Part shown: positions 1 through 6,359 of the stretch, piece by piece
How positions within the stretch are numbered: the first letter of the stretch is position 1
How the letters are laid out: every line of letters begins with the position of its first letter
Virus record (IMG/VR): IMGVR_UViG_2695420514_000020
Coordinates: 1-6,359 of that record
DNA length: 6,359 nucleotides
From: a virus
Taxonomy: Duplodnaviria; Heunggongvirae; Uroviricota; Caudoviricetes
Direction: 5' to 3' (one strand)
Program-made: the position numbers and the translations under genes
The notes under the pieces: generated by a model
The model's database searches: none
Told to the model about the DNA's origin: nothing
What the model saw: only the letters and a program-made list of their open reading frames with translations

Positions 1-225
1 ATGAATCAGAAATACATTCCATCATGCTTGAGAAATCTGCCAAAGCAGAAAGCAAAGCCCCGCAAGCAAGCCATAAAGGACGCTAAGGCAGAGGTTATTG
101 ATCAAGCAATACAATTGCTCAGGGAGGAGTTAAGAAGTGGCAAGCTCGAAGGAATGATGATGCCCTATCAGCGCGGATATCTATCGGCGATTAGTAAGTT
201 GGAAGTATTGAAGAGTGAATTATGA
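1..225 (+). CDS. hypothetical small basic protein (74 aa)
   Basis: ATG at 1, TGA at 223-225. Lys/Arg-rich N-terminal half (KQKAKPRKQAIKDAKAE). The window starts exactly at the start codon, so the upstream RBS or promoter cannot be seen. No family recognised. Confidence 0.45.
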   Translation: MNQKYIPSCLRNLPKQKAKPRKQAIKDAKAEVIDQAIQLLREELRSGKLEGMMMPYQRGYLSAISKLEVLKSEL

Positions 226-280
226 ACTATCTGGAATTTCCGGATGGTTCATTGTTTTGGCAGCAAGCATAGAGGTGAAT

Positions 281-577
281 ATGGAATTCAAAGGTACTAA
301 AGGTAAGTGGGAAATAATGATGGATGGCGATGAGATTAAAATCATCCAGGCAGACTCACTTGAAAATGGCGCAGGCTGGCGTTCGTATATTGCAATCTGT
401 GAGGAAGTTCAACGCATTGAAGATGCCAATCTAATAGCGGCAGCACCTGACCTTCTCGAAGCACTTCAGTTATTACTTAAGCAATCAAAAAATAGAACAA
501 CGACAATATATCCAGAATGGTATGGAGCTGTTAATAAAGGTTTTGCAGCAATCATCAAGGCTCTGGGAGGTGAGTGA
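281..577 (+). CDS. hypothetical phage early protein (98 aa), possibly Ead/Ea22-related
   Basis: ATG at 281 preceded by AGAGG (271-275) with a 5-nt spacer. The track ORF extends in frame to GTG 215, which has no comparable RBS. Stop TGA 575-577 overlaps the next ATG (TGATG). Contains the motif NLIAAAPDLLEAL, which I recall from Ead/Ea22-like lambdoid early proteins (memory only, unverified). Confidence 0.55.
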   Translation: MEFKGTKGKWEIMMDGDEIKIIQADSLENGAGWRSYIAICEEVQRIEDANLIAAAPDLLEALQLLLKQSKNRTTTIYPEWYGAVNKGFAAIIKALGGE

Positions 578-672
578 TGTGCGAGTTTTACGAAGCAGAT
601 ATCAAACGCCCAGAAATGGCAAGTGATGCGACATACGTGATTATTTCGCGGCAAAGGCTATGCAAGCAATGA
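577..672 (+). CDS. small ORF (31 aa); possible 5' part of a frameshifted small gene
   Basis: ATG 577 with a strong SD GGAGG (566-570) and 6-nt spacer, overlapping the upstream stop. The ORF ends at TGA 670-672, while a second frame stays open from 627 to 776. Confidence 0.3.
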   Translation: MCEFYEADIKRPEMASDATYVIISRQRLCKQ

Positions 673-776
673 TTAGCAATCCATCGATTATCGATAATGA
701 TTCTGATGGAGCTGTTAATTATGCAGCAAGCGCTGCATATAAGTTTGCAGACGCAATGCTCAAAGCTCGCGAATAA
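660..776 (+). CDS. small ORF (38 aa); possible 3' part of the same frameshifted gene
   Basis: The frame is open from 627 and the first ATG is at 660, with no good SD (AAGG only 2 nt upstream). Stop TAA 774-776. The translation CDIRDYFAAKAMQAMISNPSIIDNDSDGAVNYAASAAYKFADAMLKARE looks protein-like from before the ATG, which suggests it continues the upstream ORF after a frameshift. Confidence 0.3.
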   Translation: MQAMISNPSIIDNDSDGAVNYAASAAYKFADAMLKARE

Positions 777-779
777 GCA

Positions 780-811
780 CTGTGTATTCATTCCAACGAG
801 TGAATACACGG
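780..811 (+). other. inverted repeat / stem-loop without a U-tract
   Basis: GTGTATTCA (782-790) pairs with TGAATACAC (801-809); the stem extends with C780-G811 and a T781/G810 wobble; 10-nt loop. No T-run follows, so this is not a canonical terminator. It sits in the 185-bp non-coding gap. Confidence 0.4.
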
Positions 812-871
812 AGCAATGTCGCTCGTAACTAAACAGGAGCCGACTTGTTCTGATTATTGGAAATCTTCTTT

Positions 872-896
872 GCCCTCCAGTGTGAGGGCTTTTTTA
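872..896 (+). terminator. rho-independent terminator
   Basis: GC-rich 6-bp stem GCCCTC (872-877) / GAGGGC (884-889), 6-nt loop, followed directly by TTTTTT (890-895). The orientation works only on the + strand. It lies inside the track ORF 857-1132, arguing that ORF is over-extended. Confidence 0.7.
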
Positions 897-961
897 TATG
901 CATACCAATAACGCTTCACTTGAGGCGTTTTCGTTATGCAATCAAACAGAAGGAGCATCCT

Positions 962-1132
962 ATGCAACAGTTCGCTATTGCAGGGGCGGCATCGGTTCGC
1001 CCTTTCAACCCGATTTTATCGGTACAGCATTCACGAAAAAATATTTTAACCGGAGCAGACTTTAAACAACCAAGAATGAAAAGTTTGCTCGAAAAGCTTT
1101 GGGATATTTTGAAACAACAAGGCCGTCCATGA
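962..1132 (+). CDS. CIII-like small regulatory protein (putative FtsH inhibitor, lysogeny control), 56 aa
   Basis: ATG 962 preceded by AGGAG (951-955) with a 6-nt spacer. Product MQQFAIAGAASVRPFNPILSVQHSRKNILTGADFKQPRMKSLLEKLWDILKQQGRP. The N-terminal FAIAG and C-terminal SLLEK...LWDILKQQG resemble lambda CIII (MQYAIAG... ESLLER... KRLIDILNQPG) as I recall it. The position upstream of the recombinase matches the lambda order cIII-kil-gam-bet. Confidence 0.5.
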   Translation: MQQFAIAGAASVRPFNPILSVQHSRKNILTGADFKQPRMKSLLEKLWDILKQQGRP

Positions 1133-1236
1133 GTTTTACAGATAACTGGTCAGACGAAGAATTCATTCGTCAGATGAACAAAATGCTCAATCAGCACAAA
1201 GAACAGGAGAAAGATGATGATTCTGACTCTGAATGA
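1129..1236 (+). CDS. hypothetical small acidic protein (35 aa)
   Basis: ATG 1129 overlaps the CIII-like stop (ATGA). Weak SD AAGG (1119-1122). Product MSFTDNWSDEEFIRQMNKMLNQHKEQEKDDDSDSE; stop TGA 1234-1236. It is below the track length cutoff and overlaps the next gene start by 23 nt. It occupies the kil-like position. Confidence 0.35.
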   Translation: MSFTDNWSDEEFIRQMNKMLNQHKEQEKDDDSDSE

Positions 1237-1525
1237 TAAGCGTGAAATATCGCAAATAATCGCAAGTTTTACTGATGAAGATTACGAACGAATCAACAGT
1301 GAAGTTGATCGTCTCTGCAAACGTTGCGACCCCATAAGCGAAATGCTTCGCTCATATAAACCAGATGAACACACTAAGGACGCTATCGACTGGCTGGAAG
1401 ATGATGACTGTAACTATCAGGAAAAAGCCGCTGAATGGTTCTGGGATGCAATAACCGAAAGAGTTAAGGCTGAATATGCCTTCGCAATATTCAAACGCAG
1501 ACATATTTATGGAGAAGCTGCATGA
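1214..1525 (+). CDS. hypothetical protein (103 aa) immediately upstream of recT
   Basis: Tandem ATGs at 1214 and 1217 follow AGGAGA (1205-1210). Stop TGA 1523-1525 overlaps the recT ATG (ATGA). No family recognised. It occupies the gam-like position. Confidence 0.6.
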   Translation: MMILTLNDKREISQIIASFTDEDYERINSEVDRLCKRCDPISEMLRSYKPDEHTKDAIDWLEDDDCNYQEKAAEWFWDAITERVKAEYAFAIFKRRHIYGEAA

Positions 1526-2424
1526 GCAATATCGTTGAATTCGTTAAACAGCAAGAGCAGTTATTCTGCGGAGCATTGACTGAACAGACGGTGACATGGG
1601 CTAAGGAAAGCCAGTTTGCAATTCAGTATTTCCAGAAAAATGATTACCTGGCTAAAACAGCACTGGCAAATCCAACCAGCGCACAGAACGCCATCATCAA
1701 TGTTGCGGCGATCGGCATCACCTTAAACCCGGCCAGCAAACTGGCTTATCTGGTTCCTCGCGACGGCATGGTGTGCCTTGATATCAGTTACATGGGATTA
1801 CTTCATCTTGCGCAATCGACAGGATCAATTAAGTGGGGGCAATGCAAACTGGTGTACTCAAACGACACCTATGAATCAAATGGCCTTGATTCAGCACCAA
1901 CCCACAAATACAACGCATTTGGTGAGCGAGGCTCTATTGTTGGAGGTTATTGCACGGTTAAAACAGCAGATGGTGACTACCTGACTGAAGAAATGAGTCT
2001 GGCAGAAATTAAAGCTGTGGAAGCAACGAGCAAGGCAAAGAATGGACCGTGGAAAACATTCTGGGAAGAGATGGCGCGTAAAACAATAGTTAAACGCGCC
2101 AGCAAATACTGGCCTAAAGCCCAGCGACTGGATAATGCCATTCACCTTCTTAACGAAGATGAAGGTATGCATCAGGAACCAGTTATGCCGCACAAATCAG
2201 AGGAAGATATCCGCGAAGATGAACGGAAACGCCAGCAGGAAATAATGGATAAAGCACAACTTCTTTGCGATGAAATGGCTCAGGCAGAAAACATGGACGA
2301 TTTGAAGCGATATTTTGCAGAAGCATATCGCCTGACATCTGGAATGAAATTGCAGCAGAACGTACAAGCCATTTACATAGAATGCAAAGCGAAACTGGAG
2401 GTTGCCAGTGAGCAAACTGTATGA
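1522..2424 (+). CDS. recT: RecT-family single-strand annealing recombinase (300 aa)
   Basis: The segment NGPWKTFWEEMARKTIVKRASKYWP closely matches the Rac RecT segment NGPWVTHWEEMAKKTAIRRLFKYLP (from memory). Length and surrounding residues are consistent. SD GGAGAAG (1511-1517). Confidence 0.85.
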   Translation: MSNIVEFVKQQEQLFCGALTEQTVTWAKESQFAIQYFQKNDYLAKTALANPTSAQNAIINVAAIGITLNPASKLAYLVPRDGMVCLDISYMGLLHLAQSTGSIKWGQCKLVYSNDTYESNGLDSAPTHKYNAFGERGSIVGGYCTVKTADGDYLTEEMSLAEIKAVEATSKAKNGPWKTFWEEMARKTIVKRASKYWPKAQRLDNAIHLLNEDEGMHQEPVMPHKSEEDIREDERKRQQEIMDKAQLLCDEMAQAENMDDLKRYFAEAYRLTSGMKLQQNVQAIYIECKAKLEVASEQTV

Positions 2425-2890
2425 AATTGCCAATGAATACGCAAAATTGATGGATTCAGATTTAGAACCAGAGATGATTGCTGACACAATAGAAGGCATG
2501 GAAGGAGAATTTACCGATAAAATAGAGCAACTTCTCGCCATTATTAAAAATGAATCTGGTTATGCTGAACGCCTCAAGGAAGAGGCAAAGTCACTAAATG
2601 AGCGAGCCGTAGTAATTCAAAATAAGATTGACAGCATTATGGCGTATATAGCGTCATCGCTTGAAATGGTTGGCAAGAAAAAGATTCGAGCAGGTATTCA
2701 CCAGGTAACAATCCGCAAACCGTCAGAAACTGTAGAAATCATCGACTCAAGCGCCCTTCCTCCTGAATACGTTGAGTTCGAAACGACAATTAAAGCCGAC
2801 AAACTGGCAATCAAACACCAACTAAAAGCAGGAATAAATATCCCCGGTGCTCAACTCAAAGTTGGGAAACCTTCACTTCTTATCAAATAA
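2408..2890 (+). CDS. Siphovirus Gp157-like protein (about 160 aa), common RecT companion
   Basis: GTG 2408 is 6 nt after GGAGG (2397-2401); the track starts at in-frame TTG 2402. Overlaps the recT 3' end by 17 nt. N-terminal KLYEIANEYAKLMDSD...DTIEGMEGEF followed by a coiled-coil region fits my memory of the Gp157 family (PF05565), which typically sits beside RecT or Erf. Confidence 0.6.
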   Translation: MSKLYEIANEYAKLMDSDLEPEMIADTIEGMEGEFTDKIEQLLAIIKNESGYAERLKEEAKSLNERAVVIQNKIDSIMAYIASSLEMVGKKKIRAGIHQVTIRKPSETVEIIDSSALPPEYVEFETTIKADKLAIKHQLKAGINIPGAQLKVGKPSLLIK

Positions 2891-2901
2891 CGGTATCGCC
2901 T

Positions 2902-3216
2902 ATGAAAAAGACTCCATGGGAGAAATGGGAAGTCGATTTCTTGCGCGAAGTAGCGGCGACAATGCCAGTTGAAGTTATCGCTGAAAAACTGGAAAGGACT
3001 GAAAAAGCAGTTATGGCGAAAGCAACAAGGATTGGCGCTGACATTGTTAGCCGACTTCGTGGAAGACGCTGGACAAGAGCCGAAGTATCACTTTTCGGTA
3101 AGTTCTCCGCAGAAGAAATAGCAATTGCAACCTGCCGCTCAATTTATTCAGTAAGAGCTATGCGATACAAGCTAAAAAAACTCGATGAAGAAAGAGCAGG
3201 CATACGAATAAATTAA
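2902..3216 (+). CDS. putative DNA-binding protein with two tandem Myb/SANT-like HTH repeats (104 aa)
   Basis: ATG 2902, 11 nt after the upstream stop, with no strong SD. Two internal repeats share a W-x(2-3)-E-x(2)-L ... EEIA ... R(T/S)-x(3)-(A)VR pattern: [12 protein letters not shown]...[21 protein letters not shown] and [37 protein letters not shown]. Confidence 0.55.
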
Positions 3217-3232
3217 CAAAGAGGAATTTACC

Positions 3233-3397
3233 ATGAGAGGACTTGCATACAATCCCGGCATTCTTCCGGCAGAAATGATTATTCGCCAACGCGTAAAGCC
3301 AATGCCATCGAGAGAGGAATTGCTTAAGAGAAATTCTTTTCCATCAGTGAATCAAAACAAATATCTGAATGCGATGTTGCGGAGTGGGAAGAAATGA
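3233..3397 (+). CDS. hypothetical small protein (54 aa)
   Basis: ATG 3233 preceded by AAGAGGA (3219-3225) with a 7-nt spacer. Stop TGA 3395-3397 overlaps the next ATG (ATGA). Below the track cutoff. Confidence 0.45.
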
Positions 3398-3906
3398 AAC
3401 AAATGACACTAATTGAGATGGATGGTTTTCTGAAAGGTAAATGCATCCCAAGCGATTTAAAGGTTAACGAAACAAACGCTGAATATCTTGTCCGTAAGTT
3501 CGGTGAACTTGAATCAAAACTGGAAACGGCGTTGCGGGAGTGTCGTTCTGCTGGAATCACGATTGATAACCTTGAGGCTAAATGCACGAAGATGGCTGCT
3601 GAAAATACATCGCTTAAGCAATCTGAGAAGGAATTTAATGACTTTTGTCGTGAGGAGTTTAGCGAATGGGAAGATGATGTTACTGAAACTCCAGCCACCG
3701 ATGCTTTTCTGTCTGAAGTGCGGGCGCAGGGGGTGGATGCTGCTATAGAAGCTGCAAAAAATCTGGTGGCCCAAGAATATGAGTATAAGGATTTCAAAGC
3801 GGCGCAGAGTGATTGCTGTATGCACCCTGGTTCAGACCTGGTAGGGAAGGTTGAAATGACTGAGTGGTTAGTTGACTTTGCTGCCCAGCTTCGCAAAGGA
3901 GAGTGA
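3394..3906 (+). CDS. hypothetical coiled-coil protein (170 aa), possibly Ead/Ea22-like
   Basis: Long + strand ORF with a heptad-like charged helical middle ([44 protein letters not shown]). GGAG 3381-3384 upstream. The antisense ORFs across it are Ser-rich low-complexity shadows. Confidence 0.65.
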
Positions 3907-3907
3907 T

Positions 3908-4465
3908 ATGACCACTATAACCGATAAGAAACAGTATCCAGGCGAGCAATATCTTAATGAGCTGATCACCAACATAGAGTTTGCTGCAAGAGCACCAGTT
4001 GAAGTCGTGAGAGCGATGGCTGCAGAGCTACAGAAGCGGCGCGAAGCTGATAGTGCAGAACCTGTAAGCCAAACTTACAAGTTGCCAGTTAATACACCTT
4101 GCCAAGATGCGCCAGCCCATATCTGGCTGCAAACGGCTGGAGTATGGCCAGAAGATGGCGAGTTAAGCGAATTAACGTGGTGCAGCCACAATCAGCACCA
4201 TGATGACACGCTATATGTTCGAGCTGACCTTGTGAATGGCAACTCTCCGGGAACTCCGGATGGTTGGATAAGCTGTAGTGAGCGAATGCCAGAGGACGGT
4301 CAGCACGTAATTATTTTATGTGATGGCGCATTCGTTCTTTATGCGCAATATCGAGACGGTGAGTTTTTCGATATTGTCCGCAATGGTGATGAATTTTTTG
4401 AAACACAGAGCCGCAATGTAACACACTGGATGCCGCTACCAGAACCGCCGCAGGAGGCAAAATGA
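3908..4465 (+). CDS. DUF551-like domain phage protein (185 aa)
   Basis: ATG 3908 preceded by AAGGAG (3896-3901) with a 6-nt spacer; the track start at 3872 lies inside the upstream gene. The C-terminus DGWISCSERMPEDGQHVIIL...VTHWMPLPEPP matches the DUF551 signature as I recall it. Confidence 0.7.
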   Translation: MTTITDKKQYPGEQYLNELITNIEFAARAPVEVVRAMAAELQKRREADSAEPVSQTYKLPVNTPCQDAPAHIWLQTAGVWPEDGELSELTWCSHNQHHDDTLYVRADLVNGNSPGTPDGWISCSERMPEDGQHVIILCDGAFVLYAQYRDGEFFDIVRNGDEFFETQSRNVTHWMPLPEPPQEAK

Positions 4466-4659
4466 TGGATAAATGCCATGGCATTTTAGGTAAGTTGTTC
4501 GGGCACTCATTCAAGCCGGTGATCGCCAAGAGCGCCGTAAAATTCCCAACACGAATTGAAGGAACGCCGTCATTTGTCAGTAGAACGCTGGATGCCCATC
4601 GGGATGAAGATTATCGTGGCCTTTATTGCAAGCGTTGCGGAAAGGAGGTGAAGCCGTGA
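4462..4659 (+). CDS. small putative zinc-binding protein (65 aa)
   Basis: ATGATG at 4462 follows AGGAGG (4452-4457) and overlaps the upstream stop. N-terminal KCHG and C-terminal YCKRCGKE give a Cys/His...CxxC arrangement. Confidence 0.6.
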   Translation: MMDKCHGILGKLFGHSFKPVIAKSAVKFPTRIEGTPSFVSRTLDAHRDEDYRGLYCKRCGKEVKP

Positions 4660-4772
4660 TTACAGTGCTAGCATGGCATTTAAGTGAAAGCATTTATGGC
4701 TGGATGCTGGCAATTACAGCAATTCAGGATTTGGCAATCACATCGTTTATTTTCAGCCTGTGCAGGAGGTGA
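4656..4772 (+). CDS. small hydrophobic peptide (38 aa), putative membrane micro-protein
   Basis: GTG 4656 is 7 nt after AGGAGG (4643-4648) and overlaps the upstream stop (GTGA). Product MITVLAWHLSESIYGWMLAITAIQDLAITSFIFSLCRR; stop TGA 4770-4772. Not in the track (short). The track ORF 4684-5055 covers the same DNA in another frame. Confidence 0.4.
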   Translation: MITVLAWHLSESIYGWMLAITAIQDLAITSFIFSLCRR

Positions 4773-4776
4773 AGTG

Positions 4777-5055
4777 ATGGACTCCTTCGCGAAATATACG
4801 ATTATTGACTGGATAGCATTCCTTCAGGTTTTGCTCATCTGGTTTTATATGGCTTACAGGAGTGGGCAGTGGATTGTCAGTGTAGCCTGTAGCAAGGGAT
4901 GGCGTTGGTGGAACAGAAAGAATAAAAAAGCACTGGCATTGGATTCGTTTTACGAAGCATTCAATCTTAACAGTCTTCAGCCTGGTTCTGTCGTTGTAGT
5001 CACCACTCAAAGTGGCATGACCATTCAGATTCATAAACCAAAAGAGGAAAAATGA
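4777..5055 (+). CDS. small single-pass membrane protein (92 aa)
   Basis: ATG 4777 is 7 nt after AGGAGG (4764-4769). N-terminal hydrophobic segment YTIIDWIAFLQVLLIWFYMAY, then the basic Trp-rich stretch GWRWWNRKNKK. The track's upstream GTG 4684 start gives an implausible Cys/Trp-rich leader with no SD. Confidence 0.6.
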   Translation: MDSFAKYTIIDWIAFLQVLLIWFYMAYRSGQWIVSVACSKGWRWWNRKNKKALALDSFYEAFNLNSLQPGSVVVVTTQSGMTIQIHKPKEEK

Positions 5056-5141
5056 TGTGGCCTATATGTGTTAATTGCGGACGGATGTGCCTATCTGGAT
5101 GGTGCCGAAAGTGCGACAAATGCACGAAGCAAAGACAATAA
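5052..5141 (+). CDS. Cys-rich micropeptide (29 aa), zinc-ribbon-like
   Basis: ATGATG at 5052 overlaps the upstream stop (ATGA). SD AAGAGGA (5042-5048). Product MMWPICVNCGRMCLSGWCRKCDKCTKQRQ has 6 Cys including CxxC pairs. Stop TAA 5139-5141. Confidence 0.4.
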   Translation: MMWPICVNCGRMCLSGWCRKCDKCTKQRQ

Positions 5142-5174
5142 CAATCCTCGCACTCGCGGGGATTTCTTTTATCT

Positions 5175-5200
5175 GAACTCGCTACGGCGGGTTTTGTTTT
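5175..5200 (+). terminator. possible weak intrinsic terminator / attenuator
   Basis: Stem GAACTCGC (5175-5182) pairs with GCGGGTTT (5187-5194), including G-U wobbles, around the tetraloop TACG. It is followed by TTTTGTTTT. Marginal stability. Confidence 0.3.
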
Positions 5201-5212
5201 ATGGAGATGATT

Positions 5213-5512
5213 ATGACTTGTTCAACATTCAACCCTTTAACGTTACAGAAATACCATCCAGACCCTGAAGATTTATGCTCACTGTGTGGCGGAAATCATG
5301 GTAAAGCCGCCATGATCGAATGTAAGGACAAAATCCACATATGCCTTAATTGCGTTGATGTCCTCGTTGATATCAAAAATGAAAGAGAAGATAAAAAGCG
5401 TAGCGAGGCTATTCGCGCCTTAGATTCATGGATGCGAGATGGGTATAGTGCTGCGCAAATTTATGACTTAGCCATTTCAAAAGGCGAAATACCAGGTGTG
5501 CGAATCGAATAA
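5213..5512 (+). CDS. zinc-ribbon-containing hypothetical protein (99 aa)
   Basis: ATG 5213 is 5 nt after GGAGA (5203-5207); in-frame ATGs at 5201 and 5207 are alternatives. CSLCGG ... HICLNC gives a CxxC-x18-CxxC pattern. Confidence 0.65.
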   Translation: MTCSTFNPLTLQKYHPDPEDLCSLCGGNHGKAAMIECKDKIHICLNCVDVLVDIKNEREDKKRSEAIRALDSWMRDGYSAAQIYDLAISKGEIPGVRIE

Positions 5513-5547
5513 GAAGCGCACTCAAGCATCTTTTGGGGAAATCACAA

Positions 5548-5715
5548 ATGCACTTCCTAGTCACAGGTGAATGGAATGGAGAGCCATTCAACAGAGTTAT
5601 CGAATCGGAGAACATCAACGACTGCTACGACCACTGGATGATATGGGCGCAGATAGCACATGCAGAAGTAACCAATATTCAAATTGAAGAACTGAAAGAA
5701 CACCAAGCCGCCTGA
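5548..5715 (+). CDS. hypothetical small protein (55 aa)
   Basis: ATG 5548 is 7 nt after GGGGAA (5535-5540); the track starts at in-frame TTG 5533. Stop TGA 5713-5715. Confidence 0.5.
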   Translation: MHFLVTGEWNGEPFNRVIESENINDCYDHWMIWAQIAHAEVTNIQIEELKEHQAA

Positions 5716-5728
5716 TTGCGGTTTTTTA
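5705..5728 (+). terminator. weak terminator-like hairpin with T-tract
   Basis: Stem CCGC (5708-5711) / GCGG (5718-5721), extendable by A-U and G-U pairs, with loop CTGATT. It is followed by TTTTTT (5722-5727) and overlaps the stop of the 55-aa gene. Confidence 0.35.
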
Positions 5729-5741
5729 TTGGAGACAAGAA

Positions 5742-6086
5742 ATGTCAGATTTGGCTATGAAGGTTTTGAAATGGCAATCGACTGGCGATGTTGGCATCAG
5801 TAGCGCAACTCTTGCCTCAATCGCATGTGGACTGAAAAAGAATATCTATGGTCATAGCTTCGGTGCTCCACATGACGCAGCAGACTTTCGGCGATGCGTT
5901 GCACTTGTTGAGCAGATTCCAGAAATCAGAGATTCATTCGACAAGGTTGCAAAGCGCGTTCCGGCATTCAAAGGAATCCTCAACGAATGGGATTCCCTCG
6001 TTGCTCTGTTGAAGTCTGAAATGAAGATACACGGAAACAAAGCACCAGAGACTTACAGAAGAATTAGCGAGTTACGCAAGGACTAA
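5742..6086 (+). CDS. hypothetical protein (114 aa)
   Basis: ATG 5742 is 6 nt after GGAGA (5731-5735). Clean single long ORF with stop TAA 6084-6086. No family recognised. Confidence 0.7.
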   Translation: MSDLAMKVLKWQSTGDVGISSATLASIACGLKKNIYGHSFGAPHDAADFRRCVALVEQIPEIRDSFDKVAKRVPAFKGILNEWDSLVALLKSEMKIHGNKAPETYRRISELRKD

Positions 6087-6126
6087 CCACAGCCTCACAC
6101 TCGATGAGGCCTGTACATATCTGATA

Positions 6127-6153
6127 GAGCCGCTATATGGCGGTTTCTTTTTG
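6127..6153 (+). terminator. rho-independent terminator, preceded by a second hairpin at 6092-6110
   Basis: Stem CCGC (6130-6133) / GCGG (6140-6143), extendable with wobble pairs, loop ATAT, followed by TTTCTTTTT. Just upstream is a 6-bp hairpin GCCTCA (6092-6097) / TGAGGC (6105-6110). Confidence 0.5.
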
Positions 6154-6167
6154 CCTGGAGAATTAAG

Positions 6168-6359
6168 ATGAGCGATACTAGCCTGATTCCTGAGAAAGAA
6201 GTGATGAACAAGCTCGGTGTTTCATCACGTCAGACAATCTGGAACTATACCAAACGGCACGGATTTCCGAAGCCAGTCAGAACCCACCCCAAATCATACC
6301 TTCGTGAAGCTGTTGAAGGGTGGATTCTTAACGGTGGCGTTAATCAGAAATGCTCCTGA
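6168..6359 (+). CDS. AlpA/Xis-family HTH DNA-binding protein (63 aa); putative excisionase or integrase activator
   Basis: ATG 6168 is 7 nt after GGAG (6157-6160). Pattern IPEKEVMNKLGVSSRQTIWNYTKRHGFPKPV...EAVEGWI matches the AlpA/Xis-family arrangement (…EV…G.SR.TIY…G.FPKP…W) as I recall it. The window ends at its stop codon. Confidence 0.65.
   Translation: MSDTSLIPEKEVMNKLGVSSRQTIWNYTKRHGFPKPVRTHPKSYLREAVEGWILNGGVNQKCS

Follow-up and report, generated by a model that had tools for sequence, protein, structure and literature searches.

A probable frameshift pseudogene in the early-left operon of a lambdoid prophage from Escherichia albertii strain 24

Source and features of the locus

The stretch of DNA analysed, hereafter the window, comprises 6,359 nucleotides of a Caudoviricetes sequence (IMG/VR record IMGVR_UViG_2695420514_000020) and is identical to positions 76-6434 of contig BBVF01000037.1 (assembly GCA_001514575.1). 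The BBVF01 contigs represent Escherichia albertii strain 24, from human diarrhoea in Japan in 2000 (Ooka et al. 2015 Supplementary Table S1, PMC4700944), and the draft genome of this strain was produced by Illumina MiSeq sequencing and Platanus assembly at 224-fold redundancy (PMC4700944). The genes here make up the early-left (PL) operon, subject to N antitermination, of a lambdoid prophage. The contig starts 75 nt upstream of the window, so the N, ral and repressor side of the prophage is located on another contig. The gene order in relatives with longer upstream context is repressor, N, ral, Y8K6-like gene, the gene described here, a structured non-coding region, cIII/kil and recombination genes. 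The features of the window are as follows:

281-577, + strand: gene for a 98-aa P22 Y8K6-like protein (phrog_1273, E 2.4e-29; precomputed PF27050 Phage_P22_Y8K6; RefSeq 'XkdD/Y8K6 family')
566-570, + strand: Shine-Dalgarno sequence GGAGG, read from the window and identical across aligned homologues
577-776, + strand: whole frameshifted gene, putative pseudogene of the 66-aa WP_000333101.1 / Sf101_0033 (200 nt, against 201 nt in 20 of 20 homologues)
577-672, + strand: 31-aa upstream fragment ORF, codons 1-19 (577-633) native and codons 20-31 out of frame
634, + strand: 1-nt deletion site, T where homologues have TT (from alignments)
636-776, + strand: native frame R21-E66 and stop TAA 774-776, at -1 relative to ATG 577 (from homologue translations)
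660-776, + strand: 38-aa downstream fragment ORF from ATG 660 (35 aa from ATG 669)
872-895, + strand: rho-independent terminator-like hairpin and T run, 3' of the gene (terminator scan and fold)
962-1132: cIII-like gene (phrog_550)
1522-2424: RecT gene
After RecT in window order: Gp157, then ea22-like and DUF551 genes
6168-6359: gene for an excisionase-like HTH protein

The split gene lies immediately after the Y8K6-like gene and 5' of the terminator region and cIII, and no gene was called at 577-776 in the source record. The ATG at 577 shares a base with the stop codon (TGA, 575-577) of the 98-aa ORF before it, a stop/start arrangement that suggests translational coupling. The 98-aa protein itself (281-574) had no match in the local Pfam scan though it carries the precomputed PF27050 assignment, and the local Pfam copy is probably older than this family.

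The non-coding region downstream of the gene (777-940) is very strongly structured, with a minimum free energy of -60.4 kcal/mol against -35.9 kcal/mol for shuffled sequences (z = -6.7), and folds into four hairpins. The first (782-809) has a 12-bp stem and the second (810-851) a long one, and the stems of the other two (872-889 and 910-929) resemble terminators. Identity to 933W, HK97, H-19B and many Stx phages is 100% over bases 770-850, and in phage mEpX1 the counterpart of the 872-895 hairpin carries a rho-independent terminator annotation. The T run that follows this stem (889-895), which is non-coding, is polymorphic in length and has 2 nt fewer here than in 15 related loci. No Rfam family was matched anywhere in the window at E <= 1; the 777-940 region may hold terminators of the tL2 type, sites of cIII leader processing, or both. 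A 35-aa ORF (1129-1236) lies between the cIII-like gene and a 102-aa gene. Its matches to phrog_17766 (60 positions) and phrog_2123 (52 positions) are confined to their N-terminal 20-32 positions, and this ORF may be another shortened remnant at the place where relatives carry kil. Beyond the window end in BBVF01000037.1 (L041 / L046), a 392-aa integrase gene adjoins the host exonuclease I gene sbcB.

Organization of the split gene

The GGAGG at 566-570 is separated by a 6-nt spacer from the ATG at 577-579, and the reading frame that starts there ends at a TGA at 670-672 to give a 31-aa product (MCEFYEADIKRPEMASDATYVIISRQRLCKQ). In the -1 frame a stop at 624-626 is followed by an open stretch from 627 to the TAA at 774-776, so that both frames are open over 627-672. 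The earliest start codon of this second frame is ATG 660, which would give 38 aa and is preceded only by AAGG at a distance of 2 nt, which is not a usable Shine-Dalgarno sequence. A further in-frame ATG (669-671) overlaps the upstream stop as ATGA (669-672) and would give 35 aa. The first-pass annotation had described this layout from the letters of the window, namely an excellent ribosome-binding site at ATG 577 followed by an early stop, a second frame open over 627-776 that overlaps the first at 627-672, and no good Shine-Dalgarno sequence at ATG 660, and each of these points was borne out in the sequence. It had proposed an ancestral gene of about 66 codons carrying a 1-nt indel near 616-640.

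Comparison with intact homologues

Alignment with homologues placed a single-base deletion at window position 634, inside the interval proposed, where the window reads ACATACG and the homologues read ACATTACG, one T of a TT pair being absent; the longer context is GCGACATTACGTGAT in the homologues and GCGACATACGTGAT in the window. The intact product (MCEFYEADIKRPEMASDATLRDYFAAKAMQAMISNPSIIDNDSDGAVNYAASAAYKFADAMLKARE) is exactly 66 aa in length, or 67 aa with the codon at -3 as start. All 20 full-length homologues fetched have an uninterrupted frame of 201 nt, and the window copy, at 200 nt, shares 98-99% nucleotide identity with them over 200/201 nt. Each half of the gene shows 98-100% identity to the corresponding half of a single intact gene in many other genomes, and the split pattern is not due to chance.

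Megablast of window positions 500-850 against 5,426 complete E. coli genomes gave full-length matches that were all 1 nt longer than the query. The deletion site was covered in 44 complete E. coli genomes, each one base longer than the window and none above 99% identity. A 77-nt query spanning the deletion matched 47 of the 5,426 genomes, none of them at 99% identity, so the deletion is absent from the matching E. coli genomes. A single CDS of 201 or 204 nt is annotated in E. coli S163-2, YZ3-11 and EH01-18-04-A and in phage Sf101. Among the collections of phage and environmental sequences, a 29-nt pattern of the deletion allele was found in neither IMG/VR nor the JGI metagenome contigs, and the pattern of the intact allele was present in 32 IMG/VR contigs. 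The exact intact protein was recorded on 994 contigs. The 31-aa product and a 32-aa version starting at GTG 574 were both absent from approximately 15 billion proteins. Exact patterns with T or TT had no match in a one-genome-per-species collection, the representative genomes of which evidently lack this prophage gene.

The deletion at 634 is the only indel in the window that is found against every homologue covering its site (29 loci). Other window indels are compensated pairs at mosaic joints or lie within non-coding T runs, and where close homologues cover the window no second isolated indel was found; this coverage is thin or absent at approximately 3600-4800.

The window copy is a frameshifted version of a hypothetical gene that is already catalogued (WP_000333101.1; Sf101_0033; PHROGs 2201 and 37111). 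Sf101_0033 (AII27857.1, Shigella phage Sf101) and E. coli WP_000333101.1 are the same gene at 98-99% nucleotide identity, with the same Shine-Dalgarno sequence, start codon and upstream partner gene, and the non-coding 3' region of these loci (window 777-850) also aligns at 98-99% in the same hits; they keep TT and an intact frame, and in the window the gene is split for lack of one T. No homologue has two separate conserved ORFs, which was rejected as an explanation of the arrangement, and the downstream half of the gene is better conserved than the upstream half. The split arrangement was found in BBVF01000037.1 and in AAZPLK010000052.1, both from E. albertii assemblies and the only two contigs of this kind read. 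The only other 38-aa ORF recorded (locus L039) keeps the TT pair and arose by an unrelated replacement of the 5' half.

The gene itself is mosaic. Its first approximately 31 codons are common to a second allele type (P0064, 69 aa) that has a different C-terminal half and occurs in 16 of 32 IMG/VR loci, and the mosaic or module proteins noted for window positions 577-670 and 636-776 are P0004, P0005, P0009, P0026 and P0064. The joints between recombined segments concentrate around the conserved TLRDYFAAKAM core, which is also where the deletion lies. A 107-aa protein of another genome (P0116) begins with the P0064-type N-terminal half and continues as a lambda CIII domain (PF02061). The fusion of this gene with cIII apparently arose by deletion there and adds to the evidence that the region rearranges readily.

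Conserved module and predicted structure

A search of 5.8 billion proteins returned 1,488 relatives of the intact protein, and an exhaustive search of 1.84 billion cluster representatives returned 570 clusters of the module at 50% identity (E <= 0.001). The conserved part is the C-terminal section of approximately 48 residues, TLRDYFAAKAM(Q)...AYxxADAMLKAR, in which T19, R21, D22, A25, A26, M29, A58, D59, A60 and R65 are invariant in a 26-sequence alignment. The module is found alone in proteins of 49-50 aa that begin MTLRDYFAA or MSLRDYFAA, in tandem, and behind many unrelated N-termini, including an HTH. The repaired window protein matched PHROG families 2201, 37111, 20565 and 30599 over residues ~10-66 (E 1.5e-18 to 4e-7), all of which have the 'LRDYFAA...ADAMLKAR' module in common with it; the frameshifted window copy cannot encode this module in one piece. 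Family phrog_30599 is labelled 'transcriptional regulator', and the other three have no function assigned; the label is probably due to members with an N-terminal HTH (e.g. P0261), which this protein lacks. The AlphaFold2 model of the intact protein, built from the 26-sequence alignment, is of medium confidence (mean pLDDT 74.6) and predicts a two-helix hairpin with helices at residues 20-34 and 44-65.

The deletion falls within codon 20, exactly at the start of the module (T19-L-R-D-Y-F-A-A-K-A-M29). The upstream peptide retains only the variable 19-residue leader, and the downstream peptides, which begin at M29 or M32, lack five invariant residues and most of helix 1, both the 38-aa and the 35-aa versions being without T19-A28 of the module. 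The frame of 66-67 codons is interrupted in the window copy, and its products carry residues 1-19 or 29/32-66, so that the invariant core is not present in one polypeptide. With the frame stopped at 670-672 by the 1-nt deletion, the window copy is classed as a pseudogene and not as a functional member of the family, and from the sequence and the structural model we infer loss of function of this allele.

Nature of the frameshift

The locus very probably represents a genuine loss-of-function frameshift, that is, a lineage-specific pseudogene with no recoding signal. Three options had been offered at first pass (a genuine pseudogene, a sequencing error in a homopolymer-free region and, as less likely, programmed frameshifting), and the first of these is the best supported, given 224-fold Illumina coverage and a second assembly with the same deletion.

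It is unlikely that the split gene still functions through a 31-aa peptide and a 35/38-aa peptide, acting singly or in combination, with re-initiation at ATGA as the source of the second. The overlap of ATG 669 with the stop at 670-672 is a geometry known to permit termination-reinitiation, and the family is modular, its C-terminal module occurring with many different N-termini. However, C-terminal fragments starting at M29 or M32 are without T19, R21, D22, A25, A26 and most of helix 1, even the shortest natural stand-alone members (49-50 aa) begin M-[ST]-LRDYFAA, the arrangement is kept in no other genome, and the 38-aa ORF of L039 has the separate origin given above.

A sequencing or assembly error, in which the true genome would have TT and an intact gene, is slightly less probable again. 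Two assemblies, both of a single E. albertii prophage lineage, are the only ones in which the allele has been seen, and the contig end is 75 nt upstream of the window in a region that is repeated among lambdoid prophages, where assemblies are less reliable. The same single T is nevertheless present in a separately deposited assembly (GCA_017566885.1, contig AAZPLK010000052.1) with other contig boundaries, the two contigs being 20,429 nt (AAZPLK010000052.1) and 20,561 nt (BBVF01000037.1) in length; over the 1,725 nt compared AAZPLK010000052.1 does not differ from the window, and both assemblies may share an isolate or read set. The site, as the first-pass annotation had remarked, has no long homopolymer, a TT pair not being an error-prone run, and no further isolated indel occurs in the homologue-covered parts of the 6.4-kb window. 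Random sequencing error was set aside as unlikely on account of the deep Illumina coverage, the non-homopolymer site and the second assembly with the same base missing.

There is also a slim chance, below that of an error, that the allele is not dead and that re-initiation at ATGA yields a 35-aa helix-2 peptide with new or dominant-negative activity. If this were true, the peptide could target intact copies of co-resident or superinfecting lambdoid phages, and its activity could explain the persistence of the allele in the E. albertii lineage.

Restoration of the full-length protein by programmed -1 ribosomal frameshifting or transcriptional slippage is the least credible explanation, and it was rejected for want of a site, a structure and conservation. 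The downstream frame is at -1, the direction of most programmed shifts, and 627-672 is open in both frames, so that a -1 shift between 627 and 669 would be needed. A scan of 577-672 found no in-frame X XXY YYZ slippery heptamer, and the longest run in this interval, the only one of four bases, is the TTTT at 586, which is outside the overlap and 5' of the target-frame stop at 624-626, whereas slippage typically takes a homopolymer of at least 7 A or T bases where the shift occurs. Folding of the downstream RNA (625-720) was unremarkable (z = -1.31; 18 of 200 shuffles folded at least as well). E. coli dnaX and the lambda tail assembly chaperones G/GT, which are recoded genes of this kind, have a conserved slippery heptamer and a two-frame layout kept across homologues; the window resembles them in its overlapping frames with the downstream frame at -1, but lacks both of these properties. 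All homologues use one frame, which implies no selection for a shift site, none has a conserved two-frame layout, and the deletion allele is absent from IMG/VR and the JGI metagenomes. The occurrence of the split arrangement in only two E. albertii assemblies thus decides against programmed frameshifting.

Proposed course of inactivation

Under the favoured reading, a genuine pseudogene, the gene would have lost one T from the TT pair at 634 in the lineage of E. albertii strain 24. Translation from ATG 577, with its good Shine-Dalgarno sequence and coupling to the upstream gene, proceeds through 19 native and 12 wrong codons to the stop at 670-672, and the 46 residual native codons lie in the -1 frame. 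Any translation of these codons, whether from ATG 660 or after re-initiation at the overlap ATGA (669-672), would be weak at best. Neither peptide could form the predicted two-helix hairpin, and the gene would be inactivated. The loss would be tolerated by the prophage because the gene is dispensable, most related prophages being without it.

The distribution of the gene fits dispensability to the prophage, as it was found in 47 of the 5,426 E. coli genomes, against 3,653 genomes matched by other parts of the window. In lambda, most genes between N and the recombination genes are dispensable accessory genes and are often host-directed. Mutational decay of accessory genes in resident prophages has reportedly been treated in a review, 'Bacterial grounded prophages', and the present case likewise appears to be a point indel that kills a non-essential gene and is apparently inherited within a host lineage. 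It differs from that pattern in that only the 577-776 gene looks broken here; the nearby genes for recombination, excision and integration are intact, and a defect of the prophage as a whole does not follow.

Predicted role of the intact protein

The intact protein had no match in Pfam, NCBIfam or PADLOC. Sequence and profile searches of the PDB gave only noise (e.g. TFIIE at E ~1), and a Foldseek search of the AlphaFold2 model against the PDB gave nothing below E = 6. A structure search of BFVD found the same helical hairpin in uncharacterised phage proteins only, of 50,697 phage records searched with tblastn 8 matched, each 'hypothetical' or unannotated, and a full-text literature search for LRDYFAA and its variants found no papers. 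The most likely mode of action of the intact protein is binding to another protein rather than catalysis, as suggested by its size and fold and by the host-directed early genes around it (N, ral, cIII and kil in relatives). Our best guess is that it would be a small protein-binding helical hairpin made early after induction.

Significance for annotation and prophage biology

The reasoning that led to this locus, from a good Shine-Dalgarno sequence, an early stop and protein-like sequence ahead of the next ATG, proved accurate here. Positions 577-776 would be best marked as a single frameshifted pseudogene of the WP_000333101.1 family, and neither as two tiny ORFs nor as empty sequence. The finding adds little new biology: the intact gene, though widespread, is an uncharacterised accessory gene of phages, and the copy in this E. 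albertii prophage is, very probably, simply broken.

Follow-up and report, generated by a model that had tools for sequence, protein, structure and literature searches.

A probable prophage copy of the gene for the lambda sRNA PreS, with a covarying 5′ hairpin, in the early-left operon of a lambdoid virus

PreS (LPR1) is an Hfq-dependent sRNA of phage lambda, which was found by RIL-seq by Silverman, Nashef, Bruner, Noy and Melamed (bioRxiv 10.1101/2024.10.31.621285; review, PMC12197685). Two forms of ~88 and ~68 nt are present, in the lytic cycle only, and they are enriched on Hfq. PreS activates the host dnaN gene, which encodes the sliding clamp, and represses alaS; for both targets the pairing was proven by compensatory mutations. 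By pairing upstream of dnaN, the sRNA makes the dnaN ribosome-binding site accessible and increases DnaN. When the seed was deleted from lambda, DNA replication and spontaneous phage yield were reduced in an Hfq-dependent manner, with RNA levels unchanged. Furthermore, the 3′ end of PreS was equated with the terminator tL2a (bioRxiv 10.1101/2024.10.31.621285 for all these results).

PreS can be compared with lambda 6S RNA and StxS at tR′ (PMC7547250). All of them are short, Hfq-bound, host-regulating RNAs that end at a terminator within an antiterminated operon. However, PreS has no sequence relation to 6S RNA or StxS. Moreover, pR′ is the promoter from which those RNAs start; for PreS, whose distance from pL exceeds 1 kb, the 5′ end has to be produced by processing.

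In this study, we analyzed a viral DNA of 6,359 nucleotides (IMGVR_UViG_2695420514_000020:1-6359), the whole of which is called the window below, and in it the island at positions 777–961. From the comparison of sequences, we conclude that this island is very probably a prophage copy of lambda lpr1, the gene of PreS, joined to the cIII spacer. The element is a known one, with PreS described in lambda and tL2a at its end, and is not new. A first-pass annotation had called the region a non-coding island. It was right in that no ORF is conserved; however, the island is not an anonymous spacer, and the gene of the sRNA had been overlooked. As the second terminator-like hairpin (910–929) and the meaning of the first hairpin had also been overlooked, that annotation is incomplete. 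The features are as follows.

777..814, + strand: stem-loop 5′ of PreS, overlapping PreS +1 to +4 (fold; compensatory replacement in relatives)
811..896, + strand: probable PreS (LPR1) homologue, full-length ~86 nt (lambda primers for +1 and the 3′ end; 86/88 nt match)
811..829, + strand: invariant 19-nt block GAGCAATRTCGCTCGTAAC, including the boxA-like CGCTCGTAA (homologue comparison)
832..849, + strand: covarying PreS stem-loop, AACAGG (832–837)/CUUGUU (844–849), loop 838–843 (RNAalifold consensus of 17 representatives)
844..872, + strand: PreS seed, or target-pairing region (Table S5 primers of the PreS paper mapped onto the window)
872..896, + strand: intrinsic terminator, lambda tL2a homologue by sequence, forming the PreS 3′ end and its Hfq-binding U-tail (stem 872–877/884–889, loop 878–883, T6 890–895)
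897..961, + strand: homologue of the ea10–cIII spacer with a second terminator-like hairpin (910–917/922–929, loop 918–921, tail TTTTCGTT)
962..1132, + strand: cIII-like ORF of 56 aa, given as context outside the sRNA (RefSeq calls the HK542 homologue CIII)

Comparison of the island with lambda PreS

In the BLAST search, homology to hundreds of lambdoid phages began exactly at position 777, directly behind the upstream stop codon. Positions 777–889 were 100% identical to the ral–ea10 intergenic region in the alignment with phage lambda. The homologous segment of lambda lpr1 is lambda 34011–33924 (complement), and its sole difference from window 811–896 was the loss of the two nucleotides (GA) that in lambda separate the terminator stem from the U-tract. 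The remaining part of the island, 897–961, aligned with the lambda intergenic spacer between ea10 and cIII. The ea10 gene, which separates both pieces in lambda, was absent from the window.

The ends of PreS were taken from the lambda cloning and T7 primers P810, P1103 and P1104 (GAGCAATGTCGCTCGTAACT...GGGCGATTTTTTA). According to these primers, PreS extends from +1 at position 811 to a 3′ end at 896. Since the lambda +1 is derived from a primer and is not a mapped 5′ end, the relation of the hairpin to the 5′ end is approximate. By correspondence with lambda, the short form (~68 nt) would begin near window 831.

The seed was compared in the same manner. The 17 nt that are removed in the lambda lpr1-delta-seed mutant correspond to window 846–862 (TGTTCTGATTATTGGAA) and were unchanged here. 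Both the M1 triplet CTG (dnaN pairing; 850–852) and the M2 triplet GAA (alaS pairing; 860–862) were present. In addition, positions 846–856 and 861–872 were perfect complements of TAATCAGAACA and CAAAGAAGATTT at the 3′ end of E. coli dnaA and in the dnaN leader. The energy of the duplex between PreS and the dnaN leader was calculated to be −42.9 kcal/mol, as against −16.0 ± 3.3 kcal/mol for shuffled sequences (0/1000).

The window copy and lambda PreS therefore share an identical seed, the same terminator stem, the same place in the pL operon and the same complementarity to the E. coli dnaN leader. They differ at two points. In the window, the U-tract abuts the stem directly (GGGC-TTTTTT, in contrast to GGGCGA-TTTTTT in lambda), and the terminator leads straight into the cIII spacer, whereas in lambda ea10 comes next.

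The region 770–975 folded far better than its shuffles (z = −5.9, 0/200), and the PreS segment alone gave z = −2.9. RNAalifold and the single-sequence MFE fold disagreed over the 5′ third of the PreS RNA. The pairing of the 5′ block with the seed flank, which appeared in the single-sequence MFE fold, had no covariation support, and the RNAalifold stems were preferred. In the internal stem of the RNAalifold consensus, 7 sequences had GC in place of AU at pair 25-38, and GU, AU and GC were all seen at pair 26-37.

With Rfam 15, no matches were obtained at E ≤ 1 in the whole 6,359-nt window, and the best score on 760–970 was 19 bits against a threshold of 73; Rfam 15 has no family for PreS. The EHEC Hfq-CRAC paper and the Pas-sRNA preprint were checked for the locus and gave no match. 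Nothing usable was found in the older literature on pL processing sites, tL2 and boundary sequences.

The promoter scan detected no sigma-70-like promoter in the island or just upstream of it. A model in which PreS has its own promoter was rejected, because there was no promoter-like site and the four hairpin families found in relatives (described below) had no common −10-like hexamer.

Terminators, cIII spacer and operon context

The first-pass annotation had placed a strong terminator at 872–896 and had read it as a tL-like internal terminator of a lambdoid early operon. The stem and the T6 tract (872–895) are real, and the energy of the stem-loop was −9.9 kcal/mol. However, the word "strong" is not established. 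The simple terminator pattern showed just a slight excess in the window (11 occurrences against 6.3 ± 2.5 expected). The assignment to the tL type agrees with the sequence, the Sf6 annotation and the PreS paper. The window sequence is that of lambda tL2a through the stem, the Sf6 RefSeq record labels the same sequence "homology to phage lambda; tL2A", and the mEpX1 record labels the same terminator "rho-independent terminator". As judged from sequence, 872–895 is an internal terminator of the tL type in a lambdoid early-left operon, directly homologous to lambda tL2a. The tL2a T-tract computes to lambda 33930, which agrees with the lambda map.

The second hairpin (910–929) had an energy of −9.4 kcal/mol for the inner stem, and of −16.1 kcal/mol with the outer pairing 899–904/935–940. 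Positions 910–937 were homologous to the hairpin and T-tract that precede lambda cIII. The lambda T-tract starts at 33494, which we take to be the position listed for tL2b. In the lambda tL2 cluster, ea10 lies between the terminators and the distance is 436 bp, whereas in the window it is 38 bp. The 3′ halves of both hairpins form a 75% direct repeat at a distance of 38 nt (883–902, TGAGGGCTTTTTTATATGCA; 921–940, TGAGGCGTTTTCGTTATGCA), which may mark the route of ea10 loss or gain.

The spacer also contains a cIII-like ribosome-binding site, AAGGAG, at 950–955. The gene that follows had been described as CIII-like in the first-pass annotation. Its position is the same as that of cIII, and RefSeq uses the name CIII for homologues; however, the ORF at 962–1132 gave no Pfam match at E ≤ 0.01, and its identity to lambda CIII was 28% (pairwise E = 0.025). 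The likeness was limited to two motifs, the N-terminal MQ.AIAG and L.DIL.Q.G.P close to the C-terminus. This comparison suggests that the CIII function of the ORF is less secure than the RefSeq labels on its homologues imply.

The gene order in relatives is repressor, pL, N-type gene, small genes including ral, island, cIII-type gene, recombination genes, xis and int. This order was checked in lambda, HK542, mEpX1 and a 94%-identical E. coli prophage near proA/tRNA-Thr. The + strand of the window corresponds to the pL transcript, and the island lies on the sense strand, upstream of cIII and the recombination genes. We also compared what follows the terminator in 111 metagenomic viral loci, namely those carrying the PreS 5′ block. 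The sequence ran straight into the cIII spacer in 43 loci and into ea10 in 36, and another gene followed in the other 32.

Both terminators could be explained in another way, in which clustered internal terminators of the tL2a and tL2b types make up the whole island and enforce dependence on antitermination, and the short RNA is a functionless by-product. The two tandem signals, each of a hairpin with a T-tract, are what such a cluster would look like, and phage records label the homologous sequence simply as a terminator, which was the view before 2024. However, the 60 nt before the terminator are identical to lambda, including every nucleotide for which compensatory mutation proved the pairing with dnaN or alaS. 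Lineages with a replaced terminator stem still have the seed core and the 5′ block, which would be needless for a pure terminator, and the lambda seed deletion described above lowers phage yield and replication at unchanged RNA levels. Thus, we regard it as highly improbable that the island is a terminator cluster and nothing else, and retain its identification with PreS.

Several other observations were made in the window. The coding sequence of the gene directly before the island is divided between two frames (ORFs 574–672 and 660–776), with an indel near 633/634. An E. coli prophage that is 98% identical over 560–800 has one extra T (GACATTACG, compared with GACA-TACG) and an intact CDS of 66 aa. 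Since the relative has the extra T and the intact CDS, the window copy (574–776) is frameshifted, either as a pseudogene or by a sequencing error. Four further terminator-like hairpins with T-tracts were found on the + strand in short intergenic gaps farther downstream in this operon (5143–5164, 5175–5194, 5705–5724 and 6127–6146). Two of them stand in tandem before the ORF at 5201–5512, and one stands just before the xis-like ORF at 6168. These four hairpins could be more internal terminators or PreS-like sRNAs derived from 3′ ends. The terminator scan also gave a 14-bp hairpin at 222–252 (ATGAACTATCTGGAATTTCCGGATGGTTCAT), followed by TGTTTTGG, which overlaps the junction of ORF 1–225 and the next ORF.

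The 5′ hairpin and the invariant block in relatives

A perfect 9-bp inverted repeat (GTGTATTCA, 782–790; TGAATACAC, 801–809) had been noticed in the first-pass annotation. The repeat is present, and it widens to a 16-bp stem (777–793/798–814) with one A779·A812 mismatch and the loop CAAC (794–797). The energy of this hairpin (777–814) was −20 to −22 kcal/mol, while mononucleotide shuffles gave a mean of −5.5 and a best value of −14.2 kcal/mol in 1000 trials. It is the longest local inverted repeat of the window.

In relatives, four unrelated sequence families were found at the position of the hairpin, directly 5′ of the PreS block, and the stem was kept in all of them, although the four families represent only about three independent replacement events. 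Their arms are as follows.

First family: GTGTATTCATTC...GAGTGAATACAC
Second family: AATGCGGA...TCCGCATT
Third family: AATGACCA...TGGTCATT
Fourth family: ATAGCAGA...TCTGCTAT

All four families have a stem of 14–17 bp, and its base, GC(A)C/G(A)GC, takes in PreS +1 to +4. In an alignment of 14 sequences (A4), 94.5% of the cells were paired, compared with 71.4% in shuffles (0/500 reaching this value). Eight pairs were changed on both sides, and the covariation score was 0.57 against 0.16. Slid controls paired at 23–50% only. Furthermore, the conserved G·U wobbles are compatible with RNA of the + strand only. These results argue for the maintenance of the hairpin as an RNA structure.

The first-pass annotation had offered two roles for this hairpin, a protein-binding site or a processing site. 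The hairpin arms have no common −10-like hexamer, which argues against a promoter and against a sequence-specific protein site. Because the hairpin takes in PreS +1 to +4, we infer that it is an element for processing or stability of the PreS 5′ end, or that it protects the 3′ end of the upstream message. It could create or protect the 5′ end of the sRNA via cleavage of the pL transcript. The PreS paper did not address a processing role of the hairpin or the role of the 19-nt block (bioRxiv 10.1101/2024.10.31.621285).

The body of PreS was also found in diverged forms. Class A is the lambda-type body, and classes B–D occur in Salmonella P22-like phages (ES18, SEN22, Emek and UPF_BP1) and in viral contigs. 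Classes B–D have a 13-nt insertion, the terminator stem GCCGCTC/GGGCGGC and seed variants (GUUCUGGUUAAUCGAAAAAUC), and they retain the covarying stem and the T-tract/U-tail. In the PreS paper, only homologues of at least 92% identity were counted (bioRxiv 10.1101/2024.10.31.621285). The Salmonella P22-like classes are ~71% identical, and the PreS family thus appears to be broader than reported. That the hairpin and the invariant 5′ block are real functional parts of the PreS locus, in a family of this breadth, is proposed here tentatively, as something possible rather than probable.

The island was found in 368 phage records, among them lambda, HK022, phage 21, Stx phages, Sf6 and Salmonella phages; of the 5426 complete E. 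coli genomes, 2237 contained it. A genome-wide motif scan for the taxonomic range gave, outside Escherichia and Shimwellia, mostly chance 19-mers or likely lambda contamination. Four of the loci (L132, L136, L152 and L155) were chance 19-mers with no further homology. The PreS 5′ block was also observed on low-coverage contigs (L135, L141, L153 and others) assigned to Shewanella, Pseudomonas, Pseudoxanthomonas, Bradyrhizobium, Kitasatospora and Bacillaceae. Several of these contigs are ~48.4–48.5 kb long, as is the lambda genome. The block in those unrelated taxa looks like lambda DNA contamination of the assemblies, and such contamination would inflate a BLAST-based host range of PreS.

The hairpin families and the body classes have been reassorted, with the joint in the 19-nt block. 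Mixed loci (L007, L039, L071, L076, L096 and others) combine a family-4 hairpin with a lambda-type body, or a lambda-type hairpin with a Salmonella-type body. There are also hybrid bodies, in which a class A 5′ half is followed by the 3′ half and the terminator of class C. Such combinations indicate that recombination is frequent inside the ~120-nt PreS locus.

These joints recall the annotation of phage Sf6, in which the same 113-nt stretch (~777–889) is recorded as "bsq4; boundary sequence". The bsq4 boundary sequences of P22-like and lambdoid phages occupy the same stretch with flanking genes that differ by phage; the annotation describes a DNA recombination linker and dates from before the RNA function was known. 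Conservation of the island might then reflect a linker for homologous exchange of mosaic modules, and not an RNA function. The exact coincidence with bsq4, the left edge of homology directly after the stop codon, the joints in the 19-nt block with their hybrid A/C bodies, and the three kinds of right-hand neighbour after the T-tract (43, 36 and 32 loci) are all in line with a linker. However, a DNA linker leaves the compensatory changes of the two RNA stems and the G·U pairs specific to the + strand unexplained, and it leaves unexplained the RNA function that was shown experimentally in lambda. As a replacement for PreS, a boundary sequence is very unlikely. As an added property it is compatible with the PreS identity, and part of the invariance of the 19-nt block may come from its use as a recombination linker.

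The 19-nt block was unchanged in seven homologues found by BLAST, including Salmonella phages that are ~71–75% identical overall. A first set of viral contigs had been picked by the 5′-block motif itself and was unusable for judging the invariance. Another set was anchored on the seed by a 15-mer scan of viral contigs, in which most hits were chance and 35 of 122 were true homologues after filtering. In this set, the block was identical in 34 of the 35 homologues, and the other one had one mismatch. The first-pass annotation had proposed to follow the hairpins and the boxA-like motif in related phages; the stem is kept in the four families, and the block that contains the motif is invariant.

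The boxA-like 9-mer CGCTCGTAA (820–828) matches the lambda nutL boxA CGCTCTTAA at 8 of 9 positions, as the first-pass annotation had stated. Its caution that the match may be coincidental was appropriate: 1 site with at most one mismatch was found in the window against 1.30 expected, and at least one such site occurred in 139 of 200 shuffles. The mismatch interrupts the U-run of the boxA core (consensus CGCUCUU(U)A). The 9-mer corresponds to +10 to +18 of full-length PreS and is missing from the 68-nt form. The first-pass annotation had also reported that no boxB-like hairpin is adjacent. There is indeed no boxB, but the covarying hairpin 832–837/844–849, which starts 3 nt downstream and is the nearest one, had been overlooked. 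Its loop of 6–8 nt is not a boxB pentaloop, and it differs between classes (AGCCGA, GACGACGA, GACGAAGA and AGCGAAGA).

A nut-like site, in which the 9-mer and the neighbouring hairpin load Nus factors or N inside the operon, would be suggested by the 8/9 match within an invariant block and by the covarying hairpin just behind it. We also count for it that the tL2a stem GCCCUC/GAGGGC presumably resembles the lambda boxB stem. The likeness to lambda nutL and nutR, however, ends with the boxA match and the presence of a hairpin nearby. The match is at chance level with its mismatch in the U-run, the loop is variable and not boxB-like, and the abundant 68-nt RNA has lost the block altogether. In addition, the PreS module is found in HK542 with a lambda-type N, in mEpX1 with a different N-like protein, with phage 21 N, and in HK022; it is therefore independent of the N type. 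In HK542, the annotated pL lies ~1.2 kb upstream of the island, and in all relatives the island comes after N and further genes; unlike a nut site, it is not at the start of the operon. Because of the variable non-boxB loop, the different N types including HK022 and the distance from pL, a nut function of the 9-mer is unlikely, and we give a nut-like site even less credence than a terminator cluster or a boundary sequence. With PreS as the preferred identity, we infer that the 19-nt block is constrained for a reason other than N-type antitermination. The block could serve as a second seed, a processing signal, an auto-inhibitory element or a Nus-binding element.

Whether the region is coding in homologues had been named as a point to check. 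A small protein from ORF 816–911 (+ strand, 31 aa) or ORF 854–967 (− strand), both of which are in the mechanical ORF list, can practically be dismissed, because only 2 nt separate GGAG from the ATG at 816, diverged homologues have ATA in place of that ATG, the 2-nt and 13-nt indels break the frame across homologues, and ea10 is inserted amid both ORFs in lambda-type phages.

Proposed mechanism and meaning of the locus

By analogy with lambda, we propose the following mechanism. After induction, leftward early transcription from pL would cross the island. Transcripts with their 3′ end at the hairpin and U-tract of tL2a (872–895) would accumulate as a form of ~88 nt and a processed form of ~68 nt, and would be bound to Hfq. 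The single-stranded seed (~846–872) would pair with the host dnaA–dnaN mRNA just upstream of dnaN. This pairing would open the structure that hides the dnaN ribosome-binding site, giving more sliding clamp and more phage DNA replication. The same seed region would repress alaS.

Since no promoter is found in the island, the 5′ end at 811 would arise by processing of the pL transcript. The stem-loop 777–814 may set or protect this end, as a cleavage site of the RNase III or RNase E type, or it may act as a 3′ stabiliser of the upstream message. The second hairpin (910–929) may be a back-up terminator ahead of cIII. For the expression of cIII and the recombination genes, polymerase modified by the antiterminator would have to read through both terminators.

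About 40% of complete E. coli genomes contain the stretch, as do hundreds of phages of the lambdoid, Stx and P22-like groups. Records label it, if at all, only as a terminator or a "boundary sequence", and there is no Rfam family; correct annotation therefore matters. If it is recognised as PreS, such prophages, including Shiga-toxin ones, would encode an RNA that regulates the host sliding clamp and supports lytic replication. The present analysis makes small additions to this, namely the 5′ hairpin with its covariation, the invariant block at the 5′ end of PreS and the diverged classes of Salmonella phages. These may serve as handles on how the sRNA is excised from a long antiterminated transcript.

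Follow-up and report, generated by a model that had tools for sequence, protein, structure and literature searches.

The locus and its features

The stretch of DNA analysed here (the window) comprises 6,359 nucleotides from a virus (IMGVR_UViG_2695420514_000020:1-6359), and the feature of principal concern is a small gene at positions 962–1132, stop codon included, identified by its motif parts, its homology and its codon bias; like the leader elements and the following ORF described below, it lies on the + strand. Reading from ATG 962 to TGA 1130–1132 gives a product of 56 residues, MQQFAIAGAASVRPFNPILSVQHSRKNILTGADFKQPRMKSLLEKLWDILKQQGRP, in which three parts can be distinguished, namely the sequence AIAG at residues 5–8, a family-specific motif at about residues 15–34, and an amphipathic C-terminal helix at about residues 39–54. 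The gene is referred to below as the cIII-slot gene, on account of its position among its neighbours. CIII itself is a small, lysogeny-promoting inhibitor of the protease FtsH (HflB); it stabilises CII and sigma-32, is itself degraded by FtsH, and is oligomeric.

Between the stop codon of the upstream gene and ATG 962 lies a leader that contains several hairpins. The first stem-loop (777–814, formed by the inverted repeat 777–793/798–814) follows directly after that stop codon and marks the start of a module common to lambda, mEpX1 and HK140, megablast matches to relatives beginning at 776–777. Further downstream a terminator scan picks out a hairpin of the intrinsic type at 872–889, which reads GCCCTC-CAGTGT-GAGGGC and then TTTTTTAT, with the T-run occupying 890–897; the equivalent of the whole feature (872–897) was annotated as a rho-independent terminator by the depositors of mEpX1. 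Just 5' of the Shine-Dalgarno sequence there is a long stem-loop at 899–940 (inverted repeat 899–918/921–940, with 20-bp arms), which is homologous to the cIII leader of lambda and HK022, folds to the same structure in the window and in lambda, and can be aligned at the DNA level with lambda, HK022 and Kapi1. In RNA folding, the hairpins at 872–889 and 910–929 are more stable than shuffled sequence (z = -3.4). The Shine-Dalgarno sequence itself, AGGAG at 951–955, is placed 6 nt 5' of ATG 962 and had been called a textbook example in an earlier note on this DNA, and AAGGA is invariant across the aligned cIII leaders.

Comparison at the nucleotide level places this leader very precisely. Window positions 777–900 are 97.6% identical to lambda 34045–33920 (DNA between ral and ea10 that contains a terminator), and in blastn comparisons 900–985 shares 78% identity with lambda 33522–33443 (the cIII leader together with the first eight codons), and 788–955 shares 95.8% identity with the HK022 cIII leader. 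Nothing in the window matches an Rfam family, and the cIII leader thus has no curated model. In lambda the rate of cIII translation is set by RNase III binding and by alternative mRNA structures (PMC3386247, PMC6524683); lambda-style alternative structures at the start codon are not established for the window, the minimum free energy folds of the window and of lambda differing 3' of the shared leader hairpin.

Some further features of this region may be mentioned in passing. Insertions recur in the short spacer at 889–899 that separates the terminator hairpin from the stem-loop of the cIII leader, and this hot spot holds an 82-aa gene in Kapi1 (412–706) and, at the same point in lambda, ea10 (33920–33522). 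Upstream of the leader, a 38-aa ORF (660–776) matches only the C-terminal end (positions 175–215) of the roughly 226-aa family phrog_2201, and before it comes a 32-aa ORF read in a different frame; the region 574–776 as a whole looks like a gene remnant that ends at a mosaic joint (776/777), the point from which the sequence is homologous to lambda, mEpX1 and HK140. A mini-ORF, TTG TTC TGA (845–853), lies 5 nt after an AGGAG at 835–839, and is in frame with and just before TTG 857; this is probably a matter of chance.

Reality of the gene and choice of start codon

That 962–1132 is a genuine gene with its start at ATG 962 is supported by several observations, including those on the upstream frame given below. 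Substitutions between the window and five relatives number 7, 5 and 26 at codon positions 1, 2 and 3 respectively; of 5426 complete E. coli genomes, 349 (about 6%) carry the gene; and RefSeq/PGAP calls the 56-aa form (WP_001183771.1, “hypothetical protein”). Among 50,697 phage records searched by tblastn, an identical 56-aa protein occurs in mEpX1, HK140, HK542, SPN9CC and about 30 others, and a family profile search of 1.84 billion representative proteins yields some 34 clusters at 50% identity, with peptides of 56–57 aa from genera that include Escherichia, Salmonella, Klebsiella, Enterobacter, Hafnia, Erwinia, Yersinia and Buttiauxella. The gene is itself mosaic, with a joint at about codon 37 (window 1070–1132, codons ~37–56; BIS08P22 510–571), such that two alleles of the C-terminal helix, MKSLLEKLWDILKQQGRP and VKSLLDRLVEFLNQKVQP, are found on near-identical N-terminal two-thirds; the amphipathic pattern is retained between these alleles despite 10 amino-acid changes.

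A mechanical ORF call gives a longer reading frame, 857–1132, which starts at a TTG, would encode 91 aa, and spans both the terminator-like hairpin and the second stem-loop at 899–940. The earlier note held this ORF to be over-extended across the hairpin, and rightly so: it starts before 872–889 and its frame traverses the hairpin. TTG 857 has no Shine-Dalgarno sequence at a usable spacing, the AGGAG at 835–839 being 17 nt upstream. In relatives the upstream frame is broken in a variety of ways. There is an in-frame stop four codons 5' of the ATG in SEN22; in sal4, SEN22 and BIS08P22 there are indels upstream of the ATG of 1, 2 and 14 nt, none a multiple of three; and in the Hafnia, Erwinia and Yersinia homologues the upstream frame is open for just 5–14 codons. 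At the position of the terminator, SEN22 and BIS08P22 have a different hairpin sequence and T-run, the structure being retained and the coding lost, and in Kapi1, as in lambda, a whole gene is inserted within the stretch equivalent to 857–961 (in Kapi1, in the middle of it).

The DNA of 857–961 is, moreover, homologous to the non-coding leader of lambda and HK022, and in the alignment of cIII leaders ATG 962 matches the lambda cIII ATG base for base, with a common AAGGAG upstream. Conservation in the family begins at M1, and such N-terminal extensions as are found in the databases (P0003, P0016, P0024, P0037 and P0116) are mutually unrelated. Given the broken frame in relatives, the alignment of the lambda ATG at 962 and the onset of conservation at M1, the 91-aa ORF is an over-call, and its upstream part, 857–961, is judged to be non-coding leader. 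This correction applies equally to the 91-aa “putative cIII” deposited for mEpX1, a record in which the rho-independent terminator is annotated inside the over-called gene, and to the 224-member 91-aa cluster P0003.

Neighbouring genes and the cIII slot

The flanks of the gene are shared with Kapi1 and HK022, where an HK022-type cIII and a kil gene stand in place of window positions 956–1128 (Kapi1 700–1143). Since this interval is equivalent to cIII plus kil in those phages, the 56-codon gene can be regarded as another cassette for the slot of cIII (plus kil). From 1129, the ATG of the next ORF, the sequence is once more homologous to HK022 and Kapi1; by blastn, window 1129–1600 is 99.4% identical to Kapi1 and window 1129–1178 is 100% identical to HK022. 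The ORF in question (1129–1236) encodes 35 aa (MSFTDNWSDEEF…; phrog_17766, E = 5e-16), and its start overlaps the stop codon of the cIII-like gene in the sequence ATGA (1129–1132), a CCATGA junction being present in all relatives; judged from the sequence, this overlap suggests translational coupling of the cIII-like gene to the 35-aa ORF. The 35-aa ORF in turn overlaps the following ORF (1214–1525) by 23 nt, with ATG 1214 lying within ATGATG, and its first 16 residues are common to the HK022 ORF that follows kil, after which the two diverge, indicating a mosaic joint near 1178.

As to the wider context, the earlier note had assigned the region to the early-left operon of a temperate phage, and the synteny fits this well. 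Relatives (mEpX1 and an E. coli prophage) have an N gene upstream, and RecT, Gam-like and excisionase-like genes lie downstream. The cIII-slot gene itself comes after N, the tL terminators and the conserved cIII leader and before recombination genes: its slot and its leader are those of cIII in the pL operon of an mEpX1/HK140-like lambdoid prophage. Similar arrangements are seen further afield, in that homologues in Hafnia and Erwinia sit upstream of erf, and of two sister Yersinia phages, 30.14 carries the window type and 29.18 the lambda type of gene, and in both the gene comes first in a series of small ORFs that extends to the recombinase genes. The downstream module of the window (1522–2890) comprises RecT (PF03837) and a Sipho_Gp157/Mu-Gam-like protein, rather than the lambda exo-bet-gam or P22 erf genes, and at the end of the window there is an excisionase/AlpA-like ORF (6168–6359), an arrangement that would fit the left end of a pL operon.

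Another carrier of the gene is mEpX1, a complete phage with cI, cro-like, N and HK97-like cII genes. A tblastn search of its whole genome (E ≤ 1) reveals no lambda-type or HK022-type cIII and no kil, and the cIII-slot protein is the only cIII candidate in this complete, CII-bearing phage. More generally, kil is usually annotated beside cIII of the lambda and HK022 types, and no Kil (PF06301) was found adjoining the window-type gene in seven phages, which include the window, sal4, BIS08P22, Hafnia, Erwinia and Yersinia 30.14. Fusion with or similarity to Kil was considered and rejected (hhalign probability 0.2%, no Pfam PF06301 match), as was the presence of a second, canonical cIII within the window, the P0107 protein not being encoded there.

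Similarity to CIII

The earlier note had likened the product to lambda CIII on the strength of a common FAIAG N-terminus and a common SLLE…L.DIL.Q.G segment. The first of these stands only in part, in that AIAG is indeed shared but the literal FAIAG is not, the preceding residue being F here and Y in lambda (MQQFAIAG against MQYAIAG). The spaced residues AIAG…G, to which Kobiler et al. (2007) drew attention, are nevertheless present, and A5, I6 and G8 are near-invariant in the family. The second likeness fared better, as it corresponds to the best profile alignment of the C-terminal halves, through to the terminal Q.G.P. Set out in full, lambda CIII reads MQYAIAG...SLLE(17–20)...LIDILNQPG(33–41) and the window protein MQQFAIAG...SLLE(41–44)KLWDILKQQG(46–54), the spacer from SLLE to L.DIL amounting to 12 residues in lambda and to 1 in the window protein.

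The check proposed in the same note was pairwise alignment to lambda, HK022 and P22 CIII, with the lack of any significant alignment to members of the CIII family to count against the identification. Pairwise comparison does prove to be non-significant: BLASTP with lambda CIII reaches 15.4 bits (E = 0.025, calculated for the one comparison), and tblastn of the lambda, HK022 and P22 proteins against the window gives 15–17 bits on the ORF, which is the noise level, being equal to chance six-frame matches elsewhere in the window. In the opposite direction, a tblastn search of 50,697 phage records with the 56-mer as query retrieves no lambda-type cIII even at E ≤ 10.

The window protein has no match to PF02061 at E ≤ 10 (gathering threshold 25.7 bits; lambda CIII scores 105.4 bits), none to PF08134 (gathering threshold 25 bits; HK022/Kapi1 CIII scores 104.7 bits) and none in NCBIfam, while distant members of its family reach just 14.5–20.8 bits against PF02061, over the N-terminal 15 residues. 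A search of 1.84 billion representative proteins with the family HMM finds no lambda-type or HK022-type CIII and no bridge to the lambda type; two repeat proteins that appeared in this search are false positives brought in by a LGDFLAQRGQPGD repeat. PHROG 550 (“CIII anti-termination”) is matched over the full length of the protein (E = 1e-22, 81 bits), and is matched also by the CIII proteins of lambda (1.4e-31), P22 (3.4e-28), HK022 (2.6e-13), Yersinia and Edwardsiella; the high score of the window protein probably reflects the fact that identical phage proteins are already members.

It is the comparison of profile with profile that gives a clear result. Using hhalign, the window family matches the lambda-type family with a probability of 95.4–95.7%, E of about 1e-8 and a score of 41–42, where 200 column-permuted controls for the full length score 8.5±1.9 (maximum 18.8). 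When the N-terminal 12 residues are cut from both families the score is 28.4, against 8.0±1.8 (maximum 14.3) in 150 permutations of the C-terminal half, and the alignment then obtained is of SLLEKL-[7]-WD-[4]-ILKQQGRP with SLLERITRKLRDGWKRLIDILNQPGVP. By way of calibration, HK022 CIII, which is treated as a class of CIII by Kobiler et al. (PMC1838920), scores 29.6 against the same lambda-type profile. The outcome of the check is therefore divided, pairwise alignment being non-significant and profile comparison, with an hhalign probability of 95%, non-random: profile-level homology to lambda-type CIII is present and clearly non-random, and the protein is a remote homologue.

Anatomy of the protein

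The consensus of the family begins with M..(F/L)AIAG, continues through a central F(D/N)(P/A)I.SI(Q/E)(H/F)…NILT(G/S).(D/S)F to a variable, Pro-rich linker, and ends with a C-terminal KS(L/W)L..L…L.Q.G.P. Between the N-terminal motif and the helix there is thus a family-specific motif of about 20 residues, F(N/D)PILS(V/I)QHSRKNILTGADF, and conservation in the family is highest in the central motif SIQHSRKNILTGADF, to which nothing in CIII corresponds. What the helix has in common with that of CIII is its two ends, SLLE(K/R)(L/I) and W..L.DIL.Q.G.P. It is shorter than that of lambda by 11 residues, 7 of which (a heptad) are absent family-wide.

The significance of this shortening lies in what is known of lambda CIII, which is described as an oligomeric amphipathic helix that competitively blocks the binding of CII to FtsH; its residues 14–37 are essential and sufficient for activity, and each of the mutations S17A, R24A, L26A, R27A and R32A confers a cIII- phenotype (PMC1838920). 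In the best C-terminal profile alignment the missing heptad takes in the positions of R24, L26 and R27, and the extra 4-residue gap that of R32, so that as a consequence of the shorter helix counterparts of these four residues are missing, and S17 is the only one of the five to be kept, its counterpart, S41, being nearly invariant.

In an AF2 model of low overall confidence (pLDDT 61), the window protein has a confident helix only at 42–54 (13 residues; mean pLDDT 84 for the block 41–50) and a low-confidence helix at 17–29, and for lambda-type CIII the prediction is a single helix at 18–37 (20 residues). The hydrophobic moment of residues 38–56 is 0.6–0.67, against 0.9 for lambda and HK022, but as a positive test this quantity was discarded as non-discriminating, since a moment as high is attained by 26% of shuffled sequences. 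A sequence search of the PDB found no solved relative for either the window-type or the lambda-type family.

Functional interpretation

The slot, the leader and the profile homology all favour a CIII role, as does the want of a competing candidate, and this role is the most likely one: the product of 962–1132, a delayed-early gene, probably does the job of CIII, as a remote CIII homologue that would protect CII by inhibiting FtsH. Carried over by analogy from lambda, the course of events would be as follows. Transcription from pL must cross the terminator at 872–897, so that N antitermination should be needed, and the cIII-slot gene would be expressed only once N-modified RNA polymerase reads through it; translation would then begin at ATG 962, 3' of the stem-loop conserved in cIII leaders, and the resulting peptide would transiently block host FtsH/HflKC, in which case CII would survive and lysogeny would be favoured. 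We infer FtsH inhibition, CII stabilisation and N-dependent expression on this basis; the peptide may bind FtsH differently from lambda CIII. In the literature on mEpX1, SPN9CC, HK022/lambdoid phages and FtsH, no experiment on this variant was found.

The alternative that survives best is that the protein acts, via its own central motif, on some target other than FtsH, or else on FtsH by a different mode of binding; one version, conceivable because the cassette replaces both genes in modules of the HK022/Kapi1 type, would have a single protein covering the roles of both cIII and kil. That no other part of the family is as well conserved as SIQHSRKNILTGADF, which CIII lacks, that four of the five residues essential in lambda have no counterpart, and that the cassette at 956–1128 substitutes for cIII and kil together, with no Kil (PF06301) beside the window-type gene in seven phages or anywhere in mEpX1, can all be read in this sense. 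However, the protein does not resemble Kil (hhalign probability 0.2%), the phages sampled are few for a gene as short and fast-evolving as kil, the HK97-like CII of mEpX1 would still need protection, and SpoVM shows that a short amphipathic helix is able to inhibit FtsH (PMC1838920). On balance we consider this account unlikely, while taking it seriously. A more far-reaching proposal can be made along similar lines, namely that the family is a third, mechanistically distinct class of cIII-slot protein, which keeps only the ends of the CIII helix and adds the invariant SIQHSRKNILTGADF, replaces both cIII and kil, and binds FtsH/HflKC in some other way or has another host target altogether; this seems rather doubtful, and is put forward only tentatively.

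A different kind of objection is that the resemblance to CIII does not reflect common descent of the functional part at all, the N-terminal similarity having arisen through a recombination joint inside the gene and the C-terminal similarity through convergence, or chance, among short amphipathic helices. Because the leader and the first eight codons share lambda DNA, the N-terminal similarity could indeed partly reflect recombination: identity with lambda DNA extends only up to codon 8, lambdoid genomes are mosaic, and the same gene contains another joint at about codon 37. It may be added that hhalign runs disagree over the central part of the alignment, and that CIII is missed by the family HMM. 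Nevertheless the C-terminal half on its own gives 28.4 where the best of 150 permutations gives 14.3, and does so in an alignment that is collinear and reaches the terminal Q.G.P; family-wide, the gap measures precisely one heptad, which is what a deletion inside a helix would be expected to leave; and members from Hafnia, Yersinia and Erwinia that share no DNA with lambda retain AIAG. An origin of the resemblance other than by descent is accordingly judged quite improbable. As for the remaining alternative, that the true product is the 91-aa ORF from TTG 857, as in the mEpX1 annotation and the database cluster P0003, neither the frame that is open for 35–36 codons upstream in the window, mEpX1 and phiKp_30 nor the deposition of 91-aa forms in NCBI carries much weight against the lack of a usable Shine-Dalgarno sequence, the terminator hairpin and T-run within the extension, and the disrupted frames, unrelated extensions and aligned lambda ATG described above, and it is exceedingly improbable.

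Existing annotation and significance

The identification as cIII is already in the databases, in that the identical protein is deposited as “putative cIII protein” (mEpX1 gp36, JQ182727) and its relatives bear CIII labels: “CIII anti-termination” for HK140, HK542 and SPN9CC, and “CIII-like protease inhibitor” for the homologue from Hafnia phage Pocitis76 (46% identity). The PHROG/RefSeq label “CIII anti-termination” is a misnomer, since CIII acts by inhibiting a protease rather than as an antiterminator. A further mislabel may be the Shigella “ral protein” to which the mEpX1 note reports similarity.

What does appear to be undescribed is the existence of a third sequence class, with a shortened helix and a conserved motif of its own; no description of the window type as such a class, in addition to the two (lambda and HK022) of Kobiler et al., was found in the literature. 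On the interpretation favoured here, namely that the protein probably does the job of CIII, a common E. coli prophage gene that PGAP calls a “hypothetical protein” would be the equivalent of cIII. Furthermore, a variant without most of the individually essential residues of lambda CIII, which is yet the sole candidate, bears on the question of which parts of CIII matter for FtsH inhibition. The biological value of all this is modest, and the current view of the lambdoid lysis-lysogeny switch is not overturned.

Comparison with known systems

Lambda CIII (PF02061, Lambda_CIII; “protease FtsH-inhibitory lysogeny factor CIII”) shares with the window protein its position in the pL operon, after a cluster of terminators and before the recombination genes, together with a homologous leader stem-loop, Shine-Dalgarno sequence and ATG, the N-terminal M.(Y/F)AIAG, the elements SLLE… and L.DIL.Q.G.P, and membership of PHROG 550; in size, too, the two are alike (54 aa in lambda against 56 aa here). 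They differ in that the window protein has no PF02061 match, has a helix 11 residues shorter and has the added central motif of about 20 residues, so that where lambda CIII is predicted to form one helix (18–37), the window protein is predicted to be a helix-loop-helix (17–29, at low confidence, and 42–54). In addition, kil is usually annotated beside the lambda type, whereas the window-type gene is not followed by kil.

HK022 CIII (PF08134, “cIII protein family”), the second class of Kobiler et al. (2007), has a near-identical leader (95.8% over 788–955) and an identical downstream junction, the two genes being interchangeable cassettes within the same flanks, as Kapi1 and HK022 illustrate, and an N-terminal M..F..AG is common to both proteins. 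In contrast, only the first 22 residues of HK022 CIII align with the window family (hhalign probability 9%), and the HK022 protein has a long amphipathic helix (μH 0.9) and its gene is followed by kil.

A last comparison may be drawn with SpoVM of Bacillus, which belongs to a different organism and context and for which no sequence relationship is claimed. SpoVM is a short peptide whose amphipathic helix, much shorter than that of lambda CIII, inhibits FtsH (PMC1838920).

What the first reader, a model, noticed from the sequence alone, without database searches (positions are those of the whole stretch)
1214..2890. RecT recombination module with a Gp157-like partner but no recognisable exonuclease; unknown 103-aa gene at the gam position
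Seen in sequence: the gene order is 103-aa unknown, RecT, Gp157-like, all translationally coupled. No ORF anywhere in the window has the size or motifs of RecE or lambda Exo. Established knowledge: RecT usually works with a 5'-3' exonuclease, and in lambda the gene before bet is gam, a RecBCD inhibitor. Inference: the 103-aa protein may be a non-homologous host-nuclease inhibitor or other recombination accessory factor, and the exonuclease may lie outside the window or be supplied by a non-canonical protein.
Basis: partly seen in the sequence, partly recalled or inferred. Interest (0 to 1): 0.45.

Follow-up and report, generated by a model that had tools for sequence, protein, structure and literature searches.

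The report
Hidden Gam-like gene heading RecT module
This is the recombination cassette of a lambda-like E. coli prophage, of an already described exonuclease-free type (RecT plus a Mu-Gam-like protein), and its unannotated first gene is predicted to fold like lambda Gam, the classic inhibitor of the host RecBCD nuclease.

Summary
Three coupled genes lie at 1214-2890: a 103-aa unknown ("X", phrog_3486), RecT (PF03837) and a Gp157-family protein (PF05565). No nuclease domain is found in the window.

The missing exonuclease is not outside the window. The complete genome of phage HK140, which carries the same module at 94% DNA identity, has no Exo or RecE. Zheng et al. 2025 (PMC12315714) already list this module type: RecT-type annealing protein plus "MuGam" anti-RecBCD, no nuclease. 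They report that 84 of 246 lambdoid Rec modules lack a nuclease.

The new result concerns X.
- X shares a co-linear DDDxx[YF]QE..AE motif with Gam, and is equally small and acidic.
- In all 10 informative lineages it lies directly upstream of a RecT or RecE-like gene.
- A true lambda Gam (locus L052) or GamL (phi80) fills the same slot before the same RecT type.

X is therefore most likely an unrecognised Gam-fold host-nuclease inhibitor. No sequence family model detects it, and no function was tested. Verdict: known module type, probable new member of the Gam kind; moderate interest.

The parts
962..1132 (+). cIII (56 aa), left flank of the Rec module
   Evidence: MQQFAIAG...SLLEKLWDILKQ resembles lambda CIII. 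The homologous gene is annotated CIII in HK140, mEpX1 and SEN22. Its stop overlaps the next ORF's ATG.
1129..1236 (+). 35-aa ORF. Its first 16 aa (50 nt) are identical to HK75 gp33. It is either a mosaic junction or a truncated gp33-like gene.
   Evidence: phrog_17766 at E 5e-16 and phrog_2123 at E 3.5e-10. BLASTP against HK75 gp33: 16 of 21 identical. blastn 1129-1178 is 100% identical to HK75.
1214..1525 (+). X: 103-aa acidic all-helical protein (phrog_3486); predicted lambda-Gam fold; proposed host-nuclease (RecBCD) inhibitor
1522..2424 (+). RecT single-strand annealing protein ('SAP-4' type), with a partner-specific C-terminal 86 aa
   Evidence: PF03837 E 2.5e-33; phrog_148 E 1.8e-91. C-terminal analysis.
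2408..2890 (+). Gp157-family protein (160 aa from GTG 2408): presumed Mu-Gam/Ku-like DNA-end-binding protein, in the slot where relatives carry the exonuclease
   Evidence: PF05565 E 1e-36; PF07352 (Mu Gam) E 0.024, below its cut-off; phrog_253 'Mu Gam-like end protection' E 6e-53. Called MuGam in HK140 by PMC12315714.
2902..3216 (+). D5-like HTH protein; constant right-hand neighbour of the module, not shown to belong to it
   Evidence: phrog_11492 and phrog_323. Follows Gp157 in 80 of 80 loci, but also follows the alternative cassette in SEN22.

Best explanation
The region is the homologous-recombination (Rec) module of the early-left operon of a lambdoid E. coli prophage. It is of the HK140/mEpX1 type. 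It has two exchangeable cassettes.

Slot 1 holds X. X is a small acidic helical protein with the lambda Gam fold. It most likely acts as a DNA-mimicking inhibitor of RecBCD, and possibly of SbcCD.

Slot 2 holds RecT plus a Gp157-family protein.
- RecT anneals single-stranded DNA.
- Gp157 is presumed to bind double-strand ends as Mu Gam does. It stands where related modules carry the 5'-3' exonuclease. It may dock on RecT's partner-specific C-terminal domain.

No phage exonuclease is involved. The single-stranded DNA that RecT needs would come from host nucleases or helicases, or from replication.

Shown here: gene identities, fold prediction, gene order, cassette swapping, and absence of a nuclease in a complete relative. 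Inferred: RecBCD inhibition by X, end binding by Gp157, Gp157-RecT contact, and the source of single-stranded DNA.
For: Module identity and the missing nuclease:
- RecT and Gp157 family hits.
- The same module occurs in complete phages. The whole HK140 genome has no Exo or RecE.
- PMC12315714 lists HK140 as SAP-4 + MuGam with no nuclease and no SSB. It reports that 84 of 246 modules lack a nuclease.

X as a Gam-fold protein:
- hhalign of the X family against the GamS family gave a co-linear local match, X 53-79 to Gam 57-83 (DDDCNYQEKAAE against DDDVEFQERMAE). Score 23.4, P 8e-4. None of 400 column shuffles reached it (mean 11.2, sd 2).
- X family median pI is 4.65 and net charge -9. GamS is 4.78 and -10; GamL is 4.65 and -7. 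All are about 100 aa.

Gene position and cassette swapping:
- In 10 of 10 informative lineages X lies directly upstream of RecT (7) or a DUF3799/RecE-like nuclease (3), with overlapping stop and start.
- In L052 a true lambda-type Gam (63% identical to lambda Gam, E 1e-56) occupies X's place before RecT (86%) > Gp157 (99%). DNA homology with the window resumes at 1520, 2 nt before the RecT ATG.
- phi80 has gamL > RecT > exo.
- SEN22 keeps X (96%) but swaps RecT+Gp157 for a nuclease plus a 189-aa protein, exactly between the stop of X and the start of the D5-like gene.

RecT C-terminal domain:
- It is 16-17% identical to Exo-partnered RecTs whose cores are 50-60% identical to the window's.
- It is 94% identical to the Gp157-partnered L052 copy.
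Against: Against X as a Gam relative:
- No sequence model recognises X as Gam: Pfam and NCBIfam gave nothing, and an HMM search of PDB sequences did not retrieve Gam.
- hhalign probability is only 24%. X against GamL shows no signal, whereas Gam against GamL gives 95%.
- Foldseek against BFVD gave no significant hit and did not list Gam among its top 50.
- X has a broken N-terminal helix pair (6-17, 21-35). In GamS a single long N-terminal helix plugs the RecB channel.

Against a complete RecBCD block:
- HK140 keeps 4 top-strand Chi sites where 0.6 are expected.

Against Gp157 as Mu Gam-like:
- It sits in a different PHROG from Mu Gam (phrog_253 against phrog_491).
- BLASTP and hhalign were not significant, and the Pfam hit is below its cut-off.

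Against a RecT-Gp157 contact:
- The co-variation of the RecT C-terminal domain with the downstream gene may reflect only physical linkage.
Confidence: 0.62

Rival explanations
1. X is an accessory recombination factor, in the manner of P22 Arf. It would help load or stabilise the downstream recombinase or nuclease rather than inhibit a host nuclease. On this reading the Gam resemblance is a coincidence of small helical folds.
For: - Stop and start overlap tightly with the next recombination gene in every lineague seen.
- No sequence model links X to Gam.
- P22 has small accessory genes of unknown mechanism in the same place (PMC12315714).
Against: - The downstream partner is not constant: RecT in 7 lineages, a DUF3799 nuclease in 3. 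A specific protein partner is therefore unlikely.
- Gam and GamL, both known inhibitors, fill the same slot.
- The Gam fold was the top PDB hit twice.
- X has a Gam-like acidic charge.
Confidence: 0.15
2. X is a DNA-mimic or decoy aimed at a different host target, such as SbcCD or an anti-phage defence system that acts on DNA ends. RecBCD would not be its main target.
For: - X is an acidic small helical protein in an early-left region that a recent preprint describes as a hotspot for anti-immunity genes and RecBCD manipulators.
- The phi80 gamL annotation also names SbcCD.
- The module already has Gp157 as a putative end protector, so a second RecBCD blocker looks redundant.
Against: - The best structural match and the positional equivalents are RecBCD inhibitors.
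- A Gam-type protein co-occurring with a MuGam-type protein has precedents: L052 and HK639 (PMC12315714).
Confidence: 0.15
3. The module is a decayed remnant. An exonuclease was lost and the remaining genes are non-functional or on the way out.
For: - No exonuclease is present.
- PMC12315714 notes that one- or two-gene modules are 'somewhat suspect'.
Against: - The same module is present in plaque-forming phages HK140 and mEpX1, and in Kapi1 and Gally.
- It is intact in 76 of 80 IMG/VR loci.
- The trio is conserved at 52% X identity in Enterobacter.
- All ORFs are intact with coupled starts.
- Gp157-type genes accompany SSAPs without an exonuclease across Firmicutes phages (PMC8093625).
Confidence: 0.05

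Closest known systems
Lambda Gam (GamS, PF06064; PDB 2uuz, 5mbv)
   Same: - About 100 aa, acidic and all-helical.
- Shared DDDxx[YF]QE..AE motif at the same position.
- First gene of the Rec module after cIII/kil, directly before the annealing-protein gene.
- Physically replaces X in L052.
   Different: - No detectable family-level sequence similarity (about 15% identity).
- X has two shorter N-terminal helices where Gam has one long channel-plugging helix.
- Dimerisation and RecBCD binding of X are untested.
phi80 GamL (PF28165)
   Same: - Same slot before the same RecT type (SAP-4).
- Same size and charge.
- Reported to have a Gam-like predicted fold despite a very different sequence (PMC12315714).
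   Different: - GamL keeps the Gam N-terminal sequence (MNAY..DRIE..W; hhalign 95% against Gam). X does not.
- X against GamL shows no profile signal.
- In phi80 gamL is annotated as toxic without the upstream gene agt (Mog). No such gene lies next to X.
HK140-type Rec module (SAP-4 + MuGam, no nuclease, no SSB) of Zheng et al. 2025, PMC12315714
   Same: It is the same module: 94% DNA identity to HK140, and an identical X protein.
   Different: That paper counts only RecT and the MuGam-type gene. The upstream 103-aa gene is not listed as a Rec or anti-RecBCD gene. SEN22, which carries X at 96% identity, is scored as having no anti-RecBCD.
Phage Mu Gam / Ku end-binding proteins (PF07352, phrog_491)
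   Same: - Gp157 carries the PHROG label 'Mu Gam-like end protection'.
- It has a weak co-linear Pfam hit to Mu Gam (residues 45-161 against model positions 33-147 of 149).
- In Firmicutes phages the two families occupy the same position next to SSAP genes (PMC8093625).
   Different: - They are different Pfam and PHROG families.
- Pairwise and profile comparisons made here were not significant.
- DNA-end binding by any Gp157 protein was neither tested here nor cited.
P22 Erf-Abc2 module
   Same: It belongs to the same functional class in PMC12315714: an annealing protein plus an anti-RecBCD function, with no phage exonuclease.
   Different: Abc2 reprograms RecBCD rather than blocking it. The annealing protein is Erf, not RecT. 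None of the proteins are homologous to those here.

Membership tests
Lambda Gam family (PF06064) | Sequence match to the family model | tested here: not met
   - No Pfam hit for X or any of 37 family members, even at E up to 10.
- No NCBIfam hit.
- PDB sequence HMM search does not retrieve Gam.
- Only a local profile-profile match: 27 columns, P 8e-4, probability 24%.
Lambda Gam family (PF06064) | Gam fold (helical monomer of about 90-100 aa) | tested here: met
Lambda Gam family (PF06064) | Acidic DNA-mimic surface; small size | tested here: met
   Only bulk charge was tested. Median pI is 4.65 and net charge -9, against 4.78 and -10 for GamS. The surface pattern was not analysed.
Lambda Gam family (PF06064) | Gene placed at the head of the Rec module, before the annealing-protein or nuclease genes | tested here: met
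   10 of 10 lineages. Slot shared with Gam (L052) and GamL.
Lambda Gam family (PF06064) | Dimer that binds the DNA entry site of RecBCD and inhibits it | not testable with these tools
   Needs complex prediction or biochemistry. The Gam mechanism is taken from PMC5218532.
GamL (PF28165) | Sequence or profile similarity to phi80 GamL | tested here: not met
   hhalign of the X family against the GamL family: probability 0.2%, P 0.39.
RecT family (PF03837) | Match to the RecT domain above the curated cut-off | tested here: met
   115.7 bits against a cut-off of 24. TIGR00616 at 76.8 bits against 52.65.
Two-component RecET/Red recombinase (SSAP + 5'-3' exonuclease) | Adjacent YqaJ/lambda-Exo or RecE/DUF3799 exonuclease gene | tested here: not met
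   No nuclease domain in any window ORF. None in the complete HK140 genome. Relatives with the same X do have one.
Siphovirus Gp157 family (PF05565) | Full-length match above the curated cut-off | tested here: met
   126.8 bits against 28.6, model positions 1-162 of 162.
Mu Gam / Ku end-binding family (PF07352) | Sequence membership | tested here: inconclusive
   - PF07352 hit at 15 bits, E 0.024, below the cut-off of 28.3.
- Mu Gam falls in phrog_491 and Gp157 in phrog_253, although both carry the same label.
- BLASTP E 0.61.
- hhalign P 0.4.
Mu Gam / Ku end-binding family (PF07352) | Binds double-strand DNA ends and blocks exonucleases | not testable with these tools
   Inferred only from the PHROG label and from the classification in PMC12315714.
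Lambdoid Rec module, 'P22' functional class (anti-RecBCD + SAP, no nuclease, no SSB; PMC12315714) | Gene content and location in the early-left operon between cIII and xis/int | tested here: met
   Gene order cIII ... AlpA/xis in the window. HK140 is named as an example in the paper.

The most novel reading that the evidence does not exclude
X (phrog_3486) founds a third branch of Gam-fold RecBCD inhibitors that sequence methods do not recognise. It heads Rec modules in phages of Escherichia, Salmonella, Enterobacter, Cronobacter and Erwinia.

If so, phages now scored as lacking an anti-RecBCD function (the SEN22 type, possibly Edno5) do have one. HK140-type modules would then combine two layers: a RecBCD mimic-blocker (X) and an end-capping Gp157. 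Gp157 would have taken over the exonuclease's docking site on RecT's C-terminal domain, giving an exonuclease-independent mode of RecT recombination.
Probability: 0.45. Interest if true: 0.55.

Novelty: new member of a known kind. Interest (0 to 1): 0.4.

Why it matters
RecBCD inhibitors decide whether a phage survives host nuclease attack. They are also the signals that guard systems such as P2 OLD, retron Ec48 and Gabija respond to. They are used as tools too: Gam in recombineering, in base editors, and for quinolone potentiation.

A Gam-fold family that current annotation misses would change three things.
- It would alter the published link between anti-RecBCD genes and Chi-site content in lambdoid phages.
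- It would add candidate triggers for those guard systems.
- It would give a natural set of interchangeable parts ({X, Gam, GamL} x RecT x {Exo, Gp157}) for working out what RecT needs in place of an exonuclease.

If X is not an inhibitor, the locus is simply a documented nuclease-less Rec module.

Tried and rejected
- Exonuclease just outside the window: rejected. The complete HK140 genome and the mEpX1 early-left region from cI to int have none.
- A non-canonical nuclease inside the window: no support from Pfam or PHROGs for any ORF.
- Direct sequence routes from X to Gam failed: Pfam on all 37 members, NCBIfam, HMM search against PDB sequences, Foldseek against BFVD, and hhalign against GamL.
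- The exhaustive HMM search found only about 53 representatives, nearly all proteins of about 100 aa with no known domain.
- The search for related loci with the broad alignment A3 failed because no stretch was conserved enough. With A2 on species-representative genomes it gave one locus.
- Gp157 against Mu Gam by BLASTP and hhalign was not significant. A PDB sequence search with Gp157 found nothing.
- Chi-site count as a proxy for RecBCD blockade was uninformative or mildly contrary: HK140 has 4 top-strand sites.
- The supplementary tables of PMC12315714 are not held. How that paper treats the X gene is therefore inferred from its main text only.
- HK75 gp33, a recently proposed RecBCD manipulator, is not X. 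It matches only the first 16 aa of the neighbouring 35-aa ORF.
Full report
**1. What is in the window**

The + strand reads as the early-left (pL) operon of a lambdoid enterobacterial prophage:
- cIII, 962-1132
- a 35-aa ORF, 1129-1236
- a 103-aa ORF, here called X, 1214-1525
- RecT, 1522-2424
- a Gp157-family gene, 2408-2890
- a D5-like HTH gene, 2902-3216
- DUF2737, an ead/Ea22-like gene, DUF551 and DUF4752
- several unknowns
- an AlpA/excisionase-like gene, starting at 6168

RecT matches PF03837 at E 2.5e-33. The third gene of the finding matches Sipho_Gp157 (PF05565) at E 1e-36 over the whole model.

The stop of X and the start of RecT overlap as ATGA. The Gp157 gene overlaps the end of recT. 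Its best start is GTG 2408, behind a GGAGG, rather than TTG 2402.

No ORF hits a nuclease family.

**2. Where it comes from, and the 'missing' exonuclease**

The module is 92-95% identical in DNA to that of several phages. These are HK140, mEpX1, Gally (the LF82 prophage) and Kapi1. It also occurs in many E. coli chromosomes.

HK140's early-left operon reads ral, cIII, X, RecT, Gp157 ('Mu Gam-like end protection'), D5-like..., xis, int. Its complete annotated genome has no Exo or RecE. It has only NinB, RusA and two HNH genes elsewhere. mEpX1 has the same arrangement.

So the exonuclease is not hiding outside the window.

This is already in the literature. Zheng, Casjens, Davidson, Amundsen and Smith (Genome Res 2025, PMC12315714) classify lambdoid Rec modules. 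They name HK140 as 'SAP sequence type 4' (RecT) with no nuclease, no SSB and a 'MuGam' anti-RecBCD protein. They report that 84 of 246 modules lack a nuclease.

In Firmicutes phages, Gp157-type and Mu-gam-type genes occupy equivalent positions next to erf and sak4 (PMC8093625).

**3. The 103-aa protein X**

X is unannotated: phrog_3486 'unknown function', no Pfam and no NCBIfam hit.

A word-indexed search found only close E. coli relatives. An exhaustive HMM search of 1.84 billion representatives found 53 hits. Nearly all are proteins of about 100 aa, down to about 25% identity.

*Sequence motif.* Profile-profile comparison of the X family with a GamS family alignment gave one local, co-linear match. 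X 53-79 aligns to Gam 57-83, DDDCNYQEKAAE against DDDVEFQERMAE. The score was 23.4, P 8e-4 and probability 24%. None of 400 column-shuffled controls reached that score (mean 11.2, sd 2).

*Charge.* X proteins are as acidic as Gam and GamL. Median pI is 4.65, against 4.78 and 4.65.

*Negative results:*
- hmmsearch against PDB sequences did not retrieve Gam.
- Pfam on all members gave nothing.
- Foldseek against BFVD gave no significant hit.
- hhalign against phi80 GamL showed no signal, although Gam against GamL scores 95%.

**4. Genomic logic**

In every informative lineage, X is the gene directly upstream of a recombination gene, with overlapping stop and start.

| Gene order | Where |
|---|---|
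| X > RecT > Gp157 | window, HK140 |
| X > RecT > Gp157 | Enterobacter adelaidei prophage L178 (X 52% identical) |
| X > RecT > YqaJ/Exo | L004, L005, Cronobacter phage ENT47670, Erwinia phage Midgardsormr38 |
| X > RecT (contig ends) | L013 |
| X > DUF3799 (RecE-like) > RecT | Erwinia phage phiEt88 |
| X > DUF3799 | Salmonella phage SEN22 (X 96% identical), L012 |

Among 80 IMG/VR loci holding this Gp157, 76 have X>RecT>Gp157>D5-like.

One exception is informative. In L052 a true lambda-type Gam (63% identical to lambda Gam, E 1e-56) stands in X's place. It is followed by RecT (86%), Gp157 (99%) and the D5-like gene. DNA homology with the window resumes at position 1520, two bases before the RecT ATG.

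phi80 has gamL > RecT > exo with the same RecT type.

Conversely, SEN22 shares cIII, the small ORF and X with the window up to the stop of X (1525). It resumes at the D5-like start (2902). In between it has swapped RecT+Gp157 for a DUF3799 nuclease plus a 189-aa protein.

The region therefore behaves as two cassettes:
- slot 1 = {X | Gam | GamL}
- slot 2 = {RecT+Gp157 | RecT+Exo | RecE-like+other}

X fills the slot otherwise held by known RecBCD inhibitors, whatever recombinase follows it.

PMC12315714 scores SEN22 as lacking anti-RecBCD and HK140 as having only MuGam. To that extent, the Gam-like nature of X appears not to have been noted. That paper's supplementary tables could not be read.

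**5. Gp157 and RecT**

Gp157 stands where relatives have the exonuclease.

Its link to Mu Gam is weak in my own tests:
- The PF07352 hit is E 0.024, below the cut-off.
- Mu Gam is in a different PHROG, phrog_491 against phrog_253, although both carry the same label.
- BLASTP and hhalign were not significant.

I therefore take 'Mu-Gam-like end binding' from the PHROG label and from PMC12315714, not from a test made here. The family is widespread: 591 phage records, mostly from Firmicutes and Vibrio.

RecT's C-terminal 86 residues are 16-17% identical to those of the Exo-partnered RecTs of phi80, ENT47670 and Midgardsormr38. The cores of those proteins are 50-60% identical to the window's. The same region is 94% identical to the Gp157-partnered L052 copy.

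This fits a partner-docking domain, an idea PMC12315714 raises in general terms. It could equally reflect simple linkage to the neighbouring gene.

**6. Mechanism proposed**

Shown:
- gene identities, order and coupling
- cassette exchange
- absence of a phage exonuclease
- the predicted Gam fold

Inferred:
- X blocks RecBCD, and perhaps SbcCD, by DNA mimicry as Gam does (PMC5218532).
- Gp157 caps double-strand ends.
- RecT anneals single-stranded DNA that is produced by host functions or at replication forks.

Two nuclease blockers in one module has precedents: Gam plus Gp157 in L052, and GamL plus MuGam in HK639.

Points against:
- HK140 keeps four top-strand Chi sites, where 0.6 are expected.
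- X has a broken N-terminal helix pair where Gam has one long helix that plugs the RecB channel.

**7. Verdict**

The module as a whole is an already described type. The guess about an exonuclease outside the window is wrong.

The assignment of X is a prediction. It rests on fold, a short motif, charge, size and strong positional evidence, and no function was tested. I rate it a probable new member of a known kind, of moderate interest.

Noticed in passing
window 1129-1236 (+): A 35-aa ORF lies between cIII and X. Its first 50 nt (16 aa, MSFTDNWSDEEFIRQM) are identical to the start of HK75 gp33. A 2026 preprint (10.64898/2026.07.10.737580) reports gp33 as sufficient to trigger the P2 OLD system and proposes it as a new RecBCD inhibitor or manipulator. 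The window copy diverges after residue 17 and overlaps the start of X. It may be a mosaic junction or a truncated gene.
   Followed up: partly
window 2164-2424 (RecT residues 215-300): The RecT C-terminal 86 aa are unrelated (16-17% identity) to those of Exo-partnered RecTs with 50-60% identical cores. They are 94% identical to the Gp157-partnered copy in L052. The C-terminal domain co-segregates with the downstream gene.
   Followed up: partly
window 2902-3216 (+); L016:1483-1782: The D5-like HTH gene after Gp157 falls in the same PHROG (phrog_323) as Mu gp9, the gene directly upstream of Mu gam. It follows Gp157 in 80 of 80 IMG/VR loci, and an HTH protein follows Gp157 in the Enterobacter locus L178. 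It is also present in SEN22, which has no Gp157.
   Followed up: partly
window 811-1525 and 2902-3406 vs L007 (SEN22); window 1520-3236 vs L052: Mosaic breakpoints fall exactly at gene boundaries: the stop of X, the start of RecT and the start of the D5-like gene. They define two independently exchangeable cassettes.
   Followed up: yes
window 1511-1525; alignment A3 C-terminus: The X family ends in a conserved E-[A/V]-A, whichever gene follows. The codons GAG-GCN or GAG-GTN create a GAGG Shine-Dalgarno sequence for the overlapping downstream start. The conservation may therefore be at the RNA level rather than the protein level.
   Followed up: no
L003 (HK140 genome) 2143, 13519, 15106, 16201: HK140 has four top-strand Chi sites and none on the bottom strand, where 0.63 per strand are expected. 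The window itself has none.
   Followed up: partly
proteins P0025, P0022, P0009: Database variants fuse parts of X to other sequence: the small upstream ORF joined to the C-terminal half of X, and the N-terminal half of X joined to ead-like or DUF551 sequence. This suggests frequent deletions or rearrangements in this region of E. coli prophages.
   Followed up: no
BFVD hit A0A3G3BYC6 (Edwardsiella phage Edno5, 104 aa): This is a weak structural match (TM 0.51) of X to an uncharacterised Edno5 protein. PMC12315714 lists Edno5 as RecT + RecE with no anti-RecBCD. It may be another X-like gene.
   Followed up: no
L042 and L054 (IMG/VR): Two loci have a 5'-truncated recT (residues 61-300 only) and no X, upstream of an intact Gp157. 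They are probably insertions or rearrangements that disrupt the module.
   Followed up: no

What the first reader, a model, noticed from the sequence alone, without database searches (positions are those of the whole stretch)
2902..3216. Small protein built from two tandem Myb/SANT-like helix-turn-helix repeats
Seen in sequence: two internal repeats of about 40 aa each have a conserved Trp, an acidic residue, and an EEIA...R(T/S)...VR helix pattern reminiscent of Myb/SANT or GcrA-type DNA-binding repeats. Such tandem-repeat DNA binders are unusual among lambdoid early genes. Inference: it may be a regulator or a DNA mimic/binder targeting host DNA or a defence system.
Basis: partly seen in the sequence, partly recalled or inferred. 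Interest (0 to 1): 0.45.

Follow-up and report, generated by a model that had tools for sequence, protein, structure and literature searches.

The report
Abc1-like double helix-turn-helix phage protein
This is a real, conserved prophage gene for a small basic protein made of two GcrA/Myb-type DNA-binding units; it is a relative of the long-known but still unexplained Abc1 protein of phage P22 and always sits just after the phage recombination genes, so it is a fairly ordinary member of a known, poorly understood family.

Summary

The gene is not unusual. It belongs to PHROG 11492/323, the family of phage T5 D5 (a DNA-binding protein) and of P22 Abc1. A model of an Abc1-family protein has the same two-unit architecture and the same structural neighbours. 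The gene occurs in 5.5% of complete E. coli genomes and in HK140, mEpX1, Gally and Kapi1.

In about 20 contexts it lies directly after the last gene of a recombination module of any type, but just outside the exchangeable cassette. It is basic (pI 10), so it is a DNA binder and not a DNA mimic.

Its function, like that of Abc1, is unknown. The likeliest role is a two-headed dsDNA-binding accessory or regulator expressed with the Rec genes. Novelty is low to moderate.

The parts
2902..3216 (+). Complete CDS (104 aa plus stop) of the Abc1/D5-like tandem HTH protein
   Evidence: ORF listing. Identical or near-identical proteins occur in phages Gally, mEpX1, HK140, Kapi1 and Louie. Codon-position substitution bias is 8/3/38. 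PHROG 11492 E=4.6e-23 and PHROG 323 E=2.8e-20.
2917..3036 (+). HTH unit 1 (residues 6-45): helices 8-17, 23-30, 34-44. It carries the nearly invariant W6, E10, F13 and I26-x-E-K-L-E-R32 signature. The putative recognition helix is at nt 3001-3033.
   Evidence: AlphaFold2 model, family alignment A3, hhalign unit 1 vs unit 2 P=6.8e-7.
3037..3069 (+). Basic linker (residues 46-56, [11 protein letters not shown]) between the two units; lower pLDDT (about 68)
   Evidence: One search measured net charge +3 on segment 45-58.
3070..3180 (+). HTH unit 2 (residues 57-93): helices 59-66, 70-77 and 81 onward. It has conserved W57, E61, T77-x-R79-S-I-Y-S-V-R85. The putative recognition helix starts at nt 3142. 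This unit is homologous to the C-terminal unit of P22 Abc1.
   Evidence: hhalign unit 2 vs Abc1 C-half gives 94%, P=9.1e-8.
3181..3213 (+). C-terminal tail ([11 protein letters not shown]). It aligns with the tail that follows the third repeat in 3-repeat relatives (IERNGWDVN...), which suggests a deletion derivative.
   Evidence: Alignments A1/A3.
1522..2890 (+). Context: exchangeable recombination cassette directly upstream (RecT 1522-2424; Sipho_Gp157/'MuGam'-type 2402-2890)
   Evidence: Pfam RecT 2.5e-33 and Sipho_Gp157 1e-36. In SEN22 the cassette is replaced by ExoVIII + phrog_11517, with breakpoints at 1525 and 2902.
3233..3397 (+). Context: DUF2737 gene directly downstream, homologous to P22 orf56, which follows abc1-abc2
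   Evidence: Pfam DUF2737 3.4e-32. P22 orf56 falls in the same PHROG 1117. The two genes are co-linear in 79 of 80 IMG/VR copies.
1214..1525 (+). Context: conserved left flank of the Rec cassette (phrog_3486, unknown function)
   Evidence: Nucleotide similarity to SEN22 ends at 1525. The same gene precedes other Rec modules in L085, L100 and L108.

Best explanation
The gene encodes a small, basic, two-headed double-stranded-DNA-binding protein of the Abc1/D5-like family. Each ~40-aa unit is a three-helix GcrA/Myb/sigma-region-4-type helix-turn-helix. The third helix of each unit is expected to enter the major groove. The two units, joined by a short arginine-rich linker, would bind adjacent sites, as in c-Myb R2R3 or the bipartite Tc3 domain (inferred). 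The gene has no promoter or terminator of its own and is transcribed with the recombination genes in the early-left (PL) operon. It occupies the slot that abc1 occupies in P22, directly after the last gene of the Rec module. The most likely role is that of P22 Abc1: a non-essential accessory that acts through DNA binding (architectural or transcriptional) to support phage DNA transactions early in infection or induction. It would work with whichever recombinase cassette is present, rather than as a partner of one particular recombinase. Shown here: the gene is real; the tandem HTH fold; the basic charge; homology to the Abc1 and T5 D5 families at profile level; the conserved genomic slot. Inferred: DNA binding, the bipartite binding mode and the biological role.
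Against: No direct pairwise similarity to P22 Abc1 (BLASTP finds no alignment). Whole-family hhalign A1 vs A2 gives only 31% probability. Unit 1 vs the Abc1 N-terminal unit is weak (15%), so orthology as opposed to shared domain type is not proven. The gene lies just outside the swapped Rec cassette: similarity to SEN22 resumes exactly at its ATG. The adjacency may therefore reflect operon position rather than function. The lambdoid Rec-module survey does not count it as a Rec gene in HK140. The most invariant residues (EKLER at the end of helix 2) are not in the recognition helix, which could point to a protein-binding surface. No candidate operator repeats were found in the window. Abc1's own mechanism is unknown, so 'works like Abc1' explains little.
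Confidence: 0.55

Rival explanations
1. It is a sequence-specific transcription factor that acts on host, prophage or satellite promoters and has no functional connection to recombination. On this view its place next to the Rec module is just a conserved position in the mosaic early-left operon.
For: The fold is that of transcription-factor DNA-binding domains such as GcrA, Myb and sigma region 4. The recognition helix of unit 2 (R79-S-I-Y-S-V-R85) is strongly conserved. P22 Abc1 triggers P4-satellite-dependent death, mapped to a P4 intergenic region (bioRxiv 10.1101/2023.04.06.535777). The gene lies outside the swapped Rec cassette. RefSeq/PHROG call it 'transcriptional regulator, D5-like'.
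Against: No target sites are known and no repeated operator-like motif is present in the window. The linkage to the 3' end of Rec modules of at least five different types is striking. P22 genetics tie Abc1 to recombination proficiency (PMC9836394, PMC12315714).
Confidence: 0.28
2. It is a protein-binding module rather than a DNA binder, using a SANT-like or sigma-region-4-like surface. It would dock on RecBCD, RNA polymerase, or a partner such as the neighbouring Gp157/MuGam-type protein.
For: SANT domains and sigma region 4 share this fold and bind proteins. The invariant charged EKLER patch lies at the end of helix 2 and the turn, not in helix 3. Whether Abc1 binds RecBCD 'has never been tested' (PMC9836394).
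Against: The strongly basic charge is concentrated on the third helices and the linker. The closest structural match is a DNA-bound domain, the GcrA-DBD. The family prototype T5 D5 is annotated as a DNA-binding protein. The gene stays at 91% identity while the upstream partner genes are replaced wholesale, which argues against a cassette-specific partner.
Confidence: 0.1
3. It is a methylation-linked DNA reader or controller, like GcrA, which reads m6A sites. It would be functionally coupled to the orphan DNA methyltransferase that often follows its relatives.
For: The best structural hit is the GcrA-DBD. Homologs are followed directly, often with a 4-bp overlap, by Dam (PF05869) or N6_N4 methylases in L084, L096, L105, L089, L094, L102 and L104. 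This holds in 7 of 10 three-repeat contexts against 1 of 9 two-repeat contexts, Fisher p=0.02.
Against: This window has no methyltransferase: the downstream genes are DUF2737, EaE-like and DUF551. GcrA's methyl-pocket residues R33, N34, I37 and G38 (PMC5887438) correspond to E34, K35, M38 and A39 here. That correspondence is a by-eye alignment using the GcrA sequence from memory. The contexts are not phylogenetically independent, and methylase genes are common at this operon position anyway.
Confidence: 0.06
4. It is a DNA mimic, or not a real gene.
For: Short overlapping ORFs exist on other frames.
Against: pI 10.0 and net charge +8, whereas DNA mimics are highly acidic. There is clear purifying selection, with 30 synonymous vs 9 non-synonymous codon changes. 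Homologs are conserved across Enterobacterales. The fold is predicted with confidence.
Confidence: 0.01

Closest known systems
Phage P22 Abc1 ('anti-RecBCD protein 1', gp35)
   Different: BLASTP finds no alignment. Abc1's N-terminal unit lacks the W/E/F and EKLER signature and is only weakly related to unit 1. P22 pairs Abc1 with Abc2 and Erf, whereas here the partners are RecT and a Gp157/MuGam-type protein and there is no Abc2. The Abc1 family is narrow, essentially Salmonella only. Abc1's biochemical function is itself unknown (PMC9836394).
Phage T5 D5 protein (prototype of PHROG 323)
   Same: Built from the same HTH unit (family HMM 26 bits over several stretches). It is the core member of PHROG 323 (1.2e-71). 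It is an early protein annotated as DNA-binding.
   Different: D5 is 255 aa with more units and spacer regions, comes from a virulent phage, and sits among replication genes. It is annotated as required for replication and late transcription. Nothing of that kind is known here.
Caulobacter GcrA DNA-binding domain (PDB 5yiu)
   Different: GcrA has a single DBD plus a C-terminal sigma70-interacting domain, which is absent here. There is no Pfam GcrA hit. The methyl-pocket residues are not conserved. GcrA is alphaproteobacterial.
Eukaryotic Myb R2R3 / SANT repeats and the bipartite Tc3 transposase DNA-binding domain
   Different: The three regularly spaced Trp residues that define Myb are not kept: only the first is (W6, W57). 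There is no Pfam Myb_DNA-binding hit for this protein. The link is by fold and through intermediate multi-repeat bacterial or phage proteins.

Membership tests
PHROG 11492 / PHROG 323 (T5 D5-like, includes P22 Abc1) | Significant match to the family profile HMM | tested here: met
   phrog_11492 E=4.6e-23 and phrog_323 E=2.8e-20. Abc1 hits phrog_323 at 1.3e-23 and T5 D5 at 1.2e-71.
P22 Abc1 (functional family: Rec-module accessory) | Two-unit HTH architecture homologous to Abc1 | tested here: met
   Matching helix layouts. hhalign of unit 2 vs the Abc1 C-unit gives 94%, P=9e-8. The HMM hit is collinear at 21.9 bits. However, BLASTP finds nothing and whole-family hhalign gives only 31%.
P22 Abc1 (functional family: Rec-module accessory) | Gene located at the promoter-distal end of the recombination module in the early-left operon | tested here: met
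P22 Abc1 (functional family: Rec-module accessory) | Contributes to phage recombination or anti-RecBCD activity | not testable with these tools
   Requires phage genetics. For Abc1 itself the mechanism is unknown (PMC9836394, PMC12315714).
Myb/SANT (Pfam PF00249) | Match to the Pfam Myb_DNA-binding HMM above the gathering score | tested here: not met
   No Myb hit at E<=1 for the window protein. Only distant multi-repeat relatives reach it (P0086 at 2e-41).
Myb/SANT (Pfam PF00249) | Three regularly spaced Trp or aromatic residues per repeat forming the core | tested here: not met
   Only the first Trp is conserved (W6, W57). Read by eye from the sequence, the other two expected positions appear to hold aliphatic residues (alignment).
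Myb/SANT (Pfam PF00249) | Three-helix bundle with an HTH, arranged in tandem | tested here: met
GcrA (Pfam PF07750) | N-terminal DBD plus C-terminal sigma70-interacting domain; Pfam hit | tested here: not met
   No GcrA Pfam hit. The protein ends after unit 2 and has no extra domain. Only the DBD fold matches.
Sigma-70 family sigma factor (the PGAP name given to Abc1 homologs) | Region 2 (core- and -10-binding) in addition to region 4 | tested here: not met
   Only weak HTH-level Sigma70_r4_2 matches in relatives and none in the window protein. No region 2 is present.
Known anti-phage defence components (PADLOC) | Match to any PADLOC model | tested here: not met
   No hits.

The most novel reading that the evidence does not exclude
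Abc1-family double-HTH proteins may be a conserved early 'signature' DNA-binding factor of lambdoid and P22-like phages that binds specific sites on other mobile elements. P22 Abc1 triggers P4-satellite-dependent killing, so on this reading the proteins would serve as the cue by which satellites or abortive-infection loci sense helper-phage infection. The three-repeat relatives, which are translationally coupled to Dam-type methylases, may in addition read adenine-methylated DNA as GcrA does.
Probability: 0.1. Interest if true: 0.6.

Novelty: new member of a known kind. Interest (0 to 1): 0.3.

Why it matters
P22 Abc1 has been an unexplained component of a classic phage recombination system since the 1980s. 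This analysis shows three things. First, Abc1 is one narrow branch of a wider Enterobacterales prophage family of 2- and 3-unit forms, present in about 5% of E. coli genomes. Second, the family is built from GcrA/Myb-type HTH units shared with T5 D5. Third, the family always sits at the distal border of Rec modules regardless of recombinase type. Together these give a concrete, testable hypothesis (a bipartite dsDNA binder that is independent of the cassette) and more tractable E. coli phage models (HK140, mEpX1, Gally, Kapi1) for working out what Abc1-type proteins do. The analysis also corrects misleading database names such as 'sigma-70 family sigma factor' and 'anti-RecBCD protein'. It does not reveal a new kind of system.

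Tried and rejected
1. A single-sequence repeat test gave z = -0.13. The repeat cannot be claimed from this sequence alone and needed family profiles.
2. A sequence search of the PDB gave only noise: an antibody light chain and a glycosyl hydrolase, E > 0.4.
3. NCBIfam gave only noise. The best Pfam hit, HTH_12, was below its gathering score.
4. BLASTP against P22 Abc1 found no alignment. The first whole-family hhalign with low-diversity alignments was marginal (31%).
I replaced it with a hand-made degenerate DNA pattern.
6. The IMG/VR scan returned only near-identical copies. These were useful for linkage but not for diversity.
7. DNA mimic idea: rejected on charge.
8. Sigma factor idea: rejected, no region 2.
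9. Defence-system component: no PADLOC hit.
10. RNA element or private promoter/terminator in the region: none.
11. Operator-like repeated DNA in the window: none convincing.
12. orf126 of Silas et al., whose AP-MS profile correlated with that of abc1: fetched from phage SPFM20 and found unrelated.
13. GcrA-like m6A reading: the methyl-pocket residues are not conserved. The alignment was by eye using PMC5887438 residue numbers, with the GcrA sequence from memory, so this is a lead only.

Full report
**1. The observation**

The window is a stretch of a lambdoid or P22-like early-left (PL) operon, with all genes on the + strand.
- Gene order: a phrog_3486 gene (1214-1525), RecT (1522-2424), a Sipho_Gp157 or 'Mu Gam-like' gene (2402-2890), the target ORF (2902-3216), a DUF2737 gene (3233-3397), an EaE-like gene (3394-3906), a DUF551 gene (3872-4465), further small ORFs, and an excisionase-like ORF at the right end.
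- It is a real gene. Compared with the 85%-identical copy in Salmonella phage SEN22, differences by codon position are 8/3/38, with 30 synonymous and 9 non-synonymous codon changes.
- The gaps to its neighbours are 11 and 16 bp. No promoter-like or terminator-like site lies beside it on the gene's own (+) strand, and no Rfam family matches. It is therefore co-transcribed with the Rec genes.

**2. Is the internal repeat real?**

From the single sequence, no. A local alignment of residues 1-52 against 53-104 scores no better than shuffled controls (z = -0.13). With family information, yes.
- A 19-member alignment (32-90% identity, A3) split into units gives hhalign probability 92%, P = 6.8e-7 for unit 1 versus unit 2.
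- Unit 2 versus a third unit present in ~150-aa relatives gives 99%, P = 3.9e-17.
- The AlphaFold2 model (mean pLDDT 81) shows two three-helix units, H8-17/H23-30/H34-44 and H59-66/H70-77/H81-103, joined by a less confident basic linker.
- Conserved positions are W6, E10, F13 and an almost invariant I26-x-E-K-L-E-R32 in unit 1, and W57, E61, T77-x-R79-S-I-Y-S-V-R85 in unit 2.

**3. What fold is it?**

- Next come Tc3 transposase HTH domains and Myb/SANT repeats: Cef1/Cdc5, SNAPC4, Reb1, c-Myb R1/R2 and WER.
- The protein itself has no significant Pfam, NCBIfam or PDB-sequence hit.
- An exhaustive profile search finds 2,553 proteins at E <= 1e-3. Many are 300-900 aa long with 5-10 copies of the unit.
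- Those long proteins score strongly on Pfam Myb_DNA-binding (2e-41), GcrA (5e-11, above the gathering score) and Sigma70_r4_2.

Formal membership of Pfam Myb or GcrA is not met: only the first of the three Myb tryptophans is kept, and there is no GcrA sigma-interaction domain.

**4. What family is it?**

- PHROG scans place it in phrog_11492 (4.6e-23) and phrog_323, 'transcriptional regulator, D5-like' (2.8e-20).
- phrog_323 is the family of phage T5 D5 (1.2e-71), annotated as a DNA-binding protein required for replication and late transcription.
- P22 Abc1 also belongs to phrog_323 (1.3e-23).
- The annotators of phage Gally labelled this very protein 'Anti-RecBCD protein 1, similar to P22gp35_Abc1'.

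I tested that label.
- BLASTP finds nothing, and a first low-diversity profile-profile comparison was marginal (31%).
- With the diverse alignment, unit 2 matches the C-terminal unit of Abc1 at 94%, P = 9.1e-8.
- The family HMM aligns collinearly with Abc1 across both units (profile 15-93 to Abc1 12-93, 21.9 bits).
- An AlphaFold model of an Abc1-family protein (97% identical to P22 Abc1) has the same layout: H8-14/H20-26/H31-40, a linker, then H54-65/H70-77/H81-93 (pLDDT 80.7).

The window protein is therefore a distant relative of Abc1 with the same architecture. The relation of the two N-terminal units is weak (15%).

**5. Distribution**

- The exact gene is in 16 phage records: the lambdoid siphoviruses HK140 and mEpX1 and the P22-like phages Gally, Kapi1 and SEN22, among others.
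- It gives 293 confirmed stretches in IMG/VR.
- It is in 299 of 5,426 complete E. coli genomes, always chromosomal and always annotated 'hypothetical protein'.
- A degenerate pattern built from the unit-1 signature found 14 loci in the one-genome-per-species collection. Eleven are Enterobacterales prophages (Enterobacter, Citrobacter, Scandinavium, Yersinia, Rahnella, Erwinia).
- Across species the three-unit form (152-157 aa) is commoner than the two-unit form.
- Foldseek against viral predicted structures shows many ~100-aa two-HTH proteins in unrelated phages, almost all uncharacterised.

The claim that such proteins are unusual among lambdoid early genes does not hold.

**6. Genomic context**

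- In all 80 fetched IMG/VR copies, Gp157 is directly upstream (80 of 80). RecT lies upstream in 79 of 80 and DUF2737 downstream in 79 of 80.
- Divergent homologs sit directly after the last gene of quite different recombination modules:
  - RecT+Gp157 (L096, L098, L103, L108, L089)
  - RecT+YqaJ exonuclease (L097, L102)
  - Gam+phrog_21613+YqaJ (L084)
  - ExoVIII+phrog_11517 (L085, L092, SEN22)
  - ExoVIII+RecT-like (L100)
  - Erf-like (L105)
  - RecT-like (L107)
  - Erf in P22

- The apparent exceptions (L094, L101) have an upstream 88-aa ORF that is a remnant of phrog_11517.
- The SEN22 comparison is the sharpest. A 91%-identical protein follows a completely different cassette. Nucleotide similarity to the window stops at 1525 and resumes exactly at 2902, the ATG of the target.

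The target is a conserved right-hand flank of an exchangeable Rec cassette, with phrog_3486 as the left flank, and not part of the cassette. This fits a generic accessory or an unrelated neighbour. It argues against a partner specific to one recombinase. The recent lambdoid Rec-module survey lists HK140 as 'SAP type 4, MuGam, no nuclease, no SSB' and does not count this gene as part of the module.

**7. Mechanism**

- The protein is strongly basic (net +8, pI 10.0). Positive charge is concentrated in both third helices and the linker, and most two-unit orthologs have pI 9.4-10.5. That fits nucleic-acid binding and excludes an acidic DNA mimic.
- By analogy with GcrA-DBD, where the alpha2-alpha3 HTH reads the major groove (PMC5887438), and with c-Myb R2R3 and Tc3, the best-supported model is a bipartite dsDNA binder whose two recognition helices contact adjacent sites. 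This is inference.
- For the biological role, the only experimental anchors are on relatives:
  - P22 Abc1 'aids in, but is not essential for' recombination and has unknown molecular function (PMC12315714).
  - Abc1 is an HTH protein whose expression triggers P4-satellite-dependent cell death. The suppressor insertions map to a P4 intergenic region, and the authors propose transcriptional interference (bioRxiv 10.1101/2023.04.06.535777; PMC12373910).
  - T5 D5 is annotated as a DNA-binding protein affecting replication and late transcription.
- I therefore commit to 'Abc1-like, DNA-binding accessory or regulator co-expressed with the Rec genes' at about 0.55.
- Rivals are a pure transcription-factor role unrelated to recombination (about 0.28), a protein-binding role (about 0.1) and a methylation-linked role (about 0.06).

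**8. The methylase lead**

- Relatives are often followed directly by a DNA methyltransferase, commonly with a 4-bp overlap. These are Dam PF05869 in L084, L096, L105, L089 and L094, and N6_N4 in L102 and L104.
- This holds in 7 of 10 three-unit contexts against 1 of 9 two-unit contexts (Fisher p = 0.02, not corrected for phylogeny).
- Given the GcrA-like fold this is suggestive. But the window has no methylase, and GcrA's methyl-pocket residues R33, N34, I37 and G38 (PMC5887438) correspond to E34, K35, M38 and A39 here. That is my by-eye alignment with the GcrA sequence from memory, so it is a lead only.

**9. Verdict**

- The finding is real and the fold call is right.
- The gene is an ordinary member of an already catalogued, functionally unexplained phage family: new member of a known kind.
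- The modest added value is threefold. It ties Abc1, T5 D5 and this widespread E. coli prophage gene together as GcrA/Myb-type tandem HTH proteins. It shows the conserved cassette-border position. It provides tractable E. coli models for the Abc1 question.
- Interest: 0.3.

Noticed in passing
Loci L084, L096, L105, L089, L094 (Dam, PF05869); L102, L104 (N6_N4_Mtase); L101 (C5-like): Relatives of the target, especially the three-repeat forms, are followed directly by a DNA methyltransferase gene, often with a 4-bp overlap. This holds in 7 of 10 three-repeat contexts against 1 of 9 two-repeat contexts (Fisher p=0.02, not phylogenetically corrected). It is suggestive given the GcrA-like fold.
   Followed up: partly
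window 1214-1525 and 2902-3406 versus L111 (SEN22): The Rec cassette (RecT+Gp157, 1522-2890) is exchanged for ExoVIII+phrog_11517 in SEN22, with breakpoints exactly at gene borders. It is bracketed by two conserved flanking genes, phrog_3486 and the target. This is a clean example of cassette swapping.
   Followed up: yes
P0205; P0030/P0032/P0083 (alignment A3); window 3181-3213: Repeat number varies within the family. P0205 looks like unit 1 plus a unit-3-like unit, including the 'ARNGWDRFDPERAA' tail. The window protein's tail EERAGIRIN aligns with the tail after unit 3 of the 3-repeat forms. Two-repeat forms may therefore be deletion derivatives.
   Followed up: partly
L099:4219-4941 (- strand), Scandinavium manionii: A three-repeat family member is fused in frame to a DUF1233 excisionase domain (240 aa) immediately upstream of an integrase gene. 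This is probably a deletion that joined the two genes.
   Followed up: partly
P0084, P0086, P0095, P0100 and others; T5.108 at L110:4546-7332: There is a large metagenomic population of 300-900-aa proteins with 5-10 tandem copies of this HTH unit. It includes a helicase fusion (P0086: ResIII + Helicase_C + 7 Myb hits). T5.108, annotated 'replication origin binding', is noted in its record as a helicase with a SANT/Myb domain.
   Followed up: partly
P0053-P0066 (P22 Abc1 homologs in Salmonella genomes): NCBI annotation names Abc1 homologs 'sigma-70 family RNA polymerase sigma factor' on the strength of a Sigma70_r4_2 HTH hit alone. They are 94 aa and have no region 2, so the name is an over-annotation.
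   Followed up: yes
L101 (contig JBKEAL010000209.1, 'Parachlamydiaceae' MAG, 3.4 kb): This short contig carries an enterobacterial-type three-repeat family member with TraR-like and methylase-like neighbours. It is probably a mis-binned or contaminating Enterobacterales prophage fragment.
   Followed up: no
window 777-814: A near-perfect hairpin (17-nt arms, 82% complementary, 4-nt loop) lies in the short gap between ORFs ending at 776 and starting at 816. Its function was not examined.
   Followed up: no
window 5201-5512: A 103-aa ORF (phrog_3680, unknown function) has a weak ClpX-type C4 zinc-finger match (E=0.015) and a CxxC...CxxC pattern.
   Followed up: no
L085:5432-6001, L092:513-1112, L111:2932-3501 (phrog_11517, ~189-199 aa): An uncharacterised protein consistently follows ExoVIII/DUF3799 nucleases, in the place where an annealase would be expected. 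It is a candidate for an unrecognised single-strand annealing protein type.
   Followed up: no

Follow-up and report, generated by a model that had tools for sequence, protein, structure and literature searches.

A DUF2737-EaE-DUF551 gene trio as probable ea-region accessory genes in the early-left operon of a lambdoid prophage

We propose, with a probability of about 0.7, that three consecutive genes on a 6,359-nucleotide stretch of phage DNA (the whole stretch analyzed, hereafter the window) are 'ea' (exo-xis-equivalent) accessory genes of the early-left (PL) operon of a lambdoid (lambda/P22-type) prophage. The three ORFs follow each other on the plus strand at 3233-3397, 3394-3906 and 3908-4465 and encode proteins of 54, 170 and 185 aa; unless stated otherwise, all features described below are on this strand. 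All three are genuine genes under purifying selection: the median pairwise dN/dS against homologous DNA was 0.07-0.19, and all three are predicted by gene callers in each of 8 public contigs. The trio is flanked by RecT/Gp157 on one side and by xis-like genes and int on the other. In the source contigs N, cI and SieB are found upstream of the trio, and an integrase and sbcB downstream. The prophage is integrated beside sbcB and its host is most likely Escherichia albertii.

The first-pass annotation had described the trio as linked by ATGA or near-abutting junctions, and its coordinates proved exact. Gene 1 is preceded by an SD-like AGAGGA (3220-3225), 7 nt 5' of its ATG. Genes 1 and 2 share an ATGA stop/start overlap (3394-3397), with a GGAG at 3381-3384 inside gene 1, and the TGA of gene 2 (3904-3906) is followed after a 1-nt gap by the ATG of gene 3 at 3908, with AAGGAG (3896-3901) 6 nt upstream. 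Both junctions have a translational-coupling layout, the stop codon lying at or near the next start and the SD inside the upstream coding sequence. From these signals, translation of the trio would probably be coupled via the ATGA overlap and the stop-adjacent Shine-Dalgarno sequence. Gene 3 in turn overlaps by an ATGA (4462-4465) with the next gene (4462-4659, 65 aa), which is called in the source records and has weak family matches (DUF1660, E 0.01; PHROG 30313, 1.6e-5). Since this run of close junctions extends into the neighboring genes, with junctions of at most 16 nt throughout the gene run from 1214 to 4659, the trio is not distinguished by its tight packing. Neither promoter-like nor terminator-like sites were detected on the plus strand from 2510 to 5143, and no RNA family was found in the window with Rfam. 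One long early transcript would probably lead from RecT through Gp157, a 104-aa gene and the trio to xis. A 190-aa ORF on the minus strand (3324-3896), which has no PHROG match, was taken as non-coding.

Gene 1 (3233-3397) encodes a basic protein that is assigned by Pfam, PHROG and identity searches to the DUF2737 family, that of P22 orf56 and HK620 HkaI. It matched Pfam DUF2737 (PF10930) with 110.5 bits (E 3.4e-32) over positions 1-53 of the 53 in the model, for a gathering cut-off of 25 bits, and the P22 orf56 control scored 138 bits (8.8e-41). The protein also matched PHROG 1117 (E 1.3e-37), is 77% identical to P22 orf56 and has a dN/dS of 0.10. This ORF had been left unidentified in the first-pass annotation. 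Comparison with 80 related loci (best-scoring matches, a sample biased towards close relatives, as are all the 80-locus samples used here) indicated that the shared DNA begins at 3221, at the gene 1 SD, with at least 85% identity in 77-80 of the 80 loci; upstream of 3221 no DNA in common with these 80 loci was found.

Profile and pairwise comparisons place gene 2 (3394-3906) in the P22 EaE / HK620 HkaH family (PHROG 614, E 2.6e-63 over aa 1-169). The protein is 97.6% identical to CUS-3 HkaH over 99% of its length, 72% identical to HK629 gp35 and 53% identical to SE21 'EaE'. The match to P22 EaE is confined to aa 60-113 (60% identity, E 9e-20), the N-terminal head of the P22 protein being different. 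The head of gene 2 (aa 1-43, 3394-3522, PHROG 583) is constant among loci, is about 95% identical in loci with unrelated downstream EaE sequence and recurs N-terminally in both E. coli K-12 YfdS and EaE-HNH fusions, one of which is epsilon34 gene 31 (PMC2629481). A conserved DNA island lies further downstream in gene 2 (3685-3737); it codes for 16 residues that are near-invariant in the family alignment and is found at 85% identity or more in up to 37 of the 80 loci, with variable flanks that recur in 4-15. The earlier description of this protein as coiled-coil is weakly indicated: sub-threshold ZapB, CCDC93_CC and SMC matches were obtained at about aa 21-122, but the peak of a crude heptad score (aa 36-83) was reached by 11% of shuffled sequences and is not significant.

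The protein of gene 3 (3908-4465) begins with an 'MTTIT...' part and has a DUF551 domain at its C-terminus. The DUF551-like character recognized earlier was borne out by Pfam DUF551 (PF04448; 79.5 bits, E 3.5e-22; gathering cut-off 22 bits), which covers aa 119-182 (4262-4453) with positions 1-68 of the 68 in the model. The protein ends in ...VTHWMPLPEPPQEAK and has both DUF551 frame motifs, WISCSERMP and HWMPLPEPP, which are invariant in the alignments (the frame being defined as W-I-S/P-x-S-x-x-M/L-P ... H-W-M-P-L-P-x-P-P at the C-terminus); the domain stops 3 residues before the end. A 100% identical protein is already annotated in Escherichia albertii. DUF551 is indeed widespread, as had been stated, with 611 of 50,697 phage records and 4,799 representatives of 50%-identity clusters, and indeed functionally uncharacterised, with neither a solved structure nor an informative fold match. 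Sequence searches returned no solved-structure relative, either for the single proteins or for the DUF551 profile. AlphaFold2 predicts a small five-stranded all-beta domain (mean pLDDT 72.5), the model of full-length gene 3 (pLDDT 48.6) being too poor to use. Among the 150 best representatives, which are 44-487 aa long, almost every one has DUF551 at its C-terminus. In E. coli 2017.15.02CC an alternative C-terminal domain, a zinc finger, directly follows TPDGW. The domain has conserved ends, TPDGWISCSERMP and VTHWMPLPEPP, around a hypervariable core, of which the 80 loci contain at least 13 variants. At the DNA level the corresponding islands, 4240-4297 and 4418-4453, are present in 56 and 45 of the 80 loci respectively and the core in 4. 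In 44 copies of the first island, which have 24 different downstream contexts, conservation at most third codon positions is 0.93-1.00; two sites are lower (0.86 and 0.52).

Where genes 2 and 3 nearly abut, the sequence is a conserved RBS-containing linker (AAAGGAGAGTGATATGACCAC). In the window it occupies 3894-3915 (CAAAGGAGAGTGATATGACCAC) and comprises the last codons of gene 2 (K G E) with AAGGAG, the TGA, one base and ATG ACC AC of gene 3. It is unique in the window, with 0 occurrences expected by chance, and with up to 2 mismatches it was found in 25 of the 80 loci, 22 of which have it behind a gene ending in ..(I/F)RIKGE*. In relatives the linker is normally preceded by an Ead/Ea22 gene, here by EaE; most EaE proteins end in ..RKGGNQ, and the ..KGE ending of gene 2 is part of the shared linker. 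Comparison with E. coli PK12 (locus L004) accounts for this arrangement. Window positions 3685-3901 align with 3953-4169 of that locus and window positions 3894-4065 with 4782-4953, so that the two alignments overlap at 3894-3901 and the window lacks 620 nt that correspond to the ead/Ea22 gene. These alignments locate a recombination joint within the 8-nt repeat CAAAGGAG (3894-3901); the linker follows EaE here because the whole Ead/Ea22 gene is missing between two CAAAGGAG copies. As to the ancestral state, deletion versus insertion, we infer it from frequency alone. The HK620 genome paper reportedly discusses linker sequences at module boundaries. More generally, the trio genes are patchworks: DNA islands of 20-60 nt that they have in common with many otherwise unrelated relatives act as recombination joints, and the close contact between genes 2 and 3 is one of these. 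Phage recombinases drive mosaics of this kind (PMC3945230). The tight junction in the trio comes from the gene shuffling typical of the region and is therefore ordinary, and its interest lies in a base-by-base view of how an RBS-bearing linker acts as a recombination joint, removing or inserting whole genes and fusing or splitting proteins.

The layout of the window can be compared with several known systems. In P22 the ea region reads abc2 - orf56 - eaE - orf45 - eaF - eaD - eaI - eaA ... xis - int. Its location in the PL operon is that of the trio, orf56 (DUF2737) is followed by eaE, and EaA ends in DUF551. P22 differs, however, in having erf/abc1/abc2 where the window has RecT/Gp157 and the 104-aa gene, and equivalents of eaF, eaD and eaI are missing between the trio genes. 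In addition, DUF551 is fused in P22 EaA to a MazG-like dATP/dGTP pyrophosphohydrolase, whereas its partner here is the MTTIT... segment. HK620 and CUS-3 are closer at the 5' end (hkaI is DUF2737, and the DNA of 3233-3740 is about 96% identical), but the DNA similarity stops inside or after gene 2 and the DUF551 gene is not adjacent. Ea22 variant 2, found in Stx phages such as 24B, and HK629 gp33 combine a helical N-terminal part with a C-terminal DUF551 in the exo-xis/ea location, and gene 3 is 33% identical to aa 61-238 of HK629 gp33 (E 1e-20). Unlike these proteins, gene 3 has no Ead_Ea22 head or coiled coil, and the helical protein upstream is EaE, a separate chain that belongs to another family. 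Variant 2, the sole variant in phage 24B, has the C-terminal DUF551, and Ea22 is tetrameric at full length with an acidic, dimeric C-terminal domain (PMC10834534). In lambda and Stx phages ea22 is prolysogenic (PMC7093339).

A further likeness was found in CPS-53 of E. coli K-12, where YfdS joins an EaE-type head to DUF551; aa 3-42 of gene 2 are 73% identical to aa 2-41 of YfdS (E 7e-20). YfdT begins with MTTFTNKELIKEIKE (MTTFT...), like the DUF551 genes preceded by the linker, and YfdS and YfdT are adjacent and overlapping. Head and DUF551 lie on one 120-aa chain in YfdS, whereas here they are split between gene 2 (head) and gene 3 (DUF551). The CPS-53 cluster also differs in having no DUF2737, and nothing in the window corresponds to its YfdQ (DUF2303) or its YfdR (an HD-domain 5'-deoxynucleotidase). 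Multicopy yfdQ and yfdR together with yfdS or yfdT block initiation at oriC, and a yfdS deletion is H2O2-sensitive (PMC4776307). The YfdS/YfdT phenotypes are multicopy effects that depend on YfdQ and YfdR.

The trio families are catalogued but uncharacterised, and they are already known from the best-known mosaic region of lambdoid phages; NCBIfam returned nothing relevant for any trio protein, and no experimental work on the three proteins themselves or on EaE, HkaH, orf56 or DUF2737 was found in the searched literature. By analogy, YfdS/YfdT and Ea22 variant 2 suggest a host-directed accessory role that modulates replication or the lysis-lysogeny decision. We tentatively consider that the trio products may be non-essential, host-directed early proteins, a proposal that is possible as a whole rather than probable. 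EaE would supply the N-terminal head and a helical, possibly oligomerising segment, and DUF551 may be a small, portable beta module through which variable partners are tethered to one common target. Together, EaE and the gene 3 protein would resemble a two-chain form of Ea22 variant 2 or YfdS and would modulate host replication or nucleotide metabolism, hence altering the lysis-lysogeny outcome. Fusions point only weakly to a partnership between genes 2 and 3, because they are so frequent in this region. The trio alone matters little. What the analysis offers is a tie between EaE plus DUF551 and their only studied relatives, YfdS/YfdT and Ea22 variant 2, and with it a concrete experimental entry to DUF551, a domain present in about 4,800 protein clusters.

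It is unlikely that genes 2 and 3 are instead anti-defence or superinfection-exclusion factors whose hypervariable cores reflect an arms race. The same operon segment does hold anti-RecBCD abc2, Ral and Gam-like genes, with abc2 preceding DUF2737 in each of 77 loci, and genes 2 and 3 both combine conserved frames with hypervariable cores, as the 13 or more DUF551 core variants illustrate; the dNTP pyrophosphohydrolase fusion of P22 EaA also fits. Against this, the variability of the cores is explicable by recombination at conserved islands without selection, the only phenotypes of relatives concern lysogeny, replication initiation and oxidative stress, and no link of the trio families to anti-defence or exclusion was found in the literature. 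PADLOC gave no match for the trio, with a library that covers defence and not anti-defence. Considerably more speculative is the idea that the EaE head and DUF551 form one host-targeting adaptor, which would be a single chain in YfdS and Ea22 variant 2 and a pair of coupled chains here. Such an adaptor would act on replication initiation or nucleotide supply. The single-strand-annealing recombinase encoded just upstream would purposely diversify its hypervariable cores by exchanging cassettes at the short DNA islands, whose conservation extends to synonymous sites. If true, the phage would in this way use recombination to generate diversity in the proteins with which it interacts with its host.

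Returning to the trio as a set of accessory ea genes, we asked how constant its composition is. Of the 80 loci with a near-identical DUF2737, at least 78 carry the EaE head in the same position, at the ATGA overlap, and DUF2737 followed by EaE with a stop/start overlap is also present in P22, HK620, SE21 and PK12. Among the 59 loci having at least 3 kb downstream of DUF2737, 43 (73%) contain a DUF551 gene, which ends 900-3420 nt downstream (median 2040) compared with 1068 in the window. The trio is not a conserved module: among close relatives DUF2737-EaE is near-constant and the distance to DUF551 is variable. We regard as very improbable a dedicated, co-inherited functional module with interdependent parts, such as a three-component system. 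The tight junctions, the near-invariant DUF2737-EaE succession in close relatives, the frequency of a downstream DUF551 gene and the recurrence of the exact trio in 8 contigs would speak for such a module. However, other genes intervene between gene 1 and DUF551 over those 900 to 3420 nt, DUF2737 occurs without EaE in six loci, and coupling runs on into the neighboring genes. Moreover, when 63 loci were anchored on DUF551, DUF2737 lay upstream in 12, EaE-like sequence in 30 and both in 6. Coverage of at least 80% of the trio was reached by no phage record and by a single complete E. coli genome, in which EaE has a premature stop and DUF551 is replaced; the numbers of phage records returned by the DUF2737, EaE and DUF551 searches are likewise unequal (292, 274 and 611). 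The 'coupled trio' of the first-pass annotation, which had called for synteny and co-occurrence to be checked, is thus partly supported: genes 1 and 2 are strongly syntenic among close relatives, and gene 3 often belongs to the same stretch of the operon but varies in position, most DUF551 genes being without both partners. The present samples suggest that the three families are no more linked than other pairs of ea-region genes.

Slightly less credible still is that gene 3 has no function and is what remained of an Ea22-DUF551 gene after loss of its N-terminal half, the junction being recombination debris. Gene 3 aligns collinearly with aa 102-283 of an Ead_Ea22+DUF551 protein of 283 aa, which has GAAGGTGAGATGACC at the junction where the window has AAAGGAGAGTGATATGACC, so that its sequence occurs both free-standing and as the C-terminal two thirds (181 aa) of fusions. 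No PF13935 match was obtained for gene 3 with Pfam, the Ead_Ea22 head and coiled coil being missing from its chain, and its N-terminus (aa 24-42), considered as a possible degenerate Ead/Ea22 motif, matched F..P..VLALLDE with a probability of only 16.6% in hhalign. Debris does occur in the region, as a 92-aa chimera in one locus (L048) and a stop codon in EaE of another (L003). On the other hand, the free-standing MTTIT... form of 180-190 aa is the commonest version among homologues, with dozens of 90% clusters, gene 3 has its own strong Shine-Dalgarno sequence and ATG, its start recurs behind many different upstream genes, and its dN/dS is 0.07-0.16.

The earlier Ead/Ea22-like assignment of the 170-aa protein, which had its place in the ea region, its helical middle part, its ..KGE C-terminus resembling that of Ead/Ea22 proteins and a weak PF13935 match in the variable middle segment of a few EaE-family variants in its favor, has next to no chance of being right, since gene 2 lacks the N-terminal MSxIxYQALRE signature and any Ead_Ea22 (PF13935) match at E<=0.1 (gathering cut-off 27 bits) although lambda Ea22 (101 bits, 1.1e-28), P22 EaD (73 bits, 4.5e-20), HK629 gp33 (77 bits) and SE21 'EaA' (91 bits) all match, its BLASTP comparison with lambda Ea22 gave E 0.21, hhalign of a 38-sequence EaE alignment against a 9-sequence Ead/Ea22 alignment gave a probability of 0.2%, and the ..KGE ending is part of the shared linker. 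An Ead/Ea22 identity is thereby ruled out at the sequence and profile level, and an annotation trap is corrected, the protein being EaE/HkaH. Relatives of gene 2 are labelled 'HNH endonuclease' in many public records because of an old fusion.

Three consecutive open reading frames on the + strand, gene 1 (3233-3397, 54 aa), gene 2 (3394-3906, 170 aa) and gene 3 (3908-4465, 185 aa counted from the ATG at 3908), are linked by an ATGA overlap at 3394-3397 and by the near-abutment of the gene 2 stop codon TGA (3904-3906) and the gene 3 start codon ATG (3908-3910), with AAGGAG at 3896-3901 lying within the final codons of gene 2. The first-pass annotation had these coordinates and junctions right. 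Each gene gave strong family matches (Pfam/PHROG), and the same three genes are annotated in 8 public contigs, all with an identical gene 3 protein. Pairwise comparison of homologous DNA of related loci gave a median dN/dS of 0.10 for gene 1 and of 0.09-0.19 for gene 2. We consider all three to be real genes, and their sequence shows signals for translational coupling. A 190-aa antisense ORF opposite gene 2 (3324-3896, - strand) had no PHROG or family match and was discounted; we take it as a by-product of codon usage on the sense strand. Gene 1 encodes a full-length DUF2737 protein (Pfam PF10930, 110.5 bits; also PHROG 1117), 77% identical to P22 orf56 and 87% to HK629 gp37, an identity missed in the first pass. 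Gene 2 matches PHROG 614 (E 2.6e-63), the group of the EaE/HkaH family, is 97.6% identical to CUS-3 HkaH, 72% to HK629 gp35 and 53% to SE21 'EaE', and matches P22 EaE across aa 60-113. Gene 3, which ends in ...VTHWMPLPEPPQEAK, carries DUF551 at aa 119-182 (PF04448, E 3.5e-22), the Pfam scan confirming the DUF551-type C-terminus proposed for it. Our overall account of the identity, evolution and function of the trio has a probability of about 0.7, because it is mostly a statement about identity and evolution; for these two taken by themselves our confidence is very high.

We identify the locus as the early-left (PL) operon of a lambdoid prophage; the trio belongs to the part known as 'ea' in P22 and as 'exo-xis' in lambda. 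On the + strand, several small genes precede RecT (1522-2424), which is followed by a Gp157/Mu Gam-like gene (2402-2890), a 104-aa gene between the latter and gene 1 (2902-3232 region; PHROG 11492/323, 'D5-like regulator'), the trio, a 65-aa ORF (4462-4659) sharing an ATGA overlap with gene 3 at 4462-4465, DUF4752, three small genes and finally an excisionase-like HTH gene. The source contigs carry a cI-type repressor, N and SieB upstream, and an integrase and chromosomal sbcB downstream. All along 1214-4659 neighbouring genes overlap or are at most 16 nt apart, and coupling therefore belongs to the operon and not to the trio. No promoter-like or terminator-like site was found on the + strand at 2510-5143, and no Rfam family matched in the window. 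By its sequence, the trio lies in one uninterrupted early operon, where it would be co-transcribed from PL and translated in coupled fashion.

We compared the trio with a forward sample of 80 IMG/VR loci with a near-identical DUF2737 and a reverse sample of 80 loci picked for DUF551, both consisting of best-scoring matches and biased to close relatives. Mapping the coverage of the window by the forward sample at an identity of at least 85% revealed short common DNA islands separated by unrelated sequence: 3221-3505 is covered in almost all of the 80 loci, 3685-3737 in 37, 3894-3915 in 14, 4055-4093 in 23, 4240-4297 in 56 and 4418-4453 in 45. The sequence AAAGGAGAGTGATATGACCAC (3895-3915) occurs once in the window, and its 18-nt core, with at most 2 mismatches, in 25 of the 80 loci. 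The linker core is preceded in 22 of them by a gene ending in ..(I/F)RIKGE*, the usual C-terminal end of Ead/Ea22 proteins, and the gene after it starts MTT/MST/MAT.... Alignment with PK12, an E. coli prophage locus, gave two blocks, window 3685-3901 with locus 3953-4169 (97%) and window 3894-4065 with locus 4782-4953 (96%), which overlap on CAAAGGAG; the 620 nt of PK12 missing from the window are an ead/Ea22 gene (locus 4177-4794). From the linker pattern and the PK12 blocks, the near-abutment of genes 2 and 3 is thus a joint formed by recombination at a conserved gene-end sequence that includes the ribosome-binding site, and the Ead/Ea22 gene supposed in the first pass is precisely the one absent from the window. 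The direction of the 620-nt event (loss versus gain) we infer from frequency. Most EaE proteins end in ..QLRKGGNQ, and gene 2 ends in ..QLRKGE because it acquired the linker. Linker sequences located at module boundaries were reportedly noted in the HK620 genome paper.

In a 283-aa protein of a fox E. coli isolate, annotated ead/Ea22-like (L171, 2424-3272), an Ead_Ea22 head and coil are fused in frame to an entire gene 3-type protein, with the junction GAAGGTGAGATGACC, without the linker's TGAT. The island coding PDGWISCSERMP was found in 44 copies with 24 distinct downstream contexts, and conservation at its third codon positions is mostly 0.93-1.00, with 0.86 and 0.52 at two lower sites; such conservation across 24 contexts points to shared descent by recombination, not protein constraint alone. 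The two conserved frame motifs enclose at least 13 unrelated DUF551 cores. These sequences show a modular make-up with recombination joints at conserved islands. The pattern is the familiar mosaicism of temperate phages, which is homology-driven and promoted by the phages' own annealing recombinases (PMC3945230); RecT, an annealing recombinase, is encoded just upstream of the trio. A 92-aa chimera in locus L048 (6162-6440), which looks like recombination debris, joins an EaE head to an Ea22-type coil segment and has, of DUF551, just the WMPLPEPP tail.

Among known systems, the nearest are the P22 ea region (orf56-eaE...eaA), hkaI-hkaH of HK620/CUS-3, Ea22 variant 2 and YfdS/YfdT of CPS-53; gene 3 lacks the Ead_Ea22 half found in Ea22 variant 2, and the window does not have the single-chain architecture of YfdS. 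The EaE-linker-DUF551 join is rare, not unique, as E. coli 2017.15.02CC has it too and two EaE proteins end in ..QLRKGE. The trio consists of catalogued families in a region long known as mosaic.

In the literature searched, one paper mentioned DUF2737, as annotation only, and none studied EaE or HkaH. YfdS shares 73% identity with gene 2 between its aa 2-41 and gene 2 aa 3-42 (E 7e-20) and ends in DUF551; next to it, YfdT begins MTTFTNKELIKEIKE, in the manner of the linker-preceded genes. Deletion of yfdS leads to H2O2 sensitivity, and multicopy inhibition of oriC initiation needs YfdS or YfdT plus YfdQ and the DnaA-binding YfdR (PMC4776307). Lysogeny is favoured by the ea22 gene in lambda and Stx phages (PMC7093339), and phage 24B has only the DUF551-bearing Ea22 variant (PMC10834534). 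Gene 2 (head and helical segment) and gene 3 (DUF551) may be a two-chain counterpart of single-chain head/coil/DUF551 proteins, in which DUF551 would act as a portable binding module through which variable partners reach a shared target; the effect would be to modulate host replication or nucleotide metabolism, and hence the lysis-lysogeny balance. This functional part is tentative and on the doubtful side. Its main competitor, an anti-defence or exclusion role of genes 2 and 3, would fit the neighbourhood of abc2, Ral and Gam-like genes as well as the hypervariable cores, but it has no direct support from any tool result or paper and we regard it as unlikely.

At least 78 of the 80 DUF2737 loci have an EaE-type N-terminus that begins at this same ATGA overlap. 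The anti-RecBCD gene abc2 precedes DUF2737 in all 77 loci with enough upstream DNA; in the window and in E. coli EH01-18-04-A a 104-aa gene, after RecT-Gp157, takes its place, and the DNA block common to relatives starts sharply at 3221. A same-strand DUF551 gene is present in 43 of the 59 DUF2737 loci with at least 3 kb downstream, where the distance from DUF2737 to the DUF551 end is 900-3420 nt (median 2040; 1068 in the window) and the interval holds one to four further genes, typically one Ead/Ea22-like. In the reverse sample, DUF2737 was upstream of DUF551 in only 12/63 loci, EaE-like sequence in 30/63 and both in 6/63; six loci had DUF2737 but lacked EaE. Proteins of genes 1, 2 and 3 occur in 292, 274 and 611 records of a 50,697-record phage collection, none of which spans at least 80% of 3233-4465. 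Only one complete E. coli genome does (2017.15.02CC; L003, 4162-5272), and among complete E. coli genomes it alone shares the EaE-linker-MTTIT junction; its EaE is interrupted at codon 41 by a premature stop, and its gene 3 homologue carries, directly after ...TPDGW, a CxxC-rich zinc-finger domain annotated 'DnaJ' instead of DUF551. Of the coupled trio originally proposed as a unit, the synteny of genes 1 and 2 held, and these are a stable pair among close relatives; the position of gene 3 did not, and this gene, though frequent in the same variable segment, has no fixed place there. A dedicated three-gene module is accordingly disfavoured as highly improbable. The readings of gene 3 as a dead remnant and of gene 2 as an Ead/Ea22 protein are disfavoured too.

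DUF551 proved as widespread as had been claimed, with 611 of the 50,697 phage records and, in an exhaustive search, 4,799 cluster representatives at E<=0.001. It is C-terminal in nearly all of the best 150 representatives, in proteins of 44-487 aa, and a viral structure library gave other DUF551 proteins of sipho-, myo-, podo- and ackermannviruses, some of which consist of the domain standing alone (57-116 aa). Its known partners include an Ead_Ea22 coiled coil in HK629 gp33 and in Ea22 variant 2 of Stx phages (PMC10834534), a dATP/dGTP pyrophosphohydrolase in P22 EaA and an EaE head in E. coli K-12 YfdS. The 487-aa protein P0489 of the representative library has six separate DUF551 matches, that is, tandem repeats. 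A protein 100% identical to the gene 3 product is annotated in Escherichia albertii. With a median dN/dS of 0.07-0.16, gene 3 has very little chance of being a dead remnant.

That gene 2 is an Ead/Ea22-family protein, as first proposed, is scarcely credible: Pfam PF13935 (Ead_Ea22) gave no match at E<=0.1, although the controls lambda Ea22 (1.1e-28), P22 EaD (4.5e-20), HK629 gp33 (2.3e-21) and SE21 'EaA' (1.3e-25) matched in the same search, BLASTP against lambda Ea22 gave E 0.21, and profile-profile comparison of a 38-sequence alignment of gene 2 relatives with an Ead/Ea22 alignment gave 0.2% probability. The coiled coil ascribed to the protein is weakly indicated at about aa 30-90, by sub-threshold matches to ZapB, CCDC93 and SMC and by a crude heptad score also reached in 11% of shuffles. 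Many public relatives of gene 2 bear the label 'HNH endonuclease', likely carried over from fusions of the EaE N-terminus to homing endonucleases such as that described for epsilon34 gene 31 (PMC2629481).

The 65-aa ORF after gene 3 has a Cys-rich C-terminus (YCKRCGKE), weak DUF1660 and PHROG 30313 matches and no DNA homologue at >=85% among the 80 DUF2737 loci; many relatives instead have DUF4752 directly abutting the DUF551 gene, with no such ORF between. The DUF4752 ORF called mechanically (4684-5055, 123 aa, GTG start) exceeds its homologues in length, with the family match starting from residue 32-39, and the source records have a 92-aa gene corresponding to ATG 4777. Terminator-like hairpins lie in intergenic gaps of the distal operon (5143-5194, 5705-5724 and 6127-6146, + strand), and 5201-5512 encodes a 103-aa protein (PHROG 3680) with paired CxxC motifs and a sub-threshold match to a ClpX-type C4 zinc finger (E 0.015). 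In one source contig (L088, 9103-11887) the integrase and the excisionase-like gene converge, the integrase being on the opposite strand, and the prophage adjoins chromosomal sbcB (exonuclease I).

Follow-up and report, generated by a model that had tools for sequence, protein, structure and literature searches.

The 6,359-nucleotide stretch of viral DNA analysed here (the window) carries an ordinary small prophage gene of a widespread unnamed phage family. Its product of 64 amino acids is very likely a real, and probably metal-binding, member of this family, with the metal binding deduced from conservation. The gene lies between a DUF551 gene and a DUF4752 gene in the window, and its neighbours at other loci are varied.

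The first ATG opens an ORF of 65 codons on the plus strand (4462-4659; MMDKCHGILGKLFGHSFKPVIAKSAVKFPTRIEGTPSFVSRTLDAHRDEDYRGLYCKRCGKEVKP in the list of ORFs). This is the protein of the preliminary description, and the ORF is present as described there, but a product of 64 residues that starts at the following ATG is more likely (4465-4659, plus strand; MDKC...EVKP, with the stop codon TGA at 4657-4659). The second ATG is the conserved start in at least 40 homologous loci, in which the preceding codon is GTG, TTG, ATA or GTA, and public gene calls in 31 collection blocks (24 contigs read) give exactly the 64-residue product. We therefore took 4465-4659 as the gene, whereas residue numbers are throughout those of the 65-residue ORF 4462-4659. 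Most likely the gene starts at ATG 4465, 7 nt downstream of the Shine-Dalgarno sequence AGGAGG (4452-4457, plus strand), which is located inside the last codons (PQEAK-stop) of the DUF551 gene. The stop codon of the DUF551 gene (TGA, 4463-4465, plus strand) overlaps both ATG 4462-4464, as ATGA, and ATG 4465-4467, as TGATG. The ATGATG that overlaps this stop and the AGGAGG upstream of it had been correctly recognized from the start. An overlap of stop and start of the TGATG or ATGA type is an arrangement typical of translational coupling.

Homologous loci repeat the GGAGG-N-TGATG junction seen at the start of the 64-residue gene. A second AGGAGG (4643-4648, plus strand) lies within the final codons of the gene itself (KEVKP-stop) and forms a junction linker of the same type as the one at the 5' end. 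The window contains 79 ORFs of at least 30 residues and four copies of AGGAGG, compared to 1.66 expected, and four copies are reached in 20 of 200 shuffles. Taken alone, neither the length of the ORF nor the AGGAGG count is significant. The GGAGG..TGATG junction, allowing up to three mismatches, is present in three copies within 330 nt (at 4453, 4644 and 4765); the expected number is 0.23, and not one of 200 shuffles attained three.

The window corresponds to the accessory region of early leftward genes in a P22-like/lambdoid E. coli prophage. Its genes are arranged in the order RecT (1522-2424), a Gp157/Gam-like gene (2402-2890), an Ea22-like coiled-coil gene (3394-3906), the DUF551 or P22 EaA-like gene, the 64-residue gene, the DUF4752 gene, several small ORFs and an excisionase (xis)-like ORF at 6168. 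The DUF551 gene (3908-4465, plus strand; Pfam DUF551, 3.7e-22) corresponds to a mechanically defined ORF of 3872-4465. Its start is probably ATG 3908, which follows AAGGAG, and the PHROG match begins at residue 13. The DUF4752 gene (4777-5055, plus strand; Pfam, 7.1e-36) probably starts at ATG 4777 after GGAGGTGAAGTG; in the long ORF the Pfam match begins at residue 39 and that to PHROG 667 at residue 32. A 38-residue ORF between the two (4656-4772) was dropped as a firm gene, and the region 4660-4776 looks like the remnant of a mosaic junction. Between 3800 and 5300 we found no promoter-like sites, and terminator-like hairpins only at 5143-5194. Because the stop and start codons overlap and no promoter-like site is found nearby, the 64-residue gene would be translationally coupled to the gene that precedes it and transcribed from the early leftward promoter, which would lie outside the window. 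Six loci encoding the identical protein (L044-L049) are prophages that carry N, cIII, kil, recombination genes, the 64-residue gene, xis and a lambda-type integrase. The integrase end of these prophages adjoins ybhC/ybhJ, and their ybhC flank shares 99.8% identity with E. coli. The DNA of the 64-residue ORF, on the other hand, was found in none of the 5,426 complete E. coli genomes searched, and the allele is therefore rare.

An initial search recovered only five close relatives of the 64-residue protein. By tblastn, ORFs that are 38-47% identical to it were detected in Enterobacter phage phiEap-2, where the ORF is unannotated, in Citrobacter phage Tr1 and in Klebsiella phage phi1_175008, which are unrelated virulent phages. 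A first profile (A1), built from early relatives including these virulent-phage homologues, retrieved 104 proteins in a word-indexed search, all of which are named 'hypothetical' and none of which has a Pfam domain. Their sources are Enterobacter, Klebsiella, Citrobacter, Cronobacter, E. coli, Yersinia and metagenomes, which bears out the early impression that the N-terminus resembles that of enterobacterial prophage proteins. When 1.84 billion cluster representatives were searched exhaustively with a profile, 873 clusters were recovered at E<=1e-3, of which 97 remained at E<=1e-10. The proteins in almost all of the 873 clusters are 60-110 residues long, and the few names other than 'hypothetical' found among the members are plainly automatic misannotations. 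Relatives are also present in nin-like regions and in virulent phages, and the distant members, too, sit in blocks of tiny early ORFs. Across the family 89% of the proteins have a net positive charge and 11% are not basic, with a median pI of 9.0; the 64-residue protein itself has a net charge of +6 and a pI of 9.55. Scanning the longer members for domain fusions gave nothing significant, and a GpA_ATPase match in one protein (P0222) covers the zinc region and looks spurious. A profile scan of genome contigs detected only two weak loci, both from Desulfococcus MAGs, which were left out of the analysis.

To describe conservation we used two alignments: A2, consisting of 96 sequences filtered from the 104-protein search, and A3, consisting of 135 unfiltered representatives of the exhaustive search. 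Left out of A2 were four truncated proteins and five of the 104 that carry substitutions (P0091, C5Y; P0059, H15R; P0092, H15Q; P0037, C59F; P0041, G14W), the latter mostly from clusters as small as 1-6 sequences. The signature of the family reads CxG[ILVF]xGx[ILF]FGHx[FY] ... [YF]xxxxCxRCG. Its N-terminal part contains Cys5 (codon TGC, 4474-4476, plus strand), the first proposed ligand, which is Cys in 95 of 96 sequences of A2 and 134 of 135 of A3, and, within LFGH, His15 (codon CAC, 4504-4506, plus strand), the second proposed ligand, which is conserved in 96 of 96 and 134 of 135, respectively. Gly7, Gly10, Phe13 and Gly14 are each conserved in more than 90% of both alignments. The C-terminal CKRC knuckle (4627-4638, plus strand) would provide ligands three and four, Cys56 (4627-4629) and Cys59 (4636-4638); these two residues, Arg58 between them and Gly60, which follows, are invariant (96/96 and 135/135). 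Pooling A2 and A3, Cys5 is found in 229 and His15 in 230 of 231 sequences, and Cys56 and Cys59 in all 231. Four candidate ligands are thus conserved family-wide, as expected for a zinc ribbon or treble clef. In a minority of members (P0129, P0137, P0156, P0220 and P0325) the N-terminus is shorter and the Cys and His are spaced as Cys-x5-His or Cys-x4-His rather than Cys-x9-His; both residues are nevertheless kept. Retention of the Cys and the His in spite of varied spacing fits roles as ligands better than roles in helix packing.

The metal site is therefore probably formed by Cys5, His15, Cys56 and Cys59, and the metal is presumably zinc. The preliminary description had assembled a Cys/His...CxxC site from the KCHG at the N-terminus and the CKRCGKE at the C-terminus, and had named a lack of conservation of these residues among homologues as the observation that would speak against it. 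Cys5 and the CxxC are kept in essentially all homologues, so that this check does not refute the proposal. The histidine of KCHG (His6, 4477-4479), however, is His in only 3 of the 96 sequences of A2, where Q, K, R, N or T is the usual residue, and its place in the site is taken by His15.

None of the curated families in Pfam and NCBIfam reaches its threshold for the 64-residue protein, in agreement with the earlier failure to put a family name to it. The sole Pfam match is DUF1660 (PF07874), with 16.8 bits compared to a gathering threshold of 21.4 and an E-value of 0.01; it aligns residues 9-31 of the protein to positions 4-26 of the 63-position profile. Weak matches to DUF1660 are also seen in 12 of 96 members in A2 and 6 of 135 in A3. 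Two sequences bridge the families. P0104 just passes the DUF1660 threshold with 22.2 bits over its N-terminus, and P0325, with a precomputed PF07874 assignment, contains both motifs and is a match to the A3 profile (1.5e-8). Like the present family, DUF1660 comprises small phage or prophage proteins with C..(L/F)FGHx(F/Y/W) at the N-terminus and a CxRCG knuckle further along. In DUF1660, however, the knuckle lies near the FGH, at profile positions ~21-33, whereas in the present family about 40 residues, forming a strand, a helix and a strand, intervene. The spacing between Cys and His differs as well, being nine residues in the 64-residue protein and four in P0104 and P0325. The shared motifs and the two intermediates suggest that DUF1660 is a distant homologue, a sister branch, and that the 64-residue protein is not a member of it. 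A literature search retrieved nothing on DUF1660 or on the motif strings of the family.

Two further profiles match part of the protein. PHROG 30313, which is annotated without function, aligns over the N-terminus (E 1.6e-5; residues 1-21 to positions 1-21 of 43), so that the knuckle is outside the match, and is matched by 46 of the 96 members in A2. NCBIfam NF047912 (ECs_2282_CxxC), the ECs_2282 family putative zinc-binding protein of an E. coli O157 prophage, also describes a small CxxC protein of lambdoid prophages. The 64-residue protein scores 12.3 bits against its cut-off of 37, three other members score 14.5-15.3 bits, and the best E-value among the 96 is 0.002. The weak matches to NF047912, seen in 37 of the 96 over the C-terminal half, are confined to the helix-plus-knuckle segment, and the protein is not a member of that family either. 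PADLOC defence models gave no match at E<=0.01 for the 64-residue protein or nine of its neighbours. The family of the 64-residue protein is thus one of small zinc-ribbon-like phage proteins that is already sequenced but uncurated, and the 64-residue protein is a new member of it.

With A2 as input, AlphaFold2 predicts an alpha/beta fold with a mean pLDDT of 89 and a pTM of 0.58. The predicted elements are a helix (7-13), a strand (17-23), a second helix (36-45), a strand (49-56) and a short final strand. In this secondary structure, from which the ligands of the metal-free model were placed, Cys5 and His15 flank the first helix and Cys56 and Cys59 lie in the turn after strand 49-56. A Foldseek search of the PDB found no neighbour (best E 2.9), and resemblance to a solved zinc ribbon or treble clef was not seen; the absence of structural neighbours may be an effect of the small size. 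A structure search of BFVD returned an unnamed homologue only. Matches of the profile to PDB sequences (an antibody CDR, the zinc site of RNA polymerase beta' and L37e) were chance-level matches to the knuckle and were discarded.

Could the ORF have arisen by chance, or be a remnant between real genes? ORFs of such size commonly do arise by chance, its DNA is missing from the complete E. coli genomes mentioned above, and the homologue in phiEap-2 was left unannotated. However, compared to the 78%-identical homologues in two loci (L004 and L005; 83% nucleotide identity), the gene shows a dN/dS of 0.19-0.20 (dS ~0.58, dN ~0.11), which indicates that it is a genuine gene under purifying selection. 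It is the homologues and this selection, and not the ORF length or the AGGAGG, that raise the ORF above chance. Hundreds of homologous clusters with common invariant residues, a confidently predicted fold and the conserved Shine-Dalgarno sequence and start also stand against a chance origin, the probability of which we consider negligible: as far as computation can do so, the conservation data already refute it. No Rfam family was detected on either strand of the window, and the idea that the region is an RNA element was rejected on these grounds. We also found no support for the antisense ORFs.

A different question is whether the protein is a dedicated functional partner of DUF551/EaA, the two genes forming a module. 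This would fit the overlap of stop and start, and the preliminary description had called the gene coupled to the DUF551 gene and had proposed a survey of gene neighbourhoods to see if the two genes always travel together. Among the loci encoding the identical protein, a DUF551 gene is indeed called just upstream in five of six, with products of differing length (228-400 aa), and in the remaining one (L047) no gene is called at this position. Across the more distant loci the association does not hold. In a set of 44 loci, comprising 40 IMG/VR contigs, three phages and the window, DUF551 is directly upstream in only nine and thus not consistently adjacent, so that the company it keeps with the 64-residue gene is local only. 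The other 35 have a different upstream gene, among them genes for coiled-coil proteins, DUF3850, DUF7301, a methyltransferase and unnamed ORFs, and in the virulent phages phiEap-2, Tr1 and phi1_175008 the upstream ORFs are others as well. The downstream genes vary too and include a HolE-theta-like gene (5), NinB (3), DUF4752 (1) and a gene for an unnamed protein of 112 residues (~17). Homology, too, breaks at the gene boundary, the homologous blocks ending within 30-40 nt of the start: in blastn against L004 only 4432-4653 of the window aligns, and nucleotide homology to L046 begins at 4422. In the P22-like phage Gally, finally, EaA (DUF551) abuts the DUF4752 gene with no such ORF between them. 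The varied neighbours, the homology breakpoints and the gap in Gally show that the 64-residue gene is a single-gene mosaic cassette bounded by GGAGG..TGATG junctions. The mobile segment is 4432-4653 (strand not given), a homology block common to otherwise unrelated prophage contexts, and recombination at the short GGAGG...TGATG junctions on its two sides would carry it from one phage to another. Since most genes in the region are joined by the same overlap linker, and DUF551 genes are very common there anyway, the stop/start overlap is a general style of the region and no evidence for a specific partnership with DUF551, which we regard as quite unlikely.

For the product, we propose an alpha/beta mini-protein of 64 residues whose fold would be held by one metal ion, presumably zinc, bound by Cys5 and His15 around the short N-terminal helix and by the Cys56-x-x-Cys59 knuckle, which separates the last two strands. 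It would act as an early, non-essential binder that modulates a host or phage macromolecule, either a nucleic acid or an acidic protein surface, and would thereby modulate early development or host physiology. We favour a binder because the protein is too small for catalysis, presumably non-essential, encoded among early genes and, in the family at large, usually basic. A precedent is provided by the small proteins encoded in the lambda exo-xis region, which are expressed early from pL, are non-essential and in some cases bind zinc (PMC8614690, PMC10834534), and whose mode of action is believed to be the binding of host regulators (PMC10834534, PMC8614690). Like the 64-residue protein they are encoded between the recombination genes and xis, and it is this placement, together with the basic charge and the invariant Arg58, that leads us to favour a zinc-stabilised binder. 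The likeness is one of position: to Orf73, a TraR-like C4 zinc protein, and Ea8.5, a homeodomain/zinc-finger hybrid (PDB 2M7A), we found no similarity in sequence or fold, and ligand set and secondary structure differ. Domain fusions or conserved partner genes that would point to a target were not found among the members. Macromolecule binding as the mechanism is accordingly put forward tentatively, at somewhat less than even chance, whereas the explanation as a whole, an accessory gene for a zinc-held mini-protein that travels as a cassette and binds a macromolecule, seems reasonably probable.

A rival explanation is a zinc-finger regulator that recognizes specific DNA sequences and controls transcription of phage or host. 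The family is basic, the Arg in the knuckle is invariant, and there are weak generic matches to Zn_ribbon_13, the YgiT/MqsA finger and the TFIIB ribbon. These zinc-ribbon matches are far below threshold, however, and cover the CxxCG knuckle only. The protein has no helix-turn-helix or other known DNA-reading element, structure searches matched it to no DNA-binding zinc domain, and a lone domain of 64 residues is rarely sequence-specific, so that we judge such a regulator unlikely. Much less probable still is a TraR/DksA-like binder of the secondary channel of RNA polymerase, like lambda Orf73, with which the protein shares its genomic region and a similar size (PMC8614690). The GxxCxRCG bears a resemblance to the RNA polymerase beta' zinc site and to zinc knuckles, but a trivial one. 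Pfam zf-dskA_traR is matched by 1 of the 96 members (E 0.05) and not by the 64-residue protein; the ligands are Cys-His-Cys-Cys and not four Cys; an acidic DxxDxA helix at the N-terminus is absent from the sequence; the fold is predicted to be alpha/beta, in contrast to the extended helices of TraR; and there is no PDB match. A zinc-stabilised binder of a phage or host macromolecule remains our preferred reading. A bolder version of it, which we think possible but rather improbable, is that the at least 873 clusters represent a phage-specific CHCC zinc mini-domain with a fold absent from solved structures, whose members serve as early effectors that bind a particular host factor, for example a component of defence or of the stress response, and neutralise or redirect it. 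If true, this would explain the shuffling of the single gene across phages, temperate and virulent alike, with many different hosts.

Known roles of the small proteins from the lambdoid exo-xis/ea region are to tune the decision between lysis and lysogeny and the physiology of the host. Our analysis leaves the current understanding unchanged; its main results are that the ligand assignment is corrected and that the supposed link to DUF551 is removed. No curated model covers this large family, and no solved structure is a neighbour of its predicted fold, yet this is unsurprising in the accessory region of a phage. What is gained in practice is a family definition, consisting of the pattern CxG..G..FGHx[FY] ... 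[YF]....CxRCG, four ligands and a confident model, which could seed a Pfam/InterPro entry and offers a compact target for work on zinc binding and for finding partners. Within the 'dark matter' of the lambdoid exo-xis/ea region, the 64-residue gene is one further piece.

Copies of a short linker lie at three consecutive gene junctions of the window, at positions 4453-4467, 4644-4658 and 4765-4779, and have in common the consensus GGAGG(T/C)(G/A)AA..(G/A)TG(A)TG. Three matches with three or fewer mismatches were observed, compared to 0.23 expected, and none of the shuffles reached three. The linker encodes both a C-terminal tail of the '..QEVK*' type for the preceding gene and the SD of the following one. 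Moreover, the breakpoints of homology between one prophage and another coincide with the linkers, which therefore look like recombination joints of the mosaic.

We also analyzed the stretch that separates the gene of the putative zinc-binding protein from the DUF4752 gene, which itself starts at ATG 4777. It contains a hydrophobic ORF of 38 codons that starts at GTG 4656, where it overlaps the stop in the sequence GTGA, and ends at 4772; it also contains, from GTG 4684, a 31-codon N-terminal extension that is in frame with the DUF4752 ORF. Window positions 4643-4700 match positions 901-958 of locus L054 from E. coli ET826, where a DUF551 gene reaches its 3' end and another gene, encoding 116 aa, begins. 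Window 4660-4776 is probably a junction remnant and not a gene. Directly 3' of the DUF4752 gene, two tandem terminator-like hairpins on the plus strand (5143-5194), each followed by a T-run, are found within an operon that is expected to be pL-driven and antiterminated. The same operon encodes a second putative small zinc protein, a 103-aa protein (5201-5512) that is assigned to PHROG 3680 (E 3e-68) and contains CSLCGG...CLNC; its match to the ClpX-type C4 zinc finger is weak and under threshold (E 0.015).

In loci that encode the identical protein, the host flank is E. coli (ybhC is 99.8% identical) and the prophage sits at the lambda attachment site. A search of 5,426 complete RefSeq E. coli genomes with window 4440-4643 recovered no copy of the DNA of the studied ORF, and relatives of 42-45% identity, such as the family protein P0063, are annotated in this species. 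The allele studied here is rare in E. coli.

The best match in the search of cluster representatives, P0105, is a protein of 1407 aa with a signal peptide-like N-terminus and 20 repeats of approximately 50 residues each (..C.NPGVC..CG...YHW..C.(K/R)CG..), which align with the C-terminal half of the family profile only. The repeats probably represent unrelated zinc knuckles. N-terminal additions occur in the distant members P0154, P0204, P0256, P0260 and P0264, either as a hydrophobic, membrane anchor-like segment or as an extension of about 85 residues that includes a proline-rich linker. A scan of longer members that included P0154 and P0204 detected no Pfam domains.

Finally, about 17 of the 44 loci (within L006-L043; e.g., L016, 3194-3529) encode, 3' of the homologue, a 112-aa protein which is not present in the window and has no Pfam match. 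Its N-terminus is basic and its C-terminus Cys-rich, as seen in the pattern MAKSAAERKAAQRARQ...RRPGR.PYE..EYIALLIRQDD...CGKCGD.LPV.SCPC.GDS.CW. In most of these loci the start of its gene overlaps the stop of the homologue by 8 nt (ATGGCTAA), and in a few another gene lies between the two. The 112-aa protein may be a recurrent partner in Enterobacter and Klebsiella prophages.

Follow-up and report, generated by a model that had tools for sequence, protein, structure and literature searches.

The lambda genes that lie between the recombination genes and xis (orf60a, orf61, orf63, orf73, ea8.5, ea22, and Orf55) are the closest described counterparts, by position, of the locus considered here. 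These exo-xis genes are small, non-essential, tightly packed, and early, and mostly have no known function (PMC8614690, PMC8022706). Genes of the exo-xis region are reported to be expressed earliest in lytic development (PMC8614690), and in lambdoid early operons tight overlaps of the ATGA type are known, most of the early-left genes being without a known function (PMC8022706). Modelling of exo-xis proteins gave soluble folds that bind DNA, RNA polymerase, or zinc, and a search through the study concerned found no membrane protein among those modelled (PMC8614690). The second described relative is the protein family DUF4752 (PF15944; phrog_667), whose members comprise approximately 80–100 aa and share a hydrophobic N-terminal helix, a basic stretch, and a conserved C-terminal part (A..FY.AF...PG....T..G..I.I). 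DUF4752 homologues are carried by lambdoid, P22-like, Stx, Klebsiella, and P1-like D6 phages in the accessory arrays of their early regions; a full-text literature search for the family found no papers. The two neighboring genes analyzed here encode proteins of 38 and 92 aa and occupy the same recombination-genes-to-xis position, although the proteins differ from the exo-xis proteins in being of predicted membrane type and in sharing no sequence similarity with them; neither is described in the exo-xis papers. An earlier note on this DNA proposed that the pair forms a novel two-gene membrane module with an exclusion or host-targeting function. The present analysis favors, with moderate confidence, two separate single-gene accessory cassettes that stand side by side by chance and would act singly at the host inner membrane.

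The window, i.e., the whole 6,359-nucleotide stretch of DNA that was analyzed, encodes RecT (1522–2424) and, from 6168, an xis-like gene, and the 38-aa and 92-aa genes sit between these two. This setting is the variable recombinase-to-xis part of the leftward early operon of a lambdoid prophage, and the window also contains an Ead/Ea22-like region, DUF551, and a homologue of lambda Orf55 (5548–5715). The open reading frames of both genes exist as the earlier note had given them, and all features described in the following are on the plus strand. Immediately upstream of the 38-aa gene lies a 65-aa gene encoding a Cys/His-containing protein (4462–4659), which has a weak, sub-threshold match to DUF1660 (E 0.01) and a match to phrog_30313 (1.6e-5), and whose TGA stop shares bases with the GTG at which the 38-aa gene starts (GTGA). 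Downstream, a Cys-rich 29-aa open reading frame (MMWPICVNCGRMCLSGWCRKCDKCTKQRQ; 5052–5141) overlaps the stop of the 92-aa gene (ATGATG). It accompanies this variant of the 92-aa gene, with at most one substitution in L001, HK106, and L009, and the HK106 copy is annotated as gp30. The translationally coupled gene chain is ended by two tandem intrinsic-terminator-like hairpins (5143–5194, comprising 5143–5164 and 5175–5194), which are kept in L001 and L009.

The product of the 92-aa gene (4777–5055; ATG start, TGA at 5053–5055) matches Pfam DUF4752 with 123.6 bits against a gathering cut-off of 27 (3.3e-36), residues 8–91 aligning to positions 2–84 of the 84-position profile, and matches phrog_667 at 1.9e-38. 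In alignments, hydropathy, and model it has the architecture of the family, and it is 97–99% identical to versions common in E. coli prophages; the stretch 4762–5200, which contains the gene, gave matches in as many as 2559 of the 5426 E. coli genomes, and the resemblance to other DUF4752 loci spans the 29-aa open reading frame and reaches 5200. Judged by its sequence, the 92-aa product is an ordinary member of a catalogued, uncharacterized family, and it shows no significant difference from DUF4752/phrog_667 in length, layout, or genomic niche. The statement in the earlier note that neither product belongs to a recognizable family therefore stands for the 38-aa product, for which Pfam, PHROGs, NCBIfam, and PADLOC gave no family, and falls for the 92-aa product. 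Since DUF4752 is itself uncharacterized, the match is not one to a characterized family, which the earlier note had set against its own reading. The PHROG matches are annotated as function unknown throughout, and the 92-aa protein has no match in PADLOC or NCBIfam. When PDB sequences were searched with a profile built on the DUF4752 alignment, nothing scored below E 0.06, and a Foldseek comparison of the 92-aa model, whose C-terminal half is of low confidence, with the PDB gave nothing below E 3; the structural comparison that the earlier note had suggested thus returned no relative.

The 38-aa gene (4656–4772; GTG start, TGA at 4770–4772) encodes VITVLAWHLSESIYGWMLAITAIQDLAITSFIFSLCRR. Its homologues were searched for with a 40-aa query that includes two additional upstream residues, a degenerate DNA pattern, and an alignment led by a 41-aa sequence. 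Among the nine distinct DNA variants, this frame alone is open in all, as the earlier note had wished to see established, and the alternative frames carry stops in five. The ratio pN/pS is 0.26 in the 38-aa frame against 0.72–1.22 in the other two frames. Because the degenerate pattern favors conservation in 13 codons, the ratio was recomputed in two ways, leaving out the codons of the search pattern (0.29) or using sequences from the BLAST or protein search only (0.35), and the verdict was unchanged. The variable sites are distributed over codon positions 1, 2, and 3 as 12, 7, and 20, and the amino-acid changes are conservative (I/L/V, S/A/T) over DNA that has diverged to 82% identity. The 38-aa frame is a genuine gene under purifying selection. 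Its product fits a family of 34–41 aa that is defined by the core I/L-Y-G-W-M-x-x-x-T-x-x-Q-D-L-A within a single hydrophobic helix, the residues YGWM..T..QDLA being invariant; further protein variants retain this core together with the basic C-terminus. The family is rare, unnamed, and from enterobacterial phages: it amounts to eight protein clusters in 5.8 billion, and the gene is present in three of 5426 E. coli genomes. It is carried in lambdoid early operons, in Klebsiella phages, and in phages encoding a T7-type RNA polymerase, and is also found in nin regions and on contigs encoding such a polymerase. The annotation misses the gene in each of the three RefSeq E. coli genomes where it is present, one of which has a 116-aa open reading frame called across it in the wrong frame.

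The linkage of the two genes is loose. DUF4752 is not nearby in 17 of the 23 sequences that carry the 38-aa gene; it lies within the flanks in the other six, in one of which (L022) it is upstream, so that the order is reversed, and the two genes adjoin each other in this window only. At least six different genes follow the 38-aa gene and at least eight different genes precede it. Downstream are found DUF4752 (the window), genes for proteins of 70 and 85 aa and a 65-aa Cys-rich gene, as well as a 30-aa hydrophobic open reading frame and nin-region genes; upstream are found genes for DUF551, HAD/PNKP, and DUF3850 proteins and others of 65, 71, 79, 180, and 287 aa. The 70-aa gene lies 3′ of the 38-aa gene in L001 and 5′ of it in L010. 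The 38-aa gene and DUF4752 are independently shuffled accessory genes and not a dedicated two-gene module. Their co-occurrence in six of 23 sequences may reflect a loose functional association, notwithstanding which DUF4752 is very common in such arrays.

Both genes are preceded by the same initiation block, as the earlier note had observed: AGGAGGTGAAG occurs in exact copies at 4643–4653 and 4764–4774, the AGGAGG core ending 7 nt before the start codon in each case. These are the only two exact copies in the window, both on the plus strand, against a chance expectation of approximately 0.003 exact 11-mers over 2 × 6359 positions. The first copy is the ribosome-binding site (RBS) of the 38-aa gene and at the same time encodes the ...EVK tail of the 65-aa protein, whose last codons read ...GKEVKP*, and the second, besides serving DUF4752 as its RBS, supplies the final Arg, Arg, and stop codons of the 38-aa gene. 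The block is not peculiar to this pair. At almost every other locus, the 38-aa gene is preceded by AGGAGGTGAAG followed by GCCGTGA irrespective of which gene lies upstream, and unrelated upstream proteins consequently end alike, in ...QEVKP*. In the junction alignments the sequence is unrelated before the block and conserved past the start codon, and the likeness of the window to other loci of the 38-aa gene stops at 4774, the likeness to DUF4752 loci beginning at 4762. The block is thus a generic cassette junction, consisting of an RBS and an overlapping stop/start, that lies between many unrelated genes. The shared block, which had been read as a mark of a module, and the terminal RR, which had been read as a trait of the peptide, are both by-products of this junction, the latter because AGG AGG is the RBS of the next gene. 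Furthermore, window positions 4762–4779 are the left L001 block followed directly by the DUF4752 start context, which is the outcome expected if the 70-aa cassette were deleted by recombination between two blocks. Rad52-like phage recombinases drive mosaicism at short, diverged homologies, and RecT is encoded in the window; the junction, at 13–17 bp, falls short of the minimum cited for Red-beta recombination, which is approximately 30 bp (PMC3945230). The mechanism of exchange at the junction is inferred from this pattern.

Each product has one predicted hydrophobic helix, that of the 92-aa product in agreement with the earlier note. The best 19-residue Kyte-Doolittle mean is 1.73 for the 38-aa product (residues 18–36) and 1.78 for the 92-aa product (residues 8–26), against a classical cut-off of 1.6. 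AlphaFold2 models the 38-aa peptide as a single unbroken helix (residues 2–37, pLDDT 90), along which E11, Y14, T21, Q24/D25, and T29 form a polar stripe and which ends in a basic C-terminus. The model of the 92-aa protein has a long helix (3–45), a second helix (50–61), and a hairpin (72–86) at a mean pLDDT of 66, with 78–88 at residues 11–40 and approximately 56 in the C-terminal domain. The basic Trp-rich stretch that had been noticed after its first helix is KGWRWWNRKNKK (residues 40–51), within which GWRWWNR is invariant in close homologues. Basic residues thus follow the helix in both products, in agreement with the positive-inside rule. Charged residues are present in both helices, and simple sums on the Hessa scale are positive (+4.1 for the 38-aa helix, +2.8 for the 92-aa helix); together with the invariant Gln24-Asp25 in the middle of the shorter helix, these values make membrane insertion likely rather than proven. 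On hydropathy and modelling, both products are probably membrane proteins.

Regarding expression, a simple consensus scan, which weak or non-sigma-70 promoters could escape, found no sigma-70-like site on either strand of 4300–6359, against 4.0 expected in shuffled sequences, and terminators within this range occur only after 5141. Since there is no promoter-like site nearby, the 38-aa and DUF4752 genes are probably expressed from the early transcript. Expression in the lysogen, which prophage-borne exclusion requires, is not indicated by the scan, and the comparison with SieB drawn in the earlier note is weakened accordingly. An exclusion or host-targeting role in lytic growth is possible.

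Several other explanations were weighed. The adjacency and translational coupling of two genes with hydrophobic products and identical initiation blocks, together with DUF4752 lying a few genes from the 38-aa gene in six of 23 sequences, would suit one cooperating membrane module for superinfection exclusion, abortive infection, or host killing. Comparison across loci speaks otherwise: the genes adjoin in this window only and are reversed in L022, purifying selection on the 38-aa gene persists with DUF4752 absent from the vicinity in 17 of the 23 sequences, very many genomes have DUF4752 without the 38-aa gene, and the identical blocks are generic junctions. Neither a PADLOC match nor a match to SieB or another Pfam family was found that would support such cooperation, nor did the consensus scan find a promoter for lysogen expression, and we regard a module of this kind as quite improbable. 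A less improbable alternative, although still a doubtful one, is that the 38-aa product is a membrane-damaging toxin of the type I or holin-like kind, whose oligomeric pore would kill or arrest the host. Its shortness, its hydrophobicity, its one long helix with a polar stripe, and its basic C-terminus resemble small pore-forming toxins by analogy only. The gene is preceded by a strong RBS in an early operon, which drives its translation instead of keeping it silent, and it is not part of a lysis cassette; no holin or toxin family is matched, and neither a promoter-like site on either strand, nor an antisense-RNA or other Rfam match, nor a significant RNA structure was found.

Two further readings concern the DNA between the blocks. 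The 117-bp segment is very short and flanked by a copy of the junction block on each side, its RR tail is dictated by the RBS of the next gene, and the window has a second stop-free frame, which starts at GTG 4684 in the phase of DUF4752 and is listed in the annotation of one RefSeq genome, all of which would be compatible with a spacer or an RNA element for translational coupling or recombination in which the open reading frame is incidental. Set against this are the clustering of substitutions at third codon positions, a pN/pS of 0.26–0.35 compared with approximately 1 in the other frames, the stops that interrupt the alternative frames, and amino-acid changes that remain conservative despite the divergence of the DNA. 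The RNA folding of 4630–4790 is unremarkable and not significant (z = −1.4), and Rfam gave no match in the whole window at E up to 1; the RNA-element reading was dropped on these two results, and an incidental reading frame is considered very unlikely. The same open frame from GTG 4684 would allow DUF4752 to start there as a 123-aa protein overlapping the 38-aa frame, and some database entries are indeed longer at the N-terminus (P0001, 129 aa; P0005, 154 aa). Their extensions, however, are unrelated to each other and to the window, 4684 lacks an RBS whereas ATG 4777 has a perfect one, this ATG is where all full-length homologues and the profiles of Pfam and PHROGs begin, and the extension frame has stops in other variants of the 38-aa gene. 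The extended start was rejected and is scarcely credible.

In the favored account of two separate cassettes, the cassettes are joined by a short conserved junction, approximately (G)CAGGAGGTGAAG(CC)GTGA or ...TGATG, whose RBS and overlapping stop/start would allow the genes of the array to be translated in succession from the long early transcript, and which would serve as the site where recombination swaps, inserts, or deletes cassettes. Both products would be made early after induction or infection, and not in the lysogen, and would be inserted in the inner membrane such that a short N-terminus faces outward and the basic C-terminal side faces the cytoplasm. Each would then act singly, probably through contact with a protein of the host inner membrane or through self-association by the polar residues buried in its helix, namely Gln24-Asp25 in the 38-aa peptide and Asp11 and Gln17 in DUF4752. 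During lytic growth, the likely outcome would be an altered host membrane function or a block to the entry of competing phages. A more specific idea is offered tentatively, as a possibility rather than an expectation: the 34–41-residue peptide, with its invariant Gln-Asp in mid-membrane, may stand for a hitherto undescribed family of small membrane proteins in phages, which would bind and modulate a specific host inner-membrane complex and would have spread as a single-gene cassette across differing phages by recombination at the translational junction. Candidates for the complex are a transporter or channel that phage DNA uses to enter, a protease of the membrane, and a defense effector bound to it.

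The proposed novel two-gene exclusion module is thus replaced by two independent accessory cassettes, one of which carries a catalogued domain of unknown function. The 38-aa gene provides a well-supported case of a very small phage gene overlooked by annotation, and, if a membrane target is found, its product would become one of the few small phage proteins known to manipulate the membranes of the host. The junction pattern suggests that an RBS with a stop-start block serves as a joint for gene shuffling in the early operons of temperate phages, and the block also shapes the C-termini of unrelated proteins.

Among known systems, SieB of lambda and P22, HK97 gp15, and T4 Imm are small exclusion proteins of the inner membrane that have one or two membrane helices and whose phage genes lie among non-essential ones. 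The two products share no sequence similarity with them, the likeness being one of possible mode of action only; neither product matched an exclusion or defense family in PADLOC at E up to 1, and Pfam gave DUF4752 only. A protein of the SieB type would be expressed from the repressed prophage by a promoter of its own, whereas the consensus scan, itself a weak test, found no promoter belonging to the genes described here. The bacterial small membrane proteins AcrZ, MgrB, MgtS, and KdpF modulate larger membrane complexes, and the 38-aa peptide resembles them in having fewer than 50 residues, one helix, and, within or close to the membrane span, polar or charged residues by which a partner could be bound; it differs in lacking homology to them and in being encoded by a phage-borne, horizontally mobile single-gene cassette. 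The type I toxin-antitoxin systems (Hok, Ldr, TisB, Ibs), which have an antitoxin RNA that is antisense or nearby and a toxin mRNA whose translation is held off, differ from the 38-aa gene, whose strong RBS is coupled to the upstream gene, and holins and antiholins, which belong to the late lysis cassette, differ from both genes, which are early, lie between RecT and the xis-like gene, and have no Pfam or PHROG holin match; the lambda Kil and CIII families likewise gave no match in Pfam, NCBIfam, or PHROGs. For the junction, the nearest parallels are the PeSL cassettes of T4-type phages, which are mobile regulatory units consisting of a promoter and a terminator (PMC2839356), and the linkers of the modular theory of lambdoid phage evolution, in both of which a short repeat between non-essential genes marks points of insertion, deletion, or replacement. 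In contrast to PeSL, the junction described here is translational, approximately 13–17 bp long, and located inside coding sequence, where it gives the upstream proteins their ...EVKP tail.

The window corresponds to the early-left region of an enterobacterial prophage, lambdoid or P22-like, and all its genes are carried on the + strand. The early gene run leads from a RecT recombinase gene (1522–2424) through a siphovirus Gp157-like gene, an Ead/Ea22-like region, and a DUF551 gene (3908–4465) to an excisionase-like gene at 6168. At 95–99% identity, parts of the window are shared with thousands of E. coli prophages; its coverage does not exceed 65% in any complete E. coli genome, which makes it a typical mosaic. 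Within this run, as the earlier note described, GTG 4656 to TGA 4772 encodes a 38-aa protein (the small gene) and ATG 4777 to TGA 5055 a 92-aa protein. We are highly confident that the two are independent genes of the early operon, coupled in translation: the first comes from a selected small-protein family, and the second is a DUF4752 member. A consensus scan of 4300–6359 revealed no promoter-like site on either strand and placed terminators only downstream of 5141; therefore, both genes are probably transcribed from an upstream early promoter after induction or infection, and not in the repressed prophage. Transcription from the early promoter upon induction or infection has been reported for the equivalent exo-xis region (PMC8614690). 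The 65-aa gene preceding the small gene (4462–4659) is itself rare, and its only matches are to DUF1660 (sub-threshold) and phrog_30313 (partial); its Cys/His pairs (C5, H6 ... C56, C59) suggest a small zinc-binding protein. Farther downstream, a 99-aa protein (5213–5512; phrog_3680, function unknown) has a weak, sub-threshold likeness to the ClpX C4 zinc finger (Pfam E 0.014; NCBIfam 0.002), and the 55-aa product of 5548–5715 is homologous to lambda Orf55 (phrog_676; a note on HK106 gp28 records similarity to lambdap35). These two genes and that at 5742–6086 are set apart by intergenic gaps, with terminator-like hairpins at 5705–5724 and 6127–6146, a layout unlike the tight coupling of the genes upstream of 5141.

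The 38-aa ORF is a genuine gene that occurs rarely and belongs to an unnamed, often unannotated small-protein family under selection. No entry of Pfam, PHROGs, NCBIfam, or PADLOC matches the protein, and searches of 5.8 billion sequences returned 8 clusters, one bearing the NCBI name "putative membrane protein." At the DNA level, the gene occurs in 3 of 5426 E. coli genomes, one Klebsiella phage (82% identity, annotated as gp47), nine IMG/VR viral contigs, and one Enterobacter genome among GTDB species representatives. Across nine distinct nucleotide variants, the 38-aa frame alone is stop-free in all, its variable sites are distributed 12/7/20 by codon position, and its summed Nei-Gojobori pN/pS is 0.26, versus 0.86 and 1.04 in the other frames. 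Some homologues were retrieved with a pattern enforcing 13 codons, and pN/pS was therefore recalculated outside those codons (0.29) and with BLAST- or protein-found sequences only (0.35). Purifying selection on this frame (0.26–0.35 versus 0.72–1.22 in the other-frame controls) is the outcome that the earlier note's own conservation check called for. A second open frame (GTG 4684, in frame with DUF4752) is interrupted by stops in five of the nine variants; as for an RNA element, Rfam yielded no match in the whole window, and the folding of the small-gene region is unremarkable (z = -1.4). RefSeq/PGAP missed the gene in all three E. coli genomes possessing it; in E. coli ET826 (NZ_CP100901.1; L004 2541–2891), a wrong-frame 116-aa ORF beginning inside the small gene is called across it.

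The 92-aa protein, for which the earlier note recognized no family, is a member of DUF4752, a family already catalogued with function unknown: it matches PF15944 at 123.6 bits (Pfam cut-off 27) and phrog_667 (function unknown) at 1.9e-38, and NCBI names its near-identical counterparts "DUF4752 family protein." By tblastn, it is encoded in lambdoid siphoviruses (HK106, mEp043, and mEp213), P22-like podoviruses (ST104, CUS-3, IME10, and Kapi1), Stx phages, Klebsiella phages, SPN1S, and the P1-like D6. The family is narrow: when 1.84 billion representative proteins were searched with a profile, only 46 clusters reached E 1e-3 or better. A full-text literature search found no mention of DUF4752, and neither a related PDB sequence (profile search) nor a related fold (Foldseek with the model) was found. 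In some metagenome gene calls (P0001 and P0005), DUF4752 is N-terminally lengthened by unrelated sequence. A 29-aa Cys-rich ORF (CxxC...CxxCxxC; 5052–5141) overlaps the DUF4752 stop (ATGATG) and is directly followed by two tandem terminator-like hairpins (5143–5194). This ORF is the more regular companion of DUF4752, since it lies beside it with at most one substitution in HK106 (annotated as gp30), L001, and L009; beside a 94-aa DUF4752 variant, an ASCH-domain gene replaces it.

The proposal that the two genes constitute a membrane module is contradicted by their distribution. Among 23 sequences (the window and 22 other small-gene loci), an HMM scan located DUF4752 inside the fetched flanks of only six; it adjoins the small gene, as downstream neighbor, in the window only and lies upstream of it in L022. 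Elsewhere, the small gene is followed by a 70-aa gene (L001, L005, L007, and further loci), an 85-aa gene (L004, L009), a 65-aa Cys-rich gene (L006, L008), a 30-aa hydrophobic ORF (Klebsiella phage), or genes of the early-right nin region such as NinB (L010, L013, L017, L020–L023). It is preceded by several different DUF551 proteins, a 412-aa HAD/PNKP protein, DUF3850, or proteins of 65, 71, 79, 180, 287, and 290 aa. Furthermore, DUF4752 is very common (window 4762–5200 matches in up to 2559 of 5426 complete E. coli genomes), whereas the small gene is very rare (3 of 5426). Neither gene needs the other, and their adjacency in the "module" arose by chance. Phages differ in cassette order: a 70/71-aa gene (MSKHIIKYDY...) directly follows the small gene in L001, L005, and L007 and directly precedes it in L010–L012 and L015 (copies compared: L001 3135–3347 and L010 6690–6905, reverse-strand coordinates). 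The small gene occurs in early-left regions, early-right nin regions, and a T7-type RNA polymerase contig; hence, the same junction-flanked cassettes move between lambdoid and non-lambdoid phages. This 43.8-kb contig (L006 5947–8162; L008), whose polymerase is of the single-subunit type, additionally has endonuclease VII, DUF3310, and an Ead/Ea22-like gene.

The genes are joined by a repeated junction. The initiation block reported earlier, AGGAGGTGAAG, occurs exactly twice in the window (4643–4653 and 4764–4774), with 7 nt between the end of its AGGAGG core and each start codon; by our arithmetic, approximately 0.003 exact 11-mers are expected by chance. In the junction alignment, loci are unrelated upstream of (G)CAGGAGGTGAAG, and from the start codon onward the sequence is kept for a given downstream gene. 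Similarity to other DUF4752 loci starts at 4762 and similarity to other small-gene loci stops at 4774, so the two tracts overlap in a 13-bp block only. Because the block encodes the last residues of whatever gene precedes it, unrelated upstream proteins (DUF551, HAD/PNKP, DUF3850, and proteins of 65, 71, 79, 180, 287 aa) gain a common C-terminal tail, ...(Q)EV(K/N)P and stop, from the shared codons CAGGAGGTGAAGCCGTGA (window 4643–4659; L001 2999–3017; L006 4031–4049; L008 3162–3180; also L010, L013, L017, and L021). The RR end of the 38-aa product, part of a shape likened previously to small membrane-acting peptides, is present but is AGG AGG, the ribosome-binding site of the next gene. The basic charge may be useful to the small protein as well, since variants with other junctions also have basic C-termini. 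The window has the arrangement of L001 without the 70-aa cassette, and the join falls exactly inside the blocks; this fits deletion by recombination between two junction copies.

Both products comprise a single long hydrophobic helix. The 38-aa model is one continuous helix (2–37, pLDDT 90; Kyte-Doolittle mean 1.73 over residues 18–36); invariant residues in the family include Y14, G15, W16, M17, T21, Q24, D25, L26, and A27, with the conserved Gln-Asp (Q24-D25) midway along the hydrophobic span. For the 92-aa protein, AlphaFold2 predicts a long helix (3–45; pLDDT 78–88 over residues 11–40), then a low-confidence helix (50–61) and a hairpin (72–86); its top 19-residue hydropathy window is 8–26 (mean 1.78), and seven basic residues follow the hydrophobic helix, in R28 and KGWRWWNRKNKK. 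By the positive-inside rule, these seven suggest an N-out/C-in topology. Probably, each product inserts in this orientation into the inner membrane, and the buried polar residues (Q24-D25 in the peptide; D11 and Q17 in DUF4752) suggest membrane partner binding or self-association. Our best guess, a tentative one, is that each separately modulates host inner-membrane function or competing-phage entry during early lytic growth. Family libraries, the promoter scan, and Rfam gave no match to known exclusion or defence proteins, type I toxins, holins, Kil, or CIII. Further tiny hydrophobic ORFs occur in cassette arrays near the small gene (L003 2626–2718, 30 aa, MKPYIIRRLIAASLLAFWISIALAFYFILR; L005 2846–2968, 40 aa, MNKCNALLYAMVIGFGLAAGIRVYITWESLINLAWSAIRG), and such arrays may repeatedly carry genes for small membrane peptides.

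The pair belongs to a known sort, the small accessory membrane proteins of phage early operons; the noteworthy parts are the small-protein family and the tail-writing junction pattern. Tight ATGA overlaps have been described in lambdoid early operons (PMC8022706), and short, diverged homologies serve phage Rad52-like recombinases as sites of mosaic formation (PMC3945230). The junction block here is shorter than the approximately 30 bp that PMC3945230 gives for Red-beta. Non-essential genes of T4-type phages are shuffled through repeated regulatory cassettes, the PeSLs (PMC2839356). Shuffling at repeated junctions is conceptually known behavior, and we infer its mechanism at the present junction from the pattern.

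Follow-up and report, generated by a model that had tools for sequence, protein, structure and literature searches.

Between a small membrane protein gene and two terminator-like hairpins lies a reading frame of 28 codons plus stop (positions 5055–5141, plus strand), and the question it raises is whether so short a frame is a gene at all and, if so, what kind of protein it encodes. Genes of this length are at or below the length cut-offs of gene callers. The window, i.e. the whole stretch of 6,359 nucleotides analysed here, comes from a lambdoid or P22-like prophage, of which it represents the accessory early-left region. It includes RecT (1522–2424), followed by Gp157 and several small ORFs, then a DUF551 protein (3872–4465), a 65-aa ORF, and a DUF4752 family protein of 92 aa with one predicted TM helix (4777–5055, plus strand; Pfam PF15944, E = 3.3e-36, and identified as such also by PGAP and in the Kapi1 record, from which the TM prediction comes). 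The micro-ORF follows directly. Downstream of it, the terminator scan and RNA folding located two intrinsic-terminator-like hairpins with T tracts on the plus strand, one at 5143–5174 (hairpin 5143–5164) and the other at 5175–5204 (hairpin 5175–5194). The first begins 2 nt past the micro-ORF stop and belongs to a widely shared module. The sequence of the second recurs unchanged in a predicted terminator of the lambda exo-xis region, given in Table 4 of PMC4195576 as ...TTTTATCTGAACTCGC TACG GCGGGTTTTGTTTTATG. Beyond the two terminators the window continues with a 99-aa CxxC/HTH-like protein (5213–5512), for which no homology to lambda Ea8.5 was found (E = 0.14), a homologue of the 55-aa lambda protein lambdap35 (RefSeq, next to xis), a 114-aa ORF, and an AlpA/Xis-like gene at 6168.

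The same DNA is also covered by a 66-aa ORF of the ORF track (5068–5268, plus strand), which the sequence-only reading had considered spurious. We came to the same judgement: this ORF spans both terminator hairpins and a mosaic boundary at about 5137, the pN/pS ratio of its frame is about 2.0, the frame has stops in the lytic-phage homologues, and the ORF is unannotated in every record examined in detail.

Read from the ATG at 5055 the micro-ORF encodes MWPICVNCGRMCLSGWCRKCDKCTKQRQ, and an additional in-frame ATG at 5052–5054 (plus strand) gives the 29-aa version MMWPICVNCGRMCLSGWCRKCDKCTKQRQ (5052–5141, plus strand). The doubled ATGATG was present in almost all lambdoid copies and missing from every other group; gp30 of phage HK106 is annotated from the equivalent of the first ATG. 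As all non-lambdoid members begin with M-[WLM]-P-I-C, most of them with M-W-P-I-C and one subfamily with M-L/M-P-I-C, the homologous start of the micro-ORF is the second ATG, and the lambdoid-group-specific ATG at 5052 is a possible alternative start. The Shine–Dalgarno sequence AAGAGGA (5042–5048, plus strand), located within the 3' end of the upstream gene, is better spaced for the ATG at 5055 (7 nt) than for that at 5052 (4 nt). Its predicted pairing energy with the anti-SD is -6.0 kcal/mol, and pairing of -6 kcal/mol or better was found in 27 of 30 distinct leaders of the family, compared with 10.5% of random 22-mers taken from the same loci. The TGA stop of the DUF4752 gene (5053–5055, plus strand) overlaps both ATGs of the micro-ORF and forms with its start the coupling junction TGATG. 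The ATGATG overlapping the stop of the membrane protein gene, and the AAGAGGA preceding it, were thus confirmed in the sequence as they had been described earlier. Also the earlier view of a translationally coupled micropeptide agrees with the data, the stop/start overlap and the SD being conserved across the family: stop and start are offset by -2 (TGATG or TAATG) almost throughout, the lytic siphoviruses having -4 (TGAnATG) instead. A programmed frameshift fusing the peptide to the upstream gene was rejected: the family keeps both the ATG and the SD behind upstream genes that have no relation to one another and across junctions of differing sequence, and the junctions inspected have no obvious slippery site in common.

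Homologues of the micro-ORF were found at 111 places, representing 39 distinct DNA versions and 35 distinct peptides of 24–38 aa. The hosts included lambdoid and P22-like prophages, lytic siphoviruses (Deseoctovirus, Skatevirus, and Swiduovirus), a Stephanstirmvirinae myovirus, and a Kluyvera genome. The window peptide was identical in the phage isolates HK106, mEp213, and Kapi1. The tblastn search with the peptide detected diverged copies, with 64–76% identity and all five conserved cysteines kept, in lytic phages unrelated to the lambdoid group: Deseoctovirus C1 and S192, Skatevirus KFS-SE2, Swiduovirus CF-SP1, ST1UNAM, ZCEC08, and Tr1, a 154-kb Stephanstirmvirinae phage. Scans of IMG/VR, GTDB genomes, and JGI metagenomes with degenerate DNA patterns extended the family by prophage groups with the micro-ORF behind an Orf73/TraR-like or a DUF551-type gene, and by a more distant subfamily of the form M[LM]PICKHCGKVCWK[SN]WCYRCDKESGYQxK. 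The scan of GTDB with one genome per species gave a single chromosomal copy, that of Kluyvera sichuanensis.

The core motif shared by the members is M-W-P-I-C-x2-C-G-[RK]-x-C-x3-W-C-x2-C-D-K. In an alignment of 21 representative peptides, which leaves out the distant subfamily, thirteen positions were invariant (M1, W2, P3, I4, C5, C8, G9, R10, C12, W16, C17, C20, and D21, numbered from the second Met) and K22 nearly so. The distant subfamily departs from this at position 2 (L or M) and at position 10 (K). Position 13 is occupied by W, L, or F, and positions 6–7, 14–15, and 18 as well as the tail are variable. The motif includes two knuckles, C-x2-C-G and W-C-x2-C, located eight residues apart, with the fifth invariant cysteine in between. 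The peptide had been described as a six-cysteine protein, and in the window it does have six cysteines in 29 residues, including two CxxC pairs; family-wide only five of them are conserved (C5, C8, C12, C17, and C20), the sixth, in the tail (CDKC-T), being found in the lambdoid version only. The comparison of orthologues therefore bears out the reading frame and five of the cysteines, not the last one.

The substitution pattern was that of a protein. Across the 22-codon core the ORF frame had a pS of 0.82 and a pN of 0.14 (ratio 0.17), compared with ratios of 2.0 and 1.1 in the two other forward frames of the same core. Most of the members were found by patterns requiring the Cys, Gly, Trp, and Asp codons and the conservation of those columns is partly by construction, which is answered, in part, by the tblastn matches and by the 13 codons left unfixed by the loosest search pattern, with a pS of 0.81, a pN of 0.29, and a ratio of 0.36. 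These proportions are uncorrected, and with pS so close to saturation the true ratio is lower. All four codons were used for Gly9, four for Arg10, and three for Arg18 (CGA, AGG, and AGA), while the ATG start was invariant across the family. Frames +2 and -2 contained stops in 33–34 of the 39 DNA versions, over which the frame of the micro-ORF, its start, and the five cysteines were kept although synonymous sites are almost saturated.

A structured RNA had been named beforehand as the alternative to a peptide. It was rejected on the grounds of the saturated synonymous sites and the protein-type pattern of conservation (pN/pS 0.17–0.36), of the RNA fold of the micro-ORF, which showed no unusual structure and in which just the two downstream terminator hairpins form (z-score -1.3), and of the Rfam search of the whole window, which gave no match. 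Because the peptide has been kept through saturated synonymous change and no unusual RNA structure accompanies it, the conserved entity is the peptide and not the nucleotide sequence. Judged by these patterns, the micro-ORF is very probably a real protein-coding gene. Within the closely related lambdoid clade the polymorphism was mostly nonsynonymous.

The claim that annotation had missed the micro-ORF was well founded for most records. A 111-nt stretch around it occurs in 183 complete E. coli genomes, and among the 40 matches listed RefSeq annotates the micro-ORF in none, showing under the match the DUF4752 gene only or, in one case, a single hypothetical protein. The micro-ORF is unannotated also in most phage records: the diverged copies found by tblastn in lytic phages are without an ORF annotation of their own, and in a few other phage records a second 'hypothetical protein' lies under the match. 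The product itself is present in databases as HK106 gp30 (YP_007151700.1, UniProt K7P872), labelled 'hypothetical protein', which has the same 29-aa sequence and the same genomic position as the ORF of the window; this is a database entry only and carries no analysis of family, function, or conservation. One MAG-derived copy of the peptide bears the label 'DUF1244', for which Pfam gave no match even at E ≤ 10. In the literature searched on DUF4752, on HK106 and mEp213, on small prophage zinc proteins, and with the peptide string, the micro-ORF was not mentioned. Within these resources and this literature the family is undescribed, although the databases list its sequence for a few phages under the label of a hypothetical protein.

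Searches against Pfam-A, PHROGs v4, and NCBIfam 20 gave no significant family for the micro-protein (best PHROG E = 0.05, best Pfam E = 0.037, NCBIfam none). Also Foldseek against BFVD found nothing significant except the self-match K7P872. The AlphaFold2 model, constructed from the 30-aa translation from the window as a single sequence, had a mean pLDDT of 82.7 and short beta bridges. When the profile of 21 members was compared with all PDB sequences, the best match was the C-terminal zinc ribbon of the RNA polymerase III subunit RPC2, VCDKCGLMGYSGWCTTC, with a non-significant E value of 0.93. RPC2 chains came first also in the Foldseek comparison of the model with the PDB, where 6tut_B aligned with an rmsd of 0.8 Å over 18 columns and 50% identity; this match is likewise non-significant (E = 5), and the model may itself echo zinc-ribbon motifs. 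The RPC2 ribbon (5fj8_B, 6tut_B) has an identical C-x2-C-x8-C-x2-C spacing, and VCDKCGLMGYSGWCTTC shares with the family sequence ICkhCGRmCwseWCrkC both the G after the second Cys and the W before the third. It differs in being a small part of an 1100-aa subunit, the micro-protein being free-standing, and in having Gly at the place of the fifth invariant cysteine. The resemblance is read here as a structural analogy that favours C5, C8, C17, and C20 as a Zn(Cys)4 site and does not imply homology. With two CxxC pairs, the invariant G and W, the pLDDT of 82.7, and these non-significant zinc-ribbon matches, the earlier suggestion of a zinc knuckle or ribbon designates the most plausible fold, and on the predicted model the peptide is rather more probably a Zn(Cys)4 mini-ribbon than anything else.

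Several known zinc-binding families were compared and rejected. The retroviral CCHC knuckle (PF00098) has the pattern C-x2-C-x4-H-x4-C, while the spacing here is C-x2-C-x3-C-x4-C, with Cys and not His as the third ligand position, and there was no Pfam match. The RanBP2/NZF finger (PF00641; W-x-C-x2-C-x3-N-x6-C-x2-C) needs a spacer of ten residues, and the micro-protein has eight, no conserved Asn, and again no Pfam match. The profile of the DksA/TraR C4 zinc finger (PF01258) did not match the micro-protein either. An exhaustive search of 1.84 billion proteins found no larger protein containing the micro-protein module, and its sole match, a 157-aa repeat protein (P0007), resembles the lambdoid-specific tail only and is probably an artefact. 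The 473–480-aa proteins placed in the 90% cluster of the peptide show no resemblance to it and were dismissed as a clustering artefact. The search for homologous proteins with a tandem fusion of two family members produced no candidates.

The genes preceding the micro-ORF belong to at least six unrelated kinds, and it is translationally coupled to each. The DUF4752 gene precedes it in about 62 of the 111 occurrences (the lambdoid group), an Orf73/TraR-like C4 zinc finger gene (PF01258, E = 2.7e-10) in about 26, a gene for an ORF50-like protein of lytic phages in about nine, and a gene for a DUF551-type protein in about eight; the remaining upstream genes include a 213-aa ORF without Pfam match and one for a Tr1 protein. 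On the downstream side the micro-ORF is followed by terminators or by another coupled gene, e.g. a NinX-like or a MazG-like one. Its location varies as well. In lambdoid and P22-like phages it lies in the accessory early region between the recombination genes and xis, the corresponding part of the lambda genome being named the exo-xis region (PMC4195576, PMC8614690), and in one further locus (L020) it again shortly precedes xis and int. The copies of the lytic siphoviruses belong to a small operon that has the lysis genes on one side and the head genes on the other.

Megablast of positions 4650–5550 against phages and 5,426 complete E. coli genomes placed breakpoints at about 5049/5050 and 5137 of the window, flanking the micro-ORF exactly. 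Some matches end at 5049, i.e. DUF4752 genes exist also without the micro-ORF. Conversely, one locus (L021) has a different upstream gene, sharing just the last ca. 25 nt with the DUF4752 gene, and because only this much of the DUF4752 3' end is retained there, the mobile unit is the micro-ORF together with its SD leader. The micro-gene thus moves between phage genomes as a unit consisting of the ORF and about 25 nt of SD leader. The 17-mer CAGGAGGTGAAGTGATG is located before the DUF4752 gene in the window and directly before the micro-ORF in another group, which suggests shared junction sequences at the mosaic joints.

These contexts bear directly on the proposal that the micro-protein acts together with the adjacent membrane module, for instance as a dedicated partner or regulator of the DUF4752 protein. 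The coupling to DUF4752 in the lambdoid group, more than half of all occurrences, speaks for such a partnership; however, the micro-ORF is coupled in the same manner to Orf73/TraR-like, DUF551-type, ORF50-like, and other unrelated genes, DUF4752 genes occur alone, and in L021 nothing but the short leader remains of the neighbour. The proposal was consequently abandoned, and we regard a DUF4752 partner as very unlikely. The cysteines could alternatively serve something other than structural zinc: they might hold an Fe–S cluster, be redox-active or form disulfides, or belong to a peptide that is modified or exported after its synthesis on the ribosome. Five invariant cysteines are one more than Zn(Cys)4 needs, and the non-significant matches included Fer4_4 (E = 3.1) and, via 'WPICK', the cyclotide kalata B7 (E = 6.2). 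Nevertheless, the peptide has no signal peptide, the varied neighbourhoods examined contained no modifying enzyme, radical-SAM gene, or exporter, and a zinc ribbon agrees with the predicted fold as well as with the knuckle signatures CxxCG and WCxxC, leaving a non-zinc role of the cysteines unlikely, if worth keeping in mind.

It is also conceivable that the frame arose by chance, or that the act of translation matters, through effects on the terminator or on mRNA stability, and not the peptide. A ribosome terminating at the micro-ORF stop, 2 nt before the first hairpin, would cover the 5' arm of that hairpin, and several other family members are likewise directly followed by terminators, but many are followed by a coupled gene and no terminator (the Orf73-like groups, L022, and Tr1), and neither chance nor coupling accounts for an amino-acid sequence conserved through saturated synonymous change; we consider this highly improbable. 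A different doubt concerns the window copy itself, which might be a decaying, functionless remnant of a real family. Decay is evident elsewhere. Three conserved cysteines have been lost from the copy of JEP4 (C8R/C12R/C17F) and C20 from two prophage copies (C20R in L039 and C20Y in L067); the C-terminal half is gone from L038. Truncation by recombination affects one copy, and loss of the stop another. In Vi II-E1, where the upstream operon has been deleted, there is only a decayed remnant of the micro-ORF. Together with the mostly nonsynonymous lambdoid polymorphism, the losses of conserved cysteines indicate that selection in prophages is weak or that the gene is often inactivated there, and the DUF4752 gene next to the micro-ORF has become a pseudogene in the near-identical L001. 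In the window, on the other hand, the ORF, the SD, both ATGs, the five conserved cysteines, and the upstream DUF4752 frame are all intact, and the three phage isolates have exactly this peptide, which makes a remnant here quite unlikely.

Replacement was seen in the lytic phages. In a sample defined by synteny with the ORF50-like gene, and therefore blind to the micro-ORF sequence, the syntenic slot contained the micro-ORF in part of the sample only (L125 and L127). In L126 the slot was occupied by a different, 39-aa micro-ORF with a CxxC...CxxC arrangement, and in L128, L129, L132, and L133 by a 26-aa hydrophobic micro-ORF. Being decayed or replaced in some relatives, the micro-gene is dispensable as far as the genomes tell, and its distribution is that of an accessory cassette which is conserved between lineages and often lost or inactivated in individual prophages.

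The explanation that best covers the observations as a whole is a real phage micro-protein that would act as a zinc-stabilised accessory binder, and we give it a probability of about 0.6. According to this explanation, ribosomes ending the upstream gene would re-initiate at the TGATG overlap, and production of the micro-protein would keep pace with that of the early operon. For lambdoid phages the expression would come from the pL transcript reading through the terminators under antitermination; such readthrough is established lambda biology. A single Zn(II) would then organise the peptide into a minimal zinc ribbon, its four ligands being supplied by the knuckles C5-x2-C8 and C17-x2-C20 and Cys12 remaining outside this set. 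Its basic and aromatic surface (W2, W13/L13, W16, and K/R) would bind a macromolecule, of the host or the phage, that is conserved in Enterobacteriaceae and may be a protein or a nucleic acid. The DUF4752 membrane protein encoded next to it would have no part in this binding.

A small host-factor binder, as had been proposed for the peptide, is a possibility in line with this explanation, while confidence in any particular target is low. The comparison with small phage proteins of known action gives some direction. T4 Stp, a 26-aa anti-restriction protein, is similar to the micro-protein in its size class (ca. 25 aa) and in being an early accessory protein of a phage; to our knowledge it has neither cysteines nor a metal site, and as the two have no sequence relation the analogy is one of scale only. 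Mu Com is a small stand-alone phage zinc-finger protein of 62 aa. Lambda Orf73 and F TraR are C4 zinc-finger proteins of 73 aa, the homologues of which bind RNA polymerase (PMC9239242, PMC8614690). Orf73, TraR, and Com form a class of small, Cys4 metal-stabilised, early, and non-essential accessory proteins acting on the transcription or translation machinery of the host. The micro-protein is two to three times shorter than these and without helices, and Orf73-like genes are its immediate coupled upstream neighbour in the ca. 26 occurrences mentioned above. Because of this frequent coupling to genes for RNA polymerase binders, and because of the RPC2 resemblance, the transcription machinery is an attractive, if weakly supported, candidate target.

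A more specific version would have the product as a 24–29-aa zinc-ribbon effector, among the smallest that stand alone, docking on a conserved host machine, RNA polymerase or nucleic acid being the most attractive. The resemblance to the RNA polymerase clamp ribbon, the ca. 26 prophage loci with Orf73/TraR coupling, and the exchange of the gene between temperate and lytic phages in the manner of a 'micro-moron' point in this direction, but as a specific claim it is a long shot. If it were true, the enriched prophage alleles in which cysteines are destroyed would reflect a cost to the lysogen.

On the predicted fold, the micro-protein would belong with the small stand-alone zinc-ribbon proteins of phages, as a testable family and not as a new principle. 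With a length of 24–28 residues (the 24-mer being MWPICKHCGRMCWSEWCIKCDKRG) the peptide can be synthesised chemically, which makes it a candidate for metal-binding, structural, and target-fishing work. If a role in host takeover or anti-defence were established, the peptide would rank with the smallest factors known to have one. The micro-ORF also illustrates cleanly how a mobile micro-gene can bring along an SD and a stop/start junction of its own. [quoted passage not shown]

The 17-mer CAGGAGGTGAAGTGATG, which includes a Shine–Dalgarno sequence and a stop/start overlap, is found at 4763-4779 of the window, at 8791-8807 of the compared locus L089 and also in the loci L090, L099 and L114. In the window, as in 46 related loci, it precedes the DUF4752 gene (4777-5055); in another prophage group the same 17-mer lies directly 5' of the micro-ORF. 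The 17-mer appears to be a junction sequence common to mosaic boundaries. The DUF4752 gene overlaps the micro-ORF (5055-5141) by TGATG, and the DUF551 gene (3872-4465) overlaps a 65-aa ORF (4462-4659) by ATGA; stop/start overlaps therefore link two adjacent gene pairs within 3872-5141. The 65-aa product has the C-terminal sequence CKRCGKEVKP and matched DUF1660 weakly (E=0.01).

The micro-ORF is followed in the window by two tandem intrinsic-terminator hairpins (5143-5204), forming a module of ~75-85 nt (about 5135-5219). Such a tandem module is present also at 2501-2574 of locus L003 and 3' of the micro-ORF of locus L047, and phage lambda carries the two-hairpin module between ea8.5 and the gene lying upstream of xis in the RefSeq annotation. 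Bloch et al. 2014 (PMC4195576, Table 4) predicted a terminator in the lambda exo-xis region whose sequence the second hairpin of the window matches exactly. In E. coli, 2,296 genome records matched a 901-nt query containing the module, in whole or in part; among the matches listed, many covered the two-hairpin module alone. L047 shares the layout of the window but differs in its stem sequences, which suggests that conservation acts on structure rather than on sequence.

Beyond the module lies a 99-aa CxxC...CxxC protein (5213-5512; PHROG 3680), of which the C-terminus, IYDLAISKGEIPGVRIE, is similar to that of the ORF50-like proteins, IYDAIAAGKIPGVKLED (L006, 921-1499; L047, 13067 onwards). No relationship between the 99-aa protein and lambda Ea8.5 was detectable (E=0.14).

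Among closely related lambdoid copies of the micro-ORF, roughly one in two nonsynonymous changes abolishes a Cys codon, and such codons account for only some 21% of the micro-ORF. Numbered from the second Met (5055), the changes include C8R, C12R and C17F in L096 (JEP4; 1501-1587), C20R in L039 and C20Y in L067. These losses could be due to chance, to the mutability of TGC codons, or to selection for inactivation of the peptide in lysogens. In Salmonella phage Vi II-E1 (L094, about 1480-1578) a decayed remnant (…RHCFRMRLTSWCKKCDKSPK) has no start and has lost Cys; the upstream small operon is wholly absent there and the terminator is retained beside the remnant. In a near-identical E. coli prophage (L001, NZ_CP031215) DUF4752 is, according to RefSeq, a pseudogene with an internal stop (3016-3294), and the micro-ORF behind it is intact.

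The exhaustive protein search gave a single match, P0007 (157 aa), in which SGFCQECDRCTTLQRQATK is repeated four times. The repeats resemble SGWCRKCDKCTKQRQ, the lambdoid-specific tail of the micro-protein, with an E-value of 6.5e-8 when four stretches are added together, and the match is probably a repeat artefact.

The ORF50-like gene lies immediately 5' of the micro-ORF in lytic phages and 3' of it in L047. Alternative translationally coupled micro-ORFs also occupy the slot that follows this gene in lytic siphoviruses, encoding a 39-aa CxxC...CxxC peptide, MIICVACKYVHHHLDRVEKKGIRYTMCPMCGCGGFIKKK, in L126 (about 1800-1920) and, directly after the gene, a 26-aa hydrophobic peptide, MIKTIFSVVEILCYAIIIFVLCMLIR, in L128, L129, L132 and L133. 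None of these alternative micro-ORFs is annotated. The slot looks like a hotspot of micro-gene exchange.

Follow-up and report, generated by a model that had tools for sequence, protein, structure and literature searches.

The window, which is the whole 6,359-nucleotide stretch of viral DNA analysed here, carries at positions 5213-5512 a real gene, conserved as an accessory of lambdoid, Stx and P22-like prophages in Enterobacterales. The finger of its 99-aa product is, with high confidence, a ClpX-type treble-clef zinc-binding (ZB) domain and not a classical zinc ribbon, and the protein is not itself a ClpX, since it is only 99 aa long and has no AAA+ module. The domain family PF06689 is known already, and some distant members of the protein family are caught by Pfam. 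What is new is that the family of 933W L0063 and Sf6 gp19 is a stand-alone phage ClpX-type ZB domain linked to a C-terminal module that other phage proteins share. Among the carriers of the gene are two Stx phages of medical importance, 933W and VT2-Sakai, and the model phage Sf6, in all of which it has been annotated as no more than "hypothetical" from the time of genome sequencing onwards. The homology to the ClpX N-domain turns an ORFan into a specific hypothesis for standard ClpXP degradation assays.

Gene structure and distribution

The features of the gene and its product are the following.

5203-5206, + strand: Shine-Dalgarno sequence GGAG, 6 nt 5' of the ATG at 5213, read from the sequence
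5213-5512, + strand: coding sequence of the 99-aa protein (phrog_3680), from the ORF list
5252-5275, + strand: N-terminal lead-in Y-x-P-D-P-E-D-L, residues 14-21, invariant or nearly so in alignment A2
5267-5386, + strand: very probable ClpX-type C4 zinc-binding (ZB) domain, residues ~19-58, from Pfam, PDB, NCBIfam, hhalign and AF2
5276-5278, 5285-5287, 5342-5344 and 5351-5353, + strand: codons of the predicted Zn ligands C22, C25, C44 and C47, respectively
5387-5509, + strand: charged helical linker and small C-terminal module, residues 59-99, ending GEIPGVRIE, from AF2 and the alignments

The open reading frame extends on the + strand from the ATG at 5213 to the TAA at 5510-5512, and its 99-aa product matches the family phrog_3680 with an E value of 2.7e-68. 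An alternative in-frame ATG at 5201 would yield a product of 103 aa and corresponds to the RefSeq start in 933W. The start at 5213 is favoured over that at 5201 by the spacing of the GGAG, by a ribosome-binding site shared with phrog_676 genes that lack the insert (the leader TTTTATGGAGATGAT also lies 5' of the phrog_676 ATG in prophages without the 99-aa gene), and by the homologues, most of which start at the equivalent of the Met at 5213.

Equivalents with 97% aa identity each are found in 933W (L0063/ST933Wp03), VT2-Sakai (H0073) and Sf6 (gp19), and all three are labelled "hypothetical" in the databases. Further homologues occur in phages of Escherichia and Shigella, in Klebsiella and Enterobacter, and in one Hafnia phage. 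The protein is conserved across these genera down to 27% identity, at which only four cysteines are invariant, and this conservation at the protein level establishes the gene as real. The 99-aa reading frame reported in the preliminary description is therefore a conserved gene, and it is dispensable cargo. A genome scan with the profile of close relatives (A2) returned only two loci, one of them on an apparently mis-binned MAG contig. The gene was absent from the literature searched on L0063/933W, on ClpX-type zinc fingers, on phage inhibitors, mimics or decoys of ClpX, and on the zinc fingers encoded between exo and xis.

The patchy distribution, together with the chimeric or truncated copies P0035, P0036 and P0039, would fit a non-functional or decaying ORF carried along by mosaic recombination. 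However, the protein is under strong constraint, with residues 12-62 near-invariant and all four cysteines retained to 27% identity, and more than 50 phage records have an undamaged ORF. Decay of this kind is thus extremely improbable.

The zinc-binding domain and the C-terminal module

The cysteine motif of the protein reads exactly C22-x2-C25-x18-C44-x2-C47 and is beyond chance expectation. A CxxC-x8-40-CxxC pattern arose in 0.9% of 200,000 shuffles of the protein, and of the 42 ORFs of the whole window (six frames, stop to stop, 60 aa or longer) only 1 has a double CxxC. In the alignment of 29 sequences, which reaches down to 27% identity, C22, C25, C44 and C47 are the only invariant columns, and C3, H15, H29, C37 and H42 are all variable. 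The CxxC-x18-CxxC spacing proposed previously is accordingly exact. The proposed zinc ribbon held in part: a four-cysteine finger is present, but its sequence homology to ClpX makes it very probably a ClpX-type treble-clef ZB domain and not a classical ribbon.

With the single sequence as query, the top Pfam match was PF06689 (zf-C4_ClpX) with 15.7 bits and an E value of 0.014, under the 27-bit gathering cut-off. The best PDB matches were the ClpX ZBD structures 2ds7 and 1ovx (E 0.05-0.18), and the five PDB matches of the close-family profile were all ClpX (E 0.02-0.5). The NCBIfam ClpX equivalogs, about 415 positions long, matched the protein only over their own N-terminal positions 5-51, with scores of 16-17 bits against cut-offs of about 360. 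Alignment to E. coli K-12 ClpX by BLASTP gave 12/36 identities (33%) with no gaps and with identical cysteine spacing. The link to ClpX becomes significant through intermediates and not from this sequence alone. When the close-relative-only profile A2 was searched against 1.84 billion representative proteins, just 28 were matched at E <1e-3; they include proteins of about 100 aa that are built in the same way (P0040-P0052) and, among the weakest matches, multi-repeat ClpX-ZB proteins. The full-length relatives P0043, P0047, P0048 and P0051, each of about 100 aa, were recovered at E values of 3e-9 to 1.5e-5, and these pass the PF06689 cut-off (P0047, 43.3 bits; P0048, 31.7 bits; P0051, 29.5 bits; P0043, 28.4 bits). 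In the PDB, the widened family profile (A3) matched seven different sequences of ClpX (E 2.8e-7 to 6e-3), and nothing significant other than ClpX was found in that search.

Profile comparison with HHpred or structure prediction had been proposed in the preliminary description as a check. The hhalign comparison placed the family on residues 14-53 of E. coli K-12 ClpX with 96.7% probability (E 3.3e-10). The AF2 model computed on the 29-sequence alignment has a mean pLDDT of 86.3 and contains a beta-hairpin (34-36/42-44) and two helices (45-75 and 80-88, pLDDT >90), in agreement with the charged helical C-terminal half noted before. The modelled elements follow the order of cysteine knuckle, beta-hairpin and helix, with the helix starting at residue 45 directly after C44. 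Confidence is low over the first ~17 residues, which have no regular secondary structure (block means of 49 and 72), and the pLDDT falls below 50 at residues 1-3 only. Superposition on the ZBD structure 2ds5_A gave 2.2 Å and a TM score of 0.68, for a domain too small to reach significance in a fold search. An earlier AF2 run on 24 close homologues, in which the finger was modelled as helices with a pLDDT of ~54, is superseded by the 29-sequence run. None of these comparisons linked the protein with confidence to a housekeeping phage protein that has been characterised.

Comparison with the ClpX ZBD revealed the same CxxC-x18-CxxC spacing, the same order of knuckle, beta-hairpin and helix in the model, and hydrophobic residues at the positions of F16 and I46 of the client pocket. 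These two residues align with L24 and I54 of the phage protein, and both positions are hydrophobic throughout the family (F/L at L24 and I/M/L at I54). Unlike ClpX, the protein is free-standing, phage-encoded and devoid of the AAA+ module. It differs further in its YxPDPEDL lead-in, in the loss of the ClpX 'GP' turn, in the charged helix and phage-shared C-terminal module that follow the finger, and in a single-sequence score under the Pfam cut-off. A zinc protein of the Lar/Ral type or of the DksA/TraR type was ruled out, as neither gave a Pfam match. No helix-turn-helix or other DNA-binding family matched the protein in Pfam, phrog or NCBIfam.

The YxPDPEDL lead-in is a signature of the family that is absent from ClpX, and its PDP portion remains in distant members. 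Residues 12-62 are almost invariant among the Escherichia, Klebsiella and Enterobacter copies and the C-terminal half varies, a pattern that would fit contact of the ZB domain with a conserved component of the host. Within the C-terminal half, residues ~66-88 differ between members in both sequence and length, and the family shares the tail I-Y-D-x-I-x-x-G-x-I-P-x-h-R-I-D/E; a second subfamily has the tail LYDAGYRK. The relative P0048 has the C-terminal tail of the window's protein, AIAEGKIPGVRVE. The module also matches the C-termini of phrog_7798, phrog_1376 and phrog_3483. For example, gp34 of Erwinia phage phiEt88 (209 aa, phrog_7798), whose gene is located two genes upstream of xis, has the tail AAGEIPGVRLE behind an unrelated N-terminal domain. 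Since the C-terminal module is found on other early-region phage proteins, the 99-aa protein is a two-module construct, in which this module may serve in oligomerisation or in binding a second partner. Ea22-like proteins were considered as a source of the module and rejected.

Insertion of the gene in the early-left operon

The window represents the early-left arm of a lambdoid prophage, with every gene on the + strand. Its features outside the gene are the following.

1522-2424, + strand: RecT
2402-2890, + strand: Sipho_Gp157
3233-3397, + strand: DUF2737
3394-3906, + strand: 170-aa ORF, Ea22-like as judged by eye, with no Pfam match
3872-4465, + strand: DUF551/EaA-like protein
4462-4659, + strand: 65-aa Cys protein
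4684-5055, + strand: DUF4752
5052-5141, + strand: 29-aa Cys-rich ORF
5143-5164, + strand: first terminator-like hairpin, 9-bp stem and T-run, from a terminator scan
5175-5194, + strand: second terminator-like hairpin, 8-bp stem and T-run, from a terminator scan
5548-5715, + strand: phrog_676 gene, 55 aa, ATG at 5548, phrog match with E 5.6e-37
5705-5724, + strand: terminator-like hairpin closing the two-gene unit of the 99-aa gene and phrog_676, from a terminator scan
5742-6086, + strand: phrog_1229 gene
from 6168, + strand: AlpA/Xis-like gene

Near-identical DNA to positions 4400-6359 (a query of 1960 nt) is present in many Stx-converting, lambdoid and P22-like phages, and the best coverage of this query by any record is below 80%. 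Such patchy coverage is typical mosaicism. The two hairpins upstream of the gene form an ~80-nt junction element common to many lambdoid prophages, and the RNA fold of positions 5135-5225 has a z score of -4.24. The first hairpin is near-identical in 933W, Sf6 and the window, with one substitution in Sf6. The ~80-nt element occurs in 2238 of the 5426 complete E. coli genomes, and the complete gene occurs in 311 of the 5426. A search of Rfam with the whole window (E up to 1) gave no match, and no sigma-70-like promoter was found in 4400-6359.

Where the insert is missing, prophages have phrog_676, then xis and int, immediately behind the hairpins and the same ribosome-binding site. The 99-aa gene sits exactly between the ribosome-binding site and the phrog_676 ATG, that is, in the leader of phrog_676. 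Because the insert-free prophages join the ribosome-binding site straight to phrog_676, the gene is a discrete cargo insertion of ~335 nt at a recombination junction in the distal early-left operon, near xis and int. In 933W and Sf6 the gene is followed by only the last ~50 nt (the 3' end) of phrog_676 with its terminator, and then by xis. The closing hairpin at 5705-5724 is kept in 933W, in Sf6 and in the insert-free prophage. The distant member P0047 lies in an enterobacterial prophage, a few small ORFs upstream of AlpA/int.

The operon position brings to mind another small zinc protein. Lambda Ea8.5 is a small zinc-finger/homeodomain protein of unknown function encoded directly upstream of xis, and the 99-aa gene occupies the same slot and encodes a small protein predicted to bind Zn. 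Unlike Ea8.5, its zinc site is N-terminal and of the ClpX type. Membership of the Ea8.5 family was rejected, as no similarity was detected and the PDB matches (E up to 10) were to ClpX or else at chance level.

In 933W and Sf6 the gene directly precedes xis, and in other cases it precedes AlpA/int by a few genes. This position and the zinc protein in the equivalent slot of lambda could also point to a nucleic-acid-binding zinc-finger regulator of excision or integration, acting with Xis/Int or on early-left transcripts. We consider such a regulator very unlikely. To our knowledge, ClpX-type ZB domains bind protein and none is known to bind DNA, and the searches gave ClpX as the sole PDB match above chance level and no helix-turn-helix or DNA-binding family. 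In addition, the adjacent xis and int genes are of different types (lambda-type, TorI/HkaC-type and AlpA-type), indicating that there is no co-evolving partner, and many prophages have the same junction without the gene.

Possible action on ClpXP proteolysis

ClpXP governs the stability of lambda-type O proteins, sigma-S levels, SOS and antitoxin turnover, and the alleviation of Type I restriction. The only known jobs of the ClpX ZBD are dimerisation and the docking of adaptors and substrates; degradation of lambda O requires this domain, and trigger factor, SspB and RssB dock in its hydrophobic side pocket around F16 and I46, which overlaps the site for lambda O (PMC7804408, PMC7226468). On the strength of the sequence relationship, we tentatively propose as the likeliest reading, with confidence somewhat short of even, that the phage protein is a free mimic of the ClpX N-domain that would compete for ZBD clients or dock on ClpX and so alter ClpXP proteolysis. 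Under this proposal, the early-left operon would be read through the terminators during infection or induction and the protein would be made. It would fold around Zn, probably dimerise like the ClpX ZBDs, and present a ClpX-like hydrophobic pocket in which L24 and I54 replace F16 and I46. The protein would then compete with ClpX for ZBD-dependent clients, among them adaptors such as SspB and RssB, trigger factor, and N-domain-dependent substrates such as O-type replication initiators; alternatively, it might pair with a ClpX ZBD. The substrate choice of ClpXP would thereby shift to the benefit of the phage, for instance through stabilisation of the phage initiator, labile antitoxins or sigma-S.

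It is possible, though doubtful, that a free paralogue of the ClpX substrate-selection domain serves as a decoy, an anti-adaptor or a docking adaptor and so re-programmes ClpXP during induction or infection, with the effect that an initiator, an antitoxin or sigma-S is stabilised or that host defence proteins are steered into the protease. The literature searched contained no phage-encoded ClpX-ZBD-like protein and no earlier case of a virus that controls an AAA+ protease by copying its recognition domain.

Other observations count against mimicry. ClpX-type ZB domains occur in proteins without a known link to ClpX, such as sigma factors and multi-repeat proteins, and the ZBD-like CsfB is an anti-sigma factor (PMC5890618). 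A decoy needs sufficient expression, yet two terminator-like hairpins precede the gene, which is moreover dispensable cargo found in 311 of 5426 E. coli genomes. A free domain may also be poorly placed to invade the ZBDs of ClpX, which are kept dimeric and locally concentrated. The subfamily may also have drifted to another partner, as suggested by the 15.7 bits under the Pfam threshold and the lost 'GP' turn.

A different partner would be in keeping with reuse of the ZB fold as a compact, probably dimeric zinc scaffold for another host or phage protein, with ClpXP uninvolved, a reading that we regard as the main rival, possible but on the unlikely side. Bacillus subtilis CsfB (Gin; PDB 5N7Y) is small, free-standing, zinc-binding and ZBD-like in fold, as is predicted for the phage protein. 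It forms a treble-clef dimer closest to the ClpX N-domain, and it binds and inhibits another protein, acting as an anti-sigma factor (PMC5890618). The zf-C4_ClpX domain is also an accessory domain of (cyanobacterial) sigma factors (PMC11119718) and occurs in tandem-repeat proteins. The divergence of the phage subfamily from ClpX, seen in its sub-threshold Pfam score and its own YxPDPEDL lead-in, is consistent with this reading, and the C-terminal module on unrelated phage proteins suggests a separate interaction network. However, the authors of the CsfB structure doubt its relationship to ClpX (PMC5890618), whereas the phage family is demonstrably homologous in sequence to ClpX ZBDs. CsfB is furthermore a host protein of another size without the C-terminal module, and 5N7Y was absent from the PDB matches of the sequence and of the two profiles, so the likeness is one of fold class only. 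Both pocket hydrophobics are kept in the phage family, and no search pointed to another partner.

A phage ClpXP adaptor, in which the ZB domain would pair with or adjoin the ClpX N-domain and the C-terminal module would deliver a host protein, such as a restriction or defence protein, for destruction, is unlikely. ClpX ZBDs form dimers by way of their helices and hairpins (PMC5890618), and a ZB 'handle' that is conserved, followed by a C-terminal half that varies, is in line with docking plus specificity. HsdR of Type I restriction enzymes is already a ClpXP substrate, and a recent review counts the degradation of restriction enzymes under phage direction among conceivable strategies that await observation (PMC12707154); in Sf6, a Lar-like gene adjoins the 99-aa gene. 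Against these points, the conserved C-terminal part is a short tail instead of a variable recognition surface, and the neighbours of the gene vary between phages.

Returning to mimicry of the ClpX N-domain, its proposed outcome has counterparts among phage protease inhibitors. T7 gp4.5 and T4 PinA act against Lon, lambda RexB acts against ClpP and blocks the ClpP-dependent degradation of lambda O and antitoxins, and inhibition of host proteases is a known phage strategy against toxin-antitoxin systems (PMC10286901). These small proteins spare phage or antitoxin proteins host proteolysis, an outcome of the kind proposed for the 99-aa protein, but the latter has no sequence or structure relation to gp4.5, PinA or RexB, none of which mimics a protease domain. 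If the proposal is true, domain mimicry of a protease substrate selector would join the known phage manipulations of host proteolysis. If it is false, the family would still be a clean case of a ClpX-type ZB domain recruited elsewhere.

The preliminary description had suggested that the protein binds or inhibits a host factor and that three small Cys proteins within 1.1 kb form an anti-host or anti-defence set. The first suggestion gains a concrete, testable form from the ClpX ZBD homology; as a set, the idea fails. PADLOC-DB had no model that matched the protein or any of six neighbouring products (E up to 0.1). All three Cys proteins are real and lie within 1051 bp, but the metal-binding set was rejected because the three families assort independently, and the 99-aa gene is a separate insertion. 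In 933W and Sf6, the 99-aa gene is present without the 65-aa and 29-aa genes and has ASCH/DUF551 or Lar-like neighbours instead, and the 29-aa and 65-aa families occur without the 99-aa gene in other phages. In the 65-aa protein, C5, H15, C56 and C59 are invariant across four phages, with homologues at 39-47% identity. The 29-aa product contains 7 Cys and is 64-76% conserved in unrelated phages, and the start of its ORF overlaps the DUF4752 stop as ATGA.

Hairpins and an apparent recurrent junction element ahead of xis

The 99-aa gene (phrog_3680; window 5213-5512, + strand), which encodes a ClpX-type zinc-binding domain followed by a C-terminal module, is preceded by a compact element, and terminator-like hairpins recur further downstream:

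5135-5219, + strand: ~80-nt element with two terminator-like hairpins and a shared ribosome-binding site (RBS)
5705-5724, + strand: terminator-like hairpin downstream of phrog_676
6127-6146, + strand: terminator-like hairpin downstream of phrog_1229

Since hairpins also follow phrog_676 and phrog_1229, they bracket each small gene unit ahead of xis. Between window positions 4400 and 6359, four terminator-like sites were observed, compared with 1.7 expected from shuffles; for sigma-70-like promoters, the count was zero where 4.0 were expected. The ~80-nt element was present in 2238 of the 5426 complete E. coli genomes, far more commonly than the 99-aa gene, which was located downstream of it in 311. 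The element seems to be a mosaic junction that recurs among lambdoid prophages, apparently positioned directly ahead of the last gene or genes preceding xis/int.

Insertion of the 99-aa gene into the phrog_676 leader

Analysis of the downstream junction revealed that the inserted 99-aa gene separates the RBS of phrog_676 (55 aa) from its ATG, and that a second RBS-like copy, TTTTGGGGAAATCACAAATG, has been regenerated (window 5513-5547). The true start of phrog_676 is ATG 5548; TTG 5533, proposed by mechanical listing, was rejected. In the 933W and Sf6 loci, the phrog_676 remnant downstream of the 99-aa gene consists only of the final ~50 nt and the terminator.

Shared C-terminal module and chimeric copies

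The family carries a C-terminal module that is also present elsewhere:

5387-5509: C-terminal module of ~45 aa (…EAI… variable … GxIPGVRhE)
1030-1659 of the Erwinia phage phiEt88 locus (L013): gp34, another module-bearing protein

This module also forms the C-termini of phrog_7798, phrog_1376, and phrog_3483 proteins, whose N-terminal domains are unrelated and whose genes likewise lie near xis. The homologue search further yielded chimeric or damaged copies, P0035, P0036, and P0039. P0039 (257 aa) fuses an EaA-like N-terminus to the family sequence from residue ~32, so that the first CxxC is lost; P0035 places the C-terminal module behind a different N-terminus, and P0036 looks frameshifted. 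A copy at 96% identity lies on a 2.7-kb contig (JAJXBQ010000315.1) binned with a 'Segatella copri' MAG; the likeliest explanation is wrongly binned E. coli phage DNA, not presence of the gene in Bacteroidota.

Upstream Cys-containing small proteins

Two further Cys-containing products are encoded upstream:

4462-4659, + strand: 65-aa protein with invariant C5, H15, C56, and C59
5052-5141, + strand: 29-aa ORF with 7 Cys (C6xxC9x3C13x4C18xxC21xxC24)

The four residues of the 65-aa protein, which is weakly DUF1660-like, are invariant in homologues from Enterobacter phiEap-2 (where it is unannotated), Citrobacter Tr1, and Klebsiella phi1_175008. The start of the 29-aa ORF and the stop codon of DUF4752 share the sequence ATGA. 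The ORF gave no family match in Pfam, PHROGs, or NCBIfam; its homologues, mostly unannotated, share 64-76% amino acid identity in the unrelated phages Escherichia C1, Salmonella KFS-SE2, and Citrobacter Tr1. Homologues of both small proteins are present in Citrobacter Tr1.

Follow-up and report, generated by a model that had tools for sequence, protein, structure and literature searches.

The early-left operon of the lambdoid phages combines terminators, which in lambda are read through by N-modified RNA polymerase, with dispensable genes of mosaic distribution, e.g., the "ea"/b-region genes ea8.5, ea22 and ORF55 of lambda and eaC and eaA of P22. ORF114, sequenced long ago in phages 434 (GenBank M60848) and HK022 (gene 32 in AF069308, with the note "N15 early protein homolog"), resembles other dispensable genes of this operon, and both the gene and the terminator between it and xis are already annotated in the 434 record. 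Its homologues, also present in mEp234 and among the genes of Stx phages, carry no function label, the database and cluster records giving only "hypothetical protein" or "Prophage protein", and a literature search on ORF114/PHROG 1229 and on lambdoid anti-defence returned nothing relevant. Morons of lambdoid phages, reported by Hendrix and colleagues as extra transcription units, include lambda bor and lom; HK022 cor is annotated as a moron gene product.

The DNA analyzed here (6,359 nt, positions 1 to 6,359 of the IMG/VR record IMGVR_UViG_2695420514_000020, a virus of the Caudoviricetes; hereafter, the window) encodes a protein 96.5% identical to 434 ORF114 and 100% identical to that of phage Gally, and the phrog_1229 profile matches it over its full length (E = 1.9e-51, residues 1–114). 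The gene is the long-sequenced ORF114 of 434 and HK022, i.e., already known and, as a genome feature, ordinary. Likeness to these two phages covers amino acid identity (96.5–100%), length, leader and the slot between ORF55 and xis; the mEp234 and Stx phage proteins fall within the same range of identity. The difference lies mainly downstream: 434 and HK022 possess a lambda-type xis with t'-I and a CII site, whereas the xis module of the window is of AlpA type and brings a terminator of its own, and the window's left hairpin bears a weakening point change. The original prediction, made from the sequence, described a 114-aa gene with its own Shine–Dalgarno sequence, preceded by a weak hairpin with a T6 tract and followed by a pair of hairpins that runs into a T-rich tract; all of these elements are present, as listed below.

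5143–5194, + strand: strong double terminator (−24.6 kcal/mol, z −5.2)
5548–5715, + strand: ORF55, the upstream neighbour of ORF114 (phrog_676, E = 4e-37)
5705–5727, + strand: left terminator-like hairpin with T6 (hairpin 5705–5724, 7 pairs, 4 of them GC; T6 5722–5727)
5706–5731 and 6128–6153, + strand: left and right copies, 77% identical and spaced by 422 nt, of an imperfect 26-nt direct repeat
5725–6120, + strand: ORF114 mosaic module, delimited by homology breakpoints at about 5724–5731 and about 6118–6122 in other phages
5731–5735, + strand: Shine–Dalgarno sequence GGAGA of ORF114, 6 nt ahead of the ATG (read off the sequence)
5742–6086, + strand: ORF114 gene, 114 aa, PHROG 1229, ATG start (ORF call and translation)
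6093–6113, + strand: hairpin 1 (GCCTCA, 7-nt loop, TGAGGC), lacking a T tract, part of the ORF114 cassette (fold and alignment)
6127–6152, + strand: hairpin 2 (6127–6146, 8 pairs) with the tract TTTCTTTTT, terminator-like, belonging to the AlpA-type xis module
6168–6359, + strand: AlpA-type xis-like gene, 63 aa (phrog_66, E = 1.8e-8), with GGAGA at 6157–6161

The reading that we prefer, with a probability of roughly 0.6, is that ORF114 is an optional, promoter-less cassette occupying the last early-left slot before xis, expressed as a delayed-early gene, joined to its surroundings at terminators and encoding a binding protein that acts early.

The hairpins at 5705–5727 and 6127–6152 fit the pattern of intrinsic terminators, i.e., a GC-rich stem-loop with a T tract right behind it, lying between genes on the strand that is transcribed. 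Judged by energy alone, the flanking hairpins are not above chance: folding energies are −9 kcal/mol (z −1.2) for the left hairpin and −10.5 kcal/mol (z −0.9) for the right terminator, the window as a whole holding 11 terminator-like sites vs. 6.3 ± 2.5 in shuffled sequences. What lifts them above chance is their conservation among lambdoid phages. The left hairpin is common to lambda, 434, HK022, HK140, P22, 933W-like Stx phages and Min27, and a more stable fold is obtained for its consensus (−13.4 kcal/mol, z −2.65); the window's version is a variant weakened by one G-to-T change in the 3' arm and may, as such, be poor at termination. The HK140 record places a terminator at the left hairpin, that of HK97 ahead of xis and that of g341c ahead of its ORF114 homologue. 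Comparison with the lambda pL terminators (e.g., t-L4 and t'-I of 434) reveals the same type of element, GC-rich hairpins with a T tract, in intergenic gaps of this operon shortly ahead of xis; unlike these, the left copy in the window is weak, and the P22 record assigns this left hairpin to the antisense aI RNA, as its terminator. We infer from these sequence features that the hairpins possess terminator activity and that transcription across them depends on antitermination. No RNA family of Rfam was matched across the whole window at E ≤ 1.

The slot upstream of xis proved variable on comparison of phages, as the original prediction had anticipated. In lambda and HK140, ORF55 with its hairpin is joined straight to two different xis modules without ORF114; in HK140, the T tract and leader following the ORF55 hairpin directly are identical to those of the window. 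ORF114 stands ahead of a lambda-type xis in 434 and HK022, and behind another terminator pair in mEp234 and WGPS8, where the pair corresponding to the double terminator 5143–5194 lies directly upstream of ORF114 and forms an alternative left joint (mEp234 and Stx2a_WGPS8); the gene is also present in WGPS6. In P22, this slot is taken by eaC, which has the hairpin, the ribosome site and the ATGTCAG start in common with ORF114, so that the two genes agree in their first codons, and the ORF114 leader TTATTGGAGACAA(G/T)AAATGTCAG also heads eaC. At the same time, the "ea"/b-region proteins have no sequence relationship to ORF114, whose family is far more widespread. Only a 3' scar of the cassette is left in HK97 and HK544, and only codons 1–56 of ORF114 in PA28 and related Stx phages. 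Two left and two right contexts of the cassette were seen, in all possible pairings. The Mannheimia phage 1152AP2, whose protein is 33% identical, shows the same order of elements (terminator, gene, terminator, xis-like gene, int). Overall, the module was found in 956 of the 5,426 complete E. coli genomes (17.6%) and the gene in >1,000 Salmonella contigs.

The breakpoints coincide with the hairpins in this comparison, the left hairpin being a conserved mosaic joint in many lambdoid phages, ahead of either xis or the cargo of the slot. Homology of the window to HK022 and Gally stops at about 6118–6122; hairpin 1 is the last segment common to 434, HK022 and HK97 and is kept in the HK97 scar, and at the position of hairpin 2, between ORF114 and xis, 434 and HK022 have a different hairpin (t'-I). 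The 26-nt direct repeat consists of the two terminators themselves, with 10 nt (ATGGCGGTTT) of the consensus left hairpin identical to the right copy, and is proposed to be a crossover site for gain and loss of the cassette. Judged from these alignments, ORF114 is a true optional one-gene cassette, apparently swapped at terminator hairpins. The gene had also been described as insulated, which is borne out by the hairpins on both sides but not by the ownership of the right one: the hairpin traveling with the cassette (6093–6113) is devoid of a T tract, and the T-tract terminator (6127–6152) moves with the xis module.

The protein itself belongs to no recognized family, in line with the original prediction: searches of Pfam, NCBIfam, PADLOC and the PDB sequences gave no match, leaving only PHROG 1229, a family without an assigned function. 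This family is large, with 1,901 cluster representatives (50% identity) at E ≤ 1e-3, and extends to phages of Vibrio, Aeromonas, Mannheimia, Arthrobacter and Clavibacter and to Pseudomonas megaplasmids. ORF114 is under purifying selection (dN/dS 0.03–0.19). The predicted structure is compact, made up of seven helices (pLDDT 96), and the fold search with this model showed no convincing relative among solved structures; a lenient Pfam scan of 54 family members yielded scattered noise, with ≤3 members per family. All residues invariant in the 54-sequence alignment (W11, G18, S20, S21, G30, P43, D45, D48, R51, C52 and W83) are retained in the window's protein. The polar ones are situated at predicted helix N-termini (G18-x-S20-S21 and P43-x-D45-x-x-D48, followed by R51-C52), and, since they look like helix capping rather than a catalytic site in the model, a binder would be favored over an enzyme. 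A ligand site or a catalytic site made up of the invariant Ser-Ser, Asp, Asp, Arg and Cys is just as conceivable.

The original prediction regarded the gene as a candidate accessory or anti-defence factor. The latter reading, in which ORF114 neutralizes bacterial immunity early in infection, e.g., a restriction or a tRNA-targeting system, is possible, if doubtful. It draws on the optional nature of the gene, on its placement in a hypervariable early region and on the company kept by its homologues: the homologue-bearing early regions of PY54 (presumably a linear-plasmid prophage) and Vibrio phage K250 contain Lar-like restriction-alleviation genes, that of PY54 also DNA methyltransferase and DinI genes, and DNA methyltransferase genes follow the homologue in Pseudomonas megaplasmids and occur among the neighbours in viral loci as well. 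One metagenomic protein, the only informative case among the 41 longer homologues scanned for fusions, joins the domain to a tRNA nucleotidyltransferase; residing on a single 1.9-kb contig, it is anecdotal. Against this reading stands the lack of similarity of ORF114 to catalogued defence or anti-defence proteins or to any solved structure (PADLOC, PDB and fold search). Likewise, no conserved partner gene emerged across 62 non-redundant IMG/VR loci, where the biggest group of shared neighbours spans 7 loci and reflects synteny of related phages, and the distribution over phages of Proteobacteria and Actinobacteria and over megaplasmids is broader than that of most single-system inhibitors. Charge is not conserved in the family either (pI 4.6–9.6), and the idea of a DNA mimic was rejected on this ground.

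A broader and more speculative version of this thought is that ORF114 is the founder of a very large family with a new fold, serving counter-defence or host takeover, e.g., restriction evasion or tRNA repair. Such a role is rather unlikely, but it would explain why the gene is optional, early and often located beside DNA methyltransferase and restriction-alleviation genes.

Less probable still is a small enzyme or ligand-binding protein for nucleotides or tRNA, with the invariant Ser-Ser, Asp, Asp, Arg and Cys as its site. The invariance of these polar residues across 54 diverse members would suit such a function, as would the dNMP phosphatase, NTP pyrophosphohydrolase and exonuclease genes in the neighbourhood of viral homologues, the tRNA nucleotidyltransferase fusion and E. 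coli chimeras with a dATP/dGTP pyrophosphohydrolase domain. However, the pattern of the invariant residues is capping-box-like, no fold or profile links the family to any enzyme family, the chimeras are near-identical and look like products of recombination or gene calling, and the neighbours are typical early-region genes.

The organization of the leader bears on a further possibility, namely, that ORF114 is a true moron or lysogenic-conversion gene with its own transcription from the repressed prophage and a benefit for the lysogen. The left arm of the hairpin 5705–5724 is built from the last codons of ORF55 (counterparts, according to annotations and to alignment with these phages: lambda lambdap35, 434 ORF55 and HK022 gene 33), whose TGA (5713–5715) falls inside the loop. 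Between this stop and the ORF114 ATG, the 3' arm of the hairpin, the T tract and the ribosome site take up all of the 26 nt. A scan of both strands of 5500–6359 for promoters resembling the sigma-70 consensus came back empty, being blind to activator-dependent promoters, e.g., the CII-dependent pI preceding lambda-type xis; the promoter of the early-left operon, its N gene and its nut site lie outside the window. ORF114 is co-oriented with this operon, placed behind a terminator-like hairpin, and shows no compositional anomaly (GC 45.8%, GC3 45.2% vs. 44.1% GC in the window).

The "moron-like" label is not supported, as it implies an autonomous unit expressed from the prophage. Presence or absence at a fixed position, hairpins on both sides and recombination joints at the edges are shared with lambdoid morons, and the gene abounds in prophages of E. 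coli and Salmonella; neither a promoter of its own nor an odd composition was found. Unlike these morons, ORF114 is promoter-less, tightly spaced on the strand of an early operon in which it is embedded, of ordinary GC content and followed by the terminator of the neighbouring module, and, accordingly, the prophage is not expected to express it. About 90% of 69 viral loci are without an integrase within 4 kb of the homologue, and none occurs within 3 kb in PY54, Carvaje and the Vibrio phages. Strictly speaking, ORF114 would not count as a moron, and a conversion function of this kind is quite improbable. The original prediction had named a core gene, co-transcribed only with the lytic early operon, as the finding that would speak against accessory status: ORF114 is not core, and the early operon is most likely its sole source of transcription, since it has no promoter, follows a 26-nt gap, lies on the early-operon strand and sits behind a terminator. 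It can be regarded as most likely a delayed-early gene in need of antitermination.

Downstream, the xis-like gene shows a Pfam AlpA match under the curated cut-off, and in relatives a convergent integrase comes next (annotations in WGPS6, mEp234 and HK140). A role of ORF114 as an accessory of site-specific recombination modulating Xis or Int would explain its place next to xis and accord with its last or near-last position before xis/int in five modules (lambda-type, AlpA/2851-type, SPN9CC, g341c/HK620-type and Mannheimia) and with the Pseudomonas megaplasmid homologue adjoining an HTH gene and an integrase, but it is very improbable: the same xis/int modules do without ORF114 in lambda, HK140 and HK97, fold searches detected no DNA-binding fold, the PY54 homologue has no integrase in its vicinity, and an integrase within 4 kb in only 7 of the 69 diverse viral loci led us to reject a general ORF114–integrase linkage.

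The preferred reading, i.e., the promoter-less optional cassette of the early-left operon, can be put as a sequence of events. ORF114 would fill the last slot of a lambdoid early-left (pL-type) operon, immediately ahead of xis. Being downstream of terminator-like hairpins and without its own promoter, it would depend on antitermination and be expressed only when antiterminated early transcription passes the terminators, so the protein would probably be made during infection or induction and not from the repressed prophage. The main role of the hairpins would be to keep unmodified transcription out of xis; as the two copies resemble each other, they may play a second role as joints for the insertion or removal of the cassette by recombination. 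As the weakest step of the scheme, the protein would bind a host or phage component in early lytic development rather than act as an enzyme.

For the biology of the lambdoid phages, the locus represents an unusually clean case of mosaicism at nucleotide resolution, where empty sites, scars, truncations and look-alike terminators serving as putative crossovers can be seen side by side. The ORF114 protein is very common (ca. 1/6 of the complete E. coli genomes), confidently folded in the model and under selection, yet unannotated, and it is carried by tractable phages, i.e., 434, HK022 and mEp234.

Among related phages, ORF114, the 114-aa gene between ORF55 and an AlpA-type xis-like gene, occupies a variable slot, in which its cassette is present, absent, replaced or truncated, as the original prediction of an accessory gene in a hotspot had envisaged. 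Every gene in the window lies on the plus strand, and together they make up the distal portion of an early-left operon of lambdoid type. The other elements described at the outset, i.e., the gene's own Shine-Dalgarno sequence, the hairpin with T6 just upstream and the hairpin pair with a T-rich tract downstream, were recovered as well (the hairpins by pattern scan, folding and conservation). The layout is as follows:

872-929, terminator-like hairpin pair, intergenic, towards the start of the window (-21 kcal/mol, z -3.3)
1522-2424, plus strand, RecT
2402-2890, plus strand, Gp157 / Mu Gam-like protein
upstream of ORF55, plus strand, DUF551 protein, then several small ORFs
5143-5194, double terminator, stronger than any other such pair in the window (-24.6 kcal/mol, z -5.2)
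5548-5715, plus strand, ORF55
5705-5724, plus strand, left hairpin, then T6 (pattern scan), with the ORF55 stop codon in the loop
5731-5735, plus strand, Shine-Dalgarno GGAGA ahead of the ORF114 ATG
5742-6086, plus strand, ORF114 (114 codons, ATG at 5742)
6093-6113, plus strand, hairpin 1, without a T tract (folding)
6127-6146, plus strand, hairpin 2 (right terminator), then TTTCTTTTT (pattern scan)
6168-6359, plus strand, AlpA-type xis-like gene

The hairpin pair at 872-929 adds support to the view that terminators punctuate this operon along its length. ORFs 574-672 and 660-776, both short and overlapping each other, resemble a single small gene split by a 1-nt deletion; a 241-nt stretch here is 98.3% identical to phage Sf101, in which the counterpart measures 242 nt. 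The gene at 5201-5512 encodes a 103-aa protein of phrog_3680 (unknown function), whose resemblance to the ClpX C4-type zinc finger is weak and falls below threshold. None of 5,426 complete E. coli genomes contains the window intact, coverage reaching 65% at the best-matching place; therefore, its gene combination is a mosaic without a representative among them.

ORF114 itself is already on record, since the records of phages 434 and HK022 hold it as ORF114 and gene 32, respectively. The order in 434 is terminator t-L4, ORF55, ORF114, terminator t'-I, xis, int, so that the terminator before xis is annotated there, and the gene order in HK022 is the same, with gene 32 noted as “N15 early protein homolog”. 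A tblastn search of GenBank phages matched the protein to a phage Gally hypothetical protein (100% identity), homologues in phages 2851 and mEp043 (99%), the CDS that the 434 record (M60848) calls ORF114 (96.5%), the homologue of Salmonella phage g341c (93%) and those of P22-like Salmonella phages (62%). More distant relatives (31-50% identity) reside in Yersinia PY54, Klebsiella phage Carvaje and many Vibrio phages, as well as in Mannheimia, Aeromonas and Arthrobacter phages. The nucleotide module 5725-6120 is carried by 956 of the 5,426 E. coli genomes, in up to four copies per genome, and the 62% identical Salmonella form is found on >1,000 contigs. Database names are “hypothetical protein” or “Prophage protein” throughout, with no function assigned in any source.

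Junction alignments and the distribution of megablast matches resolve the following arrangements of the slot:

ORF55 + hairpin, ORF114, AlpA-type xis: the window, Stx2a_WGPS6, Stx2_16002, E212
ORF55 + hairpin, ORF114, lambda-type xis: 434, HK022, mEp043, mEp213, Gally
other double terminator (the pair at window 5143-5194), ORF114, AlpA-type xis: mEp234, WGPS8, 1717, 2851
ORF55 + hairpin straight to AlpA-type xis, without ORF114: HK140, ECO26.1
ORF55 + hairpin straight to lambda-type xis, without ORF114: lambda and relatives
hairpin straight to a third xis type: Min27, 933W-like phages

In P22, the slot is occupied by eaC, which has the same hairpin and ribosome site as ORF114 and also begins with the same codons (ATGTCAG). 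Upstream of xis, HK97 and HK544 keep the final ~50 nt of ORF114 and hairpin 1, nothing more (HK97, L093 1501-1579 versus window 6038-6118), a remnant that looks like a deletion scar. The Stx phages PA28, phi315, Stx2-86 and P27 retain codons 1-56 only (window 5742-5910), followed in PA28 by a segment with an adenine DNA methyltransferase gene (L095 2697-3508); the truncated form has a separate PHROG, 8038.

The left breakpoint falls at ~5724-5731, within the T tract of the left hairpin, and it recurs in E. coli genomes, where the match to the window ends at 5731. The right breakpoint lies at ~6118-6122, just past hairpin 1, which argues that the right T-tract terminator is part of the xis module, not of the ORF114 cassette. 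In HK140, the ORF55-hairpin stem-loop runs directly into TTTCTTTTTGCCTGGAGAATTAAGATG, the exact right-hand tail of the window; in lambda, that stem-loop is followed by the CTTGCGTGTAATTGC leader, located behind t'-I in 434 and HK022. The CII-dependent pI promoter has its TTGC-N6-TTGC site in this leader. The two flanking hairpins constitute a direct repeat of 26 nt, with copies 77% identical and spaced by 422 nt, and ATGGCGGTTT (10 nt) of the consensus left hairpin is identical to the right copy. Recombination inside this short homology would generate empty sites such as those observed.

The flanking hairpins are established by their conservation among phages. Folding energy alone is insufficient, since both are weak by this measure in the window (left, -9 kcal/mol, z -1.2; right, -10.5 kcal/mol, z -0.9) and terminator-like sites number 11 across it versus 6.3 +/- 2.5 in shuffles. 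The consensus left hairpin folds as a respectable terminator (-13.4 kcal/mol, z -2.65); a point change weakens it in the window and, separately, in 434 (-7.4 kcal/mol).

The terminator pair at 5143-5194 recurs directly upstream of ORF114 in mEp234 and Stx2a_WGPS8, which marks it, judging by the alignments, as a second recurrent mosaic joint. Together with its TTTTATGGAGA leader (5190-5200), it fronts different genes, i.e., the 5201-5512 gene in the window and ORF114 in mEp234 and WGPS8; its TATGGAGA leader is also found ahead of ORF55 in lambda and HK022. The P22 equivalent of the left hairpin is annotated in the reference record on the opposite strand (L091 1538-2060), as the terminator of an antisense “aI RNA” starting at a putative C1-activated promoter inside eaC; hence, the hairpin may act in both directions.

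The original prediction also viewed ORF114 as an insulated single gene in a moron-like cargo position. No sigma-70-like promoter was predicted in 5500-6359 on either strand, the 26 nt from the ORF55 stop codon to the ORF114 ATG are filled by the hairpin 3' arm, the T tract and the ribosome site, and the GC content (45.8%) and GC3 match those of the neighbouring genes. Thus, two defining moron properties, an own promoter and a foreign composition, are missing; with the right T-tract terminator seemingly belonging to xis, the initial interpretation was half right, holding for the accessory cassette and failing for an insulated, self-expressed moron. Rfam gave no match anywhere in the window. ORF114 is probably a delayed-early gene reached by antiterminated transcription only, and the putative main role of the hairpins would be to keep unmodified transcription out of xis; the operon promoter and nut region lie outside the window. 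Polymerase modified by N or put passes terminators of this kind in lambda and HK022. An equivalent layout is present in Mannheimia phage 1152AP2, where a homologue lies between two annotated terminators, with a small xis-like gene and then an integrase beyond; this homologue is only 33% identical to ORF114 at the protein level, and nucleotide comparison revealed no similarity across its upstream junction. The homologues of Salmonella phages SPN9CC and g341c likewise come last, or nearly last, ahead of int.

Farther afield, no conserved neighbour emerged in 62 non-redundant IMG/VR loci, the largest neighbour cluster comprising seven loci. A PHROG scan of 150 flanking proteins returned typical early-region functions, i.e., recombination-associated exonuclease, dNMP phosphatase and phosphohydrolase, DNA methyltransferase, and NTP pyrophosphohydrolase. 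Of 69 loci, just 7 have an integrase nearby (within 4 kb), in each case downstream and in the same orientation. Homologues (26-34% identity) are carried by 68 Pseudomonas plasmid records, the plasmids listed being 250-910 kb in size; in pA681-IMP (L099 5399-11627), the homologue is flanked on one side by a divergent HTH-plus-integrase pair and on the other by a gene run with two DNA methyltransferase genes and a DUF6685 gene. One 558-aa metagenomic protein (P0192, L098 37-1713), known from a single 1.9-kb contig, bears the family domain C-terminal to a complete tRNA nucleotidyltransferase (PolyA_pol, RNA-binding and HD domains), and another contains two tandem family domains. Such hints would fit an accessory role in counter-defence or DNA metabolism, without establishing one, and nothing yet connects ORF114 to anti-defence.

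An exhaustive HMMER search yielded 1,901 cluster representatives at E <= 1e-3 (192 at E <= 1e-10), and pairwise dN/dS among six ORF114 alleles was 0.03-0.19. Sequence and profile searches of Pfam, NCBIfam, PADLOC and PDB gave no convincing match. A conserved DNA-mimic or nucleic-acid-binding charge pattern is ruled out by the family pI range of 4.6-9.6. The AlphaFold2 model, built on a 54-sequence alignment (members 30-98% identical to the window protein), is a confident seven-helix fold (pLDDT 96, pTM 0.89). Invariant in this alignment are G18, S20, P43, D45, D48, R51, C52 and W83, and nearly so W11, S21, G30, L55 and P60. The invariant polar residues form capping-box-like patterns (G-x-S-S, P-x-D-x-x-D) at the N-termini of predicted helices 2 and 3, so we lean towards a structural role for them and towards a protein acting by binding rather than catalysis. 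Overall, ORF114 represents an abundant, well-folded family with no known function in genetically tractable phages, and its locus offers a very clean picture of terminator-mediated mosaicism.
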